A stretch of 64,000 nt of DNA from Pseudomonadota bacterium (GTDB lineage: Bacteria > Pseudomonadota > Gammaproteobacteria > Arenicellales > UBA868): NCBI GenBank assembly GCA_018672825.1, contig JABHUE010000096.1, positions 28,890 through 92,889 on the forward strand, read 5' to 3'. Both the position numbers and the translations under genes were made by a program. This document shows positions 1 through 64,000 of this stretch, piece by piece. A model generated the notes under the pieces. It was not told the origin of the DNA. It searched no databases and saw only the letters and a list, made by a program, of their open reading frames with translations. How positions within the stretch are numbered: position 1 is the stretch's first letter; the number at the start of each line of letters is the position of its first letter.

Positions 1-30
1 ATTCCTCTTTGTTTCCTTATTTCCTTTATT

Positions 31-57
31 TTAGCACTCTTACACCACGAGTGCTAA
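31..57. promoter_or_regulatory. CIRCE element (HrcA operator) upstream of a minus-strand gene that starts just left of the window
   Basis: Exact TTAGCACTC-N9-GAGTGCTAA (ttagcactc ttacaccac gagtgctaa). A minus-strand SD-like GAGGA lies at 3-7. Confidence 0.93.
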
Positions 58-147
58 CATCGATTTCACTTTTTAATACTAAATAAATGTATTATTTTCA
101 GGTATTTAGTATTATGTTCGGAAATATTGCTTTCAGTTTCCAATATG

Positions 148-1086
148 CTAGTCCAAATCGCCAAGAAGCGCGGCTGCATAGTTCATGGGATCAAAAGCCT
201 GTAGATCCTGTAACCCCTCCCCTACCCCAATAAAGGGAATGGAAAGTTCGAGTTGATCTGCAAGAGCCACCACAATTCCGCCCCGTGCGGTACCGTCTAG
301 CTTAGTGACGCAAACACCGGTTAAATCGACTTCTGCCCCGAAAGCCTTTGCCTGGGATAACGCGTTTTGACCGGTACCGCCATCAACTACCAAAAAAGTC
401 TCGTGCGGAGCGGCGGCATCAATTCTCGACAGCACGCGCTTGATCTTTCCCAACTGTGTCATCAGTTCTGCATTGATGTGCTGTCTGCCTGCTGAATCGA
501 TAATCAGGACGTCGACGCCGCGCGCGCTCGCGGCCATAAAGGCGTCGTGCGCAACGGCTGCCGCGTCCGCACCATGAGATTGGGCGATAACCGGTACATC
601 TAGTTTGCCCCCCCAGAACTGGAGCTGCTCGATTGCTGCCGCTCTAAAAGTATCACATGCCGCGAGCATAACGGTGTGCCCCGAATCCTGGCACCAGGAT
701 GCCAGTTTTGCACTTGTCGTCGTTTTGCCGACACCATTTACGCCGACCATCAAAATAACATAGGGTCGTTGGGAATTGGCTTCAATGCTTATCGTCCGAC
801 GTGCATCACCTAATATAGTCGCGATCTCTTCAATGAGCGCGTGCCTTAATTCTTCGATATTATGGAATCCTTTACTTTTAGCGCGACGACGAATCGACTC
901 CACAGCCATCTTGCTCGCCGCTGCACCGAGATCGGCCATAATGAGTTGATCTTCCAGGTCCTCGAGTACGCTATCATCAAACTCAATGCCGTCCCCTTTA
1001 AAGATACTTGCTAATCCATTCGAGAGTGACGCGCGAGTCTTTTTAAGACGGGAAAAGAGCCCGTTACTTTTCTCAGTTTGATCCAT
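148..1086 (-). CDS. ftsY: SRP receptor FtsY (NG domain only, no long acidic A domain)
   Basis: GVNGVGKTTT, DTFRAAA, DSAGR and TKLDGTARGG SRP-GTPase motifs. Confidence 0.97.
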   Translation of the reverse strand: MDQTEKSNGLFSRLKKTRASLSNGLASIFKGDGIEFDDSVLEDLEDQLIMADLGAAASKMAVESIRRRAKSKGFHNIEELRHALIEEIATILGDARRTISIEANSQRPYVILMVGVNGVGKTTTSAKLASWCQDSGHTVMLAACDTFRAAAIEQLQFWGGKLDVPVIAQSHGADAAAVAHDAFMAASARGVDVLIIDSAGRQHINAELMTQLGKIKRVLSRIDAAAPHETFLVVDGGTGQNALSQAKAFGAEVDLTGVCVTKLDGTARGGIVVALADQLELSIPFIGVGEGLQDLQAFDPMNYAAALLGDLD

Positions 1087-1170
1087 TTTAGCCCGTTAAA
1101 TATAAAAGAATGCTAGTACGACGATTATCCTATCATTCGGTGTCAATTAAAAAGTGATACAGAATTTAGC

Positions 1171-1758
1171 GTGAATACTCCCCGAAACGAGCAGCATGGC
1201 AGAGTTCGAATTATTGGTGGTCAGTGGAAAAAGCGCATCATTCGGTTCCGCGGATCAAACGAGTTACGACCCACCCCTGATAGCGTTCGAGAGACCGTTT
1301 TCAACTGGCTGGCGCCGCATATTTTAGGCGCGCGCTGTCTTGATCTTTTCTCAGGCAGTGGCGCCTTAGGCTTTGAGGCCGCCTCACGAGGGGCCGCATC
1401 GGTCATCTTGGTAGAAAGCCAGTTCAAGACTTGGCGACAGCTTCAGGACGTAATAAACCTTTTAAATGCCAGTACCGTTGTCGCTGAGCACGCTGACGCG
1501 CTGGATTGGTTAACCCAATGCAGTAAACAATTTGACCTTGTTTTTGTAGATCCCCCATATTGCTCTGGCTTGGTCGATAAAGCCTTAGCCCGCCTGATCC
1601 GAACTAATTGCCTAAAAACTGATGCAACCATTTATATCGAATACCGAATTGATGAAAAACCGACTATCCCAATACACTGGGAATTGCTTCGACAGAAAAA
1701 AGCGGGACAGGTCTGCTATAGCCTTTACCGACACACAGAGTTGTTAATCAAAACCTAA
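1171..1758 (+). CDS. rsmD: 16S rRNA (guanine966-N2)-methyltransferase
   Basis: VRIIGGQWK, LRPTPDSVRETVFNWL, LDLFSGSGALGFEAASRGA, DPPY. ftsY-rsmD-coaD synteny. Confidence 0.95.
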   Translation: MNTPRNEQHGRVRIIGGQWKKRIIRFRGSNELRPTPDSVRETVFNWLAPHILGARCLDLFSGSGALGFEAASRGAASVILVESQFKTWRQLQDVINLLNASTVVAEHADALDWLTQCSKQFDLVFVDPPYCSGLVDKALARLIRTNCLKTDATIYIEYRIDEKPTIPIHWELLRQKKAGQVCYSLYRHTELLIKT

Positions 1759-1793
1759 ATGTCTCTATCCCGATGAGACGTGTTTCGGACAGT

Positions 1794-2354
1794 TTATTTC
1801 AAGTTCACTTTATGTTCATGATTGAAAACTCGCCGTAGCATGGGCTCAAAAAACTCTAACGACTCACTATTGAATTCTGGGTCAAAGCAGTTCTGATCGT
1901 ATTCTTCACAAAAACGAACGGCATCATCATACCAACGGTGATCTTTAAACTGATCCCGCGCATCACGATCACCCCCTAAGTGATGGGCGTAGTAATACAT
2001 TTGAAAAAGACCATGATATTTGATGATCCAATAAATCCGCTCGGAAACAAATGGGCGAAGAATTGAGGCCGCCATTTCACTGTGCGACAGTGGCGCGAGC
2101 ATATCGCCGATATCATGCACGAGGGCAGCAACAACCATCTCCTCATCCTCTTCCGCTCTATACGCTCGTGTCGCAGACTGCAGCGAGTGCTCAAGCCGAC
2201 TCACCTGATATCCCGAAAACGATTGATCGAGATTCCGAAGACTAGCGAGAATTCGGTCGGGCAAGCTCCGGACAAAATCATGTTCTTTCGCATCAAGAAG
2301 TTCATAGTCCTCTCGACTTCCGTCTGCCATATGGGTAAAACTGACGACTTCCAT
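1794..2354 (-). CDS. HD-domain metalloprotein (phosphohydrolase or PhnZ-like fold), function unknown
   Basis: RLEHSLQSAT...AALVHDIG...HSE...YHG...YDQ metal-ligand pattern. Confidence 0.8.
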   Translation of the reverse strand: MEVVSFTHMADGSREDYELLDAKEHDFVRSLPDRILASLRNLDQSFSGYQVSRLEHSLQSATRAYRAEEDEEMVVAALVHDIGDMLAPLSHSEMAASILRPFVSERIYWIIKYHGLFQMYYYAHHLGGDRDARDQFKDHRWYDDAVRFCEEYDQNCFDPEFNSESLEFFEPMLRRVFNHEHKVNLK

Positions 2355-2466
2355 TGCAAAACCTCATTCGATACGGTGGTTCGTAAAGTAAAAGTATGGA
2401 TGACTTTGATAACGATTGGTAGAGTAACGGTTAATCTTTCATTTTCCTGATTCTGGCAGCGCTGAT

Positions 2467-3870
<1,404 letters not shown>

Positions 3871-3874
<4 letters not shown>

Positions 3875-4467
3875 GGATCGACTGTCGCTTTTATTTTTCT
3901 AACGGAACGGGCTGGCGACAACTCCCAGATGTCAATCTCATCATTATCCTGCCTAAATCCATCCAGACAGGCTGCGCTAAAACAACCGGTCAATACAGCC
4001 TTGAATGCCATATTAGCGCCTTGATGACCGACTACTAACACATCTCCCGGAAACGCTTGAATCTCAGCAACAAGCGGTGTGAGCCGATCTGCCACATCTT
4101 TGAGACTCTCGCCCCCCGGTGGCGGCAATAAAAACCCTTCCGAGCGCCACTGATCATAAAAATCAGAATCTTCAGCCCGTAAATCGGCTTCAAACTTGCC
4201 TTCCCATTCACCTAAATCGAGCTCTGTCAGTCGGGCATCCACCTCAATATCTAAAGATAAAGTGGCGCCCAGAATCTGTGCAGTCGTCTTGGCTCTTGCG
4301 AGTGGCGAACAGATAAGTCTCTGTAGTTTACAAGGCGCGTCGCGCAGGTGATCAGCGAGGGCTTTCGCTTGTTTCTCTCCCATCGCATTGAGAGGAATAT
4401 CGCTCCTCGACTGCCATCGTCTCGCGAGATTCCAATTCGTCTGGCCGTGACGGGCAATTAATATCAT
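3871..4467 (-). CDS. Histidine phosphatase family protein (phosphoglycerate mutase/CobC-like)
   Basis: ARHGQT, SPLARAKTTA, ELDLGEWEG, PGGES, VGHQG. Confidence 0.88.
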
Positions 4468-4562
4468 CCGTTAATGTTACCTCCTATCCCCAACAAATTA
4501 AGGTCAGTTTCAGGACCGCTGTGACTGAAAACCTGATCCTTCGATAACATTAGTTTCGGCTA

Positions 4563-4591
4563 TTGACTTCACTCGTGTTCAGCGTTAGAGT
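4563..4591 (+). promoter_or_regulatory. sigma70-type promoter
   Basis: TTGACT (4563-4568) - 17 nt - TAGAGT (4586-4591). Predicted TSS about 4598. Confidence 0.65.
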
Positions 4592-4597
4592 CGCGAC

Positions 4598-4678
4598 AGA
4601 TTTGTGCAACGCACAATATCTTTTTTATCCTCCTCCTATATTTAATCCCGCTTTGGCAATCATTGCGGGATTTTTTTT
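4598..4678 (+). ncRNA. Candidate ~80-nt trans-acting sRNA with MmgR/suhB-like architecture
   Basis: Promoter, 5' hairpin ttgtgc-aac-gcacaa, anti-SD tract tcctcctcct (4628-4637), then an intrinsic terminator. No SD-led ORF. Confidence 0.55.
4644..4678 (+). terminator. Rho-independent terminator
   Basis: aatcccgc (4644-4651) / gcgggatt (4665-4672). An 8-T run at 4671-4678 follows the GC core. Confidence 0.8.
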
Positions 4679-4878
4679 GGCTTTAAAAACAGTAGATTAT
4701 TAATTAATAGATAGAGATTATGAATCTTTATCCATAAATAGATTGGCACTGACTATCGACACCAAACCATATTTTTTGCTCTGCAACATTTCTAGAATCA
4801 CTAAAAACACCAAACCCGAGCAGAAGATAAAATTGCGCCTTGCGACAAAGGCTTTTTAACACTATTCCCGGTTCCCTA

Positions 4879-5862
4879 ATGACTTTAGATGCTCAACCTG
4901 TTCTTTTTATATTTCCCGGCCAAGGCTCCCAGTATCCCGGCATGGGCAAAGACCTCTTCGACGCCTTCTCGAGCGTACGAGACATTTATACCGAGTCCAG
5001 TGATGTGCTCGGCTATGACATCGCGGCGCTCTCTTTCGACGACCCAAAAGATCAGATTCATCTCACGCGCTTTACCCAGCCGGTCTTACTCACACACTCA
5101 ATTGCATGCTTAAACCTCTTTCAAGAGCAACTCAGTACGCGAATCACTCCGCGAGCCGCCGCCGGTCATAGCCTTGGGGAATATGCTGCCCTCGTTGCCT
5201 CAGGCGCTCTCGATTTTGCGTCCGCACTGCGACTGGTAAATGAACGAGGTCGCCTAATGGGCGAGCTTGGTGAAGGTGAGATGGAAGCCCTGCCCCTTGA
5301 ATTTCAGGACGCCAAGATCATTGCGGAGAAACATTATTGTGCAGTCGCGGCTTGCAACCTTCCCGATCAAACAGTGGTTGGGGGTCGGGCTGCAGATCTG
5401 GACAGTCTTATTGAGGAATTTGGAATCCATTTTCCCGAAAAACGATCGGCCCGCCTTAAAACTGAGGGCGCGTTTCATACTTTTTATATGATCGAGACCG
5501 CAATGAAATTTAGATCAACCCTAGCAAACGCACCGCTACAAGCACCCTCTGTATCAGTATTGTCCAATGCGTCAGGTGCTTTTCATACCAAAGACCCGGA
5601 TGCTATTCGGGCGGCTCTGTTTATACAGCTCTTTAATCCTGTCCTTTGGAATGCCAATCTTAACCACGCAGTTGAAAACGGATGTCAGGCAATCATTGAG
5701 TTTGGCGGCGGCATTGGCAAAGGGCAGGGTCCCGCAGGAAAAAAACCCAATCTTGCGGGTATTGTTAAGAAAACATTCCGGCGGCATGATAATCCGCCGC
5801 AGTATTCAAGCGTAATAAACATCGACACTCTAGAAAAATCGATCACACTCTGCACAACGTAA
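4879..5862 (+). CDS. fabD: Malonyl-CoA:ACP transacylase (FabD-like acyltransferase), stand-alone
   Basis: FPGQGSQ, GHSLGE catalytic motif, RGRLM, GAFHT. ATG at 4879 preferred over the track start at 4840. Confidence 0.85.
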   Translation: MTLDAQPVLFIFPGQGSQYPGMGKDLFDAFSSVRDIYTESSDVLGYDIAALSFDDPKDQIHLTRFTQPVLLTHSIACLNLFQEQLSTRITPRAAAGHSLGEYAALVASGALDFASALRLVNERGRLMGELGEGEMEALPLEFQDAKIIAEKHYCAVAACNLPDQTVVGGRAADLDSLIEEFGIHFPEKRSARLKTEGAFHTFYMIETAMKFRSTLANAPLQAPSVSVLSNASGAFHTKDPDAIRAALFIQLFNPVLWNANLNHAVENGCQAIIEFGGGIGKGQGPAGKKPNLAGIVKKTFRRHDNPPQYSSVINIDTLEKSITLCTT

Positions 5863-5899
5863 CTTGACGCAGCTTCCTAGCAAAAAGATTTAAATTTTT

Positions 5900-6805
5900 T
5901 TGAATACGTTAGCGCTTTACGGCCTGACCGTCTTGATCTGGGGATCAAGTTGGTTTGCAATCCGCTATCAACTTGATTTTGTACCGCCTGAAGTGTCACT
6001 GTTCTACCGGTTTCTTCTCGCCTCTATCATTCTTATTGTTTGGTGTTTAGGACGAGGAATCTCATTAAAAATAAAAACACGACAGCATTTTTTTCTTGCA
6101 GCACAGGGATTTTGCATGTTCGGCTTGAACTATATTCTGTTCTACCATGCTGCATTTGATATAGCGAGCGGGCTTTTGGCCGTCGTATTTTCGATGATCA
6201 CCGGCATGAACATTATCAACGGGGCGGTGTTTCTCAAGCGCCCCATTCGAACCAAGACAGCCGTGGGTGCGGCGATCGGCCTATGCGGAATGGGTCTTGT
6301 TTTTTGGCCAGAAATCACGTCATCAGGTAAAGTGGCCGTGGGCGCACTTATCGTTAGCGTGGCGGCCACGTATTCCGCATCACTCGGTAATATTCTGTCT
6401 GCACGCAATCAAGCCAGTGGCATCTCGGTTACCGCGGGCAACGCCATCGGTATGACCTACGGTACCATTTTTCTATTCGTATATTGCATGTATTCGGGCT
6501 CCCCATTCGTCCTCGAGCCCAGTCTGAAATATCTCGGATCACTGATGTATCTGGCGTTCTTCGCCTCGGTTATTGCCTTCGGTTGCTACCTGACCCTCAT
6601 TGGTCGAATTGGCCCAGGCAACGCAGCGTATGCAACTGTTTTAGCACCTATCATTGCGCTCGCGTTATCGACAGGATTCGAGGGATACCAGTGGCAAGTG
6701 AGAGCAATAATTGGTGTTGGGTTCGTACTTATAGGAAACATTTTGGTTCTGGCCCCAAAACATGCTCTGATCAAGGCTGGCCTACGCCTCAAGTTAAAGA
6801 TCTAA
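5900..6805 (+). CDS. DMT/EamA family transporter
   Basis: About 10 TM segments in two EamA repeats (LIWGSSW..., FASVIAFGCYLTLIGRIG). Confidence 0.88.
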   Translation: MNTLALYGLTVLIWGSSWFAIRYQLDFVPPEVSLFYRFLLASIILIVWCLGRGISLKIKTRQHFFLAAQGFCMFGLNYILFYHAAFDIASGLLAVVFSMITGMNIINGAVFLKRPIRTKTAVGAAIGLCGMGLVFWPEITSSGKVAVGALIVSVAATYSASLGNILSARNQASGISVTAGNAIGMTYGTIFLFVYCMYSGSPFVLEPSLKYLGSLMYLAFFASVIAFGCYLTLIGRIGPGNAAYATVLAPIIALALSTGFEGYQWQVRAIIGVGFVLIGNILVLAPKHALIKAGLRLKLKI

Positions 6806-8001
6806 ACGGTTTTCTCTTGTCTGTCTTGGGCGCGACGAAATCCCAACCACGAAATCGCACCCAACGCCAATGCGATTGCCGGCAAGACCATCATGTTCAG
6901 CATTCTCCATCCTGCTAACTCATGAATAATCCCGGAAGTGATCGCGGTAAACGCTACTGTGGAAAAAATTATGAGATCATTCAAACCTTGGGTTTTTGCC
7001 TTTTCCGATGACGAATAACTTTCTGTCACCAAACTTGTGGCGCCCACGAAAAGAAAATTCCATCCAATTCCAACCAAAATCAGCGCAGCCACAAAATGAG
7101 GTACTGAGGTTCCGCTTATATTCACTGCAATGCTCGAAAAAAGAACTAACGCTCCAACTCCCATTACTCGAACCGTCCCATAACGGATGATCAGATTGCC
7201 GGTAAAAAAAGAGGGTGCGTACATAGCGAGCAAATGCCACTCAATCACGACCGCAGTGTCAGCAAATGAATGTCCACATCCTGCCATTGCCAACGGCGTG
7301 GAGGTCATCAGTAGATTCATCACCCCGTATGCAACCATTGCGCTGAAAATAGCCACCAGAAACTTAGGTTGACGCACTATCTCTCCGAGAGGTCTCTGAT
7401 GTCCATAGCGCTCAGATTTAGGAGGCGTTGGAATCTGAAGCCTTGAAGCCAGCGCAATAGACAAAGCGTATATAACAAGCAAACTTGCATAGCTCCCAAC
7501 AAATGGAAAACCAGCAATTAAATCACGATTAGCGCTCGCCAAGTTAGGTCCAATAAACGCTGCCAAGACTCCTCCTGCAAGCACCCAGGATATGGCCCGA
7601 CTCCGGTAGTCATCATTACTGATATCCGCAGCTGCAAATCGGTAGTAGTGACCCACGCCATTCAACATCCCGACCAGAAAAGAGCCTGTTGCAAACAACA
7701 GGAAGTTTTGATAAATGATTGCGACAATCGCGGTCAAAGCGCCAAGCAATCCGAACACTGGCCCCCACATGAATCCGCTACGCCGACCAATCCGTTTCAT
7801 CAGGATTGATGCCGGAAAAGTAGAAACAAGTGTGCCGATATAGAGGCACCCAATTGGCACAGTTGCCCACAACTTATTCTCAGCCAATGAGAGCCCTATC
7901 AGTGCAGACGTCGCAACAATCAGCGAACTGCCTGAGAGCATCAGCGCCTGGCAGGCAGACAGCAGTAAGACATTACGACGAAGTAACCCAGAAAAGGTCA
8001 C
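6802..8001 (-). CDS. MFS transporter
   Basis: 12-TM pattern, MKRIGRRSGF motif A, YYRFAAAD. GTG at 8001 with upstream AAGGGA preferred over 8094. Confidence 0.85.
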   Translation of the reverse strand: MTFSGLLRRNVLLLSACQALMLSGSSLIVATSALIGLSLAENKLWATVPIGCLYIGTLVSTFPASILMKRIGRRSGFMWGPVFGLLGALTAIVAIIYQNFLLFATGSFLVGMLNGVGHYYRFAAADISNDDYRSRAISWVLAGGVLAAFIGPNLASANRDLIAGFPFVGSYASLLVIYALSIALASRLQIPTPPKSERYGHQRPLGEIVRQPKFLVAIFSAMVAYGVMNLLMTSTPLAMAGCGHSFADTAVVIEWHLLAMYAPSFFTGNLIIRYGTVRVMGVGALVLFSSIAVNISGTSVPHFVAALILVGIGWNFLFVGATSLVTESYSSSEKAKTQGLNDLIIFSTVAFTAITSGIIHELAGWRMLNMMVLPAIALALGAISWLGFRRAQDRQEKTV

Positions 8002-8059
8002 ATATTTCCCCTTGTTTGAGCTTGAATTTGTTGTCAGATTCGGGAGGCAAACAGCGGAC

Positions 8060-11000
8060 TTACATTCCGCGACGGTATTTTCCGCCCACCTCAAAAAAGG
8101 CCTGAGTCAATTGACCCAGAGAGCAAACCCGAGCTGCATCCATTAATGGATAGAACACGTTTGCCCCGTTTAGTGCCGCATCCTTGATGGCGCGCACAGC
8201 CGCACGAGATGCGTGTTCATTGTGTTCATGAAAAGCCGCCAGCCTCTTTAACTGACGTTGCTTTTCTGACTCAGTGCCGCGCGTCAAAGCAACCGGAGAT
8301 TTCTCTGCGCCTTCTTCTGAGATAAACGTATTGACGCCCACAATCGGAAAAGTACCATCGTGTTTTTGAGTCTCATAGTAGAGTGACTCCTCCTGGATTT
8401 TTCCGCGCTGATAACCTGTCTCCATTGCGCCTAAAACGCCGCCTCGCTCAGACAAACGGTCAAATTCTTCGAGTACGGCCTGCTCGACCAAGTCAGTGAG
8501 TTCCTCAATGATAAAACTTCCCTGGTTTGCATTTTCATTTTTTGCTAAACCCCACTCTCGATTAATAATGAGTTGAATAGCAAGTGCTCGTCGCACAGAC
8601 TCTTCACTCGGCGTGGTAAACGCTTCATCGTGTGCATTAGTATGTAAACTATTACAATTATCGTAGACGGCAATCAATGCCTGAAGGGTCGTACGAATAT
8701 CATTAAAGCTCATTTCTTGGGCATGCAAAGATCGACCTGAAGTTTGAATATGATATTTCAGTTTCTGGCTACGCTCACTAGCACCATAACGATCACGCAT
8801 CGCAATCGACCAGATCCGTCTCGCAACGCGTCCGAGCACAGTATATTCAGGATCCATACCGTTTGAGAAAAAGAACGAGAGATTGGGTGCAAAATCATCA
8901 ATCGCCATACCGCGCGCCAAATACGACTCTACGTACGTGAATCCATTTGAAAGCGTGAGGGCCAACTGCGTGATTGGGTTCGCGCCAGCCTCGGCAATGT
9001 GATAACCCGAGATAGACACAGAGTAGAAATTTCGAACCTGGTTATCAATGAAATACTCTTGAATATCCCCCATCATTCGGAGACTGAAGTCTGTCGAGAA
9101 TAAGCAAGTATTCTGACCTTGGTCCTCTTTGAGAATATCAGCCTGTACCGTGCCCCGCACCTGCATGAGGGCCCGACTCTTGATCTCCCCATGCTCATGC
9201 TCAGTCGGCAAGCGTCCTTGCATCTCATTAAATTTATCAACTTGCTGGTCAATTGCTGTATTCAGAAAAAACGCTAATACGGTAGGCGCCGGGCCGTTGA
9301 TTGTCATCGAGACAGACGTTGCGGGATCACACAGATCAAACCCCTCGTAAAGCACCTTCATATCATCAAGCGTAGCGATAGATACACCTGATGTTCCAAC
9401 CTTACCGTAGATATCAGGGCGTAATGCAGGATCAGCGCCGTAAAGCGTGACCGAATCAAAAGCGGTTGATAATCGTTTCGCGCTGGAATCCGCCGACAAC
9501 AGTTTGAATCGTTGATTCGTACGCGCAGCGTCCCCTTCTCCTGCGAACATACGGGTCGGATCCTCATTTGCCCGCTTAAATGGGAACACGCCCGCGGTAA
9601 ACGGAAAAAGACCCGGCAGATTTTCAAGCATCTGCCAGCGCAACCGATCCCCGGCATCATGATATCGAGGCAGACTGATCTTGGGAATACGTGTGCCGGA
9701 AAGTGAAGTAAAGGAAAGCTCGACGTCATGGCGTTCTCCGCGGACATCGAAACTCATAGTGTCTTTTTCATAGCGACCCTTTAAATCATCAAACGTCGCA
9801 ATAATCTGAAGCATATCAGGGCCAAGTGCTTCTTCTATCTCATTAAGCAGGGTCACCAAGGCATGGGTCGTGTCGCTGTGCTCTTCTAGTAGTGCGATGC
9901 TTGTTCTGAGATGCTGAGAGCGACGCGCAAGTTCCTCGAGCTTGCAAACCCGTTCATGGTAACGCCTTACACTCAATGCAATCTCCGAAAGATACCGCTC
10001 TCGGTCGCTTGGTATCGACACATCTAAACTGCTCTCTGACTCTGGCGGGCGCAAATGATCACGTCCTTTTACAAGGCCATGCTCAACCAAGCACAAACGC
10101 AAGCCTCGATAAAGATCAGTTACGCCAGCGTCATTAAAACGAGACGCCATCGTCGCAAATACCGGCATATTCTCAACCGGTCGAGAAAATGCCACACGAT
10201 TTCTCTGCATTTGCTTTCGAACGTCCCGGAGCGCGTCCTTCGACCCTTTTCGATCTGACTTGTTAATAGCGACCAAGTCCGCGTAATCAAGCATCTCAAT
10301 CTTTTCTAATTGAGATGCCGCACCAAATTCTGGTGTCATCACATAAAGCGACACATCTGCTTCTTCGACAATTCCAGCGTCTCCCTGACCAATCCCTGGT
10401 GTTTCGACAATCACTAAATCAAAGTCTGCCGCGCGACAAGCGGTAACCATCCGGCTCAGTTCAGCTGGAATTCCACCACCCGCGGCACGAGTCGCGATAG
10501 ACCGAAAGAATACGGTTTGCCCTTCGATCGCATTCATGCGAATACGGTCTCCTAGTAGCGCGCCACCGGTCTTCCGGCGAGTCGGGTCTACCGCTAAAAC
10601 TGCAATTCGGAGCTCATCATCAGAGTCGATCCGCAATCGCAATATCAATTCATCGGTTAAAGATGACTTTCCTGATCCACCTGTGCCCGTAATACCCAGG
10701 ACCGGTATCTTCTTCTGAGCTGAATCTACGTTAGATTGAATTTGCCGCGCCATATCATCACTTAGCGTACTATTCTCAATCTCAGTGAGCACCCGCGCGA
10801 GACACGCATGATTACGCGCATCCAGCTTATCCAAAAATTGAGTGGCTTCTTCACCCGGATAAAAGCTTGCCCGCGACAACATGTCATCTATCATTCCCTG
10901 CAGTCCTAGTCGCTGACCATCTTCGGGGGAATAAATTTTCGAAACACCATAATCATGGAGAGCCCGAATCTCCTCGTCAACAATAACGCCACCGCCACCG

Positions 11001-11326
11001 CCGAACACTCGAATATCACCTCGACCTTTTTCGCTCAGCATGTCGACCATGTATCGAAAATATTCTGTGTGGCCGCCTTGATACGAGCTGACCGCGATCC
11101 CCTGAACGTCTTCCTGAACCGCAGCATCAACAATCTCAGCCACGCTACGGTTATGGCCGAGATGAATGACTTCAGCGCCTGATGCCTGTAGAAGCCGACG
11201 AATAATATTGATTGATGCATCGTGACCATCAAAAAGGCTGGCCGCCGTAACAAATCGGATTCGATAATCAGTATCAGCGTAGGATTGTGGGGCCGATGAG
11301 GATTGACCGGTCAGAACTACACTCAT
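8060..11326 (-). CDS. icmF: Fused isobutyryl-CoA mutase / MeaI GTPase chaperone (AdoCbl-dependent)
   Basis: N-terminal B12 domain (FDGHDAS), GTPase ([21 protein letters not shown]), mutase barrel ([32 protein letters not shown]). ATG at 11326. Confidence 0.95.
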
Positions 11327-11358
11327 GAAAACTCGCAATTGAAACAAATGATGAGTTG

Positions 11359-11387
11359 AGTTTAGTTTCCGTTTACGTAAACGTCAA
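11359..11387 (-). promoter_or_regulatory. sigma70 promoter for icmF
   Basis: Minus strand TTGACG (11387-11382) - 17 nt - TAAACT (11364-11359). Confidence 0.6.
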
Positions 11388-11388
11388 T
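11371..11388. promoter_or_regulatory. LiuR-type operator
   Basis: GTTTACGTAAACGTCAAT matches the TTACGT-NN-ACGTAA palindrome recalled for LiuR. It lies between icmF and a LiuR-like regulator. Confidence 0.8.
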
Positions 11389-11400
11389 TAAGTCTATAAT
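11372..11400 (+). promoter_or_regulatory. sigma70 promoter for the MerR regulator
   Basis: TTTACG (11372-11377) - 17 nt - TATAAT (11395-11400). Confidence 0.65.
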
Positions 11401-11406
11401 TGCATC

Positions 11407-11814
11407 ATGCTTTCGATCTCCGCGGCCCTCGATGAAAAAGACATTTTGTTCTCTATCTCTGATCTCGCGAGAGAATTTGGGGTTACCACTCGGGCGATTC
11501 GTTTTTATGAGGATGAAGGACTGCTCAGTCCGGGTCGCAGCGGTCGACAACGCGTCTATACGTCTCGGGATCACGTCAGACTCAAACTGATCGTGCGAGG
11601 CAAGCGTCTTGGATTTTCGCTAAGCGAGGTTCGAGAGATTATCGAAATGTATGACCTTGACTCGGGCGAGAACGGGCAACTTCGTTACTTTTTAGAGCAA
11701 ATTAAGAAACGCCGCGAAGCACTGCAACAACAGCGCTATGATATCGAGCTGACGCTCGGCGAGCTGGATTCGATTGAGTCCGAGTGTAAACATCGACTGT
11801 CTGCTTTAAGTTAG
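11407..11814 (+). CDS. liuR: MerR-family regulator, LiuR type
   Basis: FSISDLAREFGVTTRAIRFYEDEGLLSP, RLKLIVRGKRLGFSL, no metal-binding Cys set, adjacent LiuR box. Confidence 0.85.
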   Translation: MLSISAALDEKDILFSISDLAREFGVTTRAIRFYEDEGLLSPGRSGRQRVYTSRDHVRLKLIVRGKRLGFSLSEVREIIEMYDLDSGENGQLRYFLEQIKKRREALQQQRYDIELTLGELDSIESECKHRLSALS

Positions 11815-11855
11815 CAATACCTGCTGAAAGAAATCGATCTACCAGCTCCTGTTTT

Positions 11856-12905
11856 GTGATGAATCTTTCAGAATCCAGTAAAGTGTCACAGACACTTCTA
11901 ACTCTCGCCGCTTTCATGATAGTGGTTGCGGGCCTCAAAGCCGCCGCGCCGATTGTCGTTCCGATGTTAATGGCGATTTTTCTGGCTATTATTTCTATCG
12001 CACCGCTACAATGGCTCCAACGTCACGGACTACCACTATGGCTTTCCATGACACTTATATTCGCAATACTTATTACAACGCTGGTTATCGTCGGATCAAC
12101 GCTTGGCGCATCCATCACCCAGTTAACCGCAACACTCCCTGGTTATGAAACACAACTGGTGGACCTAATTGATCGCTCGGCAATCTGGGTCTCAAGTCAG
12201 GGAATTGATATCCCCGCTGGCGGCATCGTCGGACTCATTGATCCTGAAGCTGCTGCAAAATTTTTTGGCCGTGTTGTAAGCGGTTTCGGCGGACTTGTCG
12301 CGGACAGCATGCTGATCCTTTTCACCGTGCTCTTTATTCTCGTCGAATCAACAACGATCCCGAGCAAGCTCAGAAGTTTCCTTAAAAACCCGGACGATAC
12401 GCTTTTGAATCTTTCCGGATTTATGGATGGAGTGACTCAGTATCTGGTTATTAAGGGAATAATGAGTCTCATAACGGGCGCGCTAATTACCATTTATTTA
12501 TTGATGCTGGATATTAATTTTGCGCTACTTTGGGGCGCGCTTGCTTTTTTCATGAATTTTGTCCCGTACATTGGCTCCATTATCGCGGCGGTGCCTGTTG
12601 TTATTCTGGCATTGCTTGATGCAGGCCCGGGAACTGCCCTGGCCGTTGGAGCCGGATTCCTGGCGGCCAACATGATTGTCGGCAACGTGCTCGAACCACG
12701 ATTTACTGGGCAAGGATTGGGATTGTCCACGTTAGTTGTTTTCGTCTCTTTGGTATTTTGGGGCTGGGTGTTTGGGCCGGTTGGCATGTTCCTCTCTACA
12801 CCTCTAACCATGCTGATGAAAATTGCTCTTGAAAATGACCCGAGAAGTCGGTGGATTAGCATCTTGCTAAGCTCTGAAGCACCCCCATCACCTCCCAAGT
12901 ATTAA
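11856..12905 (+). CDS. AI-2E family (UPF0118) transporter
   Basis: FALLWGALAFFMNFVPYIGS, GNVLEPRFTG, LVFWGWVFGPVGMFLSTPLT. Confidence 0.9.
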   Translation: MMNLSESSKVSQTLLTLAAFMIVVAGLKAAAPIVVPMLMAIFLAIISIAPLQWLQRHGLPLWLSMTLIFAILITTLVIVGSTLGASITQLTATLPGYETQLVDLIDRSAIWVSSQGIDIPAGGIVGLIDPEAAAKFFGRVVSGFGGLVADSMLILFTVLFILVESTTIPSKLRSFLKNPDDTLLNLSGFMDGVTQYLVIKGIMSLITGALITIYLLMLDINFALLWGALAFFMNFVPYIGSIIAAVPVVILALLDAGPGTALAVGAGFLAANMIVGNVLEPRFTGQGLGLSTLVVFVSLVFWGWVFGPVGMFLSTPLTMLMKIALENDPRSRWISILLSSEAPPSPPKY

Positions 12906-12965
12906 TTTTAGGCGGGCACATCACTCGACTCGCCGGTCAATGACATCTCGAGCAGGCTCAGGCTA

Positions 12966-14204
12966 ATGAAACTAGATGCGCTTCGTTCGCCTCGCTACCG
13001 ACGATTCTGGTTCGGCTCAATTGGATCAACGGGAGCCTCCCAACTCTACTTTGTCGGACTTTCCTGGCTGGTTTTCGAGATGACAGGCTCAGCCGCCTAC
13101 CTTGGTCTTCTTGGATTCTCGATGGCAGTGCCAACAATTGTTGCAACCCTTATGGGCGGTCTACTTGCCGATCGCGCAAACCGCGGCCGGATTCTTTTGC
13201 TGACATCAATTCTGGCGGGACTGTGCCTCTCGTTTCTGACGATTCTGGATCTAACTGAATCGGCGCAAATTTGGCAGGTGCTTATTCTGGCCGCGTTTTT
13301 GGGATTGATTTCTGGCTTTGACCTGCCAGCGCGCATTGCATTTTTTCCTTCGCTAATTGAGTCTTCTCAAATGATGAGCGCTGTCGCGTTGAGTTCCATA
13401 CTTTGGCAAGGCACCCGAATGATTCTGCCGGCAATCGGGGGCTTGCTCATCGCCCTAGTCGATACCTGGCTATTGTTTTTTTTATGTTCAATAGGCTTTG
13501 GGGTAATGGGCTGGATACTGATCGGTCTGCAGACTCCGGACAAGCCCAATCCGCCAGAGGGTCAAGACCAATCCCTTGGGGCCGCAATCACCTTCATTAG
13601 GCGCGAAAAACTATTCTTAGTTCTGATCTCAATAACATGGATTTCGATGTTCTTTGGCACATCCTACGTTCAGATTATGCCTGTATTTGCCGAGCTTCTT
13701 GAGGCAGGTGAGAAAGGCTATGGCTATCTTATCTCTGCAACGGGTGTTGGCTCCGTATGCGGCACATTGATTATTGGGCGCTTTCAGCACTCCCCCCTTC
13801 TGGGTCGTTACATGATGGGAGGCGCAGTTCTCTTCGCTCTTTCGTTGGTATTCTTTGCAGCAGTCACCGGTCTTCTCGAAGGAGGCCCGGTGGCGTTCTA
13901 TGCTGCATGTGGCTGTGCCATCCTGGGCGGAATCGGTGGGTCGTGTTTCCTTATTAGCTCTATGACTGTGCTTCAAATCGCTGTCCCTGACCCATTACGC
14001 GGCAGAGTGATGGGTATCCACAGCATCACATTCAGTCTAATCGCGCTAGGTGGTTTAGTATTAGGGCCGATTGCCGAACTACTTTCTGCACCGACAGCGG
14101 TACTTTTCGGTGCGATCACTCTTATCATCAGCCTAATCGGTTTTTCTGTGCGCTTTCCAAATTTATGGCGGCTCAACGCGCAAAATAGCGACTACAAGAT
14201 CTAA
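12966..14204 (+). CDS. MFS transporter (EntS/DHA3-like)
   Basis: YRRFWFG, GGLLADRANRGR, DLPARIAF, VPDPLRGRVMG. Confidence 0.85.
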   Translation: MKLDALRSPRYRRFWFGSIGSTGASQLYFVGLSWLVFEMTGSAAYLGLLGFSMAVPTIVATLMGGLLADRANRGRILLLTSILAGLCLSFLTILDLTESAQIWQVLILAAFLGLISGFDLPARIAFFPSLIESSQMMSAVALSSILWQGTRMILPAIGGLLIALVDTWLLFFLCSIGFGVMGWILIGLQTPDKPNPPEGQDQSLGAAITFIRREKLFLVLISITWISMFFGTSYVQIMPVFAELLEAGEKGYGYLISATGVGSVCGTLIIGRFQHSPLLGRYMMGGAVLFALSLVFFAAVTGLLEGGPVAFYAACGCAILGGIGGSCFLISSMTVLQIAVPDPLRGRVMGIHSITFSLIALGGLVLGPIAELLSAPTAVLFGAITLIISLIGFSVRFPNLWRLNAQNSDYKI

Positions 14205-15713
<1,509 letters not shown>

Positions 15714-15725
15714 AGCCATCTCACT

Positions 15726-16457
15726 ATGGATGAACAGATCCGACTTTCTAAGTTGATGGCTCAACAGGGTCTATCCTCGAGGCGGGAAGCTGACAAGCTG
15801 ATCTCTGCTGGGCAGGTGCTTGTCAATGGCGAGATCATTAAGGAACTCGGCACCAAGGTGCACCCTAGTTCGGATATTAAACTGGCAGCGATTGCGCAAC
15901 GAAAGCGTGAAAAACTTGCAACCTTAATTCTTAACAAACCGGCGGGCTGGGTTTCCAATCAGCCTGAAAAAGGCTATGAGGAAGCAGCGTCACTAATTAT
16001 TGAAAGCAATCGATCTGATAGTCGCGAAGACGCAAAGCGAAAAATACCACTCGCCTCTACCCTTAATGTTGCCGGTCGACTGGATATTGACTCGTCCGGT
16101 TTGCTGGTACTCACCCAGGATGGCACGGTTGCCCGAAAACTCATCGGCCCTAAAAACAACATCGAAAAAGAATATCGAGTTCGAGTCAAAGGCGCTGTCA
16201 CTGATAATCGGATCAAACAACTCACCCACGGCTTATCCCTAGACGGCAGGCAATTGCGCCCCGCGATCATCAACCTTATTGGAGATGATCTTTTAATGTT
16301 TGTTTTGCAAGAGGGTCGGAAACGACAGATTAGAAGAATGTGTGAGCTCGTCGATCTGGAGGTTCGAACACTCACTCGCGTCAGAATTGGCAGAGTGAAA
16401 TTGGGTCAATTACCTCGCGGCACGTGGAGACATCTATCGCAACAAGAGCAGTTCTAG
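15726..16457 (+). CDS. RsuA/RluB/RluF-family rRNA pseudouridine synthase
   Basis: N-terminal S4 domain (RLSKLMA..SRREAD), GRLDIDSSGLL catalytic Asp, EGRKRQIRRM. Confidence 0.9.
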   Translation: MDEQIRLSKLMAQQGLSSRREADKLISAGQVLVNGEIIKELGTKVHPSSDIKLAAIAQRKREKLATLILNKPAGWVSNQPEKGYEEAASLIIESNRSDSREDAKRKIPLASTLNVAGRLDIDSSGLLVLTQDGTVARKLIGPKNNIEKEYRVRVKGAVTDNRIKQLTHGLSLDGRQLRPAIINLIGDDLLMFVLQEGRKRQIRRMCELVDLEVRTLTRVRIGRVKLGQLPRGTWRHLSQQEQF

Positions 16458-16458
16458 C

Positions 16459-17505
16459 GTGGCACTGTATCCTCTTATTCGATCCCTCCTGTTTCGCCTC
16501 AATCCCGAAATCGCGCATCATGTCGTTGTCAGTGGGATTGGGCTTGCGGGGAAAGTCCATCCACTCAACCAATATCTTGCTGATGCCCATCGCGGCCGAC
16601 TCCCGGCGCATCCGACCGAACTCATGGGCTTGATCTTCCCAAATCCTGTCGGTATTGCAGCGGGTCTCGACAAAAATGGAGAGGCGATCGATGGATTAGC
16701 CATGCTTGGATTTGGCTTTCTTGAGCTCGGCACCGTTACACCTTTGGCTCAACCGGGTAATCCGAAGCCCAGAATGTTCCGCCTCACAGAAGACGGCGCA
16801 CTGATTAATCGAATGGGATTTAATGGAAAAGGCCTTAGCTATCTCCTAAATCAACTCAGTCGAGCCAAGCAACACGTGCCAGTCGGGATAAACCTTGGCA
16901 GAAATGCAACAACCTCGAATGAAAATGCGTGGCAGGATTACGTCACGGGCCTTCGGGCGGTCTACGGAGTTGCAGACTACGTCGCCATTAATATCTCATC
17001 ACCGAACACAACAGGGTTGCGTGATCTGCAAGAGGGTGAGAGTCTCAATTTATTATTAAGCCGAATAAAAGAAGAGCAAACCCGACTCGCTGATCAACAC
17101 CAAAAATATACCCCGCTCGTCATCAAGATCGCACCTGATCTTGATGACGAGCAGCTTTTTCATTTTACAAAGACATGGTCAGAGCATAACTTAGACGGGA
17201 TTATTGCAACAAATACCACCACAACTCGGCCCGAATCCCTGCGGAGCTCTCCGCATCGATCAGAGAACGGGGGATTAAGTGGCGAACCTTTAGCATCGCG
17301 TTCCAGAGAAGTCGTCAAAAAATTACGTCAACAACTTGCACCCGATGTTCCGATTATTGGCGTTGGCGGAATTCACGATGCCGAGTCAGCCAATGCAATG
17401 CTTGCCGCGGGTGCCAACCTGATTCAGATTTATACCGGACTCATTTATAAGGGCCCTGGACTTTTAAGAGAAATCCTCACTCATTTAAAAACCCATCAAG
17501 ACTAA
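16459..17505 (+). CDS. pyrD: Quinone-dependent dihydroorotate dehydrogenase
   Basis: NPVGIAAGLDKN, INRMGFN, NISSPNT, KIAPDL, GGLSG. Confidence 0.96.
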   Translation: MALYPLIRSLLFRLNPEIAHHVVVSGIGLAGKVHPLNQYLADAHRGRLPAHPTELMGLIFPNPVGIAAGLDKNGEAIDGLAMLGFGFLELGTVTPLAQPGNPKPRMFRLTEDGALINRMGFNGKGLSYLLNQLSRAKQHVPVGINLGRNATTSNENAWQDYVTGLRAVYGVADYVAINISSPNTTGLRDLQEGESLNLLLSRIKEEQTRLADQHQKYTPLVIKIAPDLDDEQLFHFTKTWSEHNLDGIIATNTTTTRPESLRSSPHRSENGGLSGEPLASRSREVVKKLRQQLAPDVPIIGVGGIHDAESANAMLAAGANLIQIYTGLIYKGPGLLREILTHLKTHQD

Positions 17506-17534
17506 ACTGCTCGCTAGGCCTCAACCGACCACTC

Positions 17535-18845
17535 ATGATTTCAGCATCACTGTTGCACAGTAACGATCGCCTCGCGACCTATCCACCATCCTGGTATGCG
17601 GCAACCGCGACCGGATATCCCGATACCGAGCAACTCACCGGCGCTCATGAAGCTGATATTGCAATCATCGGAGGCGGATTTACCGGGTTGTCGGCCGCGC
17701 TGCATCTCAGTAAACGGGGCTATTCAGTTGCGCTACTGGATGCCCATCGCGTCGGATGGGGAGCAAGTGGCCGCAATGGGGGTCAGGTTGGCACTGGGCA
17801 ACGGGTTGACCAGGATGAGCTTGAGCAAAAAGTGGCGCCAAGCATTGCTCAAGCGGCTTGGGATATCGCAGAACAGTCCAAAGCGCTGGTGCGATCTCTT
17901 ATTGAAGAACATGACATTAAATGTGATTATCGTGCTGGCTCGATACATGCCAACCATCGGCAGCGATACGATTCGCATTCCCGATATTTCGTCGAACGGT
18001 TGCAAGATAAGTACCAGTACCCGCATATTCGTTACGTTCCAAAGGAAGAAATGCGCCACCTCGTCGCAAGTGCGGACTACTTTGGAGGCTCGTTGGATAT
18101 GGGCGCCGGTCATCTGCACCCGCTTAACTATGCCTTGGGCCTGGCTCGAGCCGCCAAGAGCCATGGCACGCGCTTATTTGAACAATCAGAAGTGCTTCGG
18201 GTCGATAAAGGCGATCCTGCTGTTATTCATACCGCCAACGGGACACTAAAAGCTCGATTTGTCTTATATGCGTGCAACGGGTACATCGGAAAACTGGCAA
18301 AAGATATCTCGCGACGTGTGATTCCAATTAATAACTATATTATTGCAACTGAGCCACTAGGCGAAGAACGCGCCAGAAAAATAATCAGCAATAATGCCTG
18401 CGTCGCTGACTCACGTTTTGTTGTCAATTACTTTCGCTTCTCAAACGATCATCGAATGCTTTTTGGTGGAGGCGAGAGCTACGGCTATAAATTCCCAAAA
18501 GATATCAAGGGATTTGTTCGAAAACCGATGCTCAAGATTTTTCCCGAACTCAGAAACGCTAAAATTGAGTTCGGATGGGGTGGAACCTTGGCGATCACGG
18601 TATCTCGTCTGCCGTTTTTTCATCGACACTCCCCCAACATACTCTCAGCCTCCGGCTATTCAGGCTCTGGAGTCGCGCTTGCAACCGGTGCGGGCGCAAT
18701 GCTCGCTGAAGCCATAGAGGGCACAACCTCACGGTTCGATGTCATGAATCAACTGCCCACCCCTTTGTTTCCCGGCGGTGCCGCGCTACGATCTCCTCTG
18801 CTGGCCCTGGCGATGACGTGGTACGCCCTGCGCGATCGACTCTAG
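17535..18845 (+). CDS. FAD-dependent oxidoreductase, PuuB/OrdL (gamma-glutamylputrescine oxidase) family
   Basis: GGGFTGLSAAL, GWGASGRNGGQ, GHLHPLNY, GYSGSGV. Confidence 0.85.
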   Translation: MISASLLHSNDRLATYPPSWYAATATGYPDTEQLTGAHEADIAIIGGGFTGLSAALHLSKRGYSVALLDAHRVGWGASGRNGGQVGTGQRVDQDELEQKVAPSIAQAAWDIAEQSKALVRSLIEEHDIKCDYRAGSIHANHRQRYDSHSRYFVERLQDKYQYPHIRYVPKEEMRHLVASADYFGGSLDMGAGHLHPLNYALGLARAAKSHGTRLFEQSEVLRVDKGDPAVIHTANGTLKARFVLYACNGYIGKLAKDISRRVIPINNYIIATEPLGEERARKIISNNACVADSRFVVNYFRFSNDHRMLFGGGESYGYKFPKDIKGFVRKPMLKIFPELRNAKIEFGWGGTLAITVSRLPFFHRHSPNILSASGYSGSGVALATGAGAMLAEAIEGTTSRFDVMNQLPTPLFPGGAALRSPLLALAMTWYALRDRL

Positions 18846-18880
18846 ATCAATCTCAGCTCATGCATATGTCCGATTGATGC

Positions 18881-19474
18881 TCAGTTTCGCAGCATAAAGC
18901 AAAGCGACCGGTTATTCGCCGGCATGGGCAAATCAGCGGTCAATTCAAATCTATTTTTTTCGGCAAGGGCGCTGACCTGTTCAAATTCACGGATGCCGCT
19001 TTCAGGATCGCGCGCTTTGAGCCATTCATCAAAGCGCACATTACTTAACGCCAGAGGCTGGTCACGGTATTGATACGGTCCATAGAGATAAATAATCCCA
19101 CCTTCGGCCAGCGCGCCTCGCGCCGCCGCAAACAGATTCACGGTGCCCTGCCAGGCCACAATATGCACCGTGTTGATACAAACAATAGCATCAACCATTG
19201 GAAGCTCAAGCTCCCTCGAAAGCAGATCTATCGCGATGGGTTCGAGACAGTTCTCCCCCGCATCATCACGCCAGGCTTCGATACCCGGCAGGCACTCGGG
19301 AAGATCACTCGGCAACCACTCAAGCAAGGGCAGGGCTGCCGAAAAATACGTCGCATGTTGCCCACTACCGCTGCCAAGTTCAAGAACTTTGCCGGTCGCT
19401 GGCAAGAGATCACGAATGATCGTTAAGATCGGCTCACGATTACGATCGCACGCAGGCGCGTAAGGTCGACTCAT
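18881..19474 (-). CDS. DUF938 family SAM-dependent methyltransferase
   Basis: APACDRNREPI, LELGSGSGQH, YGPY, NVRFDEWLK, MPANN. Confidence 0.85.
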   Translation of the reverse strand: MSRPYAPACDRNREPILTIIRDLLPATGKVLELGSGSGQHATYFSAALPLLEWLPSDLPECLPGIEAWRDDAGENCLEPIAIDLLSRELELPMVDAIVCINTVHIVAWQGTVNLFAAARGALAEGGIIYLYGPYQYRDQPLALSNVRFDEWLKARDPESGIREFEQVSALAEKNRFELTADLPMPANNRSLCFMLRN

Positions 19475-19533
19475 TCGCTGCTCATCATTAGAAAAGTAAA
19501 CGCACAGGTTATCCGATCCTTGCTTACAAATGA

Positions 19534-20478
19534 TTACGCGAAAAAAATAAACTTAATAAAGCCAATAATTTGAAATTGATAATGATCAATCAGCATCAAA
19601 CCGAACAGCATCGCCAGATACTGAATCGAAAAACCAAATGTTTGACGAGACAGTGTGTCGCTGTAATTACGATACAGCCGCACAACGTATCCCAGAAAAC
19701 CCAGTCCAAGCAAGATAGCACCGATAAAATACATCCAGCCTGACATCCCGGTCGCAAAAGGCAGCACACTGACCGCCAATAGCAAAATGGTATAAAGCAC
19801 CATCTGCAACAGAGTGTGTTGCTGGCCATGCGTTACGGGCAACATGGGAATACCCGCCGCGGCATACTCGTCTCGGCGATAAAGTGCCAACGCCCAGAAG
19901 TGTGGCGGGGTCCAACAAAAAATAATTAAAAATAATAAAAGCGCGTCAGAACCTACCTCTCCGGTGACCGCAGACCACCCCAGCACTGGAGGCATAGCGC
20001 CAGCGGCGCCACCAATGACGATGTTTTGCGGTGTCACGTGTTTGAGCCAAACTGTGTAGACAACCGCGTATCCAATCATCGATCCAAACGAGAGCGCTGC
20101 GGTAAGCAAATTAACCTGACTGATCAGTAAGACCATTGAAAGAAGGGCCAGCGACCCTGCGAACAGGATTGCAGGAATAGTCTGAACGCTGCCTGTTGGC
20201 AAAGGTCGACCCGACGTTCGCGCCATCACCCGGTCGGCCCGACGGTCCAGCAGGTGATTAAAGGCGGCGCCCGAGGCAGCCGACAATCCAATTCCTAGTC
20301 CGCCAAAGATTAGCGCGCTAAGAGGAATCATTCCCTCAATCGAGAGAAACATGCCAACAACTGCGGTAAATACAATTAAGGCGACGACCCTTGGCTTCGT
20401 CAACTCGTAATAGGCGTAACAGAGTTGTCTCGTTGACAAAATCGACTGAGCGGATGACGTTGAAACTTGAGCTTTCAT
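19534..20478 (-). CDS. cyoE: Heme o synthase (protoheme IX farnesyltransferase)
   Basis: LTKPRVV, DRRADRVMARTSGRPLP, YTVWLKHVTPQNIVIGG, WTPPHFWALA. Confidence 0.96.
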   Translation of the reverse strand: MKAQVSTSSAQSILSTRQLCYAYYELTKPRVVALIVFTAVVGMFLSIEGMIPLSALIFGGLGIGLSAASGAAFNHLLDRRADRVMARTSGRPLPTGSVQTIPAILFAGSLALLSMVLLISQVNLLTAALSFGSMIGYAVVYTVWLKHVTPQNIVIGGAAGAMPPVLGWSAVTGEVGSDALLLFLIIFCWTPPHFWALALYRRDEYAAAGIPMLPVTHGQQHTLLQMVLYTILLLAVSVLPFATGMSGWMYFIGAILLGLGFLGYVVRLYRNYSDTLSRQTFGFSIQYLAMLFGLMLIDHYQFQIIGFIKFIFFA

Positions 20479-20510
20479 ATCAACTCGGATTATACGATTA
20501 ACTCCCTTTT

Positions 20511-21128
20511 TCAGCCTATCCGAGATGCTCTCAAGAGTCGTCCAATATCTTTATGGAGATCTTTTGGGTCACCCTCCAAAGGATAAGACATCATCAGATT
20601 GCCTCGAGGATCCACGAGATATATCTGGCCGAGGAACCCGCTCGCACCGAGACCGTTGGTTTTGAACTGTTTGGTCAAGATTTCCTGTTCGGTTTTGCCT
20701 GCTGCCAAAACCATTAATTTAGGGACTTTATTAACCAGGCCAGAGACTGCAGCTAAATCATCGGGGTTGAAGGTAATTGCCAACAGACGGACGCGCTTTT
20801 CGTTTTTGCCCAGGCTGATTCGCGCCCGCTCAATTCCATCAATAACCTGCTGACACTCTGCGAGGCACTCGTTTTCGAGTAGCAAAACGTAGGTCCATTT
20901 TCCAAAGATTTCATTAAAGTCGGTAACACCCCCCGCGACTGTCATCAATGAAACGTTACTCAGTGCGACCGGTGGCTCAATCAAATTTCCCCGATTTCGG
21001 AAACTATCTGGTTTCCATAGCCATCCTGCAACGACCGGCGTCAAAAAAAGCATCATGAGCGCAACCATAATTAGGCGCTTTTTATTACGAGCACGGTTTA
21101 CCATTTTTTGATCATCAAGCTCTGTCAT
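20511..21128 (-). CDS. Membrane-anchored SCO/thioredoxin-like cytochrome oxidase accessory protein
   Basis: N-terminal TM, CLAEC motif, YLVDPRGNLMMSY. Position in the cox cluster. Confidence 0.7.
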   Translation of the reverse strand: MTELDDQKMVNRARNKKRLIMVALMMLFLTPVVAGWLWKPDSFRNRGNLIEPPVALSNVSLMTVAGGVTDFNEIFGKWTYVLLLENECLAECQQVIDGIERARISLGKNEKRVRLLAITFNPDDLAAVSGLVNKVPKLMVLAAGKTEQEILTKQFKTNGLGASGFLGQIYLVDPRGNLMMSYPLEGDPKDLHKDIGRLLRASRIG

Positions 21129-21844
21129 TTTCTAATCTTTCCTTGCTTAGAGTCTTTCCGCTGGCGCCACACAAAAGAAATCACAACCAGTACAAACACG
21201 GCTGCCATTCCAAACCATTGAACGGCATAAGCCTGATGCCGCTGAATCATGGTCCGACTGGGTCCGGGCCAGTCTCGAACAAATCCCCCCACTTCATCGG
21301 GGGCAAGCCTTAAAACATAAGGTTGCAGATCATAGGGCGCCGAAGTTGCCAAAACGTCAAGATCAAGATTTTGACGCAACAGTTCTCCAAAAACAGGCGC
21401 CTCATCAACGAATGTGAATCCCTCTAGAGGCGCATACAGTTGTCCAGAGATTTTTTGCTGGCCAACCGGAACATTCGGGCGGGGCAATTGTTCGCGTGAG
21501 CCTTCAAGCGGAATCCATCCTCGATCGACAAATATCCGCACCTGACTGCCTTCGATCATAAACGGCGTTAACACATGAAACCCTGCGCGCCTTTCATAGG
21601 TTCGGTTATCCCAGAGAAATTGCCCCTCTCGTTCAAATTGGCCGATAATTTCCGCTGGCCATCCTGATTTCTCGGGTCCAATCATAACCTTCGAGACCTG
21701 GATTGGAACCTGCTGAGACCGCTGAGTCTGTTGATCAAAGTACACTTTCTTCTGTTCAGCCCGCTGAAGTTGCCAAGCGCCCAGCGCCGACAACATCATG
21801 AACGTGATGGGAATCAGAAACCAGGAGAGATAACGACGCTTCAC
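21125..21844 (-). CDS. SURF1 family cytochrome oxidase biogenesis protein
   Basis: LGAWQLQRA, GFHVLTPF, VDRGWIP, HQAYAVQWF. Confidence 0.92.
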   Translation of the reverse strand: MKRRYLSWFLIPITFMMLSALGAWQLQRAEQKKVYFDQQTQRSQQVPIQVSKVMIGPEKSGWPAEIIGQFEREGQFLWDNRTYERRAGFHVLTPFMIEGSQVRIFVDRGWIPLEGSREQLPRPNVPVGQQKISGQLYAPLEGFTFVDEAPVFGELLRQNLDLDVLATSAPYDLQPYVLRLAPDEVGGFVRDWPGPSRTMIQRHQAYAVQWFGMAAVFVLVVISFVWRQRKDSKQGKIRK

Positions 21845-21936
21845 CCTCTAAATCACCATAGAACGGTCAGTTCACTGCGACCCGATACAAATCTGATAAC
21901 ATTCAACGCGTTCTCTATATGCATGTATTTCTTTTT

Positions 21937-22170
21937 ATGCTCATCAAATCCATTGTTGTCATCTTGCTCGTGACCATGGTCGCGAGTCTGGGATATGCGA
22001 TGCTGTCGATGGTTCGCGATAAAGGTCGAGGAACCACAACCGTAAAAGCGTTAACCTACCGCGTTGGGATTTGGGTCGTGCTTTTTGGTTTAATCGTTAT
22101 GGGTCTTTACACCGGGGCCATCAAACCCAGCGGGTCATTGCAAAAAGCGGCTGTTCAAGTTCAGGAGTAG
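21937..22170 (+). CDS. Twin-transmembrane small protein (DUF2909/HIG1-like)
   Basis: Two TM helices, TVKALTYRVGI. Antisense position between coxC and SURF1 is typical. Confidence 0.8.
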   Translation: MLIKSIVVILLVTMVASLGYAMLSMVRDKGRGTTTVKALTYRVGIWVVLFGLIVMGLYTGAIKPSGSLQKAAVQVQE

Positions 22171-22183
22171 TCCCAAGTTTTAA

Positions 22184-22212
22184 AAAACGCCGCCTCCGCA
22201 AGGCGGCGTTTT
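22184..22212. terminator. Bidirectional intrinsic terminator
   Basis: aaaacgccgcct-ccgca-aggcggcgtttt between convergent genes. Confidence 0.85.
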
Positions 22213-22230
22213 AATTTCTACTCCAAACCA

Positions 22231-23109
22231 CTACAAAATATAAACAAAGATAAATAGTCCGACCCAGACGGTATCGACAAAGTGCCAGTACCAGGCTGCC
22301 CCCTCAAAACCAAAATGCTCATCTGGTTTGAAATGACCCTTTAGGCACCTGACCAGAATCACCGCAAGAATAATCGCGCCAACGGTGACATGAAAGCCAT
22401 GGAATCCGGTCAGCATAAAGAACGTTGCACCATAAACGCCTGAGCCCAAGGTCAACCCCAAGTGACGATACGCTTCAATGTACTCATAAACCTGAAAATA
22501 CATAAACGCCGCGCCCAACACAACTGTAACAAAAAGCCAAAAACATAACGGACCGCGTTGGTTTTTCTTAAGTGCCCAGTGCGCAATCGTGACGGTAACG
22601 CTGGATGTGAGCAACAAAAGCGTATTGATTAGTGGAATACCAAATGCGCCGATGCTTGAAAATGTTCCAGCCGCGACATCGTGGGCGTCAGGGCCAATAT
22701 AGGCGGCGCCAGCAGGGCCGGCAGTCGGCCAGGTGGCTTCAAAGCCGGGCCAGAGGAATTCATCGCCCGCAATCCACGGAACTGACAACACTCGGGCGTA
22801 GAACAAGGCGCCAAAAAATGCGCCGAAAAACATAATCTCGGAGAATATGAACCAACCCATTCCCATTCGAAACGACGTATCGACCTGCGCATCGTACTTC
22901 CCAGCCTCGCTTTCAGTCGCCACTTGTCCAAACCAAGCAAACATCATCAGAACAATAACACCCGCGCCTGCAATCATCAGCCATAGGCCTGGCGCAAGAT
23001 AATGCAAGTTCAGAATAAACCCTAAAGCGAGCAAAAATAATCCCATCGAAGTAATTGTTGGCCACTTCGTTGGATCCGGCAAATAGTAACCACCATGCAC
23101 TGCACTCAT
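22231..23109 (-). CDS. coxC: Cytochrome c oxidase subunit III
   Basis: WFIFSEIMFF, FFMLTGFHGFHV, AAWYWHFVD. Confidence 0.96.
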   Translation of the reverse strand: MSAVHGGYYLPDPTKWPTITSMGLFLLALGFILNLHYLAPGLWLMIAGAGVIVLMMFAWFGQVATESEAGKYDAQVDTSFRMGMGWFIFSEIMFFGAFFGALFYARVLSVPWIAGDEFLWPGFEATWPTAGPAGAAYIGPDAHDVAAGTFSSIGAFGIPLINTLLLLTSSVTVTIAHWALKKNQRGPLCFWLFVTVVLGAAFMYFQVYEYIEAYRHLGLTLGSGVYGATFFMLTGFHGFHVTVGAIILAVILVRCLKGHFKPDEHFGFEGAAWYWHFVDTVWVGLFIFVYIL

Positions 23110-23153
23110 TTGACTGGTCCTCTTTCTTATATTTGTAAGTTAAAAATTATTCT

Positions 23154-23708
23154 CTAGGAATTATTCGTTAGATTTTCATTTGCCGGATAGACCTCATAAG
23201 ACAATGTAATCGTCTTAACCTCCGCAGGTAACTTTGGATCCACCACGAAGGTCACCGGCATTAATTTGCTCTCTCCGCCCACTAACTCCTGTCGTGTAAA
23301 GCAAAAGCACTCCGTTTTACGAAAATGTCGCGCCGCTTTGGCGGGCGTCACGCTCGGCACCGCCTGACCGGCCGTCATCGCATCGACAAGACTATGCGCC
23401 TCATAGATCACAGTCGTTGCCTCGCCAGGATGCACATTGAGCCGTACGGTCTTGGGTCGGTCAACACGCCAAGGGATTCCGCTGACATTCACCGTAAATT
23501 CAACAGTCACTGTTCTTGATTTATCGATCGTGAGTGGTGCCGCACTTACCTCTGAGAGTGTCGCACTCTTTCCATTTAAACCCGTTATCTCACAAAAAAC
23601 GCTATAAAGCGGCACTAACGCGTACCCAAAACCAAACATACCGACCACCCAGAGGGACAGCCACCCTGTGACTCTTCGGTTGCTTTTTCGTACGTTGCGC
23701 TCAGTCAT
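23154..23708 (-). CDS. ctaG: Cytochrome c oxidase assembly protein CtaG/Cox11
   Basis: FGYALVPLYSVFCEITG, KTECFCF copper motif. Confidence 0.95.
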   Translation of the reverse strand: MTERNVRKSNRRVTGWLSLWVVGMFGFGYALVPLYSVFCEITGLNGKSATLSEVSAAPLTIDKSRTVTVEFTVNVSGIPWRVDRPKTVRLNVHPGEATTVIYEAHSLVDAMTAGQAVPSVTPAKAARHFRKTECFCFTRQELVGGESKLMPVTFVVDPKLPAEVKTITLSYEVYPANENLTNNS

Positions 23709-23720
23709 TCTTTTAATACC

Positions 23721-23825
23721 CTAAAGCAGGTATTTCACAATGCTCCAGGCGAAAACTGCGGCCACAAAGATCACCAGCCCGGTCACGGTTTTTCGAATGC
23801 CTGATTTTTGTACTTCTGTTTTCAT
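23721..23825 (-). CDS. 34-aa single-TM small protein in the cox operon (absent from the ORF track)
   Basis: Hand translation ATG(23825)..TAG(23721): MKTEVQKSGIRKTVTGLVIFVAAVFAWSIVKYLL. It fills the coxA-ctaG gap. Confidence 0.7.
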   Translation of the reverse strand: MKTEVQKSGIRKTVTGLVIFVAAVFAWSIVKYLL

Positions 23826-23848
23826 GAAATATACGGTCCGTCCCGGTC

Positions 23849-25420
23849 TTAACGCACTTCAGGTGCTGTCGCGAAGGTATGGTAGGGCGCCGGCGAAGGC
23901 ACAGTCCATTCCAACCCTTCAGGGTTATCCCAAACCTCTGCAGTCGCTTTTTTGCCGCCACGAATTGATTTAATGACCACCCACAACAGAATCAGCTGAG
24001 AGAAACCAAGGATGAACCCGCCAATACTGGACACCATATTGAACTCCGCAAACTGCAGTGAGTAATCGGGGATTCGTCTTGGCATACCCGCAAACCCTAA
24101 GAAGTGCTGCGGAAAAAAGGTGATATTAAATGAAATAACGGTGAGCCAAAAATGAACCTTACCAAGCGTCTCGTCATACATATGACCGGTCCACTTCGGA
24201 AGCCAGTAATAGACTCCCGAAAACATGGCCAGCACAGAACCACAGAAAATTACATAGTGGAAATGAGCCACAATAAAGTAGGTGTCATGATACTGGAAGT
24301 CAGCCGGGGTAATCGCCATCATCAGCCCCGTCAGGCCGCCAACGGTAAAGAGCGCGACCGTTGCAATCGCATACAACATCGGCGTCTCAAAAGTCATACT
24401 GCCTCGCCACATCGTGGCGAGCCAGTTAAAGACTTTTACACCGGTTGGAATAGCGATCAGCATCGTGGAATACATAAAGAACAACTCACCGGACAAAGGC
24501 ATACCAACGGTGTACATGTGATGCGCCCAAACAATAAACGACAAGAACGCAATCGCGGCAGTGGCAAACACCATCGAGGTATAACCAAACAGAGGCTTAC
24601 GAGAAAATGTTGGAATGACCTGAGAGATGATTCCAAACGCCGGCAGAATCAGAATATAGACTTCCGGATGACCGAAAAACCAGAAAATGTGTTGGAACAT
24701 TACCGGATCACCACCGCCTGCTGCACTAAAGAACGCAGTTCCAAAATGACGGTCGGTCAGTAACATGGTCACCGCACCCGCAAGAACCGGCATCGCAGCA
24801 ATCAGCAAGAAAGCCGTAATGACCCAGGTCCAAACAAAAAGCGGCATTTTCAGAAGCGTCATCCCTGGCGCCCGCATATTGAGTATGGTCGCGATAATGT
24901 TAATGGCGCCCAATATGGAGGACATGCCGAGGATGTGAATAGTGAAGATCGTTAGATCAACACCCATTCCACCTTGTATTGAAAGCGGTGGATAAATAGT
25001 CCAGCCTGCAGCAGGCCCACCACCCGGCACAAAAAGCGACGTGATGAGTAGCGTGGTGGCGAAAGGCAGCAACCAGAAGCTCCAGTTATTCAGTCGCGGT
25101 AGCGCCATATCAGGCGCGCCGATCATCATGGGCAGCATCCAGTTAGCAAAGCCGACAAAGCCAGGCATCACCGCACCAAAGATCATTACCAACGCATGGA
25201 CGGTAACCATCTGATTATAAAAATGGGGGTTAACGACCTGGAGACCTGGCATAAAAAGTTCAGCCCGAATAACCAGTGCCATTGCACCGCCCACGAGAAA
25301 CATAATGAACGAAAACCACAGATAAAGCGTGCCAATATCTTTGTGGTTGGTGGTAAACAGCCAACGCGTAATACCCTTCGGTACCTCATCGTGATGATGG
25401 TCTGCAACCGCTGTAGTCAT
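23849..25420 (-). CDS. coxA: Cytochrome c oxidase subunit I (aa3, A1 type)
   Basis: TNHKDIG, GHPEVY, VWAHHM, VAHFHY. Confidence 0.98.
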   Translation of the reverse strand: MTTAVADHHHDEVPKGITRWLFTTNHKDIGTLYLWFSFIMFLVGGAMALVIRAELFMPGLQVVNPHFYNQMVTVHALVMIFGAVMPGFVGFANWMLPMMIGAPDMALPRLNNWSFWLLPFATTLLITSLFVPGGGPAAGWTIYPPLSIQGGMGVDLTIFTIHILGMSSILGAINIIATILNMRAPGMTLLKMPLFVWTWVITAFLLIAAMPVLAGAVTMLLTDRHFGTAFFSAAGGGDPVMFQHIFWFFGHPEVYILILPAFGIISQVIPTFSRKPLFGYTSMVFATAAIAFLSFIVWAHHMYTVGMPLSGELFFMYSTMLIAIPTGVKVFNWLATMWRGSMTFETPMLYAIATVALFTVGGLTGLMMAITPADFQYHDTYFIVAHFHYVIFCGSVLAMFSGVYYWLPKWTGHMYDETLGKVHFWLTVISFNITFFPQHFLGFAGMPRRIPDYSLQFAEFNMVSSIGGFILGFSQLILLWVVIKSIRGGKKATAEVWDNPEGLEWTVPSPAPYHTFATAPEVR

Positions 25421-25470
25421 ACAGATACTCCTGTTAAAGTTAAATCACTAAATATAGAAACTGGTCAGCC

Positions 25471-26274
25471 TTAGCTTTTGTTCTTTTGCGCCTCAATCCA
25501 AGCCATGTACTCGGCCTCTTCGACAACATCAACGACGATTGGCATATAGCCATGGTCTTTCCCGCATAGTTCTGCGCACTGACCGCGATAGGTTCCGGTC
25601 TCGTCTGCGCGAATCCACATCTCATTGATGTAGCCCGGGATGGCATCTTTCTTGCCGCCCAATTGTGGCACCCACCACGCGTGAATCACATCTTTTGCCG
25701 TCAATAGCAGGCGCACCTTTTTACCCGCCGGGATCACCAGGTGGTTATCAACTTCAAGTAAATAATTTTCACCTTTGGTCTCATTGCCTGTGATTTGGCT
25801 TTGTGGCGTCGCCAGTTTGCTGAAAAAAGAAACATCTTCTTCAAGGTAGTCGTACTGCCAGCCCCACTGATATCCCGTCACTTTAAGAACCATATCTGAT
25901 TCGGTGGTGTCCTCCATTAACAGGAGCGCTTTGGTTGACGGCACTGCCATGGCAATCAGAATCAGGGTCGGAATCACGGTCCAAAGTACTTCTGCTTTTG
26001 TGGAGTGACTGAACTTGGCCGCTTCAGCTCCTTTGCTTTTTCGAAACTTGGCGATCGAGTAAAACATGACGCCAAACACGATAATGCCGATTACGGTAAC
26101 GATATACATAATGAGCATATGCAGGTCATACTGCACTCGCGCGATCTCCGTGACCGGTCGTTGCAAATTAAGCGCCCACTCCGCTTGAGCCACTGTTGGC
26201 AGGATCCCCATCATCCCTGCGCCTGCTGTCGCCACAATTGCGCTTCGCAGTTTTTTAAATCGACTTACGATCAT
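25471..26274 (-). CDS. coxB: Cytochrome c oxidase subunit II (no fused cytochrome c)
   Basis: GYQWGW, DVIHAWW, CAELCGKDHGYM CuA motif. GGAG sits 6 nt before the ATG at 26274. Confidence 0.96.
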   Translation of the reverse strand: MIVSRFKKLRSAIVATAGAGMMGILPTVAQAEWALNLQRPVTEIARVQYDLHMLIMYIVTVIGIIVFGVMFYSIAKFRKSKGAEAAKFSHSTKAEVLWTVIPTLILIAMAVPSTKALLLMEDTTESDMVLKVTGYQWGWQYDYLEEDVSFFSKLATPQSQITGNETKGENYLLEVDNHLVIPAGKKVRLLLTAKDVIHAWWVPQLGGKKDAIPGYINEMWIRADETGTYRGQCAELCGKDHGYMPIVVDVVEEAEYMAWIEAQKNKS

Positions 26275-26331
26275 TGTCATCTCCAAAACAGAGTTAATTT
26301 TCAATTAATAAAATTTTTTGTTAAAAACCTT

Positions 26332-26805
26332 TCAGGCGCGAAGCAAACTTCGAAGTTGCTTTGCGGTTTTTAATCGATCTTCCTCGGTTAATACGGCGCC
26401 TATTTCTGTAAATTTTCCGTGCGACCCTATCCACATTTTACTGGGATACCAGGAGGGCCCTGTTGAGACCCTGATCTGCGCCCAATATCGATCGAGCTTT
26501 AATTCCCACTCGCCGTTTCGATCCTTTTTGTTTAGCTGGATTCGATCACCCTCGGAAACAATCAGATCAAAAAACGTTGACCTTTTCTTAATCAACAAAA
26601 ACGTCAGCGCCAAAAGCGCCAGCTCCATACCGAGAAATGGTAAAACCGGCCAAGCGCCAAGCATCACCATATAAACACCTATTCCAACTGCAACCACACA
26701 GAAGACCCCAAAAATCATAATGCCCGCGACAGCGCTCAGCGAGCTATTTGGCCGAATCAAAAGCTTGAAATCGCGCCGATCTGGAGCCGTCTGGAGGTAT
26801 GTCAT
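26332..26805 (-). CDS. DUF2244 family membrane protein
   Basis: IRPNSSLS, GAWPVLPFLGME, EIGAVLTEEDR. Upstream of coxB. Confidence 0.82.
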   Translation of the reverse strand: MTYLQTAPDRRDFKLLIRPNSSLSAVAGIMIFGVFCVVAVGIGVYMVMLGAWPVLPFLGMELALLALTFLLIKKRSTFFDLIVSEGDRIQLNKKDRNGEWELKLDRYWAQIRVSTGPSWYPSKMWIGSHGKFTEIGAVLTEEDRLKTAKQLRSLLRA

Positions 26806-27030
26806 CGTTGCACCGCAACCAAGATGCTGTTTGGAAAACCAATGCCCGACATTGCCGAAGGCTGGAATTCCAATATTGGTTAAGAAAACACTGCGAACAC
26901 TAGCATATTAGAGATAAATGCATCAAGCATGATCCCTTTATTCTTACCGCTAAAAGACTTACTACCAGAGTTGGTTAATCGGCCAAAATCCAAAATATTG
27001 GGAGAACAATCAACGCGGTCCAGCCCGCGC

Positions 27031-27879
27031 TTATTCGCCAAATTTCACCTCAATCGAACGCTCTGTATCGTCAGGCGGTATTCGGGCCCACGCCACGCCG
27101 TATATCAACTCAAATGTCGCCCTTAAGCGATCGCACTCAGCCGACGAGGTCCAGTAAGCCGACTCAAATGCTTGCCACCGGCTCTTTCCCATCAAGTTCC
27201 GTCGCCGTTCCACCAACGCGTTGGTGCCGCCCAGCATCCGCAAATCCTTAACCAGTCCCTCAACACTCAAATAGGTCAGACCAACCACGTCGACATCCAT
27301 CACCGGCTCCAGAAAACCGGCCTGAAGTATCGTATCGCCAAGATCGTGCATATCAATAAATGCATGTCCATGGGGCTTGTTATCAACCTCTGCCCAAGCG
27401 GCTCGCAATTCAATCAGCGTATCCGGACCAAAAGTTGCGAGCAACATCAGCCCACCAGGTTTCAGAACCCGCGCGACTTCTTTGAGTGCATCGGTTGAAT
27501 CCGTCCACGATAAAATCAAATTAGCAAAGACAAAATCAAAACAATGATCTTTAAAGGGTAACTCGTGGGCATCGCCAAAGCAGGCAGACCATGCATCGGG
27601 TTGTGCAACCGCTTTCAAATCGCAGGCAGCATCAAAGCAATTATCCAATCCCACCACGAGGGCCTCTGGATATTTGCTCGCAAGCTCGCGAGACTCCAAG
27701 CCTATCCCGCCCCCCAGATCTAAAATAGCCTGAGGCTGAATGTCGATCAAATCAAGGCGCTCGAGAAGTTCTGCCCCACAGCGACGCGCGATCAAATTTT
27801 CACTTTGATCGAACCGAATGGCTCTTTTTGAGGCCAGCCGCACCGCACGGCCGGAGAGTGTGGGATCGAAATGATTCAT
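27031..27879 (-). CDS. bioC: Malonyl-ACP O-methyltransferase BioC-like
   Basis: ILDLGGGIG, TFGPDTLIELRAAW, FIDMHDLGD, TFELIYGVAW. Divergent from comF. Confidence 0.85.
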   Translation of the reverse strand: MNHFDPTLSGRAVRLASKRAIRFDQSENLIARRCGAELLERLDLIDIQPQAILDLGGGIGLESRELASKYPEALVVGLDNCFDAACDLKAVAQPDAWSACFGDAHELPFKDHCFDFVFANLILSWTDSTDALKEVARVLKPGGLMLLATFGPDTLIELRAAWAEVDNKPHGHAFIDMHDLGDTILQAGFLEPVMDVDVVGLTYLSVEGLVKDLRMLGGTNALVERRRNLMGKSRWQAFESAYWTSSAECDRLRATFELIYGVAWARIPPDDTERSIEVKFGE

Positions 27880-27950
27880 AGTGACGAATAGTACTCAAGA
27901 CTGTAAAGCATCACACAGAATCCAAATCGTTTTCTGGTTAAGTTGATCAG

Positions 27951-28700
27951 ATGGCATTTCCATTTGAACCCGCTATCACTGCGCCGCGCGCAACCCGCGT
28001 TCAGGCGCTCGGGCGACTTGCGGTTCGTTTGTGGGACCAGGCGCTCCAGCCTATATGCCTTAACTGCCGAACCGGTCCCGAGTCTAACCATGGTCTGTGT
28101 GAAAAATGCCTTCAGTTAATTTCTCTTAACGCGACCTGTTGCGAGATTTGCGCACGTCCGCTTACTCAAAACCTAGTTTGCGGTCAGTGCCAGAAAATTC
28201 CACCCTTTTTTGATCGCGCATTAACGCCGCTGCTTTATGTCGATCCTGTCGATCGGTTCTTGTGCGGGCTCAAATATCGCGAACAATTCTCATTCGCCCG
28301 ATTTGCCGCAGGCGTGATGACAAATCACGCTCTAAAAACCGGTCAGAAAGCACCTGACATGATCTGCCCTGTACCCATGACCTCAAAAACACTGCGAAAG
28401 CGGGGGTTTAATCAATCCGCATTTATCGGACAACTCATCGCATGGCAGCTAGGAATCCCAATGTCGAGCAACTTGATTTTAAAAACCCGAGACACCGCTC
28501 ATCAATCCGACCTCAAGGCCAAAGAGCGACAAAATAATCTGAAAGGCGCTTTTGAATGCAAGCGTCAAGTCCGGGGGAGACATATTGTAATCGTCGACGA
28601 TGTATTAACCACCGGCGCGACAGCAAACGAGATCAGTAAAACCTTAAAAAAATATGGCGCCTCGCGCGTCGACATTTGGGCTTGTGCACGAACTGTTTAG
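27951..28700 (+). CDS. comF: ComF family competence protein (zinc ribbon + PRTase domain)
   Basis: CLNC..CEKC..CEIC..CGQC, RGFNQ, IVDDVLTTGAT. Confidence 0.9.
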   Translation: MAFPFEPAITAPRATRVQALGRLAVRLWDQALQPICLNCRTGPESNHGLCEKCLQLISLNATCCEICARPLTQNLVCGQCQKIPPFFDRALTPLLYVDPVDRFLCGLKYREQFSFARFAAGVMTNHALKTGQKAPDMICPVPMTSKTLRKRGFNQSAFIGQLIAWQLGIPMSSNLILKTRDTAHQSDLKAKERQNNLKGAFECKRQVRGRHIVIVDDVLTTGATANEISKTLKKYGASRVDIWACARTV

Positions 28701-28722
28701 CTAACCGATCCAATCTTGGCAT

Positions 28723-28750
28723 AAAAAAGCCCCGGCAATGCCGGGGCTTT
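28723..28750. terminator. Intrinsic terminator, mainly for pilA on the minus strand
   Basis: aaaaaagccccggc-aat-gccggggcttt between convergent comF and pilA. Confidence 0.85.
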
Positions 28751-28781
28751 CAATAAGATTTTGGCTCTACCCCAGAGACAG

Positions 28782-29282
28782 CTATCGACAAGAGCTCGGT
28801 AGTTGGCTATCGTCAATCGAAGTTGACGCACAATCCCACTCAATCGTTCCCGTGTTGTCCGTTGGAGTGAAGGTCATGGTGTCTCCACTATGCACTCCCG
28901 CATCGAATGTCACTGTCACAATCCCGGTAGCAGAAGCCGCCTTTACTGAGCCAACATATGTGCCTTCGATATCTGCTGCTGCGCTCAGTCCTAGCACAGC
29001 GTTGCAATCATCAGCAGCGGTGCAACTCGCTGCCGCAGGCCACGCAGCATTCTCATTAAAGTATTCACCCAAGGAGGTCTTCACGCCCGAAAATAAATTA
29101 ATCGCTTCTGCTGCCTGTGCACGACCGGTGTAGGCCTGATACTGCGGAATCGCGATCGCCGCCAGAATACCGATGATCGCCACAACGATCATCAGCTCAA
29201 TCAGCGTGAAACCACCTTGGTCTTTCTTTTGTTTCGGCTGCGTTAAATCTTGCGTCATGTTCTCAAGTTTAGCTTTCATCAT
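28782..29282 (-). CDS. pilA: Type IVa major pilin
   Basis: G|FTLIELMIVVAIIGILAAIAIPQY class III signal, C-terminal D-region disulfide. Divergent from pilBCD. Confidence 0.95.
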   Translation of the reverse strand: MMKAKLENMTQDLTQPKQKKDQGGFTLIELMIVVAIIGILAAIAIPQYQAYTGRAQAAEAINLFSGVKTSLGEYFNENAAWPAAASCTAADDCNAVLGLSAAADIEGTYVGSVKAASATGIVTVTFDAGVHSGDTMTFTPTDNTGTIEWDCASTSIDDSQLPSSCR

Positions 29283-29330
29283 GCTCCCCTCGTATTTAGC
29301 TAAAAATTTCCAGAATTCTCAGGGTGTTAA

Positions 29331-29347
29331 TGCAAAAATCAGACCCT
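29331..29347 (-). promoter_or_regulatory. Possible sigma54 promoter for pilA (weak -24 element)
   Basis: Minus strand AGGGTCTGATTTTTGCA has GG-N10-GC with TTTTGCA. pilA is often sigma54-dependent. Confidence 0.3.
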
Positions 29348-29625
29348 TATGTCCCTATTCTAACCTAACCTCAGGAAACCACCGCCCTTTGGAAGGGCCT
29401 GAAGATATTCCTTATAGGATAGAGTGAATTTACAGACAAACGCTTCTAAACACCTAATCATCTTGTGCCCGATCGTAATCTTTTGTTAGAAATTTGGTGG
29501 TTTTCCTAATTTGGGTTTATTTCCACAGATATGATCGATGTTTCGCTGATAAGATAAAGTTGTCTAGCGTCATATATCAATCGCAATTCTGGCAGTCTCC
29601 GTCATTACTTAGAAGGACTCTTTTT

Positions 29626-31371
29626 TTGAGCTCAACTCCTGCACCTGATTCAAACCCATCACCGTTTTCTCTGATGGTTCGCGGCACCAGCCTTATGGGG
29701 CTCGCCAAACGAATCGCCGAGAAAGGCCTGCTCTCAAAAAAGCGCGTGCAAGAGACACTCGAAACAGCACAAAATAATAAGCGATCGTTTTTACGTGAAG
29801 CGCTCGAAGCCGGCGAGATTGATCACGCCCAATTACTCCAATGCGCATCAGAAGATTCAGGCCTGCCGCTTTTGGATCTCAAAGCATTTGATCTTTCAAA
29901 GCGACCCAAAGATCTTGTCGATCGACGCTTTATCGAAACGCATGGCGTACTGCCGCTTTATAAACGAGGCACCAAGGTTTTTCTAGCGGTTCCGGATCCT
30001 GCTGACGTTGGCGGTCTTGACGCCTTTAAATTCCAGAGCGGGTTTGGCGTTGAAGCCATTCTGGTCGATCCCAACATTCTCAGCAAAATCATCCGGGACA
30101 TCCTGAGCGGTATCAGTTCGGAACTGGCGGATCTGGATCAGGACAGCAACCTTGACACCTTCGCGGGACAATCCAATGCCGCGGACAGCTTGGAGGATGC
30201 CGAAGCCGACACGCCCGTTGTCCGGTTTGTTAACAAAATTTTTATGGATGCCATCAGTCAGAAAGCATCTGACATCCATATCGAGCCCTACGAAGAAAAG
30301 CTTCGGATCCGGTACCGACTCGACGGCGTCTTGCATGAGATTGCGAATCCCCCGCCCTCATTGACCTCACGGATCACGGCACGCATCAAAATACTCGCTC
30401 GGCTTGATATTGCCGAACGGCGTGTGCCGCAAGATGGTCGGATGAAACTCGCACTCTCCAAAAATCACGAGATCGATTTTCGGGTCAGCACGCTACCCAC
30501 CCAATTTGGCGAAAAAGTAGTCATTCGGGTGCTCGATAGCAGTGGTGCCGAGCTTAGCTTGAAGGCGCTGGGGCTAGAAGAAGATCAATTCAAACTCTAC
30601 GAAGAAGCGATCAGCAAACCCTATGGCATGATTTTGGTCACTGGCCCGACGGGCAGCGGCAAGACGGTATCGCTTTATTCAGCTTTATCAACCCTAAATT
30701 CACCAGAAGTAAATATCAGCAGCGTCGAGGATCCTATCGAAATTAATGTCCCCGGCATTAATCAGGTCGCCATCAATGAGCGCGCGGACCTTACCTTTGC
30801 AGTCGCGCTACGAGCATTTCTGAGGCAGGATCCGGATATCGTCATGGTTGGCGAGATTCGGGATCTCGAAACAGCTGACATCGCGGTCAAGGCATCACAA
30901 ACCGGTCACCTTGTCCTTTCGACCCTGCACACCAACGATGCGCCCTCAACGGTTGTTCGCCTGCTGAACATGGGCGTTGAGCCATTCAATGTTGCTTCAT
31001 CGGTACACCTCATCATGGCGCAACGACTGGTTAGAAAGCTTTGCAGTCAATGTCGTCAACCTGCGAAGCACCCGGACGAAGCTTTGATTCGCGCAGGATT
31101 CTCCCCCGGGCCAGAGATCGGAGAGATCAAAATCTACGGACCCGGCGGATGCGACGAGTGCACCGGCGGCTATAAAGGCAGAACCGGAATTTTTCAGGTG
31201 ATGCCGGTTACCGAGGCAATCTCTACCATGATCCTTCGAGATGCAGGTCAGGACGCAATTGAAAAACAAATGACACTCGAAGGCGTACTCAGCTTACGTC
31301 AAGCGGGTCTCAAAAAAGTCCGCGCCGGAATCACAAGTCTCGAGGAAGTGCTTCGAGTCACCGGCAGCTAA
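29626..31371 (+). CDS. pilB: Type IV pilus assembly ATPase
   Basis: GPTGSGKT, RQDPDIVMVGE, tetracysteine Zn motif. Start uncertain: TTG 29626 with AAGGA, or ATG 29674. Confidence 0.96.
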   Translation: MSSTPAPDSNPSPFSLMVRGTSLMGLAKRIAEKGLLSKKRVQETLETAQNNKRSFLREALEAGEIDHAQLLQCASEDSGLPLLDLKAFDLSKRPKDLVDRRFIETHGVLPLYKRGTKVFLAVPDPADVGGLDAFKFQSGFGVEAILVDPNILSKIIRDILSGISSELADLDQDSNLDTFAGQSNAADSLEDAEADTPVVRFVNKIFMDAISQKASDIHIEPYEEKLRIRYRLDGVLHEIANPPPSLTSRITARIKILARLDIAERRVPQDGRMKLALSKNHEIDFRVSTLPTQFGEKVVIRVLDSSGAELSLKALGLEEDQFKLYEEAISKPYGMILVTGPTGSGKTVSLYSALSTLNSPEVNISSVEDPIEINVPGINQVAINERADLTFAVALRAFLRQDPDIVMVGEIRDLETADIAVKASQTGHLVLSTLHTNDAPSTVVRLLNMGVEPFNVASSVHLIMAQRLVRKLCSQCRQPAKHPDEALIRAGFSPGPEIGEIKIYGPGGCDECTGGYKGRTGIFQVMPVTEAISTMILRDAGQDAIEKQMTLEGVLSLRQAGLKKVRAGITSLEEVLRVTGS

Positions 31372-31375
31372 ATCA

Positions 31376-32590
31376 ATGGCAGGAAAAGAATCCAAGCCAA
31401 ACATCGTATTTGTCTGGTCGGGCATAGACCGGCAGGGTAAAAAAGTCTCGGGAGAGCTCGATAGTCAAGGCCCCGCATACGTACGAAGCATCCTGCGCCG
31501 ACAAGGCATCAGTGTAAAAAGTATCCGGAAAAAGCCCAAATCGATTTTTTCAAAAAAAGTAAAACCGAAAGATATCGCAATCGCGAGCCGCCAAATCGCC
31601 ACGATGCTGGGCGCCGGAATACCGATCGCACAATCCTATAAAGCCATCGCAGCGGGCACCGATCATCCCAAGATCCGAGAGATCTTTGACAGTATTCGAG
31701 TCGATGTTGAAGGCGGCACTAGCCTCAGCGAAGCACTGGCAAAATTTCCCAAACAGTTTGACTCGCTGTATACCAGCCTAATTGCTGTCGGCGAACGATC
31801 CGGAAACCTCGATGATCTCATGGAAAAAATTGCGAGCTACAAGGAAAACATCGAGGAAATTAAAGCCAAGGTGAAAGGCGCCATGTGGTATCCGGTTGCA
31901 GTTCTTATCGTTGGATTTATTGTGACCGCGCTCCTGTTGGTGTTCGTGATTCCCCAATTTGAGGGTCTGTTTAGCAGTTTTGGTGCGAGTCTCCCCACGC
32001 TAACTGCTGTCATGATTGATCTCTCGCGAGGCTTCAGAGATAACTGGCTGATTATTTTTGGGGTGATTTTTGGTGCCCTATTTTTTTTGGTGACCAGCTA
32101 CCGAAAATCTGCAGCCATGCGACATCGGGTTGACCGGCTGTCATTACGTATACCCGTGTTTGGCACTATCCTGCGCAAGTCTGCGATATCGCGATTTACG
32201 CGCACGATGGCAACTATGTTTGGTTCTGGCGTCACGATGGTCGAGGGTCTTGAGTCTGTGGCGGGCGCGACGGGTAATCTTGTTTACTATGATGCCTGCT
32301 TTGAAATTCGGGATGAAGTCAGCACCGGACAGCCGCTTTCTGTGGCAATGTCACAAACAGGTCTTTTCCCATCAATGGTGCTCCAAATGACGTCCACGGG
32401 CGAGGAATCAGGCGATCTCGAAGGAATGCTAAACAAAGCGGCCGAATTTTACGAGCGCGAAGTCAGAGAGGCGGTGGATAACATGAGCAAGTTAATTGAA
32501 CCCATTATGATTACCGTCTTAGGCGGCATCGTTGGCACACTGGTCATTGCGATGTATTTGCCGATCTTCATGATGGGCTCAGTCATCTAG
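31376..32590 (+). CDS. pilC: Type IV pilus platform protein
   Basis: RQIATMLGAGIP, GEESGDLEGML, AMYLPIF. Two GspF domains. Confidence 0.95.
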   Translation: MAGKESKPNIVFVWSGIDRQGKKVSGELDSQGPAYVRSILRRQGISVKSIRKKPKSIFSKKVKPKDIAIASRQIATMLGAGIPIAQSYKAIAAGTDHPKIREIFDSIRVDVEGGTSLSEALAKFPKQFDSLYTSLIAVGERSGNLDDLMEKIASYKENIEEIKAKVKGAMWYPVAVLIVGFIVTALLLVFVIPQFEGLFSSFGASLPTLTAVMIDLSRGFRDNWLIIFGVIFGALFFLVTSYRKSAAMRHRVDRLSLRIPVFGTILRKSAISRFTRTMATMFGSGVTMVEGLESVAGATGNLVYYDACFEIRDEVSTGQPLSVAMSQTGLFPSMVLQMTSTGEESGDLEGMLNKAAEFYEREVREAVDNMSKLIEPIMITVLGGIVGTLVIAMYLPIFMMGSVI

Positions 32591-32606
32591 ACTCCGTGCC
32601 GCACGG

Positions 32607-33455
32607 ATGAATCCGGCTCTGGACATGCTGCTCCGTGAGGACATCACGCTTTGGATCATCACCGGAATATACTCTCTTCTGGTCGGCAGTTTCCTGAATG
32701 TCGTCATTGCCCGTATACCGCGGCAGATCATTTGGTCTGGAGCTGAAAAAAGTGCCCGGGGCGAAAAGCCGCCGGGTATTGTGTGGCCGGGCTCACACTG
32801 CCCGCGCTGCAAACACCCACTCTCATGGTTTGAGAATGTACCCCTCCTGAGTTTTCTTGTGTTAGGTGGTCGTTGCCGTCACTGTCATATCTCGATCTCG
32901 ATCCGTTACCCCATGATTGAGGCTCTTTGCGCCGCACTCTCCGTCGTTGTCGTAATGAAGCTAGGCGTCCAATGGTTAACGCTGGCCGCGCTGGTATTCA
33001 CCTGGTTTTTGATTGCACTCGCTTTTATCGATTTTGAACATTTTCTGTTACCCGACAAATTAACGATCCCGCTCATTTTTCTTGGGTTAATAACGAGCGC
33101 ACTTGGCGGATTTACCGATCTCACGTCATCCTTAATTGGCGTCATTGCGGGTTATCTCTCGTTATGGATCGTCTATCAGATACATCGACTCCTGACAGGA
33201 AAAGAAGGCTTCGGTTTCGGTGACTTTAAAATGCTGGCTGCAATTGGCGGCTTTATCGGTTGGCAGTTATTACCAACGGTCGTGCTCCTAAGCGCCGGAA
33301 CGGGTGCAGTAGCGGGAACAATAATGATACTGTTGCAGCGCCATCAACGCGGTCAACTGGTGCCATTTGGCCCGTATCTGGCTGGAGGTGGGTGGCTCAC
33401 ACTACTGTGGGGGCCAGAGCTAAACGAGTGGTTTTATTCGATCATTGCATTGTAG
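32607..33455 (+). CDS. pilD: Prepilin peptidase/N-methyltransferase
   Basis: GSFLNVVIAR, CPRC..CRHC, FIDFEHFLLPD, GFGDFKM, PFGPYL. Confidence 0.96.
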   Translation: MNPALDMLLREDITLWIITGIYSLLVGSFLNVVIARIPRQIIWSGAEKSARGEKPPGIVWPGSHCPRCKHPLSWFENVPLLSFLVLGGRCRHCHISISIRYPMIEALCAALSVVVVMKLGVQWLTLAALVFTWFLIALAFIDFEHFLLPDKLTIPLIFLGLITSALGGFTDLTSSLIGVIAGYLSLWIVYQIHRLLTGKEGFGFGDFKMLAAIGGFIGWQLLPTVVLLSAGTGAVAGTIMILLQRHQRGQLVPFGPYLAGGGWLTLLWGPELNEWFYSIIAL

Positions 33456-33464
33456 GAGATCGCT

Positions 33465-34064
33465 ATCTTTAAAGTTGGCTTGACGGGCGGAATCGGCAGC
33501 GGCAAATCGGCGGTCACAGACCATCTCGCAACCCTGGGCGTTCAGATTCTTGATGCTGACCGATTTGCGCATCAAGTGACGGCCAATGGGCAGCCTGCGG
33601 TTGCCGAGATCGCGCAGCTATTGGGCCAACAGGTCCTGACCGCTTCCGGTGATTTAGATCGTGCCATGGTCCGTCAGATTGTTTTTACCGATAATCATAA
33701 ACGAGAAGCGCTTGAAGCCATTGTGCATCCCAAAGTTCGCTCCGCCATGAACGCGGCTGCGTCCAACGCTCAATCTCCTTATGTTGTTTATTCCATCCCG
33801 CTGCTCGTCGAGACTCGACAAACGGGCAAGTTTGATCATGTTGTGGTCATTCAGGCTAATCATGAACTTCGCAGGCAGCGAGTGTTAAGTCGAAGCGGTC
33901 TGGACGAGGAGAGTTTTGATCAAATTATGGCTTCTCAGGCATCAGATCAAGAACGAGCAGCGGTCGCAAACACGGTTATTATTAACGAAAGCAGTCTCGA
34001 TCAGTTGCATCAGGAAATCGATAATCTTCATCTAAATTTATGTGCTCTTGCGGCTGAAAAATAA
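33465..34064 (+). CDS. coaE: Dephospho-CoA kinase (start codon atypical, see findings)
   Basis: (I)FKVGLTGGIGSGKS, DADRFAH, IVHPKVR, IPLLVE. Confidence 0.93.
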   Translation: MFKVGLTGGIGSGKSAVTDHLATLGVQILDADRFAHQVTANGQPAVAEIAQLLGQQVLTASGDLDRAMVRQIVFTDNHKREALEAIVHPKVRSAMNAAASNAQSPYVVYSIPLLVETRQTGKFDHVVVIQANHELRRQRVLSRSGLDEESFDQIMASQASDQERAAVANTVIINESSLDQLHQEIDNLHLNLCALAAEK

Positions 34065-34066
34065 GA

Positions 34067-34684
34067 ATGATTTCCAGACAAACCGTTGCCGACGCCCTGA
34101 CTCGATTTGACCGTCTTGAAGAGACAAATACAGAGCTCACTCGTGCCGCCGTCACACTTTTTATTACAAAAACGATGGAGCATGCTGGCCTTGGAGTGCT
34201 GCTTACCCGGCGGGCTGCCACCCTGCGGCGACACGCGGGTCAATACGCACTCCCGGGTGGACGTGTTGATCCCGGTGAGACAATCGTACAGGCCGCACTG
34301 CGGGAATGCGAAGAAGAAATTGGCCTCAAGGCATCAGCCAATGACATCGTCGGCAAGCTCGATGACTTTGTTACCCAGTCCGGTTTTTGCATCACACCCG
34401 TCGTCGTTTTTTCCGAAAACCAGCTCACGCCCGTCCCTGATCCTACCGAAGTAGAGCAGATATTTAATATTCCATTGGCCGAGCTTAAATCTGCAAGTAC
34501 CCACCAGCCTGAATCTGATCAGCCCAGTTCAGAGAAAGATGGATTTTCGCTTTCGCTGCCAACCGTCGGTCATCAAATATATGCGCCCACCGCCGCTATT
34601 CTGTTTCAGTTCCGTGAAGTCATTCTCCTCAACCGACAGACTCGGGTCAGCCACCTCCAGCAACCCCAGTTTGCCTGGCGTTAA
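34067..34684 (+). CDS. Nudix CoA pyrophosphatase (NudL/PCD1 family)
   Basis: LLTRRAATLRRHAGQYALPGG NuCoA motif plus Nudix box RECEEEIGL. Confidence 0.88.
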   Translation: MISRQTVADALTRFDRLEETNTELTRAAVTLFITKTMEHAGLGVLLTRRAATLRRHAGQYALPGGRVDPGETIVQAALRECEEEIGLKASANDIVGKLDDFVTQSGFCITPVVVFSENQLTPVPDPTEVEQIFNIPLAELKSASTHQPESDQPSSEKDGFSLSLPTVGHQIYAPTAAILFQFREVILLNRQTRVSHLQQPQFAWR

Positions 34685-35100
34685 GTACGCTTAATCACAA
34701 GCGAACAAACCCGATCAAGAAGTGCTCGATTCCCTTCAAGAAAGTTTATCTTCGACAGGTTTTCTTCGCTAACCCATTCAAGCGCTTGGGACTCGAGACC
34801 CTTTAGATGGCCAGAGAATGCTGTGATGTGCCAAAAATGGAGTAATACGCTAGCGTTTGAATAGTCATACCGCGTTGTAAATAACGGCATTGCTGAATGG
34901 ACAACCAGGTTAGTCTCCTCGCGAAACTCACGCACCAACGCGTTAAAAGCGTTTTCACCAGGCTCCAGTTTTCCACCCGGAAATTCCCATTGGCCGGCAA
35001 AATCTTTACCAGCTGGACGCTGGCCTACTAAAAGACAGGATTCAGAATTAACCGCGACACCCACCGCAACCTGCGTAGCATCAAGTTCGGTATTCAGCAT
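34681..35100 (-). CDS. mutT: 8-oxo-dGTP diphosphatase
   Basis: GQWEFPGGKLEPGE..REFREET, GLESQAL. secA-argJ-mutT synteny. Confidence 0.9.
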   Translation of the reverse strand: MLNTELDATQVAVGVAVNSESCLLVGQRPAGKDFAGQWEFPGGKLEPGENAFNALVREFREETNLVVHSAMPLFTTRYDYSNASVLLHFWHITAFSGHLKGLESQALEWVSEENLSKINFLEGNRALLDRVCSLVIKRT

Positions 35101-36316
35101 TAATCGTAATGTAGTCGTGCGTAAAATCGCAGGTCCACACTCTGGCTTTGGATCGACCTACGCCAAGATTAACCTCGATACCCACCTCTTGACCTTTCAG
35201 ATGTGTGGCCACCAGTTTTTCATCATAGTCTTCGACTCGCCCGCCAGCTTGGGCGATCGTGACGCCGCCCATTGCCACTGAAAGCATTTTTTGATTAAGT
35301 GGAGCACCAGACTTTCCAACCGCCATTACCACCCGACCCCAATTCGCGTCCTCCCCAGCGATCGCCGTCTTCACTAACGGAGAGTTTGCTATTGCAAGCG
35401 CTGCTTTTTTTGCGCTTGCCGTTGAGCTTGCGCCACACACGTCAACAGTTATGAATTTTTGCGCACCTTCCCCATCCCGTACTACTTGGGTCGCGAGCTC
35501 AATTAAAAGATCTTTAAGCGCTCCTCGAAACAGTTTTAGGTCTGGCACGTTTTTAGTTTTCGGTACGCGATTTCCCGCGCGGCCTGTCGCTGCCAAGATA
35601 AGCGAGTCACTAGTCGAGGTATCGCTATCGACCGTGATACTGTTGAAAGAGGCCTGAACCCCTTCACGAAGAATATCATCGAGTACCGTCCTCGAAATAC
35701 AGGCATCAGTGAACACAAAAGCCAACATGGTCGCCATGTCCGGCGCGATCATACCTGACCCTTTCGCAATGCCGCCGATCGTAATATCCGTCTCACCTAT
35801 CTTTGTTTGCCGAAAAGCGCCTTTGGGATAGGTATCTGTCGTACCGATCGCATGGGCCGCGCGTAACCATGAAGCCGGACGGGTTTTGTTGCTTATCCGC
35901 TTGAGCGCTCGATCAATACGATCTATCGGAAGTGGCTCACCGATCACGCCTGTTGACGCGATCAGCACTTCAGATGCCTGGCAGCCCACAGCCTTTGCCG
36001 CCATCGCTGCCGTTGATTTAACATCGGTATGACCCTTGGGGCCTGTAAACGTGTTCGCGTTCCCACTGTTTACTAATAATGCTCGCGCCTTGCCTTTAGT
36101 GACTACTTCCCGACTCCACTGAACCGGCGCAGACGCCGTAGTGGATTGCGTAAAAACACCCGCGACAGTTGTTCCCTTGTCCAGTCGTGCGAGCAAGAGA
36201 TCATCACGCCCTGCGTACTTAATACCCGCCCTAAGCGCTTTGAACTCCAGACCACAGACCCGCGGAATTTTTGGAAATTGGCTCGGCGCCAGCCCAGAAC
36301 GTTTCAATGTTGTCAT
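35081..36316 (-). CDS. argJ: Bifunctional ornithine acetyltransferase/N-acetylglutamate synthase
   Basis: NSGNANTFTG, KGSGMIAPDMATML, VVRDGEGA, INAEYRT. Confidence 0.96.
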   Translation of the reverse strand: MTTLKRSGLAPSQFPKIPRVCGLEFKALRAGIKYAGRDDLLLARLDKGTTVAGVFTQSTTASAPVQWSREVVTKGKARALLVNSGNANTFTGPKGHTDVKSTAAMAAKAVGCQASEVLIASTGVIGEPLPIDRIDRALKRISNKTRPASWLRAAHAIGTTDTYPKGAFRQTKIGETDITIGGIAKGSGMIAPDMATMLAFVFTDACISRTVLDDILREGVQASFNSITVDSDTSTSDSLILAATGRAGNRVPKTKNVPDLKLFRGALKDLLIELATQVVRDGEGAQKFITVDVCGASSTASAKKAALAIANSPLVKTAIAGEDANWGRVVMAVGKSGAPLNQKMLSVAMGGVTIAQAGGRVEDYDEKLVATHLKGQEVGIEVNLGVGRSKARVWTCDFTHDYITINAEYRT

Positions 36317-36334
36317 TAATCTTTGCTAGAGGCT

Positions 36335-39094
36335 TTAAAGCTTGCCATGACACTGCTTATATTTTTTCCCGGATCCGCAAGGACAAGGCTCATTCCGGCC
36401 CACCTTGGCGCCAGTGCGCACAAACGGACGGGACGAGTCGACGTCGCGTTTCGCTGATCCCGTATCAACGCCTTGCCCCGCAGTGAGTGAGCCCACGGCA
36501 GGCGCCTCGGCATCTTGATGTAGATACTTCCGATCTGACTCGTTCTGCTGACGCTGACGATTTTCCATGTCAGTCACCTGTTCATCAGACTGAACCTGCA
36601 CTTTAGAAAGCAGTCCAACCACATCATTTTTGACTTGATTGAGCATCGCCGAGAACATCTCAAAGGCCTCACGCTTATACTCTTGCCGTGGATTTTTCTG
36701 CGCATAACCCCGTAGACCGATGCCCTGGCGCAAATGATCCATCTGTGCAAGATGCTCTTTCCACTGCTCATCGAGCGTTTTTAGCATGACCGCTTTCTCA
36801 AGATGCCGCATCACCGGACCGCCAACGCTTTCTACTTTTTTGTCGTAAGCATCGACAATCTCGTCACGAATACGCATCCGCAGGGTTTCCTCGTGCAGAC
36901 TATCATCTGATTCCAGCCAGTCTTGAATAGGAAAAGATATTCCGAATCGAGACTCGATTTCTTTCTCTAGCAACGGAATATCCCATTGTTCTTCGAGACT
37001 CTCCGGCGATATACCAAGATCAACCAATTCATTGATCACTTCCTCTCGAGCGATCTCAACGGTCTCAGAGATATCGTCAGAAGCCATCAGGGTATTACGC
37101 TGCTCGTAGACTACTTTTCGTTGTTCGTTTGCAACGTCGTCGTACTCAAGTAACTGTTTACGAATATCAAAGTTACGTCCTTCGACTTTTTTCTGGGAAT
37201 TCTCAATAGCTCGGGTTACCCATGAGTGCTCGATTGCCTCACCTTCTTCCATGCCGAGCTTTTCCATCAATCCGGAAACCCGATCAGAGCCAAAAATGCG
37301 CAGCAAGTTATCTTCCAGGGAAAGGTAAAACCGGCTCCGTCCCGGATCCCCCTGTCGACCACAACGTCCTCGCAACTGGTTATCGACCCGTCGTGATTCG
37401 TTGCGCTCGGTACCCAATACATAGAGTCCACCCGAATCTGCCACTTGATCATGTTGTTTCTGCCAAGCGTCACGAATCGCATCTACATCCAGGGTCTGGT
37501 CGACCTCATTTGCTGCTAGTTCCATCTCAAGGTTGCCGCCGAGCACGATGTCAGTACCTCTGCCGGCCATGTTGGTCGCAATCGTTACCGCACCGGGTTT
37601 TCCGGCCTGCGCGATTATTTGGGCCTCCCGGCCGTGCTGTTTTGCGTTCAGCACCTCGTGAGTGATCTTTTCCTTAGACAGCAGATTGGATAAATACTCC
37701 GATGCTTCAATAGAAGCGGTGCCCACTAAAACTGGCTGGTTTTGGTCACGGCAACTTTTAATATCATCCAGAATTGCGACGTATTTTTCCTCTTGCGTCC
37801 GATAGACGAGATCCGAGAGATCCTCTCTGATCATCGGTTGATTGGTCGGAATAACAGCAACTTCCAGACCGTAAATCTGTTGAAACTCGACTGACTCGGT
37901 ATCTGCCGTGCCCGTCATGCCCGAAAGTTTGTCGTACAACCGGAACAGGTTTTGAAAGGTAATCGATGCGAGCGTTTGATTTTCCTGTTGAATCGAGACG
38001 CCCTCTTTCGCCTCTACCGCCTGATGGAGTCCATCTGACCAGCGCCGTCCAGGCATCATGCGCCCTGAAAACTCGTCGATAATCACGATCTGCCCATCCC
38101 GGACAATGTAATCAACATCTCTCTGGAACAGCGTATGCGCACGCAACCCCGCATAGACGTGATGAAGCAAACTAATATTTCCAACATCGTAGAGAGTCGA
38201 TTCCTCTGACAGCAAGCCAGCCTCAATGAGCAAGCGCTCCGCGCTCTCATGACCCGCTTCGGTTAATGCGACCTGACGATTTTTTTCATCCACATTGAAA
38301 TCGCCAGGCGCCTCCTCTTCCTCCTCAGGAGTCTCACCACTGCCTTCCTGTCGGTCGAGCGCGGGAATAATCTTATTAATGGCGCTATACAGTTCACTGC
38401 TATTCTCGGCAGGCCCAGAGATCACGAGAGGGGTCCTGGCCTCGTCGATTAATATTGAATCAACTTCGTCGATAACCGCGAAATCTAGAGATCTTTGAAC
38501 ACGATCCTCCGCGCTGAATGCCATATTGTCACGCAAATAATCAAAGCCATACTCGTTATTCGTGCCGTAGACAATGTCACAAGCATAAGCGGAACGCTTG
38601 CTTTCAGTGTCTTGGCCCGACAAAATCACGCCCACGCTCAGGCCTAGGAACGAGTAGATTTTCCCCATCCACTCAGCGTCTCGTTGTGCAAGGTAATCGT
38701 TAACGGTCACGACATGCACAGCCTTTCCACATACGGCATTGAGGTAAGCGGGAAGCGTCGCGACAAGTGTTTTTCCTTCGCCTGTGCGCATCTCAGCAAT
38801 CCGTCCCTCATTCAAAACCATCCCGCCAATCAGCTGGACGTCAAAATGGCGCATATTAAGAACCCGGTAAGACGCCTCACGGGTGACCGCAAACGCCTCA
38901 ACTAAGAGCGCGGCGCTATCTTCACCACTGCTTGCGCGATTCTTAAATTCCTCTGTCTTGGCCCGCAATTCATCATCACTAAGCGTCTGAAGGTGAGGCT
39001 CAAGCTGACCAATGTCGTCTACGGACTTGGCCATTTTTTTAAGCATGCGCTGATTGCGACTGCCAAAAATTTTTGTAGCAACTTTACTGAACAT
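36335..39094 (-). CDS. secA: Preprotein translocase ATPase
   Basis: [34 protein letters not shown]-terminal [17 protein letters not shown]. Confidence 0.99.
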
Positions 39095-39211
39095 TTAAGA
39101 GATTCTTTAGGGTGAAACTGGCTCGGAAATTCTCAGTCATGAGGTAGCGACTAAACATCGCTATACTGGGACTCCACCAAATTACGTAAATTTATTGGTG
39201 ACAATTTTATC

Positions 39212-39667
39212 ATGGTCAAAGACTCTTTCACTCAACTGGGCAAACTGATTCCCAATACGGCTCGAACGTCGACCCCTATGCCTCCGGCGACCAAGCCAAT
39301 TGAGAAAAACGCCTGGCGCCTAGCCGCTGGCAATGATATTGCTGACCACACCGCTATTAGAGTTGAAAACGATATCTGGACCATTACTGCCGATGGCCCA
39401 GTCTGGGGTCATGCCGTCAAGCAGCGACAGAGGCAAATTCTTAGCAATCTTAAGAATCAAAACGTCTCGGCCGTAAAACTTGATATCCAAGTTCGACCGG
39501 TCAACTCATCACCCACGCCTGCTTCCGAGCCATCCGCTAAAAACATCCAGGTCCTAGATGAAAAAAGCGCTGACCTTCTACTCGCCACTGCGCAAACTCT
39601 TAAATCACCTAATTTGGCCGAAGCCATTAAAAAATTGAGTGAGCGGCATCGAGAAGAAAAGAAATAA
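39212..39667 (+). CDS. DciA (DUF721) family protein
   Basis: W...G..IA.H...W..A......IL pattern. Divergent from secA as in many Gammaproteobacteria. Confidence 0.65.
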   Translation: MVKDSFTQLGKLIPNTARTSTPMPPATKPIEKNAWRLAAGNDIADHTAIRVENDIWTITADGPVWGHAVKQRQRQILSNLKNQNVSAVKLDIQVRPVNSSPTPASEPSAKNIQVLDEKSADLLLATAQTLKSPNLAEAIKKLSERHREEKK

Positions 39668-39671
39668 ATTC

Positions 39672-40430
39672 TCAAAATCCTGCTGCATCAACTCGTCCAA
39701 GAGCTTCCTGCGCCGTCAGCTTGATTCGATCGTCAACCTTTTCGCTCAGTAATTCGTTGAACGTCTCTCGTGCGGCCTCGAACTGTCTGAGTTCTACCTG
39801 AGTCAAGCCGAGTTTTAGTTTTGCACTCGGCACCAAGCGGCTGTCGTCAAAATAAAGCAAAAGCGTCTCGAACGCCTCGACAGCTTCGCTGAATGCGCTC
39901 AACAAGTAACGCGCCTCTCCTAGCCAAAACCACGCTTGGTCAGCGATAGCGCTATGGGGATTCGATCGCAAAAGCGCGATCAGCACACGAGTCGCTTGAT
40001 CGTACTGTTGTTCATCAATTTGCTTGATGGCTCGCTGAAGAGATTGTTGCTCTTCGCCGGTAGCCACTGTTTCTGCGCCAGACACTACCGTCTCAATTGT
40101 GACCTCTTCGACCCGGTGTGTACTCCCCTCTCCTGAGCCAACAATTACGCTATCGGGATCAGGGCCTGATAAATTTTGCGTGACTAAGTAGCTGTTTTTT
40201 AGCTTAATTTTTGGCTTTAAATGATCCTCTGACTCTCTTCTAACCAAGCTCTTCGAGAGCCGGGACCATTCAGTGGGATCAATCGTTTTTCCCGTGTTCG
40301 GCCACTGGATCGATGACCATCCTTCGTTCACGCCAAGCGCAAGCCAGCCGAATGTTATCAGCAGACCCAGGCGAGAAAACTTATTGATATTCACGCTATC
40401 AATAAAAACGGCTGTCGGACGCAAGTCCAA
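39672..40430 (-). CDS. cpoB: Tol-Pal protein CpoB/YbgF (TPR domain, divergent N-terminus)
   Basis: C-terminal TPRs (ADQAWFWLGEARY, PSAKLKLG). Directly downstream of pal. Start uncertain. Confidence 0.8.
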   Translation of the reverse strand: MDLRPTAVFIDSVNINKFSRLGLLITFGWLALGVNEGWSSIQWPNTGKTIDPTEWSRLSKSLVRRESEDHLKPKIKLKNSYLVTQNLSGPDPDSVIVGSGEGSTHRVEEVTIETVVSGAETVATGEEQQSLQRAIKQIDEQQYDQATRVLIALLRSNPHSAIADQAWFWLGEARYLLSAFSEAVEAFETLLLYFDDSRLVPSAKLKLGLTQVELRQFEAARETFNELLSEKVDDRIKLTAQEALGRVDAAGF

Positions 40431-40470
40431 CAGCCGTCACGAAACGCACTGAGAATCGAAAATGGGTTAC

Positions 40471-41016
40471 CTAATAAAGAATTTCGACCCGACGATTAAG
40501 GGACCAAGCGCCCTCATCTTGACCCATCGACACCGGGCGTTCTTCGCCATAAGAGATCGTGCGAATCGCATCCGGCGCCACACCAAGTGCCTGAAATATC
40601 TCGCTCACCGAATTTGCACGACGCTCTCCGAGCGCCAAGTTGTACTCACGAGTACCCCGCTCATCTGCGTGCCCTTCAAGTACCACTGCCATTCCTGGAT
40701 TACCTGACAGATACTGCGCATGCGCTTCCACAACCATCTGGGCTTCTGGAGTCAAATTAGCACTATCGAAATCAAAATAGACTACGCGCTGACCGAGTGG
40801 ATCGTCCATATCGCCCTGATCGTCCGATTCAAGGATGATAATTTCTCCTGCCGTCGTGTCCTCAGAGCCAATGCCAGACGAGCTCGACTCGGTTGAACTT
40901 CCGATTGTGGCGTCCTCAACCTCTACGCTGCCGCCTTTCTTTTTGGAAGCCGCACAACCTGAAATAGCAATTCCAAGGAATAGTGCTAAAAATATTGTCC
41001 CGAATCTACGCATCAT
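40471..41016 (-). CDS. pal: Peptidoglycan-associated lipoprotein
   Basis: Lipobox ISGC, VYFDFDS, GHADERGTREYNLALGERRA. Confidence 0.97.
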   Translation of the reverse strand: MMRRFGTIFLALFLGIAISGCAASKKKGGSVEVEDATIGSSTESSSSGIGSEDTTAGEIIILESDDQGDMDDPLGQRVVYFDFDSANLTPEAQMVVEAHAQYLSGNPGMAVVLEGHADERGTREYNLALGERRANSVSEIFQALGVAPDAIRTISYGEERPVSMGQDEGAWSLNRRVEILY

Positions 41017-41052
41017 CGATCTCCTGATTTAAAACGTCTCAAAATTCTTTAC

Positions 41053-42378
41053 CTAGCGGCTTGCTGACCAAGCGGGTTCCCGGACGTCACCCTCATGTAA
41101 CTTGAGGATTTGCCGAACCCGGCCATCAGCCGAAACCGCTGCAAGCACCCCTTCTCGCCCCATTTTTGTTGCGTATAAAATCATCGCACCGTTTGGGGAG
41201 AAGGTCGGCGATTCGTCAAGTGTACCTTTAGTGAGCACATCAGTTCTACCATCTGAGGGATAAAAAACCCCAATTTGATATCCTGCGCCCTTCCCGCGAT
41301 TTGTGACCAAAACCAGTCTCTCCCCGCGGGGATCATAAGAGGCGGCCGCGTTTTCTTTGCCCTCCATGGTCAATCGTCGAATCTGGCCTCCATCAGTGTT
41401 AACCCGATAAATATGAGGCCGACCACTGCGATCTGAGGTGAAAACAAGATGCGATCCGTCTGGCGCCCACGCAGGCTCGGTGTCAATTGCAAGACTTTTG
41501 GTGATCCTTCGGATCTCAAGGCTTGCCACTTGCAAAATATAGATATCAGTGTTGCCAGCTGATGAGACCGTTAGCGCTAAGGCTCGTCCGTCAGGGGACC
41601 ACGCAGGGGCGCTTGCATTACCATCGAAACGGGCTACCGGGCGCCGATTGCCTGATTCAATATTCTGAATCCACACATTCGCCCCGGAACGCCCATCAGC
41701 AAATGATACATAGGCAAGATCTCGCCCATTCGGCGACCAGGAGGGTGACAGCACCGGCAAATTTGTAGTCTGGAGGATCTGTTGGGGATTATGGCCGTCT
41801 GAATCCGCCACCATCAGCTCATAGAGACGATCACCATTCTCCTTCTGCTTCATCGTCACATAAGCAATCCGAGTGTTGAAAGCGCCTTCTATACCCGTCA
41901 TCTCATCGAATATTCGATCACTGATTTGATGAGCAACCTGTCGAAGCTGGCCCTCGGAAACCGTAAACTTGAGTCCAATCTTTATTTTTTCACGATAAAC
42001 ATCCAGCAACTGAAAGTTCACGTCAAACTCATCTTCGCCAGACCTTGTGATCGCCCCGACCACTATTGTCTCTGCTTTGATCAGCCGCCAGTCCTTATAA
42101 CGAACCTCTGATTCCTGGCTGGGTCGACTCAGAAAATCAGACGGCGGTTTCAAATCAAACCGGCCGGACCGATAAAGATCAGCTGCCACAATTGCGCCAA
42201 TATCTTCAGGCGAGCTCCCCTCCCCACTCCACTTGAACGGAACAACGGCAATAGGGATCCCAGAACCCGCGCCACCCGTAATCTCAATGGTCAGCTTAGC
42301 GAGCCCTGCAGAGGGCGCCGATAAGGCGAGGAGTAAAACCGTAGCCCTTAAAACTTTATCAATCCTGTCAAATTTCAT
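41053..42378 (-). CDS. tolB: Tol-Pal beta-propeller protein
   Basis: IPIAVVPF, FNTRIAYV, repeated SPSW/APAW PD40 motifs. Confidence 0.96.
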   Translation of the reverse strand: MKFDRIDKVLRATVLLLALSAPSAGLAKLTIEITGGAGSGIPIAVVPFKWSGEGSSPEDIGAIVAADLYRSGRFDLKPPSDFLSRPSQESEVRYKDWRLIKAETIVVGAITRSGEDEFDVNFQLLDVYREKIKIGLKFTVSEGQLRQVAHQISDRIFDEMTGIEGAFNTRIAYVTMKQKENGDRLYELMVADSDGHNPQQILQTTNLPVLSPSWSPNGRDLAYVSFADGRSGANVWIQNIESGNRRPVARFDGNASAPAWSPDGRALALTVSSAGNTDIYILQVASLEIRRITKSLAIDTEPAWAPDGSHLVFTSDRSGRPHIYRVNTDGGQIRRLTMEGKENAAASYDPRGERLVLVTNRGKGAGYQIGVFYPSDGRTDVLTKGTLDESPTFSPNGAMILYATKMGREGVLAAVSADGRVRQILKLHEGDVREPAWSASR

Positions 42379-42467
42379 CTCAAATCTCGTTTCTAAACAT
42401 AGCCGAAGTATTTTTTTTCTTTTAACACACGGCTCTTTTTTGTCCGCTCAGTTTAGCTCGTTCGGTT

Positions 42468-43292
42468 TTAAGGAGAGAATTTAAAATCAAATTCTTTCAA
42501 ATATTCATAAAAACGGGGTTCTCCCGGAATCGGTAGCGGAGACGCTTTGTAAATGGCGTTTTCTGCAGACTCATCAAATCTTGCATTCCCGCTGCTTCGC
42601 ACCATGGTCACAGAGGTGACATTTCCCTCTCGATCCACGCGAATTGTGAATAAAACACTGAAGCCTTCGAAGTCGCCGGCTGGTGGATTCCAATTGGTTC
42701 GCACTTCTTCTTGAATGGCCCAAGCAACGGCCCCGAATGCCGAAACGGCTTCCTGCTCGTCTCGCTCGCGTTGCACCTGCTCCGCTTCTCGCTTCTTGCG
42801 CTCTGCTTCTTTCTTCTTTTTTACAGCTTCAGCTTTTTTCTTTTTCTCAGCTTCGGCTTTTTTCTTTTTCTCAGCCTCTAATTTCTTCTTTTTCTCAGCT
42901 TCAGCTTTTTTCTTTTTCTCAGCCTCTAGCTTTTTCTTTTTCTCAGCCTCTAATTTCTTCTTTTTCTCAGCTTCGGCTTTTTTCTTTTTCTCGGCCTCTA
43001 GCTTTTTCTTTTTCTCAGCTTCGGCTTTTTTCTTTTTCTCGGCCTCTAATTTCTTCTTTTTCTCAGCTTCGGCTTTTTTCTTTTTCTCGGCCTCTAGCTT
43101 TTTCTTTTTTTCTCGCTGAATAGCCGCTAGATCAATCGCTTTCGCCTGAACCGGTTTCCCTTCAACCGGCATGATAGTCCGAGGCTGGATCCATAAGCTC
43201 ACCCCGAGCATCGCACCAAAGGCAACGTGAATAATGATCGCATAAACAAAGGCCCGCAAAGGATTAGCGCCTTTTCGGGAGTGTCCCTGCAC
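42468..43292 (-). CDS. tolA: Cell envelope integrity protein TolA
   Basis: N-terminal TM with His, K/E/A-rich helical stalk, TonB-like C-terminus (SSGNARFDESAENAI..ASPLP). Confidence 0.92.
   Translation of the reverse strand: MQGHSRKGANPLRAFVYAIIIHVAFGAMLGVSLWIQPRTIMPVEGKPVQAKAIDLAAIQREKKKKLEAEKKKKAEAEKKKKLEAEKKKKAEAEKKKKLEAEKKKKAEAEKKKKLEAEKKKKLEAEKKKKAEAEKKKKLEAEKKKKAEAEKKKKAEAVKKKKEAERKKREAEQVQRERDEQEAVSAFGAVAWAIQEEVRTNWNPPAGDFEGFSVLFTIRVDREGNVTSVTMVRSSGNARFDESAENAIYKASPLPIPGEPRFYEYLKEFDFKFSP
42810..43109 (-). repeat. Coding tandem repeat, 12 x 24 nt ([L/A]EAEKKKK)
   Basis: Twelve octapeptide units counted in the TolA translation. Boundaries are approximate. Confidence 0.92.
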
Positions 43293-43298
43293 GTTTAA

Positions 43299-43715
43299 TC
43301 AGTCGTCCAGGGAGTTAGTAACAAGACCCACGCCCGGGACTCCCGCCTGCTGCAGTAGAACCATTGCCTGCACCACCGCATCATACCGAACGCTTTTATC
43401 AGCACGCACGAGAAATTCTGTTTCTGGGCTATTCCGCCTGACAATATCTGCTTTTATTCGAATCTCCTGAATCGACTGAATCGGTTCAGGATCATCATTA
43501 ATAAAATATTGCTCATTGCTGTCCACGTGAACCACGAAAGGTTCGGTGCTTTTCTCTGAAACCGCTTTGGCACTTGCTTGAGGAAGTTCGACACTAACCC
43601 CCTCCATCAGCAGCGGCGCGGTCACCATAAAAATAACGAGGAGAACCAGCATCACATCAATGTAAGGCACAACATTGATTTCGCTCATCTGTCTTTTATT
43701 TCGGCGGGGGCGCAT
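43299..43715 (-). CDS. tolR: TolR
   Basis: MSEINVVPYIDVMLVLLVIFMVTAP. Confidence 0.96.
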   Translation of the reverse strand: MRPRRNKRQMSEINVVPYIDVMLVLLVIFMVTAPLLMEGVSVELPQASAKAVSEKSTEPFVVHVDSNEQYFINDDPEPIQSIQEIRIKADIVRRNSPETEFLVRADKSVRYDAVVQAMVLLQQAGVPGVGLVTNSLDD

Positions 43716-43723
43716 TGGATAAA

Positions 43724-44440
43724 CTAGCTGCGCTTGCGACTACCGACAGCCTGTCGGTTTACGATACTCGCGAATTCTTCAACGAAAACATCGTAACGTG
43801 CAATTAATGACTCGGCATCCGCTGAGAACCGGTTGTAACCAATTACAGCCGGAATGGCTGCAAAAAGCCCCATAGCGGTCGCAATCAACGCCTCGGAGAT
43901 CCCCGGAGCCACCGTTGCAATCGACACACTCTGTAATGCGCCGAGGGAGCGAAACGAATTCATAATCCCCCACACCGTACCAAACAGGCCGACGTACGGG
44001 CTTGTCGACCCGACTGTCGCAAGAAACGGAAGTCGTGACTCGATAGACTCAATCTCCCGGCTGAGGGCCACCCGCATGGCGCGCTGGACACCCTCTACCA
44101 GATCAGTTCTTTCAATCGACGCATTACCCGCAAGACGGCTGTACTCCCGATACCCTGCAACAAAAATTCCGGTCATCCCGACGGGTTCAATGCCAGTTTC
44201 TGCGCAGCGTCGATACAATCCATTTAACTCGCCGCCTGACCAAAAATCAGCCTCGAAATCATCCGCCTCTTTGCGTAATTTTTTGAGCGTAGCTGATTTC
44301 GTAAAAATAACCGTCCACGAAATCAAAGACGCAATCACCAGTATCAGCATTACGAGCTGTACCAGTAAACTGGCGTGTATAACCAGATCGAGTATCGATA
44401 GAGACTCGTTGTTTATCGCAATTTGAAGCGAGTCGTTCAT
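43724..44440 (-). CDS. tolQ: TolQ
   Basis: LATVGSTSPYVGLFGTVWGIM, PGISEALIATAMGLFAAIPAV. Confidence 0.97.
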   Translation of the reverse strand: MNDSLQIAINNESLSILDLVIHASLLVQLVMLILVIASLISWTVIFTKSATLKKLRKEADDFEADFWSGGELNGLYRRCAETGIEPVGMTGIFVAGYREYSRLAGNASIERTDLVEGVQRAMRVALSREIESIESRLPFLATVGSTSPYVGLFGTVWGIMNSFRSLGALQSVSIATVAPGISEALIATAMGLFAAIPAVIGYNRFSADAESLIARYDVFVEEFASIVNRQAVGSRKRS

Positions 44441-44453
44441 AGAATCAATTCTC

Positions 44454-44846
44454 TCAGCTAAAAATATCTGGCAGGGCGCAAGGGCGCATTGTATTTAAAT
44501 CGACATGGGCGAGACGGATCTCTCCCTCACATAATATCTCGTCACTTCTCTGGACTTTCTGCATAAGCGATACACTCGCCTTACCTTTCAACTTTAACTC
44601 TACCGATACTGCCAATGCGTCACTCAATCGAGCAGGACGCACAAACGCCAAATTAGCCGATCGAACAACAAATCCACTTCCGTTTTGATCTGCTAGCGTT
44701 TGCAAATCAATTCCAATACTGCGCAGCCATTCCGTTCGGGCGCGCTCCATAAACTTAAGGTAATTCGCATAATAGACAATGCCACCCGCATCAGTATCTT
44801 CATAATAAACGCGAACGGGCCATTCAAAATACGCAAGGAGACTCAT
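44454..44846 (-). CDS. ybgC: Tol-Pal-associated acyl-CoA thioesterase
   Basis: VRVYYEDTDAGGIVYYANYLKFMERARTEWL. Confidence 0.95.
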   Translation of the reverse strand: MSLLAYFEWPVRVYYEDTDAGGIVYYANYLKFMERARTEWLRSIGIDLQTLADQNGSGFVVRSANLAFVRPARLSDALAVSVELKLKGKASVSLMQKVQRSDEILCEGEIRLAHVDLNTMRPCALPDIFS

Positions 44847-44996
44847 TTATCTCTTTTATGCTTGGAATTGATCTGTCTTGAATCAACCCCCTTAATTACG
44901 GCCTGCCCGCCAGTTGTTGAGGCTACGATATCGCAATGACGTTTATTTTTGATGTCAGACAAATGATCAATTCCTGACCTTTTCATGGTATTTCGA

Positions 44997-46052
44997 TTAA
45001 TCACTATCTTCTGAAAAAAGATTCGGTTGCGCTGCGCTCTTCGCCGGCACTTTCAATCCGAAATGCTGGTAGGCCGCTGGCATTGCGGTACGTCCGCGAG
45101 GCGTTCGCATAAGAAAACCGGACTGAATCAAGAAAGGCTCTACCATATCTTCTAAGGTACCGCGTTCTTCTCCAATCGCTGCCGCAAGGCTCTCCACGCC
45201 CACAGGTCCACCGGCGAACTTTTCCATAATCGCGAGCAGCAGACGGCGATCCAATGAATCGAGACCAAAACTATCAACCTCAAGCAGATCGAGTGCCTCG
45301 TTCGCAGTTGATCCAGTCACAACACCATTTGATCGAACCTGCGCAAAGTCTCTCACTCGACGAAGTAATCGATTTGCAATGCGAGGCGTACCTCGACTCC
45401 GCCGAGCAATTGCTTCAATGCCAGAAGGCTGATTTTCAAGATTTAAAATTCGGGCTGAACGTTCCACGATGCGAGCTAATTCTTCGCTTTGATAAAACTC
45501 AAGACGCTGAACGATTCCAAAGCGATCCCGAAGGGGTGAGGTCAGCAACCCTGCTCGCGTCGTCGCGCCAACAAGGGTAAAAGGAGGTAAGTTAAGTTTG
45601 ATTGATCGTGCCGCGGGTCCATCTCCAATCATGATGTCGAGCTCATAATCTTCAAGTGCAGGGTACAGGATCTCCTCTATTGCAGGGCTCAGACGATGTA
45701 TCTCATCCACAAATAAGACGTCATTTGGCTCTAGATTAGTCAGGATAGCGGCAAGATCTCCAGCCTTTTCGAGAACAGGGCCTGAAGTTTGCCGCAAATT
45801 AGCCCCCATCTCGTTCGCCAGAATATGGGCGAGAGTCGTCTTTCCTAAACCCGGTGGACCAAACACCAGCACATGATCGAGCGCCTCTGATCGCCCCTTG
45901 GCTGCCTCAATAAAAATGCTTAACTGCTCACGAACTTTTGCTTGACCGATGAAATCAGACAAGCTGATGGGTCGCAGGCTTCTATCGATCGCTTTTTCTT
46001 GACCAGAGTCAAGATCATCGGAGCCGTCAATGAGTCGATCCTGATCAATCAT
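44997..46052 (-). CDS. ruvB: Holliday junction branch migration helicase
   Basis: [29 protein letters not shown]. Confidence 0.98.
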
Positions 46053-46642
46053 TTCGTATCCTTTGCTAATTGCCGTAGCGCTTCTCTTATCAGTTCTTCA
46101 ACCGAATGATGATCATCGGTATCTGCTGCCCGTACCGCCTTCGCTGCTTCACTTTCTTTATAGCCTAGCGTTACCAGCGCACTTGTCGCATCTCTCATTG
46201 GACTTTTGGTTTCTGCGATTAGGCCATCAGCCCCCGCGACAGGTTTTAATCGATCGCGCAATTCAATTAAAAGTCGTTCGGCGGTCTTGCGGCCAATACC
46301 GGGTACCCGAGTTAACTGAGCGACATCTCCAACACTGACACATGCTGTCAACTCATCTACGGTTAATCCCGATAACAATGCGAGTCCCACTCGGGGACCG
46401 ATACCGCTAACCCTCAGGAGCACTCTAAAGAGATCTCGCTGGGACTTGTCTGAAAAGCCAAATAAAAGATGAGCATCGTCTCGAATCACAAGATGCGTAA
46501 ATAGCGAAACAGGTTCGCCGAGACTGGGTAACGCATAAAATGCGGTCATGGGTGCTTCAAGTTCGTAAGCCAGGCCGCCCACGTCCACCATAATCTGGGG
46601 GGGCTGCTTGAAAATTAGCTTACCGCTAATTTGACCGATCAT
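46049..46642 (-). CDS. ruvA: Holliday junction branch migration protein
   Basis: [26 protein letters not shown]. Confidence 0.97.
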
Positions 46643-47184
46643 CGTCCGCCTACCCTGCGTCGAGTCTGCAGTTTGGATTCAGTATCTGTCCCGGCAATCA
46701 CGTGCCCCTGTGAATTGTGAATGTGGCAGATCGCGCAAGCCAGCGCGTCCGCCGCATCCTGGGGCGGTTTTCGATCCATGCCCAACAGCACTCTGATCAT
46801 ATGTTGGACCTGCTCTTTTGTGGCCCTGCCAGTTCCAGTGACAGCACGCTTAATTTCTAAGGCACTGTACTCGCTCAAATCGAGCTCGCTTTGAGCGAGC
46901 GCCAATAGCGCGCTGCCCCGAGCCTGCCCCAACACAAGCGCAGACTGTGGATTTTTAGCCATAAACACTTTCTCAACTGCACCCGCTTCAGGTTGATAGG
47001 CTTCAATCACCTCTCGAATGCGCTTGTGAATCATCACTAGGCGTGAGGCAAGTGATCCTGTGCCCACACGCACACATTCCGAGTGAAGATGCTTTAATGA
47101 AGCCCCTTCAGCCTCAACAACACCGATTCCCGTCACCCGCGAACCCGGGTCAATGCCAATCGCTCTTAATTTTTTGACCGGCAT
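46639..47184 (-). CDS. ruvC: Crossover junction endodeoxyribonuclease
   Basis: GIDPGSRVTG, AVEKVF, LGQARG, DAADALA. Confidence 0.97.
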   Translation of the reverse strand: MPVKKLRAIGIDPGSRVTGIGVVEAEGASLKHLHSECVRVGTGSLASRLVMIHKRIREVIEAYQPEAGAVEKVFMAKNPQSALVLGQARGSALLALAQSELDLSEYSALEIKRAVTGTGRATKEQVQHMIRVLLGMDRKPPQDAADALACAICHIHNSQGHVIAGTDTESKLQTRRRVGGR

Positions 47185-47199
47185 CCTGATCTCGAATTC

Positions 47200-47943
47200 C
47201 TAACCGGCTGCTGCCGAACCTTCTTGGAAGCTCGCGTTTGTCGCGACTTCTTGCACATCATCTAACTCTTCCAATGCATCGATCAGATTCATCACCTTTT
47301 CAGCATCTGCCTCTGATACCGGCGCTTCATTGGACGGACGCTGGACGAGTTCTGCAACCTCAGCCTTTAATCCCGCATCGTTTAATGCCGCACTCACTGC
47401 TGCGAAAGCTTCTGGCACCGTGAGCACTTCGATAGTGCCATCATCAGCCGTTTCAACATCATCCGCACCCGCACCGACAGCAGCTTCCATAACGCTTTCT
47501 TCGTTCACCGCTGAATCAAAAACAAATAGTCCTACTTTATTGAAAAGATACGCAACCGAACCGTCAGTGCCCAGGTTACCACCATGCTTACTGAAGATAT
47601 GTCGTACCTCCGAAACCGTCCGATTTCGATTATCCGTCATACAGTCAACAAGCACCGCGACGCCGCCCGGTGCATAACCTTCATAACGAATTTCTTCATA
47701 AGAAACTCCTTCAAGCTCGCCGGTTCCTCGCTTAACCGCCCGGTCAATCGTATCGCGAGTCATATTGGCCCCAAGCGCCTTATCAATTGCAGTACGTAGC
47801 CTCGGGTTTGACGCAATATCGCCACCGCCGGCCCTTGCAGAAACCGTGATCTCCCGAATTAGTTTCGTAAACAGCTTGCCTCGCTTGGAATCCTGGGCTG
47901 CCTTACGAAACTTGATATTGGCCCATTTGCTATGTCCCGCCAT
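47200..47943 (-). CDS. yebC: YebC/PmpR family protein
   Basis: [23 protein letters not shown]. Confidence 0.96.
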
Positions 47944-47999
47944 GTCGTCCTCTTTCGCGATACTCTAGTAAGGTGAATGATATTCGCCGAAGAATTAGC

Positions 48000-48464
48000 C
48001 TAGGCCAATTCTTCGGCAAGTTGTTTGAGGGCAAGCCGATTAGTCCATGACCAAATAGATTGCGCCGCTAACTCTATTTTCACCCATCTGCTCTGAAGAT
48101 GCTCAAATGGATTAATTTGAACTCTACAACGATCTGAGAGTTCAACAGAAAATACATGTTCTTCGTTTTCGACAACGCCCGGCCCGTAACGATACCGGTA
48201 TTCAGGAAGAATCTGAAAACGTCGGCTGATGCCCCATCTCCGCCAACCCGTCTCAGACGCGATCCCTGTTTCTTCAAAAAGTTCTCGACGTGCCGCCTCG
48301 TCAGGCGTTTCTTCGCCCCAATTGAGGCTGCCGGTGACGGACTGCCAAAACGAATTACCGACCCGTTGCAGAATTAAGGTTTCCCTGTCCAGCGTATATA
48401 CGACCACTAAGACCGACTCTGGACGCTTGTAGTCCGGAGCAGGAAACGATGCCTGACCAATCAC
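48000..48464 (-). CDS. nudB: Dihydroneopterin triphosphate diphosphatase
   Basis: [26 protein letters not shown]. aspS-nudB-yebC synteny. Confidence 0.92.
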
Positions 48465-50266
48465 TCGTTGGGTTTTTGATCCTGATTTTTAGGTTTATTT
48501 ATTCGCAACCCGAGCTCGCGTAACTGACCCAGGTCAACATTGCCTGGCGCTTCGGTAAGCAGGCAGGACGCTTTTTGTGTCTTGGGAAAGGCAATAACGT
48601 CTCTGATGGAATCTTCTCCCGCAACCATTGATATGATCCGATCAATGCCGAATGCAATTCCGCCATGCGGAGGCGCACCATATTGCAACGCGTCCAATAA
48701 AAAGCCAAAGCGAGACTGCGCTTCAGCCTCGTCGAAACCGAGAGCGGTAAATACTTTTTGCTGCACCTCGCTCTGATGGATACGAATGGACCCGCCCCCA
48801 ATCTCAGTGCCGTTAAGCACCATATCGTATGCCCGAGATCTCACCCCACCAGGATCGGATGCCATAGATGGCAAATCATCTGGATGCGGTGCGGTGAATG
48901 GATGGTGCAAAGAGACCCATCGACCGGCCTCCGCGTCTTCCTCTAGTAGCGGGAACTCAACTACCCAGAGTGGCCGCCATCCCGGCTCGACGAGATCGAG
49001 ATCATGGCCCAAGCGCACTCGCAGTGCACCCAGCGCATCATTAACAACCTTCTCTCGATCAGCGCCAAAAAATAAAATATCGCCGTCTTCTGCGCCGCAT
49101 CGATCGAGTACGTCTCGAACAACCGCTTCCGGAATAAATTTCAAAATGGGTGACTGAAGGCCTTCTGTCACACTGGATGCCTGATTGACTTTGATATACG
49201 CCAGGCCACCTGCCCCGTACTGTCTTACCAAATCAGTGTAACCGTCTATCTGCTGCCGGCTTAAGGCCGACCCCCCCGGCACCCTTAACACAGCAACCCG
49301 GCTCCCGGGAGTCGTCGCTGGCCCGGCGAATACCTTAAATTCCACCGCGCCCATGAGGTCTGCAATATCGACCAGCTCAAGCGGTATCCGCAGATCGGGC
49401 CGATCAGTCCCAAAACGTCTCATCGCTTCTGGATAGCTTAACCTCGGCAAAGTTTCAGGTAGATCAATAGACAACACCTCAGCGAACACGAGCCGGATCA
49501 TTTTCTCCATGAGGCCGATAATATCGTCCTCATCAATAAACGACATCTCGATATCAAGTTGCGTAAATTCCGGCTGTCGATCAGCCCTTAGATCTTCATC
49601 CCTGAAGCATCGGGCGACCTGATAGTACCGCTCGAAGCCGGAGACCATTAACAATTGTTTAAATAATTGGGGCGACTGAGGCAGGGCAAAAAATTGTCCA
49701 GGTTGCACTCGGCTCGGTACCAAATAATCTCGAGCACCCTCAGGTGTTGATCGCGTCAACACGGGTGTTTCGATCTCGACAAAGTCCCTCTCATCCAAAT
49801 AGTGTCGCAATGCTCGAATGACTCGATGACGCAATCGCAAGTTCTGCTGCATACGTTCACTTCGAAGATCGAGATATCGATATCGAAGTCGAACGGCTTC
49901 AGTGGTATCTGTATCGTCAATTTGAAACGGCAGTGGTTCTGCGCTGTTCAAAATCCCGAGCTCCAGGCCTAATACCTCAATCTCACCCGTCGGCAGATCT
50001 TCGTTGCGGGTGCCTTCTGGCCTCAGACGAACTCGACCGGTTACTTGAATGACGTACTCGTTTCGAACCGATTCAGCAACTGCAAACTGTGCCTGTCGAT
50101 CCGGATCAAAAACCACCTGCACTAAACCGCTGCGATCTCGAAGGTCAATAAAAATAACGCCCCCGTGATCTCGTCGACGCTGCACCCAGCCACACAGTCG
50201 AACTTCCCGGTCGACTGTTGTTGCGTTTAAATCACCACAAAGACAGTTTCGCTGTTCACTCTTCAC
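48461..50266 (-). CDS. aspS: Aspartate-tRNA ligase, probably non-discriminating (Asp/Asn)
   Basis: [48 protein letters not shown]. Confidence 0.98.
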
Positions 50267-50308
50267 GCTAGGATCTCTTTAAGTTGTTTCTAAAAATACC
50301 GGCCAAAT

Positions 50309-50665
50309 CTAGGCCGACTTTGAAGCTGAAGAAGATGGCTTACTGCTGTCTTTTTTATCCGAAGATGATTTCGAAGATTCCTTGCTACTTTTAGTGCTCG
50401 CCCCTTCAGAATCACTGCTCGCCTTGCTCGAGGATTCTGAGTCTGAGGTGGAGCCTTTAGCGCTCGGTGATTTATCTTTCTTGGAATCTTTAAAGTCTGT
50501 TTCGTACCAGCCCGTTCCTTTAAGGCGAAAAGCTGCGGCGGATACCTGTTTCTTGAGTGCAGCTTCACTACACTCGGGACAGAAAACCAATGGCTCATCC
50601 GAGAGCTTTTGTAATGCTTCAAGATGATGGCCACACTGACTGCAGAGATACTCGTAAATCGGCAT
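50309..50665 (-). CDS. FmdB family zinc-ribbon protein with a low-complexity Ser/Lys tail
   Basis: MPIYEYLCSQCG..CPEC..FRLKGTGWYETDF. Upstream of aspS. Confidence 0.9.
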   Translation of the reverse strand: MPIYEYLCSQCGHHLEALQKLSDEPLVFCPECSEAALKKQVSAAAFRLKGTGWYETDFKDSKKDKSPSAKGSTSDSESSSKASSDSEGASTKSSKESSKSSSDKKDSSKPSSSASKSA

Positions 50666-50748
50666 CGATATTTTCCGTGGTTACTAAATTTCAAAAATGC
50701 GCACAACCGTACAGCGGGGCCATATTATACCTTGAGCCTAGGACAGAC

Positions 50749-52185
50749 TTAAGACCGAGCGGAGCCTCTTTTACCCCAGCGGCTAACCTCAACCCCGGCC
50801 AGCATCGCTGCCAATCGGTGCCGGATGATCCAAAGACATACAAGCGATGGTGTCACCATAGCAGCAGTAATGATGAAGAAAAGACCCCAATCGCCGTCTA
50901 GCCAGTCCACCATAGCCCCTGAGGATGAAGCAAAAAGGGTGCGGCCGGCCGTGCCAATGGACGCCAGGAGCGCGTATTGCGTTGCGGTGTATGACCGGTC
51001 GACCAACATCGATATAAATGCGACGAAAGTGACCGTCGCAAACGCGCCTGTCAAATCATCCATGACGACTGCAAAGGCGAAGAGCGCTTCTGATTTACCG
51101 GACCAGGCAAGCAATGAAAACAACAAGTTTGTCGCGGCCATCAGAAAACCCGCCAGGAACATAGCGCGGACCAATCCCGCTCGAACCGCGAACAATCCGC
51201 CCAATATCGTAAAAGCGACCGTCGTCACCCAGCCCAACCCTTTCGAGTAGACGGCAATATCATTCTTGGAAAATCCGATCTCTTTATAAAAAACGATCGA
51301 CATCCGGCCCAAGAACGCCTCACCGATCTTAAACAGAAATATAAATCCAAGTACCGTCAGCGCAATCGCAATGCCGTTGCGTCGGAAAAAACTCAGTAAT
51401 GGCTCAATAAGCGTATCAGCAAGCCAACCGCATGTCCGTCTAAAAAACTGCAGATGTCCCGTCGACGCATTAGACCCGGGGAGGGTCTGATCCTTTGTTG
51501 TAAAACTATTTTTATGTTTTGCTTCCGGCACAAACATCAGTGCCAGATTAGACGCCACAATCACTAGCCCCAACACCAGGAAAGTGGCTTGCCAATAACC
51601 AACAACACCTGCTTGCTCAAACCACTGCGCCAAAAAAAGTGTGGCTGCGCCACCTAATTTAAAGCCAGTCCACCACCCGACGACCGCGACGGCTGCACCT
51701 GCCGCCATAGCATTTCCTTCATCTTCCCCCACCTGTTCAATTCGAAGGGCATCAACACTGATATCTTGTGTTGCAGAAGCAATCGCGATCATAAGCGCGA
51801 CGGAAATAACAATCGCAAGGTTTACGGCTGGATCAGAAAAACTCCAGATCACCAAACCAAGCAAAATAATCAGTTGCAAGCTGACGATCCAAGCCCGCCG
51901 CCGGCCAAGTCGATCACTCAAAAACGGGATTTGGACCCGATCGACCAAAGGCGCCCAGAGAAAATTAACGGCATAAACGCCAAAAACAAGTCCCGCCCAT
52001 CCAATCGTACTCCGACTGAGACCATCCTCTTTAAGCCAGAGGCTCAACGCGCTGCCGATTAATACCCAGGGAAATCCGCTGATAAATCCCAAGAGGGCAA
52101 TTTTTGCCATTCGGGGATCTTGGTAAATCCTCAGCGATTCCCAAAAAGAGCTCGCGCCACCCTGGACACGTTTGACTTGAGACAT
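50749..52185 (-). CDS. ampG: AmpG-family muropeptide MFS permease
   Basis: GFISGFP, FLWAPLVD, SATQDISVDALRIE, TATQYALL. Confidence 0.9.
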   Translation of the reverse strand: MSQVKRVQGGASSFWESLRIYQDPRMAKIALLGFISGFPWVLIGSALSLWLKEDGLSRSTIGWAGLVFGVYAVNFLWAPLVDRVQIPFLSDRLGRRRAWIVSLQLIILLGLVIWSFSDPAVNLAIVISVALMIAIASATQDISVDALRIEQVGEDEGNAMAAGAAVAVVGWWTGFKLGGAATLFLAQWFEQAGVVGYWQATFLVLGLVIVASNLALMFVPEAKHKNSFTTKDQTLPGSNASTGHLQFFRRTCGWLADTLIEPLLSFFRRNGIAIALTVLGFIFLFKIGEAFLGRMSIVFYKEIGFSKNDIAVYSKGLGWVTTVAFTILGGLFAVRAGLVRAMFLAGFLMAATNLLFSLLAWSGKSEALFAFAVVMDDLTGAFATVTFVAFISMLVDRSYTATQYALLASIGTAGRTLFASSSGAMVDWLDGDWGLFFIITAAMVTPSLVCLWIIRHRLAAMLAGVEVSRWGKRGSARS

Positions 52186-52245
52186 AAACCAGTTACCCGC
52201 TAAACCTGATTCGCTTGCCGAGAGCGATCAAGAGATGAATAATCA

Positions 52246-53034
52246 TCAACTCTGTAGCCAGCGATCACTGACCCGATAATCAATGATTAAAGGTGAATGA
52301 TCTGAAAACCGTTCATCCTTAAAAATCTCGGCCGTGTGTGCGCGCTTGGCAATCGTCGGGGTAGCGATCTGGTAATCAATCCGCCAACCCACATTGTTCG
52401 CCCAAGCCTGCCCCCGATTCGACCACCAGGTAAATTGATCCGGGCCAGATTCAATCTGCCTGAAGACATCAACCATGCCACCATCACTTGTCCACCAGTC
52501 CATCCACGCTCGCTCATCTGGCAAAAAGCCAGAGTTCTTCTGATTGGAGCGCCAATTTTTAAGATCGATCTCTTTATGCGCGATATTGATGTCACCACAA
52601 ATAATATATTCCCGTCCGCTTGACGCCAACTTCTTCAGATATGGCTTCAACCGCGCCATCAGATCGTATTTAAAAAGTTGACGCTCCTCCTTACTTGTGC
52701 CTGAAGGCAGGTACAAAGACACAACACTCAGCCGACCATAGTCCACTTGTACCCAGCGACCCTCGTGATCAAGATCTTTCCAGCCCAGTCCTTCAATCGT
52801 CCTGTCGGGCTGCCGTTTGGAAAACAATGAAACGCCGCTATAGCCAGGCTTCTGCGCATCGACGTAGGCGACGTGGTAACCCGTTGGAAAAAAGATGTCA
52901 TCGGTACGCTGATGAGGCTGAATTCGAGTTTCCTGCAAGCAGACAAAATCCGCCTGTTGTTTTGCCAGCCACTCAAAAAAGCCTTTTCGGGCGGCAGCGC
53001 GGATACCGTTGACGTTTAGCGTTATGATTCGCAT
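52246..53034 (-). CDS. xth: Exodeoxyribonuclease III / AP endonuclease
   Basis: NVNGIRAA, LQET, GDIN, WRIDY, SDH catalytic set intact. Confidence 0.92.
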   Translation of the reverse strand: MRIITLNVNGIRAAARKGFFEWLAKQQADFVCLQETRIQPHQRTDDIFFPTGYHVAYVDAQKPGYSGVSLFSKRQPDRTIEGLGWKDLDHEGRWVQVDYGRLSVVSLYLPSGTSKEERQLFKYDLMARLKPYLKKLASSGREYIICGDINIAHKEIDLKNWRSNQKNSGFLPDERAWMDWWTSDGGMVDVFRQIESGPDQFTWWSNRGQAWANNVGWRIDYQIATPTIAKRAHTAEIFKDERFSDHSPLIIDYRVSDRWLQS

Positions 53035-53065
53035 AGATCGACCTTAATCAAAGATAAGAGCAAAA

Positions 53066-53740
53066 ATGAATACCCAAGACCATCAAAGGGAGCATGCATT
53101 CCTAGATTTCGCGCTTGAGACCGGGGTACTGCGTTTTGGTGAGTTTACTCTCAAATCTGGTCGGATAAGTCCGTACTTTTTTAACGCTGGACTCTTTAAT
53201 AGCGGTAGATCCCTATCCCGCCTTGCCGCGTTCTACGCGTCTGCTCTAAATCATCTTGAACCCGAGCCATTTATGCTCTTTGGTCCCGCCTACAAAGGAA
53301 TACCACTTGCTGCATCAACAGCAGCGGCCCTGTCGGATCATCACCAGCGTGATATCTCCTTTGCGTTCAATCGAAAAGAAGCGAAAGATCACGGTGAAGG
53401 CGGCCAGCTCGTGGGCGCCACCCTTCAGGACAATGTGATCATTATTGACGACGTCATAACCGCCGGCACATCAATAAGGGAATCTGTAAATCTAATAAAA
53501 CAAGCGGGCGCGCAACCGGCCGCGGTGATTATTGCCTTGGATCGAGAAGAGGCCATCACTGAAAACGGTGAGTCCGCCATTCAATCGATGGCGACCCTGT
53601 TTGATCTGCGAGTTCACGCTCTCGCGCGTTTTAGCACGCTTCTCGAATTCCTGAAAAATCGCCCGCAGCTAATCGAGTTCCTGCCCGCGCTCGAGCAGTA
53701 TCAGACTCGTTATGGCACGGGCGCATCAAACCGGACTTAG
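53066..53740 (+). CDS. pyrE: Orotate phosphoribosyltransferase
   Basis: LKSGRISPYFFNAG, RKEAKDHGEGG, IIDDVITAGT. Confidence 0.97.
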   Translation: MNTQDHQREHAFLDFALETGVLRFGEFTLKSGRISPYFFNAGLFNSGRSLSRLAAFYASALNHLEPEPFMLFGPAYKGIPLAASTAAALSDHHQRDISFAFNRKEAKDHGEGGQLVGATLQDNVIIIDDVITAGTSIRESVNLIKQAGAQPAAVIIALDREEAITENGESAIQSMATLFDLRVHALARFSTLLEFLKNRPQLIEFLPALEQYQTRYGTGASNRT

Positions 53741-53741
53741 A

Positions 53742-53778
53742 TTAACCCACTGAAGCGAATAAAACTGCAGTGGGTTAA
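53742..53778. terminator. Stem-loop between convergent genes (probable terminator or RNA stabiliser)
   Basis: ttaacccactg (53742-53752) / cagtgggttaa (53768-53778), 11-bp stem, 15-nt loop, no long U-tract. Confidence 0.5.
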
Positions 53779-53792
53779 CCCGGATAAATAAT

Positions 53793-54347
53793 CTACTCTG
53801 CCGGATTGAAGCTAAATTTTTGTCCGCCGATCGATGCCTCGTACATCAAACCACCAATCGCTAAGGTGAAAATCGCGACACCGTGTTCATAGGCGGCATC
53901 TGCAGACGCACCCGCCGTGACCGCAACCGCTGAAGCCTGCGCGCTAAATTCCATTTTTTCGGCCTTAAAGCGCTCCAGTGCATCTTCCTCACCGAAGAAA
54001 ATAACCTCTGAGTATGCTTGTCCACCAAATTGGAGTCCGTAGGTTAACTGGGAGAGCTTCGCATCACCGATGAACTTTCCTTTTTCGTACACCTGCCCCG
54101 TTCCGTAGGCACCGCCCACCCCGATCGCCGCCTTATAAATCTTTGGGAATACTGCATAGCCGTGCGCACTATCAAAAAAACCTTGCATATTCGCATCCTG
54201 TTTTAGAAACGCGGCTATCGTTGCGTCAACCTCTTCGGTGCTTGTTGGTTTATCTTTGTCGTCTGGATCCCAACCCGCATTCGCTGTTAAAAATGACTGG
54301 CTCAACACCAAAATCAATCCCGCAATAAAAATATTTATTCGCTTCAT
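53793..54347 (-). CDS. Exported YSC84/SYLF-domain lipid-binding protein
   Basis: Signal peptide, GYAVFP, GVGGAYGTG, GLQFGGQ, GGLMYEASIGGQKF. Confidence 0.8.
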   Translation of the reverse strand: MKRINIFIAGLILVLSQSFLTANAGWDPDDKDKPTSTEEVDATIAAFLKQDANMQGFFDSAHGYAVFPKIYKAAIGVGGAYGTGQVYEKGKFIGDAKLSQLTYGLQFGGQAYSEVIFFGEEDALERFKAEKMEFSAQASAVAVTAGASADAAYEHGVAIFTLAIGGLMYEASIGGQKFSFNPAE

Positions 54348-54509
54348 CTCGCTGTCCTCTTTTTCTATTTTCAGAAATTAAATCGCCCCAGATTTTAAAC
54401 CGATTGGCTAGAATTAAACAAACGTCCAACATCAATTAAACTGCCCGCGGAAATTCCCAACAGGACTGGGGGGCTTTTCTTCATCCGCTATCGAACCTCG
54501 AGTCGTTTG

Positions 54510-55559
54510 TTATTCACCACCCTCACCGATTATTTCTGCATTTTTATAAAAACGATCAAAATCCCGACCTGAATCGATGAACAATTTCTCAAAAAAACCA
54601 AGTTGATCGAAATAAGTTCCAACGGAAATTAAACCGGCGTTATTTAAATTCTGTTTGAACCAGTAATCCCAATTTGGGACCTTGCCAACGTCACGAAGCA
54701 ATTGGTAACTCTTCTTTAGATCATCGAAAATATAACGTTTAGGTAAGCGCTTCTGATTATTCGATATAGGCTTGGCATAAAGTATCTTTAATTCCTCCCG
54801 AGCGTTTTGAATGAGATCAATCAACTGATCGCGTTTCGTGAGTCGCTTCGCATATTGCTTAACCTCGACTTCCCGACCGTGCTCTCGTAACCACTTCGCC
54901 ACCCCCTCACGCTCCACAAAACTTGCAAATGATTCATTAAACGTGGAATCATTTTTTATAAACAAACGCTCATGGGCCAGCTCATGAAAAATCAAACCGG
55001 CTAACTCGGTATCCGGAAAATCTAATACAGAACTTAAGATGGGATCTGAAAACCAGCCTAGTGTCGAGTAAGCGGCCACGGGTCCGACAACAACCTCCAA
55101 ACCTTTGGCTCTAAGTCTTGCCGCCTCATCGCGAGCGGATTCTTCTTCAAAAAATCCAAGATAAGACATGCAGCCTACTATCGGGAAACAAAATAACTCG
55201 GGTGTGACCGAAAATTCTTCAGCTGCAACTAGGCTCCATAAGACAAATTCCCGGCCAATATCGGTATAGCGCTGATAACTCCCGTTTGCAGGCAAAGACA
55301 AATCACTCTCAGCAAAAGCTCTGATATCACTTAGGAGTAATAACCGATCTTTTAAATGCGGTGATGTCGCCGGATCATCGATCACCTCGACAATTGGACG
55401 GCTGTTCCACATGAGCCCTGCCTGACCCGCGGCGGCTTGGGTGTAGTAACTCAGACTTTGACAACCTGAGCTAAACACCGCAACAATAACGGCGAAAAAT
55501 CCAATTAGTTTCTGACTATTCAAAACAAGTCTGTATTTTTCTTGTCTTTTCATCTGCAA
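54510..55559 (-). CDS. Predicted zinc aminopeptidase (DUF2265-like lipoprotein)
   Basis: Lipobox-like SSGC, AYSTLGWFSDP, IFHELAH..NES HExxH metalloprotease motif. Confidence 0.8.
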   Translation of the reverse strand: MQMKRQEKYRLVLNSQKLIGFFAVIVAVFSSGCQSLSYYTQAAAGQAGLMWNSRPIVEVIDDPATSPHLKDRLLLLSDIRAFAESDLSLPANGSYQRYTDIGREFVLWSLVAAEEFSVTPELFCFPIVGCMSYLGFFEEESARDEAARLRAKGLEVVVGPVAAYSTLGWFSDPILSSVLDFPDTELAGLIFHELAHERLFIKNDSTFNESFASFVEREGVAKWLREHGREVEVKQYAKRLTKRDQLIDLIQNAREELKILYAKPISNNQKRLPKRYIFDDLKKSYQLLRDVGKVPNWDYWFKQNLNNAGLISVGTYFDQLGFFEKLFIDSGRDFDRFYKNAEIIGEGGE

Positions 55560-55731
55560 TATAGATTCAAAATGCGGCCTTAATTTGACAGCCCAACGAC
55601 TGTGATGCGTTTCTCGTTTCGAGATATGCGATTAACAGGTCTATCAAAAACCTTTGGGCGCTTGGAAGGAATCGGGGTAAATTCTAAGATAGATCATTCC
55701 CGATATACCGAAGCCAATGACAATAATTTAG

Positions 55732-56994
55732 ATGTCAGATCCATCTTCCAATCTTAAATGCTATCTGGTCGGCGGCGCCGTCCGCGATCGCTTGTTGGGT
55801 TTACCTGAAACCGATCGAGATTGGGTGGTGATTGGCCATGATGCCTCCGAAATGATACGTCTTGGTTTTCGTCAAGTCGGAAAAGATTTTCCTGTTTTTC
55901 TTCATCCGCTTTCGGGGGAGGAATATGCCCTTGCCAGACGGGAACGCAAAATCGCGTCCGGTTATGCCGGATTTTCGACTGATAGCAATCGCGACGTCAC
56001 CTTGGAAGAAGATCTCTCTCGACGTGACCTCACCATCAATGCGATTGCACGAGATCACGAGGGCACGTTAATTGACCCGCATAATGGTCAAAAAGATATC
56101 GAACAACGGACATTAAGGCATGTGTCGGCAGCGTTTACTGAAGATCCGCTACGCGTACTTCGGGTTGCACGGTTTGCAGCTCGTTACCACTCGCTCGATT
56201 TTAAAATAGCGCCTGAAACACTTTGCTTAATGAAAGAAATAAGCGCATCCGGCGAACTTGACTCACTTTCGCCCGAGCGGGTCTGGCAAGAAACGTTGAG
56301 CGCGCTCAGCGAAACTGCGCCTGCAGAGTTTTTTAGGGTGCTTGCCGCCTGTGGCGCGCTCAAACACATTTTTCCCGAAATCGCTGCACTACAGGGCATT
56401 CCTCAGCGATCCGATTTTCATCCTGAAGGAGACGCGTATGTTCACACCCTTATGGTCATCGAGGCGGCGACATCGCTTACCTCAGATACTCGAGTCCGAT
56501 TTTCCGCGCTCGTCCACGACCTTGGAAAGGCGCTAACCCCCAAAAACCAGTGGCCTCGACATATCCGACATGAACAACGAGGGCTTTCTATCATCAATCG
56601 CTTGTGTGACCGGCTAAGAATCGCTTCAGAGTATCGCGATATCGCCCTTCTCGTTTCTGGGCAGCACCTTGTAATGCACCGACTCACCGAGTTACGTCCA
56701 GAAACGATTTTAAAACTCTTGAACAAATTAGATGCTTTCAGGCGGCCCGACAGGCTCTCGCTTTTCGCTATGGGTTGTCATGCCGATGCTCAGGGTCGCG
56801 GTGACGGATCCATGATTAGCTATCGATCGCGTGATTTGCTGAAAGAATATTTCCGGGTCGCTAACGAAATTGATTTGACCCAGTTGCGTGACGCAGAGAT
56901 TTCGGGCGCGGAAAAGAAAATGATCGTCGCACAGAAGCGACTCGAGGCGATAACAAAATACCGGGATGCCACTCGAACGCCCAAATCGGCCTAA
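55732..56994 (+). CDS. cca: Multifunctional CCA tRNA nucleotidyltransferase with HD domain
   Basis: VGGAVRD..DRD, RRDLTINA, EDPLRVLRVARF, ALVHDLGK. Confidence 0.95.
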   Translation: MSDPSSNLKCYLVGGAVRDRLLGLPETDRDWVVIGHDASEMIRLGFRQVGKDFPVFLHPLSGEEYALARRERKIASGYAGFSTDSNRDVTLEEDLSRRDLTINAIARDHEGTLIDPHNGQKDIEQRTLRHVSAAFTEDPLRVLRVARFAARYHSLDFKIAPETLCLMKEISASGELDSLSPERVWQETLSALSETAPAEFFRVLAACGALKHIFPEIAALQGIPQRSDFHPEGDAYVHTLMVIEAATSLTSDTRVRFSALVHDLGKALTPKNQWPRHIRHEQRGLSIINRLCDRLRIASEYRDIALLVSGQHLVMHRLTELRPETILKLLNKLDAFRRPDRLSLFAMGCHADAQGRGDGSMISYRSRDLLKEYFRVANEIDLTQLRDAEISGAEKKMIVAQKRLEAITKYRDATRTPKSA

Positions 56995-57000
56995 CGGGTC

Positions 57001-57801
57001 CTACCAGAACCACACCAGCAAAGCGAAACCCAAAACAAGTCGATAAAGCACAAATGGCGTCATGCCAATCTGCTCGATCGATTTCAAAAACAGTGCAATA
57101 ACCACCCGGGCAGTCACAAACGAAACCGATATCCCCAAAAAAATTATTTCGAAGCTCACCTGACCGGGTTCAGATATAAGTGCAACCGCTTTGAGGCAGC
57201 CCGCTGCAGCAATAATGGGAACCGCCATTAAAAAAGAAAATCGAGCCGCATCACTTCGGGACAAACCCAACATGAGCCCTGCTGTCATGGTGATACCTGA
57301 TCGAGAAGTACCTGGAATGAGTGCCACTGCCTGAAAAAGCCCGATTAACAGTGCATCTTTAGGTTGCAGATCTTCAATTTTTCTTGTGCGCCTACCTTTT
57401 TGATCGGCCCACCAGAGGAGTAACCCGAAAATTATCGTTGAAATCGCGATAACAATCGGATCGCGAAGTGCTTCTTCCACAACTTTATTCAGCAAAAATC
57501 CAGCAATGACTGCAGGGACCGTTGCTTGTATCAGCAGCCATCCTGTTCGGCTTTCTACGGAGGCGCCGGTATCGCCCCACTGTCTGAACCAAGCCAATCC
57601 AATCGATTTAAAATCTTCTCTAAAATAACCAACAACGGCCATCAACGTTCCCATATGAACCGCCACATCGAACGCCAACCCTTGATCGGACCAATTAACA
57701 AAACGGGGTAGTAAAATGAGATGGGCTGAGCTCGATATCGGCAAAAACTCTGTCAATCCCTGAATCAAAGCCAACCAGAATGCCTGTCCATACTCGATCA
57801 T
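57001..57801 (-). CDS. uppP: Undecaprenyl-diphosphate phosphatase
   Basis: QGLTEFLPISSSAH, PGTSRSGIT, AARFSFL. Confidence 0.96.
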   Translation of the reverse strand: MIEYGQAFWLALIQGLTEFLPISSSAHLILLPRFVNWSDQGLAFDVAVHMGTLMAVVGYFREDFKSIGLAWFRQWGDTGASVESRTGWLLIQATVPAVIAGFLLNKVVEEALRDPIVIAISTIIFGLLLWWADQKGRRTRKIEDLQPKDALLIGLFQAVALIPGTSRSGITMTAGLMLGLSRSDAARFSFLMAVPIIAAAGCLKAVALISEPGQVSFEIIFLGISVSFVTARVVIALFLKSIEQIGMTPFVLYRLVLGFALLVWFW

Positions 57802-58970
57802 AGACTCAGCGTCCTATCGCGAAGAGAAAAACCTTCTAGCGAAATGCTCGCTCCTTTGCCCAGCGCTAAAACCTTGAACGACTCTCCCATTTGGGACGGT
57901 AATACCAGGCGCTTCACTTCTTGTGCTTTAGTGATTCTTGTTCGCTCATCATCCGTATTTGTAAAACTGGCAAGGTCAAGAAGGCCAAGCGATAGAAGAT
58001 ACGCCTCCTGACTGGTGTAACCCAATACCGAAAGACCCGCCCTCTGGGCTGCGTCCGATAATTGCGAAAAATTGACATGACAGGTGATGTCCTGAAGTCC
58101 GATCAAACGGAACGGATCATCATGGGCTTGATGTTGATAATGACATCGTAAGGTCCCTCGCGCTCGATCCGGCAGGTAATACTCCTCAGCGGGATATCCG
58201 TAATCAATAATCAGAATTACTCCACTTTCTAGGGTGTTAGCCAATTCGCGGACCCATGCCGAGGCCCTGGGGCAAACCTCCGATTCATATCCGTCAGGAA
58301 GATTATGGGCTTGTGCGATCTCGAATTCAGCGCCATCGCTGAACAGATCCTCTGTCCAATCCCAACCCACACCCGCGCCCTCACTCCGAACTCTTGCTCG
58401 TCGAATTCTATTTTTCTCGACCCGAAATCTCGTGACAGGGAAGGCATCCACCACTTCATTTGCCAACATGATGCCGTCGACGCGCTCTGAGGGCATCTCG
58501 CTCAACCACTGTAGCTGAATACCCAGTTCTCGCGCCAACGGTGTGAGCCTCTCTTTTTGTTTTTGTTGAAGATCGGGACTCAACTCCATAATGCAATAAA
58601 CGGATGGCAGCTGATGATTCTCGCTGAGCGCACGAAGCAGATCCTCTGCCAATCGCCCGGTGCCCGCCCCAAACTCAATGATTCGAGCGCTGGGTGACAC
58701 TTTGAGAAGACCCGCTATTTCTCGCGCCAAGCATTTTGCAAACAAACTACCACTCTCAGGCGCGGTCAAGAAATCACCTGTCGCACCGAATTTAGACGCA
58801 CCCGAAACGTAGTAACCAAGTCCCGGGGCATAAAGCGCTGCTTCCATAAACCGATCAAAACTTATCGCGCCGCCGGCCTCTCGAATAAGATCATGAATAT
58901 GCTGGGTAGCGGCCTGACTATGCGCTGTCGCCAATTCATCGAGTTGGGGATTAAAGTCACTTTGCATCAT
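57798..58970 (-). CDS. MidA/NDUFAF7 (DUF185) family SAM-dependent methyltransferase
   Basis: FMEAALYAPGLGYY, GDFLTAPE, EFGAGTG, NEVVDAFP, IDYG, QDITCHVNF. Confidence 0.9.
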   Translation of the reverse strand: MMQSDFNPQLDELATAHSQAATQHIHDLIREAGGAISFDRFMEAALYAPGLGYYVSGASKFGATGDFLTAPESGSLFAKCLAREIAGLLKVSPSARIIEFGAGTGRLAEDLLRALSENHQLPSVYCIMELSPDLQQKQKERLTPLARELGIQLQWLSEMPSERVDGIMLANEVVDAFPVTRFRVEKNRIRRARVRSEGAGVGWDWTEDLFSDGAEFEIAQAHNLPDGYESEVCPRASAWVRELANTLESGVILIIDYGYPAEEYYLPDRARGTLRCHYQHQAHDDPFRLIGLQDITCHVNFSQLSDAAQRAGLSVLGYTSQEAYLLSLGLLDLASFTNTDDERTRITKAQEVKRLVLPSQMGESFKVLALGKGASISLEGFSLRDRTLSL

Positions 58971-59102
58971 CGATCAGTCGAATCCTTTTGAACCATATCT
59001 TTCTACACGCCGGCTCCAAACAAACTTTGTTAGATTTGATAGTGCAGAATCTATTTAAAAAATAAACGCAATCTCTTAATTTTTTAATCAACACAAAAAC
59101 CT

Positions 59103-59858
59103 ATGACTACTAGATCAAGTTCCCTTAAAAATAAGTCCGTTCTGATAACAGGCGCGGCTCGCAGAATTGGCGCATCAATGGCAACCTGTCTCCATGATCA
59201 GGGCATGAACATTATCGTCCATTACCGACAAAGCGCAGAACAAGCCCAAACACTGTGTGAAAAACTAAACCAAAAACGTCCAAATTCCGCTCGACTTTGT
59301 CAAGGTGAGCTCAAAACGGTCGCCGACTGCGAGCAGATCGCCAGCGATGCAATCGAAACTTTTGGGCGACTCGATGCGCTTATTAACAACGCATCAGCAT
59401 TTTTTCCCACGCCTATCGGCAAAGCAACATCTTCGGACTGGGAAGAATTGCTTAACGTAAACCTGAAAGCACCATTCTTTCTATCCCAAGCCTGCACACC
59501 GTCACTGCGCGAGCGCCAAGGCTCGATTATCAATCTAACCGATATTTACGCGGAAAAGCCGCTTGCCGGTCATCCTATTTATTCAGCAAGCAAGGCCGGG
59601 TTACTCTCATTGACACGCTCACTGTCACAGGAGCTCTCCCCAGACATTCGTGTCAATGCGGTAGCCCCCGGCGCAATTCTGTGGCCAGAGGCTGGAGAAA
59701 GTGAAGAGGTACAAACGCACATCATCTCGCGAACACCGCTCAAAAGATTAGGTGATCCACTCGACATCGCACAGACTGTATTGTTCTTGCTACGCGATGC
59801 GCCATTCATTACGGGTCAGGTGATTAATGTCGATGGTGGCAGAACTGCGATCCCCTGA
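59103..59858 (+). CDS. folM: Pteridine reductase (FolM/PTR1-like SDR)
   Basis: TGAARRIG, NNASAF, YSASKAG, VNAVAPG. Next to folK/folB. Confidence 0.85.
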   Translation: MTTRSSSLKNKSVLITGAARRIGASMATCLHDQGMNIIVHYRQSAEQAQTLCEKLNQKRPNSARLCQGELKTVADCEQIASDAIETFGRLDALINNASAFFPTPIGKATSSDWEELLNVNLKAPFFLSQACTPSLRERQGSIINLTDIYAEKPLAGHPIYSASKAGLLSLTRSLSQELSPDIRVNAVAPGAILWPEAGESEEVQTHIISRTPLKRLGDPLDIAQTVLFLLRDAPFITGQVINVDGGRTAIP

Positions 59859-59869
59859 CTAAAACCTAC

Positions 59870-60361
59870 TTAAAGCGTTAAAGGCGCTTCGGTCAAAAGT
59901 GCTTTCTTGGGAATAGGTGTCTGATCCCATAACGCGCTCAGCGTCTCGCCGATCACGGGATGAACCATATTTGGCAAAATATCACTAAGCGGTTTTAAAA
60001 CATGGGCGCTATCAAGAATTTCCTTTCTGGGCACATCGAACCCCTGGTCATAAAAAATACCGTCGCCGTAGAGCAGCAGGTCGAGATCAATGGTTCGCGA
60101 CGACATTTCATCTTTTGATCGCTCTCGTCCCAATTGGTCTTCAATCCGATGCAACTCGCTCAGTACATCTTGGATATCGAGATTTGATTGATAGGACGCC
60201 GCGAGATTTAGAAAATAAGGCCCTTTAAATCCAACAGCTTCACTTTTAACCACAGGTGAAAATATCGCCTGTGGGTAACGAGCACGAATCTGATTAACTG
60301 AGGTCCGGATATTCGACTCACGATTGATATTGCTGCCGAAACTAACCGCGATTAAAGTCAT
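59870..60361 (-). CDS. folK: HPPK (2-amino-4-hydroxy-6-hydroxymethyldihydropteridine diphosphokinase)
   Basis: FGSNI, FLNLA, IEDQLGR, SRTIDLDLLLY. Confidence 0.92.
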   Translation of the reverse strand: MTLIAVSFGSNINRESNIRTSVNQIRARYPQAIFSPVVKSEAVGFKGPYFLNLAASYQSNLDIQDVLSELHRIEDQLGRERSKDEMSSRTIDLDLLLYGDGIFYDQGFDVPRKEILDSAHVLKPLSDILPNMVHPVIGETLSALWDQTPIPKKALLTEAPLTL

Positions 60362-60715
60362 TTATATCTGCCCGCGTTCAATCTCAACGCCCACATCCCT
60401 GGCACCCGTTACCGCGCCGCGCTTATTGATCTTAACCCGGCAGCCGCTTACGCCAAATTCTTCCGCCAGTAATGTGGCGATCCCCTCTGCGAGGCGCTCC
60501 ACGAGATTAGCCTTTGTGACAACAATGTATGCACTTACTTTCTTTGCAACGTCTTTGTAGCTGAGCGTATCCTCAAGCTGATCCGTTTGTGCGGCTGCGG
60601 AAATATCCCAGCCCATTTCCAGATCGATGATAAGTCTTTGCTGAATTTGCCGCTCCCATTCCCATACGCCAATCACACAAGTTACTTCTAACCCCTTTAC
60701 GAAAATCTTGTCCAA
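60362..60715 (-). CDS. folB: Dihydroneopterin aldolase
   Basis: IGVWEWER, LSY, LVERLAE. TTG at 60715 with AAGGGAG. Confidence 0.93.
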   Translation of the reverse strand: MDKIFVKGLEVTCVIGVWEWERQIQQRLIIDLEMGWDISAAAQTDQLEDTLSYKDVAKKVSAYIVVTKANLVERLAEGIATLLAEEFGVSGCRVKINKRGAVTGARDVGVEIERGQI

Positions 60716-60801
60716 GCTATGCTCCCTTAGCAACCGAACTTATATCGGTATCGAGTTTATACTTTAATTTAAATAACAACGAAGAACACAATAGACACGT
60801 T

Positions 60802-61392
60802 ATGACCTATTTTTTGTCCGCAATCGCGGGTTATCTTATTGGATCCATCTCAAGCGCTGTAATCGTCTCTCGCCTTATGGGACTTCCGGATCCTCGTCAG
60901 GAGGGCTCTGGCAATCCGGGCGCAACCAACGTTTTACGTCTTGGCGGAAAACTCGCTGCAGCCTTGACCCTGATCGGCGACATTCTAAAAGGCGCAATTC
61001 CGGTCTTGATTGCCGCATCGCTTACGGCTGAGCCCATGGCTATCGCGCTGGCAGGAGCCGGTTCATTCTTCGGCCACCTCTTTCCAGTCTTTTTTGGTTT
61101 TAAAGGAGGGAAAGGTGTCGCAACTGCGCTGGGCGTATTTTTAGCCATTAACCCATTTATTGCGCTCTCCCTTGCGCTTACTTGGCTGACAATTGCAATC
61201 ATTTTTCGGTTTTCATCGCTTGCCGCAATCATCAGCAGCGCGAGCGCACCCCTTTGGGCCTGGTGGTTTGATTCCAGCGACGTCTATATTGTTTTGGCGT
61301 TTGCACTGGCCATCATTCTCGTCTGGCGACACTCGGAAAATATAAAACGCCTGATCGCGGGCACAGAATCAAAAATCGGAAAAAAATCTTAA
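60802..61392 (+). CDS. plsY: Glycerol-3-phosphate acyltransferase
   Basis: [39 protein letters not shown]. Confidence 0.96.
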
Positions 61393-62417
61393 GTCGCAAT
61401 ACGCTCCAGCGGCTCGAGGTCAGCCAGACTCCAGCGGGGTCGAACCGTGAAATCAAGGCCCTGACGATTTCCGCCTTGAAGTCGAAGCGTGCCGGCATAT
61501 GCAATCATCGCGCCATTGTCCGTGCAGAACTCGGAGCGAGGATAAAAAACTTTTTTACCCTCAGACTCCGTCATCTCTTTTAATCTTGATCGAAGCAGCA
61601 GATTCGCGCCCACGCCTCCGGCCACAATCAGACGGCGGCGACCTGTTTGATGAAGCGCCCTTTTGCACTTGATCACCAACGTATCGACTGCAGCTTCCTG
61701 AAAAGCAGCGGCGATATCCGCAACCGTCTGTGAATCGATCTCACCGTGAGGAACTGTATTTCGGGTAAACGTCTTTAACCCGCTAAAACTAAAATCGAGC
61801 CCGGGTCGATCCGTCATCGGTCGCGGGAACTTCCATCGACCCGATCGACCTGTTTCAGCCGCTTTTGCGATTGAGGGCCCACCGGGATAACTGAGGCCAA
61901 GCAGTTTTGCGGTTTTATCAAATGCTTCGCCCACCGCATCGTCAACGGTGCCACCCAAAAGTGAGTAACGTCCAATATCGACGACATCAACTAATAACGT
62001 GTGGCCTCCGGATACCAATAACGCGATAAATGGGAATGACGGCGGTGTGTCTTCAAGCATAGGGGCAAGTAGATGGCCTTCCATATGATGAACACCAACT
62101 GCCGGCACCTGCCACGCCCACGCAAGCGCGCGTCCAAGCGATGCACCTACCAACAATGCGCCTGACAACCCAGGTCCTGCCGTATAAGCCACGCCATCGA
62201 TCTGCTCATCCGAAGTGTCAGCAACTTCCATCGTTTTCCTCACCAACGGCTGCAGCAACTTGACGTGATCGCGAGCGGCCAACTCCGGAACAACACCACC
62301 ATAGAGCGCGTGCAGCTCAACTTGAGACGCTAAACAATGGGCCAACAGCCCACAATCGGTATCGTAGATTGCAACACCCGTATCATCACAGGAAGTTTCT
62401 ATTCCGAGAACTTTCAT
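61389..62417 (-). CDS. tsaD: tRNA N6-threonylcarbamoyladenosine transferase
   Basis: [34 protein letters not shown]. Confidence 0.97.
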
Positions 62418-62645
62418 ATCGAGCCTGGGTTGGAATCCGAGTCCTCGCGGGGTAATGGGAAGAAATTCGGCTTAATTATAGATTCTTAAGAAATCAAGCG
62501 GCGTGCTTTCCCCCCCTAAAATATCCGACTCACCTCAATTTCTCAGCTAAATCAATCCAATTGAGTCGAATTTCGCGAGGCGTGTACTTTCTGACCGCAA
62601 AACATTAGACTACCCGACCCTTTTGATTAATTTAGTTTCAGATTT

Positions 62646-62861
62646 ATGCCATCAGTAAAAGTTCGACCCGATGAGCCGTTTGACGCCGTGTTGCGTCGTT
62701 TTCGCCGCGCCTGCGAGAAAGCCGGTGTTTTCACCGAATCGCGAAGCCGTGAGTCTTATGAAAAGCCAACTACCGTCAAAAAGCGTGCTGGCGCAGCGGC
62801 AGAGAAACGAGAAAAGAAACGTCTCGCAAGACAAAATCCTTCGCGAATGAGGGCTCACTGA
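62646..62861 (+). CDS. rpsU: 30S ribosomal protein S21
   Basis: [26 protein letters not shown]. Confidence 0.95.
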
Positions 62862-62904
62862 AGTCCCTGACCTCGCCGCCGCAACGCTTGCGGCCCTTAA
62901 GATC

Positions 62905-63354
62905 GTGAATCCCCTCAAAGATCGCATCGTTTCTGATATGAAGGACGCGATGCGTGCGAAAGATGCCGTCCGTCTCGAGTCCATAAGATTATTGCGGGCT
63001 GCGATCCAACGTCGTGAAGTCGATGAACGCGTCGACCTGAATGATCAGGATGTTGTCTCTGTCGTTCAAAAAATGGTCAAACAAGGTAAGGACTCGATTG
63101 CTCTTTTTGAGCAAGGCGGACGAGAGGACCTGGTTCAAAAAGAGGCTGCTACTCTCGCAGTTCTCGAAACTTATCTTCCCGAACAACTTGATGAGGAAGC
63201 GCTCCTGATCCTTATCGAAAAAGCGATGTCCGAATCTGGCGCCCAAACCGTGCGTGATATGGGAAAGGTAATGAGCCTGCTAAAACCGCAAGTCCAAGGG
63301 CAAGCTGACATGGGTGTTGTTAGTGGCTTGATCAAACAAAAACTATCCAACTAG
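62905..63354 (+). CDS. GatB/YqeY domain protein
   Basis: DMKDAMRAKD, LETYLPEQL, DMGKVM. Follows rpsU. Confidence 0.92.
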   Translation: MNPLKDRIVSDMKDAMRAKDAVRLESIRLLRAAIQRREVDERVDLNDQDVVSVVQKMVKQGKDSIALFEQGGREDLVQKEAATLAVLETYLPEQLDEEALLILIEKAMSESGAQTVRDMGKVMSLLKPQVQGQADMGVVSGLIKQKLSN

Positions 63355-63374
63355 TTTTGAGCCTGTCAAAAACC

Positions 63375-64000
63375 TCAGACACGCCGGAAACGAAACACGG
63401 CGTAGAGCATCGCACTTAAAACCAAAATCGCCATCGCCTGATGGACCGCCGCCAAGACAACCGGCACATGAAACAAAAGCGTCGTTATTCCCAGCGTCAC
63501 TTGACCGACCACCGCGAGCCCTAAAAATACTGCGATCAATCGTTGAGCCTGAAATTTCGGGTGTCTCAAAACGCGAAAAACAAAAATCAACGTGAGCAAT
63601 AAAGTCGTAATCGCGAGAAGACGATGATTGAACTGCACCGTAGGAATGTTTTCAAAGAAATTTCGCCAAGCCGGTGTCAGCACAACATAACCAGGCGGAA
63701 TCAACTTCCCCGCCATTAGCGGAAATGTATTAAAGGCGTGACCGGCTTTCAATCCGGCCACAAAACCGCCTGAAAGCACCGTAACGGACGACAGAATACC
63801 AAGCCCGATAACCGCCCGCCTAAAAACAGGCGAAACGATCTGCGGGGGCTGTCGTTCCAACAACGCGAATACCACCCACAACATATAAAGAAACACGAGA
63901 ATAGCGGTACCCAAATGCGCTGTAAGTCGATACTGACTCACATCCGGATTATCAACCAGCCCACTTTTGACCATATACCATCCAAGCAATCCCTGAAGCC
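63375..64000 (-). CDS. ctaA: Heme A synthase, Cox15 (type 2) class. 5'-truncated by the window edge.
   Basis: Frame open to 64000 (LQGLLGWYMVKSGL), VSQYRLTAHL, FVAGLKAG, VQFNHR, HQA. Confidence 0.9.
   Translation of the reverse strand, partial: LQGLLGWYMVKSGLVDNPDVSQYRLTAHLGTAILVFLYMLWVVFALLERQPPQIVSPVFRRAVIGLGILSSVTVLSGGFVAGLKAGHAFNTFPLMAGKLIPPGYVVLTPAWRNFFENIPTVQFNHRLLAITTLLLTLIFVFRVLRHPKFQAQRLIAVFLGLAVVGQVTLGITTLLFHVPVVLAAVHQAMAILVLSAMLYAVFRFRRV

Follow-up and report, generated by a model that had tools for sequence, protein, structure and literature searches.

We identified a compact, conserved, non-coding unit in a 64-kb stretch of DNA from a marine gammaproteobacterium of the UBA868 lineage of Arenicellales (the whole of this stretch is referred to as the window). 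The unit probably encodes an independently transcribed, trans-acting small RNA (sRNA) of ~81 nt that occludes Shine-Dalgarno (SD) sites by means of an unpaired AUCCUCCUCC seed, a reading to which we assign a probability of roughly 0.6. Its anatomy is conserved among relatives, the unit is under selection and the seed is accessible. Its own promoter, a U-tailed terminator, conservation as a unit and an accessible C/U-rich seed complementary to GGAGG are features that it shares with trans-acting, Hfq-type anti-SD sRNAs as a class.

Anatomy of the unit

Reading of the window recovered every sequence feature that a preliminary description had reported for positions 4563–4678, with the promoter, palindrome, pyrimidine tract, 8-bp stem, U-run and repeated 8-mer all present. 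The 8-bp stem and U-run of the terminator held up; its arms sit one base further left than a quick reading would place them. The features, in window coordinates, are as follows.

4563–4568 (+): -35 box TTGACT, read in the sequence and also returned by a consensus scan; TTGAC[AT] and the 17-nt spacer are kept in all clades (defined below)
4586–4591 (+): -10 box TAGAGT, 17 nt after TTGACT, also returned by the consensus scan
4597–4599 (+): predicted transcription start, A4598, placed 7 nt past the -10 box
4598–4621 (+): 5' stem-loop AGAUUUGUGC-AAC-GCACAA-U-AUCU in the minimum free energy (MFE) fold, which includes the palindrome
4602–4616: palindrome P1, TTGTGC-AAC-GCACAA, with a TGC-N3-GCA core, at about +5 to +19 and 11 nt downstream of the -10 box
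4621–4641 (+): pyrimidine tract, containing CCTCCTCC at 4629–4636
4622–4643 (+): U-rich single-stranded linker with the anti-SD seed AUCCUCCUCC at 4627–4636, invariant in 17 sequences
4644–4678 (+): intrinsic terminator, with an 8-bp stem (AATCCCGC, 4644–4651, paired to GCGGGATT, 4665–4672) and a 13-nt loop
4671–4678 (+): U8 (T8) run of the terminator

The predicted RNA is ~81 nt long (4598–4678, + strand). An 83-nt RNA folded into the 5' hairpin, an open linker and the terminator hairpin (-21.3 kcal/mol; z-score -4.55), which bears out the earlier prediction of a single-stranded anti-SD tract flanked by a 5' hairpin and an intrinsic terminator in an RNA of about this length. UAUAUUUAAU precedes the U8-tailed terminator hairpin, an arrangement typical of the 3' modules of Hfq-binding sRNAs. 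The 8-mer CCTCCTAT has two occurrences, at 4632–4639 and at 4480–4487.

An ORF scan returned no ATG-initiated or SD-led open reading frame (ORF) inside the unit, in agreement with the original claim that it holds no SD-led ORF, and comparison of relatives revealed no conserved ORF on either strand. A small plus-strand ORF starting from the -35 box was rejected because indels between clades break its frame.

Conservation of the unit among marine Arenicellales

Taken singly, the motifs of the unit do not beat chance within this window. The consensus scan returned 6 promoter-like sites compared to 3.3 expected per 2.5 kb, CCTCCTCC was observed once compared to 1.7 expected in 64 kb, and a palindrome with no more than two mismatches was observed once compared to 3.1 expected. 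The unit is considered real because of its fold z-score and its recurrence in relatives, rather than because of any single motif. The unit was found between the same two neighbours (His_Phos_1 <- sRNA -> fabD-like) in other marine Arenicellales, belonging to at least four clades besides that of the window. In the window, these neighbours and the likely promoter element of the downstream gene are as follows.

3871–4467 (-): histidine phosphatase family gene (His_Phos_1), the divergent neighbour; below the NCBIfam cobC cut-off, with synteny kept
4879–5862 (+): fabD-like acyltransferase gene (Acyl_transf_1), the downstream neighbour; 212 bits compared to the NCBIfam fabD equivalog cut-off of 260.9
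4828–4833 (+): TAAAAT, the likely -10 box of the fabD-like gene's own promoter

The clades, with the identity of their fabD-like protein to that of the window, are as follows.

Clade A: the window, L006, L089 and L090; ~89–91%
Clade B: L001–L004 and L084–L101; ~65%
Clade C: L102–L105 and L109; ~70–73%
Clade D: L107, L108 and L110; ~61–62%
Clade E (decayed form): L111 and L112; ~60–61%

In all clades, TTGAC[AT]-N17-TAnnnT lies ~10 nt 5' of the hairpin and is followed by a U-rich linker, a GC-rich hairpin and a U7–9 run, with terminator stems of 8–12 bp. The promoter is near-consensus and its distance is fixed across every clade. At the position of the -10 box, relatives carry TACATT, TAAAGT, TAAATT, TATTAT, TAAGAT or TACCAT, with T1, A2 and T6 always kept, and a CAG/UAG context directly 5' of the hairpin is conserved in most clades. 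The linker motif AUCCUCCUCC is invariant in clades A–D except for one C-to-U change in L110, and it has decayed to CUCCUU or GUCCUU in clade E. The probability that the seed is unpaired was 1.0 in the window, 0.94–1.0 in clades A–C and 0.5–0.57 in clade D. The C-to-U change in the L110 seed would still allow pairing to G.

The preliminary description had tied its case to conservation of the CCUCC tract and promoter, and both are kept in relatives, apart from the decayed motif of clade E. Its view of a self-contained non-coding unit in a gammaproteobacterium is upheld by promoter geometry, CCUCCUCC tract and terminator, all of which are conserved across clades. The sRNA segment of clade A shares 77–80% identity with that of clades B/C, compared to 59–68% for the flanking coding sequences and 42–50% for the spacers; judged from these alignments, the unit is under stronger conservation than the genes that flank it.

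A covariance model (R1) was built from 12 sequences. It scored the window at 92.7 bits, clade C at 64–83 bits and clade D at 23–31 bits, with E-values of ~1e-23 to 1e-13 in clades A–C and 1e-4 to 6e-3 in clade D. R1 gave one match in the 64-kb window, with no second copy, and no match beside the fabD-like genes of L005, L007, L008, L010 and L106, which are more distant and lie in other contexts. In a 17-sequence alignment that was fitted to the covariance model, and therefore favours the proposed structure, this structure was 89.7% paired compared to 38–56% when the partners were slid, and ten pairs were altered at both partners, of which seven belong to the terminator. The terminator helix had 7 of its 10 pairs changed on both sides across relatives while 94.6% of cells remained paired, and none of 500 shuffles equalled the observed covariation score. 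The covariation check that had been proposed for the orthologous intergenic regions was thus positive, with compensatory changes in the terminator stem. A metagenome pattern scan for ATCCTCCTCCT-N3-6-TTAATCCCG returned 21 loci, of which 11 were true members of clades A/B and the remainder were chance matches in coding DNA.

The same alignments bear on a coding interpretation of the opposite strand, in which AGGAGGAGGAU, with an AUG after it in clades B and C, would be a strong ribosome-binding site (RBS) for a peptide of 13–15 residues. Minus-strand GGAGGAGGATATG, the best SD at the locus, is ideally spaced from the start in clades B and C, and minus-strand AGGAGGAGGAUAUG resembles an ideal RBS in these two clades. 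However, clade A and L105 have no ATG, L002 has a stop at codon 4 and L104 is frame-shifted; the residues shared by the peptides are limited to those encoded by the palindrome, the mini-ORF would extend into the plus-strand promoter, and the conserved U-run and promoter geometry fit the plus strand only. With a missing start, an early stop, a frame shift and promoter overlap across relatives, we rejected this small ORF and regard a peptide-coding role as extremely improbable.

Comparison with known RNA families

No Rfam family reached its gathering score anywhere in the window, and permissive scans of the region and six relatives gave sub-threshold matches alone, mostly to sRNAs with C/U-rich regulatory tracts (RF02278, VrrA, NmsRb, ar14, RsaE and suhB). 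The best match was to the betaproteobacterial toxic sRNA family RF02278 (23.6 bits for the window and 30.7–32.3 bits for L001, L104 and L105; gathering score 50), the alignment of which spans the motif and terminator alone, with the family's first hairpin largely deleted. RF02344 (ar14/cuckoo) scored 25.9 bits in L001 relative to a gathering score of 58.8 and gave no match in the window. For RF00519 (suhB/MmgR; gathering score 41), L104 scored 20.8 bits and L001 20.6 bits, and the family was absent for the window itself at E ≤ 10. The preliminary description had suggested possible homology to MmgR/suhB and a covariance check against this family and cuckoo. No family reached its gathering score in this check, and homology to MmgR/suhB was not supported, since RF00519 lies well below its gathering score and the architecture differs. 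Membership was rejected on the sub-threshold score, the presence of two rather than three hairpins, and the misplaced anti-SD motif and dyad.

The likeness to MmgR/alpha-r8 of Sinorhizobium meliloti consists of a length of ~77–81 nt, an own sigma-70 promoter, an anti-SD (aSD) motif and a promoter-associated dyad; for MmgR, likewise, no direct target is known (PMC7143759, PMC8401924). In MmgR, the aSD occupies the first loop of a structure of three stem-loops (PMC7143759) and an AniA/NtrC dyad lies between -35 and -10 (PMC8401924), whereas the Arenicellales RNA has two hairpins, the aSD in the linker and the dyad downstream of the start. MmgR is also alphaproteobacterial in its range, whereas the Arenicellales host is a gammaproteobacterium. 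The RF02278 sRNAs of Burkholderia cenocepacia (ncS03, ncS05, ncS27 and ncS62) are similar in being orphan sRNAs, 57–92 nt long, in which a GC-rich intrinsic terminator comes after a CUCCUCC-type motif, and their function in the native host is likewise unknown (PMC4603805). They carry the motif in the loop of the first hairpin, whereas the Arenicellales RNA carries it in a linear linker after a different 5' hairpin, has a gammaproteobacterial host and is present as a single copy in 64 kb. Cuckoo/alpha-r14 RNAs (RF02344; CcsR1–4 and NfeR1) share the CCUCCUCC(C) anti-SD motif, the only sequence conserved among them, and NfeR1 has been shown to occlude the SD of several mRNAs (PMC4615179, PMC7143759). 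Cuckoo RNAs have 2–4 hairpins with CCUCCUCCC in each loop and are often multi-copy, whereas the Arenicellales RNA has one linear motif, CCUCCUCCU. Overall, the RNA resembles the functional class of anti-SD sRNAs but falls in no curated family, and it most likely represents a new family within a familiar type of regulator and is no relative of rhizobial MmgR.

Metatranscriptome contigs across the locus

Expression data were taken from 20 metatranscriptome runs as unstranded assembled contigs with a depth of 2–26. None of these unstranded, low-depth contigs matched 4598–4678 alone. Libraries of this kind usually lose RNAs ~80 nt long, and thus the contigs neither show nor exclude an 80-nt RNA. 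Contigs X39 and X42, as well as X62 on L003, extended across both promoter and terminator, which, in unstranded data, is compatible with read-through, antisense transcription or DNA carry-over.

Read-through is central to the interpretation that the unit is a cis-acting leader, such that the promoter at 4563–4591 partly reads through the terminator to supply the fabD-like mRNA and the ~80-nt RNA is either a 5' piece processed from that mRNA or a by-product of attenuation. The unit is co-oriented with the fabD-like gene and always adjacent to it, contigs X25 (4632–4833), X29 (4631–4822) and X39 (4546–4849) cross the terminator, and X26 contigs have adapter-adjacent starts at 4684 and 4696, just past the terminator, from which they extend into the fabD-like gene. 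However, these contigs are unstranded and of no greater depth than the flanks, so they may represent DNA, and the terminators are strong (8–12 bp, U7–9). The fold contained no antiterminator pairing within the RNA for the 5' arm of the terminator, and the 200–360-nt spacer to the fabD-like gene cannot be aligned between clades. The fabD-like gene also has a conserved -10 box of its own, since TAAAAT or TACAAT is found 45–75 nt upstream of its start codon in every clade, including in L106, which does not have the sRNA. We consider the leader interpretation unlikely.

Transcription from the opposite direction would instead produce a cis-antisense pair, with the phosphatase mRNA or another minus-strand RNA starting inside the sRNA gene or to its right, giving the sRNA an overlapping, fully complementary transcript on which to act. 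Contigs X27, X28 and X33, which are continuous with the phosphatase gene, reach 4617–4624, X25 on L003 extends to the end of the terminator, and a minus-strand promoter-like site (TTCATA-N17-AATAAT) is located at 4724–4696. On the other hand, X27, X28 and X33 end short of the GGAGGAGG complement at 4629–4636, the contigs carry no strand information, other clades yielded no conserved minus-strand promoter, and AT-rich spacers yield many chance promoter matches (the 6 compared to 3.3 expected mentioned above). An antisense arrangement therefore appears very unlikely.

Some further contig ends were observed. A species of ~125–135 nt at ~4691–4824, with adapter on both ends, was present in two runs of one study, and a third run of that study contained adapter-flanked starts at 4684 and 4696; the 4691–4824 segment had no significant fold on either strand. 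Contigs broke recurrently at 4617–4632, and contig ends near 4656–4662 coincide with a strain polymorphism at 4660.

The palindrome as RNA hairpin or possible DNA operator

Within the P1 stem, one pair alternates between U-A and U-G across relatives, and the lower stem around P1 has pairs changed on both sides (U-A to A-U in clade A compared to clade B, and A-U to G-C in L004). These compensatory changes argue for pairing of P1 as RNA. The six core pairs of P1 are nearly invariant in clades A–C, unlike the terminator stem. In clade D, P1 (TGC-N3-GCA) is absent and unrelated 5' hairpins take its place. A second dyad is found downstream of the unit.

4774–4788 (no strand assigned): dyad P2, TTTTGCTCTGCAACA, a second TGC-N3-GCA, outside the sRNA; possible operator in common with P1

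P2 lies ~100–130 nt downstream of the terminator in clades A–C and is degenerate in L102. Each intergenic region of clades A–C contains exactly two TGC-N3-GCA dyads (one in L102), relative to a background rate of 0.27–0.37 per kb; the longer forms TTGTGC-N3-GCACAA and TTGC-N3-GCAA showed no over-representation within the window. The footprinted PhbF consensus of H. seropedicae is TG[N]TGC[N]3GCAA (PMC3206438), and P2 agrees with it at all 10 positions in clade B and at 9 of them in the window. A dyad in L108, CTGCGACGCAG, has the CTGC-N3-GCAG form, like that of R. sphaeroides PhaR. PhaR of R. eutropha is a precedent for binding at a transcription start site (PMC3206438).

It is possible, if doubtful, that the palindrome is mainly a DNA operator and that a TGC-N3-GCA repressor (PhaR/PhbF-like or other) acting on P1 and P2 co-regulates the sRNA and the fabD-like gene, either as an extra layer of control or, in the strong form, as the sole cause of conservation. 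The near-constant P1 stem next to a varying terminator stem, the paired dyads in clades A–C, the position of P2 outside the sRNA with its full consensus match in clade B, the L108 dyad and the R. eutropha precedent all favour such an operator. Against it, P1 and the PhbF consensus have the 6-nt core alone in common, clade D retains the sRNA yet swaps P1 for unrelated hairpins, and the lower-stem changes favour RNA pairing. P2 has no fixed position relative to the fabD-like start (93–233 nt), phaR is absent from the window, and an operator by itself leaves the invariant CCUCCUCC, the U-run and the promoter unexplained.

The preliminary description had likened P1 to a PhaR site. As candidate sites, P1 and P2 resemble PhaR/PhbF operators (H. 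seropedicae; R. sphaeroides CTGC[N]3GCAG) in their TGC-N3-GCA core and in the location of a dyad near the predicted start, but differ from them in that P1 matches by its core alone, that clade D sRNAs lack the dyad and that no phaR or PHA genes were found in the window. None of phaR, phaC, a phasin gene or hfq was present among the 68 ORFs of the 64-kb window, and we found no report of PHA in UBA868 in the literature on the group. The PhaR idea is not empty, because of the conserved core, the second dyad and the clade B consensus match, and its basis is a six-base core. We consider it distinctly unlikely that one PhaR/PhbF-type TGC-N3-GCA repressor controls both the sRNA and the fabD-like gene in an AniA-MmgR-like circuit that arose by convergence or ancient descent. 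If true, this would be a circuit of a storage/acyl-carbon regulator and an anti-SD sRNA in an abundant, SD-poor marine gammaproteobacterium, silencing a few strongly SD-led mRNAs.

Host background and candidate targets

The closest genome to the window was that of Arenicellales bacterium nBUS_45 (fabD-like identity of 89%), and the window sequence is common in marine metagenomes. The GC content of the window (~49%) agrees with that of UBA868 isolates, which have genomes of 2.6–2.7 Mb with 49.4–49.5% GC (bioRxiv 10.64898/2026.04.01.715867). Outside the locus, the window carries ordinary chromosomal genes, including ftsY, coaD, icmF, purB, a cox operon, type IV pilus genes, secA, tol-pal, ruvABC and aspS.

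Pairing of the RNA with the RBS of the divergent phosphatase gene had been suggested from the repeated 8-mer. The 8-mer match to this RBS is real in this strain (duplex energy of -17.9 kcal/mol), but it is not kept in relatives and so does not define a conserved target. AGGAGG was found in this strain alone, the nearest relatives having GAGAGAAG or AGGAUG (-8.6 kcal/mol), and the phosphatase start region of most other clades is without an SD. The phosphatase RBS was therefore rejected as a target because the complementarity is not conserved. The coaD, fdx, HhH-GPD, fabD-like, EamA and MFS genes were also rejected, being without an SD and having no conserved pairing. A duplex scan of the 64-kb window revealed no outstanding target site.

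With start codons uncurated, a 4-mer SD core was found upstream of the candidate start of 19 of the 68 window ORFs, and an SD of at least 5 nt upstream of three of the 68, namely the phosphatase gene, coxA and a pal-like gene. The host genome thus seems, on these counts, to make little use of SD sequences, which would leave few possible clients for a regulator that occludes them.

Proposed mechanism and significance

We propose that the segment 4598–4678 (+) is transcribed from a sigma-70 promoter of its own and that transcription stops at its intrinsic terminator. The 5'-terminal hairpin may protect the 5' end and is possibly a protein site, while the unpaired U-rich linker would present the invariant seed. 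The seed is predicted to pair with GGAGG-type SD regions in a limited number of mRNAs encoded elsewhere in the genome, which would block 30S binding and probably make mRNA decay faster. Dependence on Hfq is suggested by the layout of the 3' module. The transcription start, the targets and the signal controlling the promoter are those parts of the scheme that we infer.

UBA868/Arenicellales are abundant worldwide in the mesopelagic ocean, where they are also prominent in transcription, and were first cultured only recently (bioRxiv 10.64898/2026.04.01.715867). No regulatory RNA has been described in this group so far. The unit described here would be a conserved and clearly delimited sRNA gene, for which a covariance model exists, in a host that is now culturable, and it would add a gammaproteobacterial family to the anti-SD sRNAs of alpha- and betaproteobacteria. 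Since SD sequences are apparently rare in the genome, the set of targets may be small and tractable.

Contig ends around the predicted sRNA

Assembled metatranscriptome contigs broke repeatedly, in runs from several studies, at window 4617-4632, which falls within the U-run/anti-SD tract of the sRNA: contigs from the phosphatase side stopped at 4617-4624 (runs X27, X28 and X33), and those to the right began at 4631-4632 (X25 and X29). Right of the terminator, contigs carrying Illumina adapter sequence at both ends recurred at 4691-4824, at a depth of 10-16.5 and as two strain variants.

4691-4824, unstranded: X31 contig, adapter at either end
4696-4820 and 4698-4820, unstranded: X33 contigs, adapter at either end

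Contigs from run X26 started at 4684 and 4696 and extended into the fabD-like gene. No significant fold was found on either strand of 4691-4824. These contigs may represent either a discrete RNA of ~130 nt or the fixed end of a 5' UTR.

The fabD-like gene and its neighbourhood

The fabD-like gene (window 4879-5862) scored 212 bits, below the NCBI fabD equivalog cut-off of 260.9, and lies away from any fab cluster. A -10-like element (TAAAAT/TACAAT), 45-75 nt upstream of the gene (window 4828-4833), was common to all relatives and was retained even at L106, a locus with a different gene context. Between this element and the gene lies a small hairpin followed by T5, merely 22 nt ahead of the start codon.

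4837-4857, plus strand: hairpin GCCTTGCGACAAAGGC then T5, terminator-like

In the complete genome of nBUS_45 (L006 3001-3982, 4931-6217), the fabD-like match was divided into two tblastn pieces and the MFS match into three, a pattern suggestive of frameshifts or of indels in the assembly. Elsewhere in the window, a fused isobutyryl-CoA mutase/GTPase gene, whose synteny also holds in relatives, adjoins a divergent regulator gene.

8060-11347, minus strand: IcmF, 1825 bits, exceeding its cut-off
11407-11814, plus strand: MerR-family regulator gene

TGC-N3-GCA dyads beyond the sRNA

A second TGC-N3-GCA dyad, P2, lies outside the sRNA and was retained across clades A-C of the relatives.

Window 4774-4788: P2
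L001 2759-2773 and L003 2754-2768: P2, clade B
L109 1297-1311: P2, clade C

The clade B versions TGTTGCATTGCAA and TGGTGCACTGCAA match exactly the consensus of the PhaR-type repressor PhbF, TG[N]TGC[N]3GCAA. The number of TTGC-N3-GCAA occurrences in the 64-kb window was not above chance. The sole other one, TTGCACCGCAA at 26808-26818, is immediately upstream of the start of the DUF2244 gene at the head of the cytochrome oxidase cluster.

Shine-Dalgarno usage and a second C-rich motif

With start codons uncurated, a 4-mer SD core preceded the candidate start of 19 of the 68 window ORFs, and just three (the phosphatase at 4467, coxA at 25420 and a pal-like gene at 41016) had a 5-mer or better; SD use across these ORFs appears very low. 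The terminator loop of clades D and E carries the sequence CCCUC (GCGCCCUCCGCG).

L107 2218-2241, L108 2124-2149 and L110 1218-1241: CCCUC-bearing terminator, clade D
L111 1325-1349: CCCUC-bearing terminator, clade E

This loop sequence forms a second C-rich motif resembling an anti-SD and is still present where the linear motif of the sRNA has decayed.
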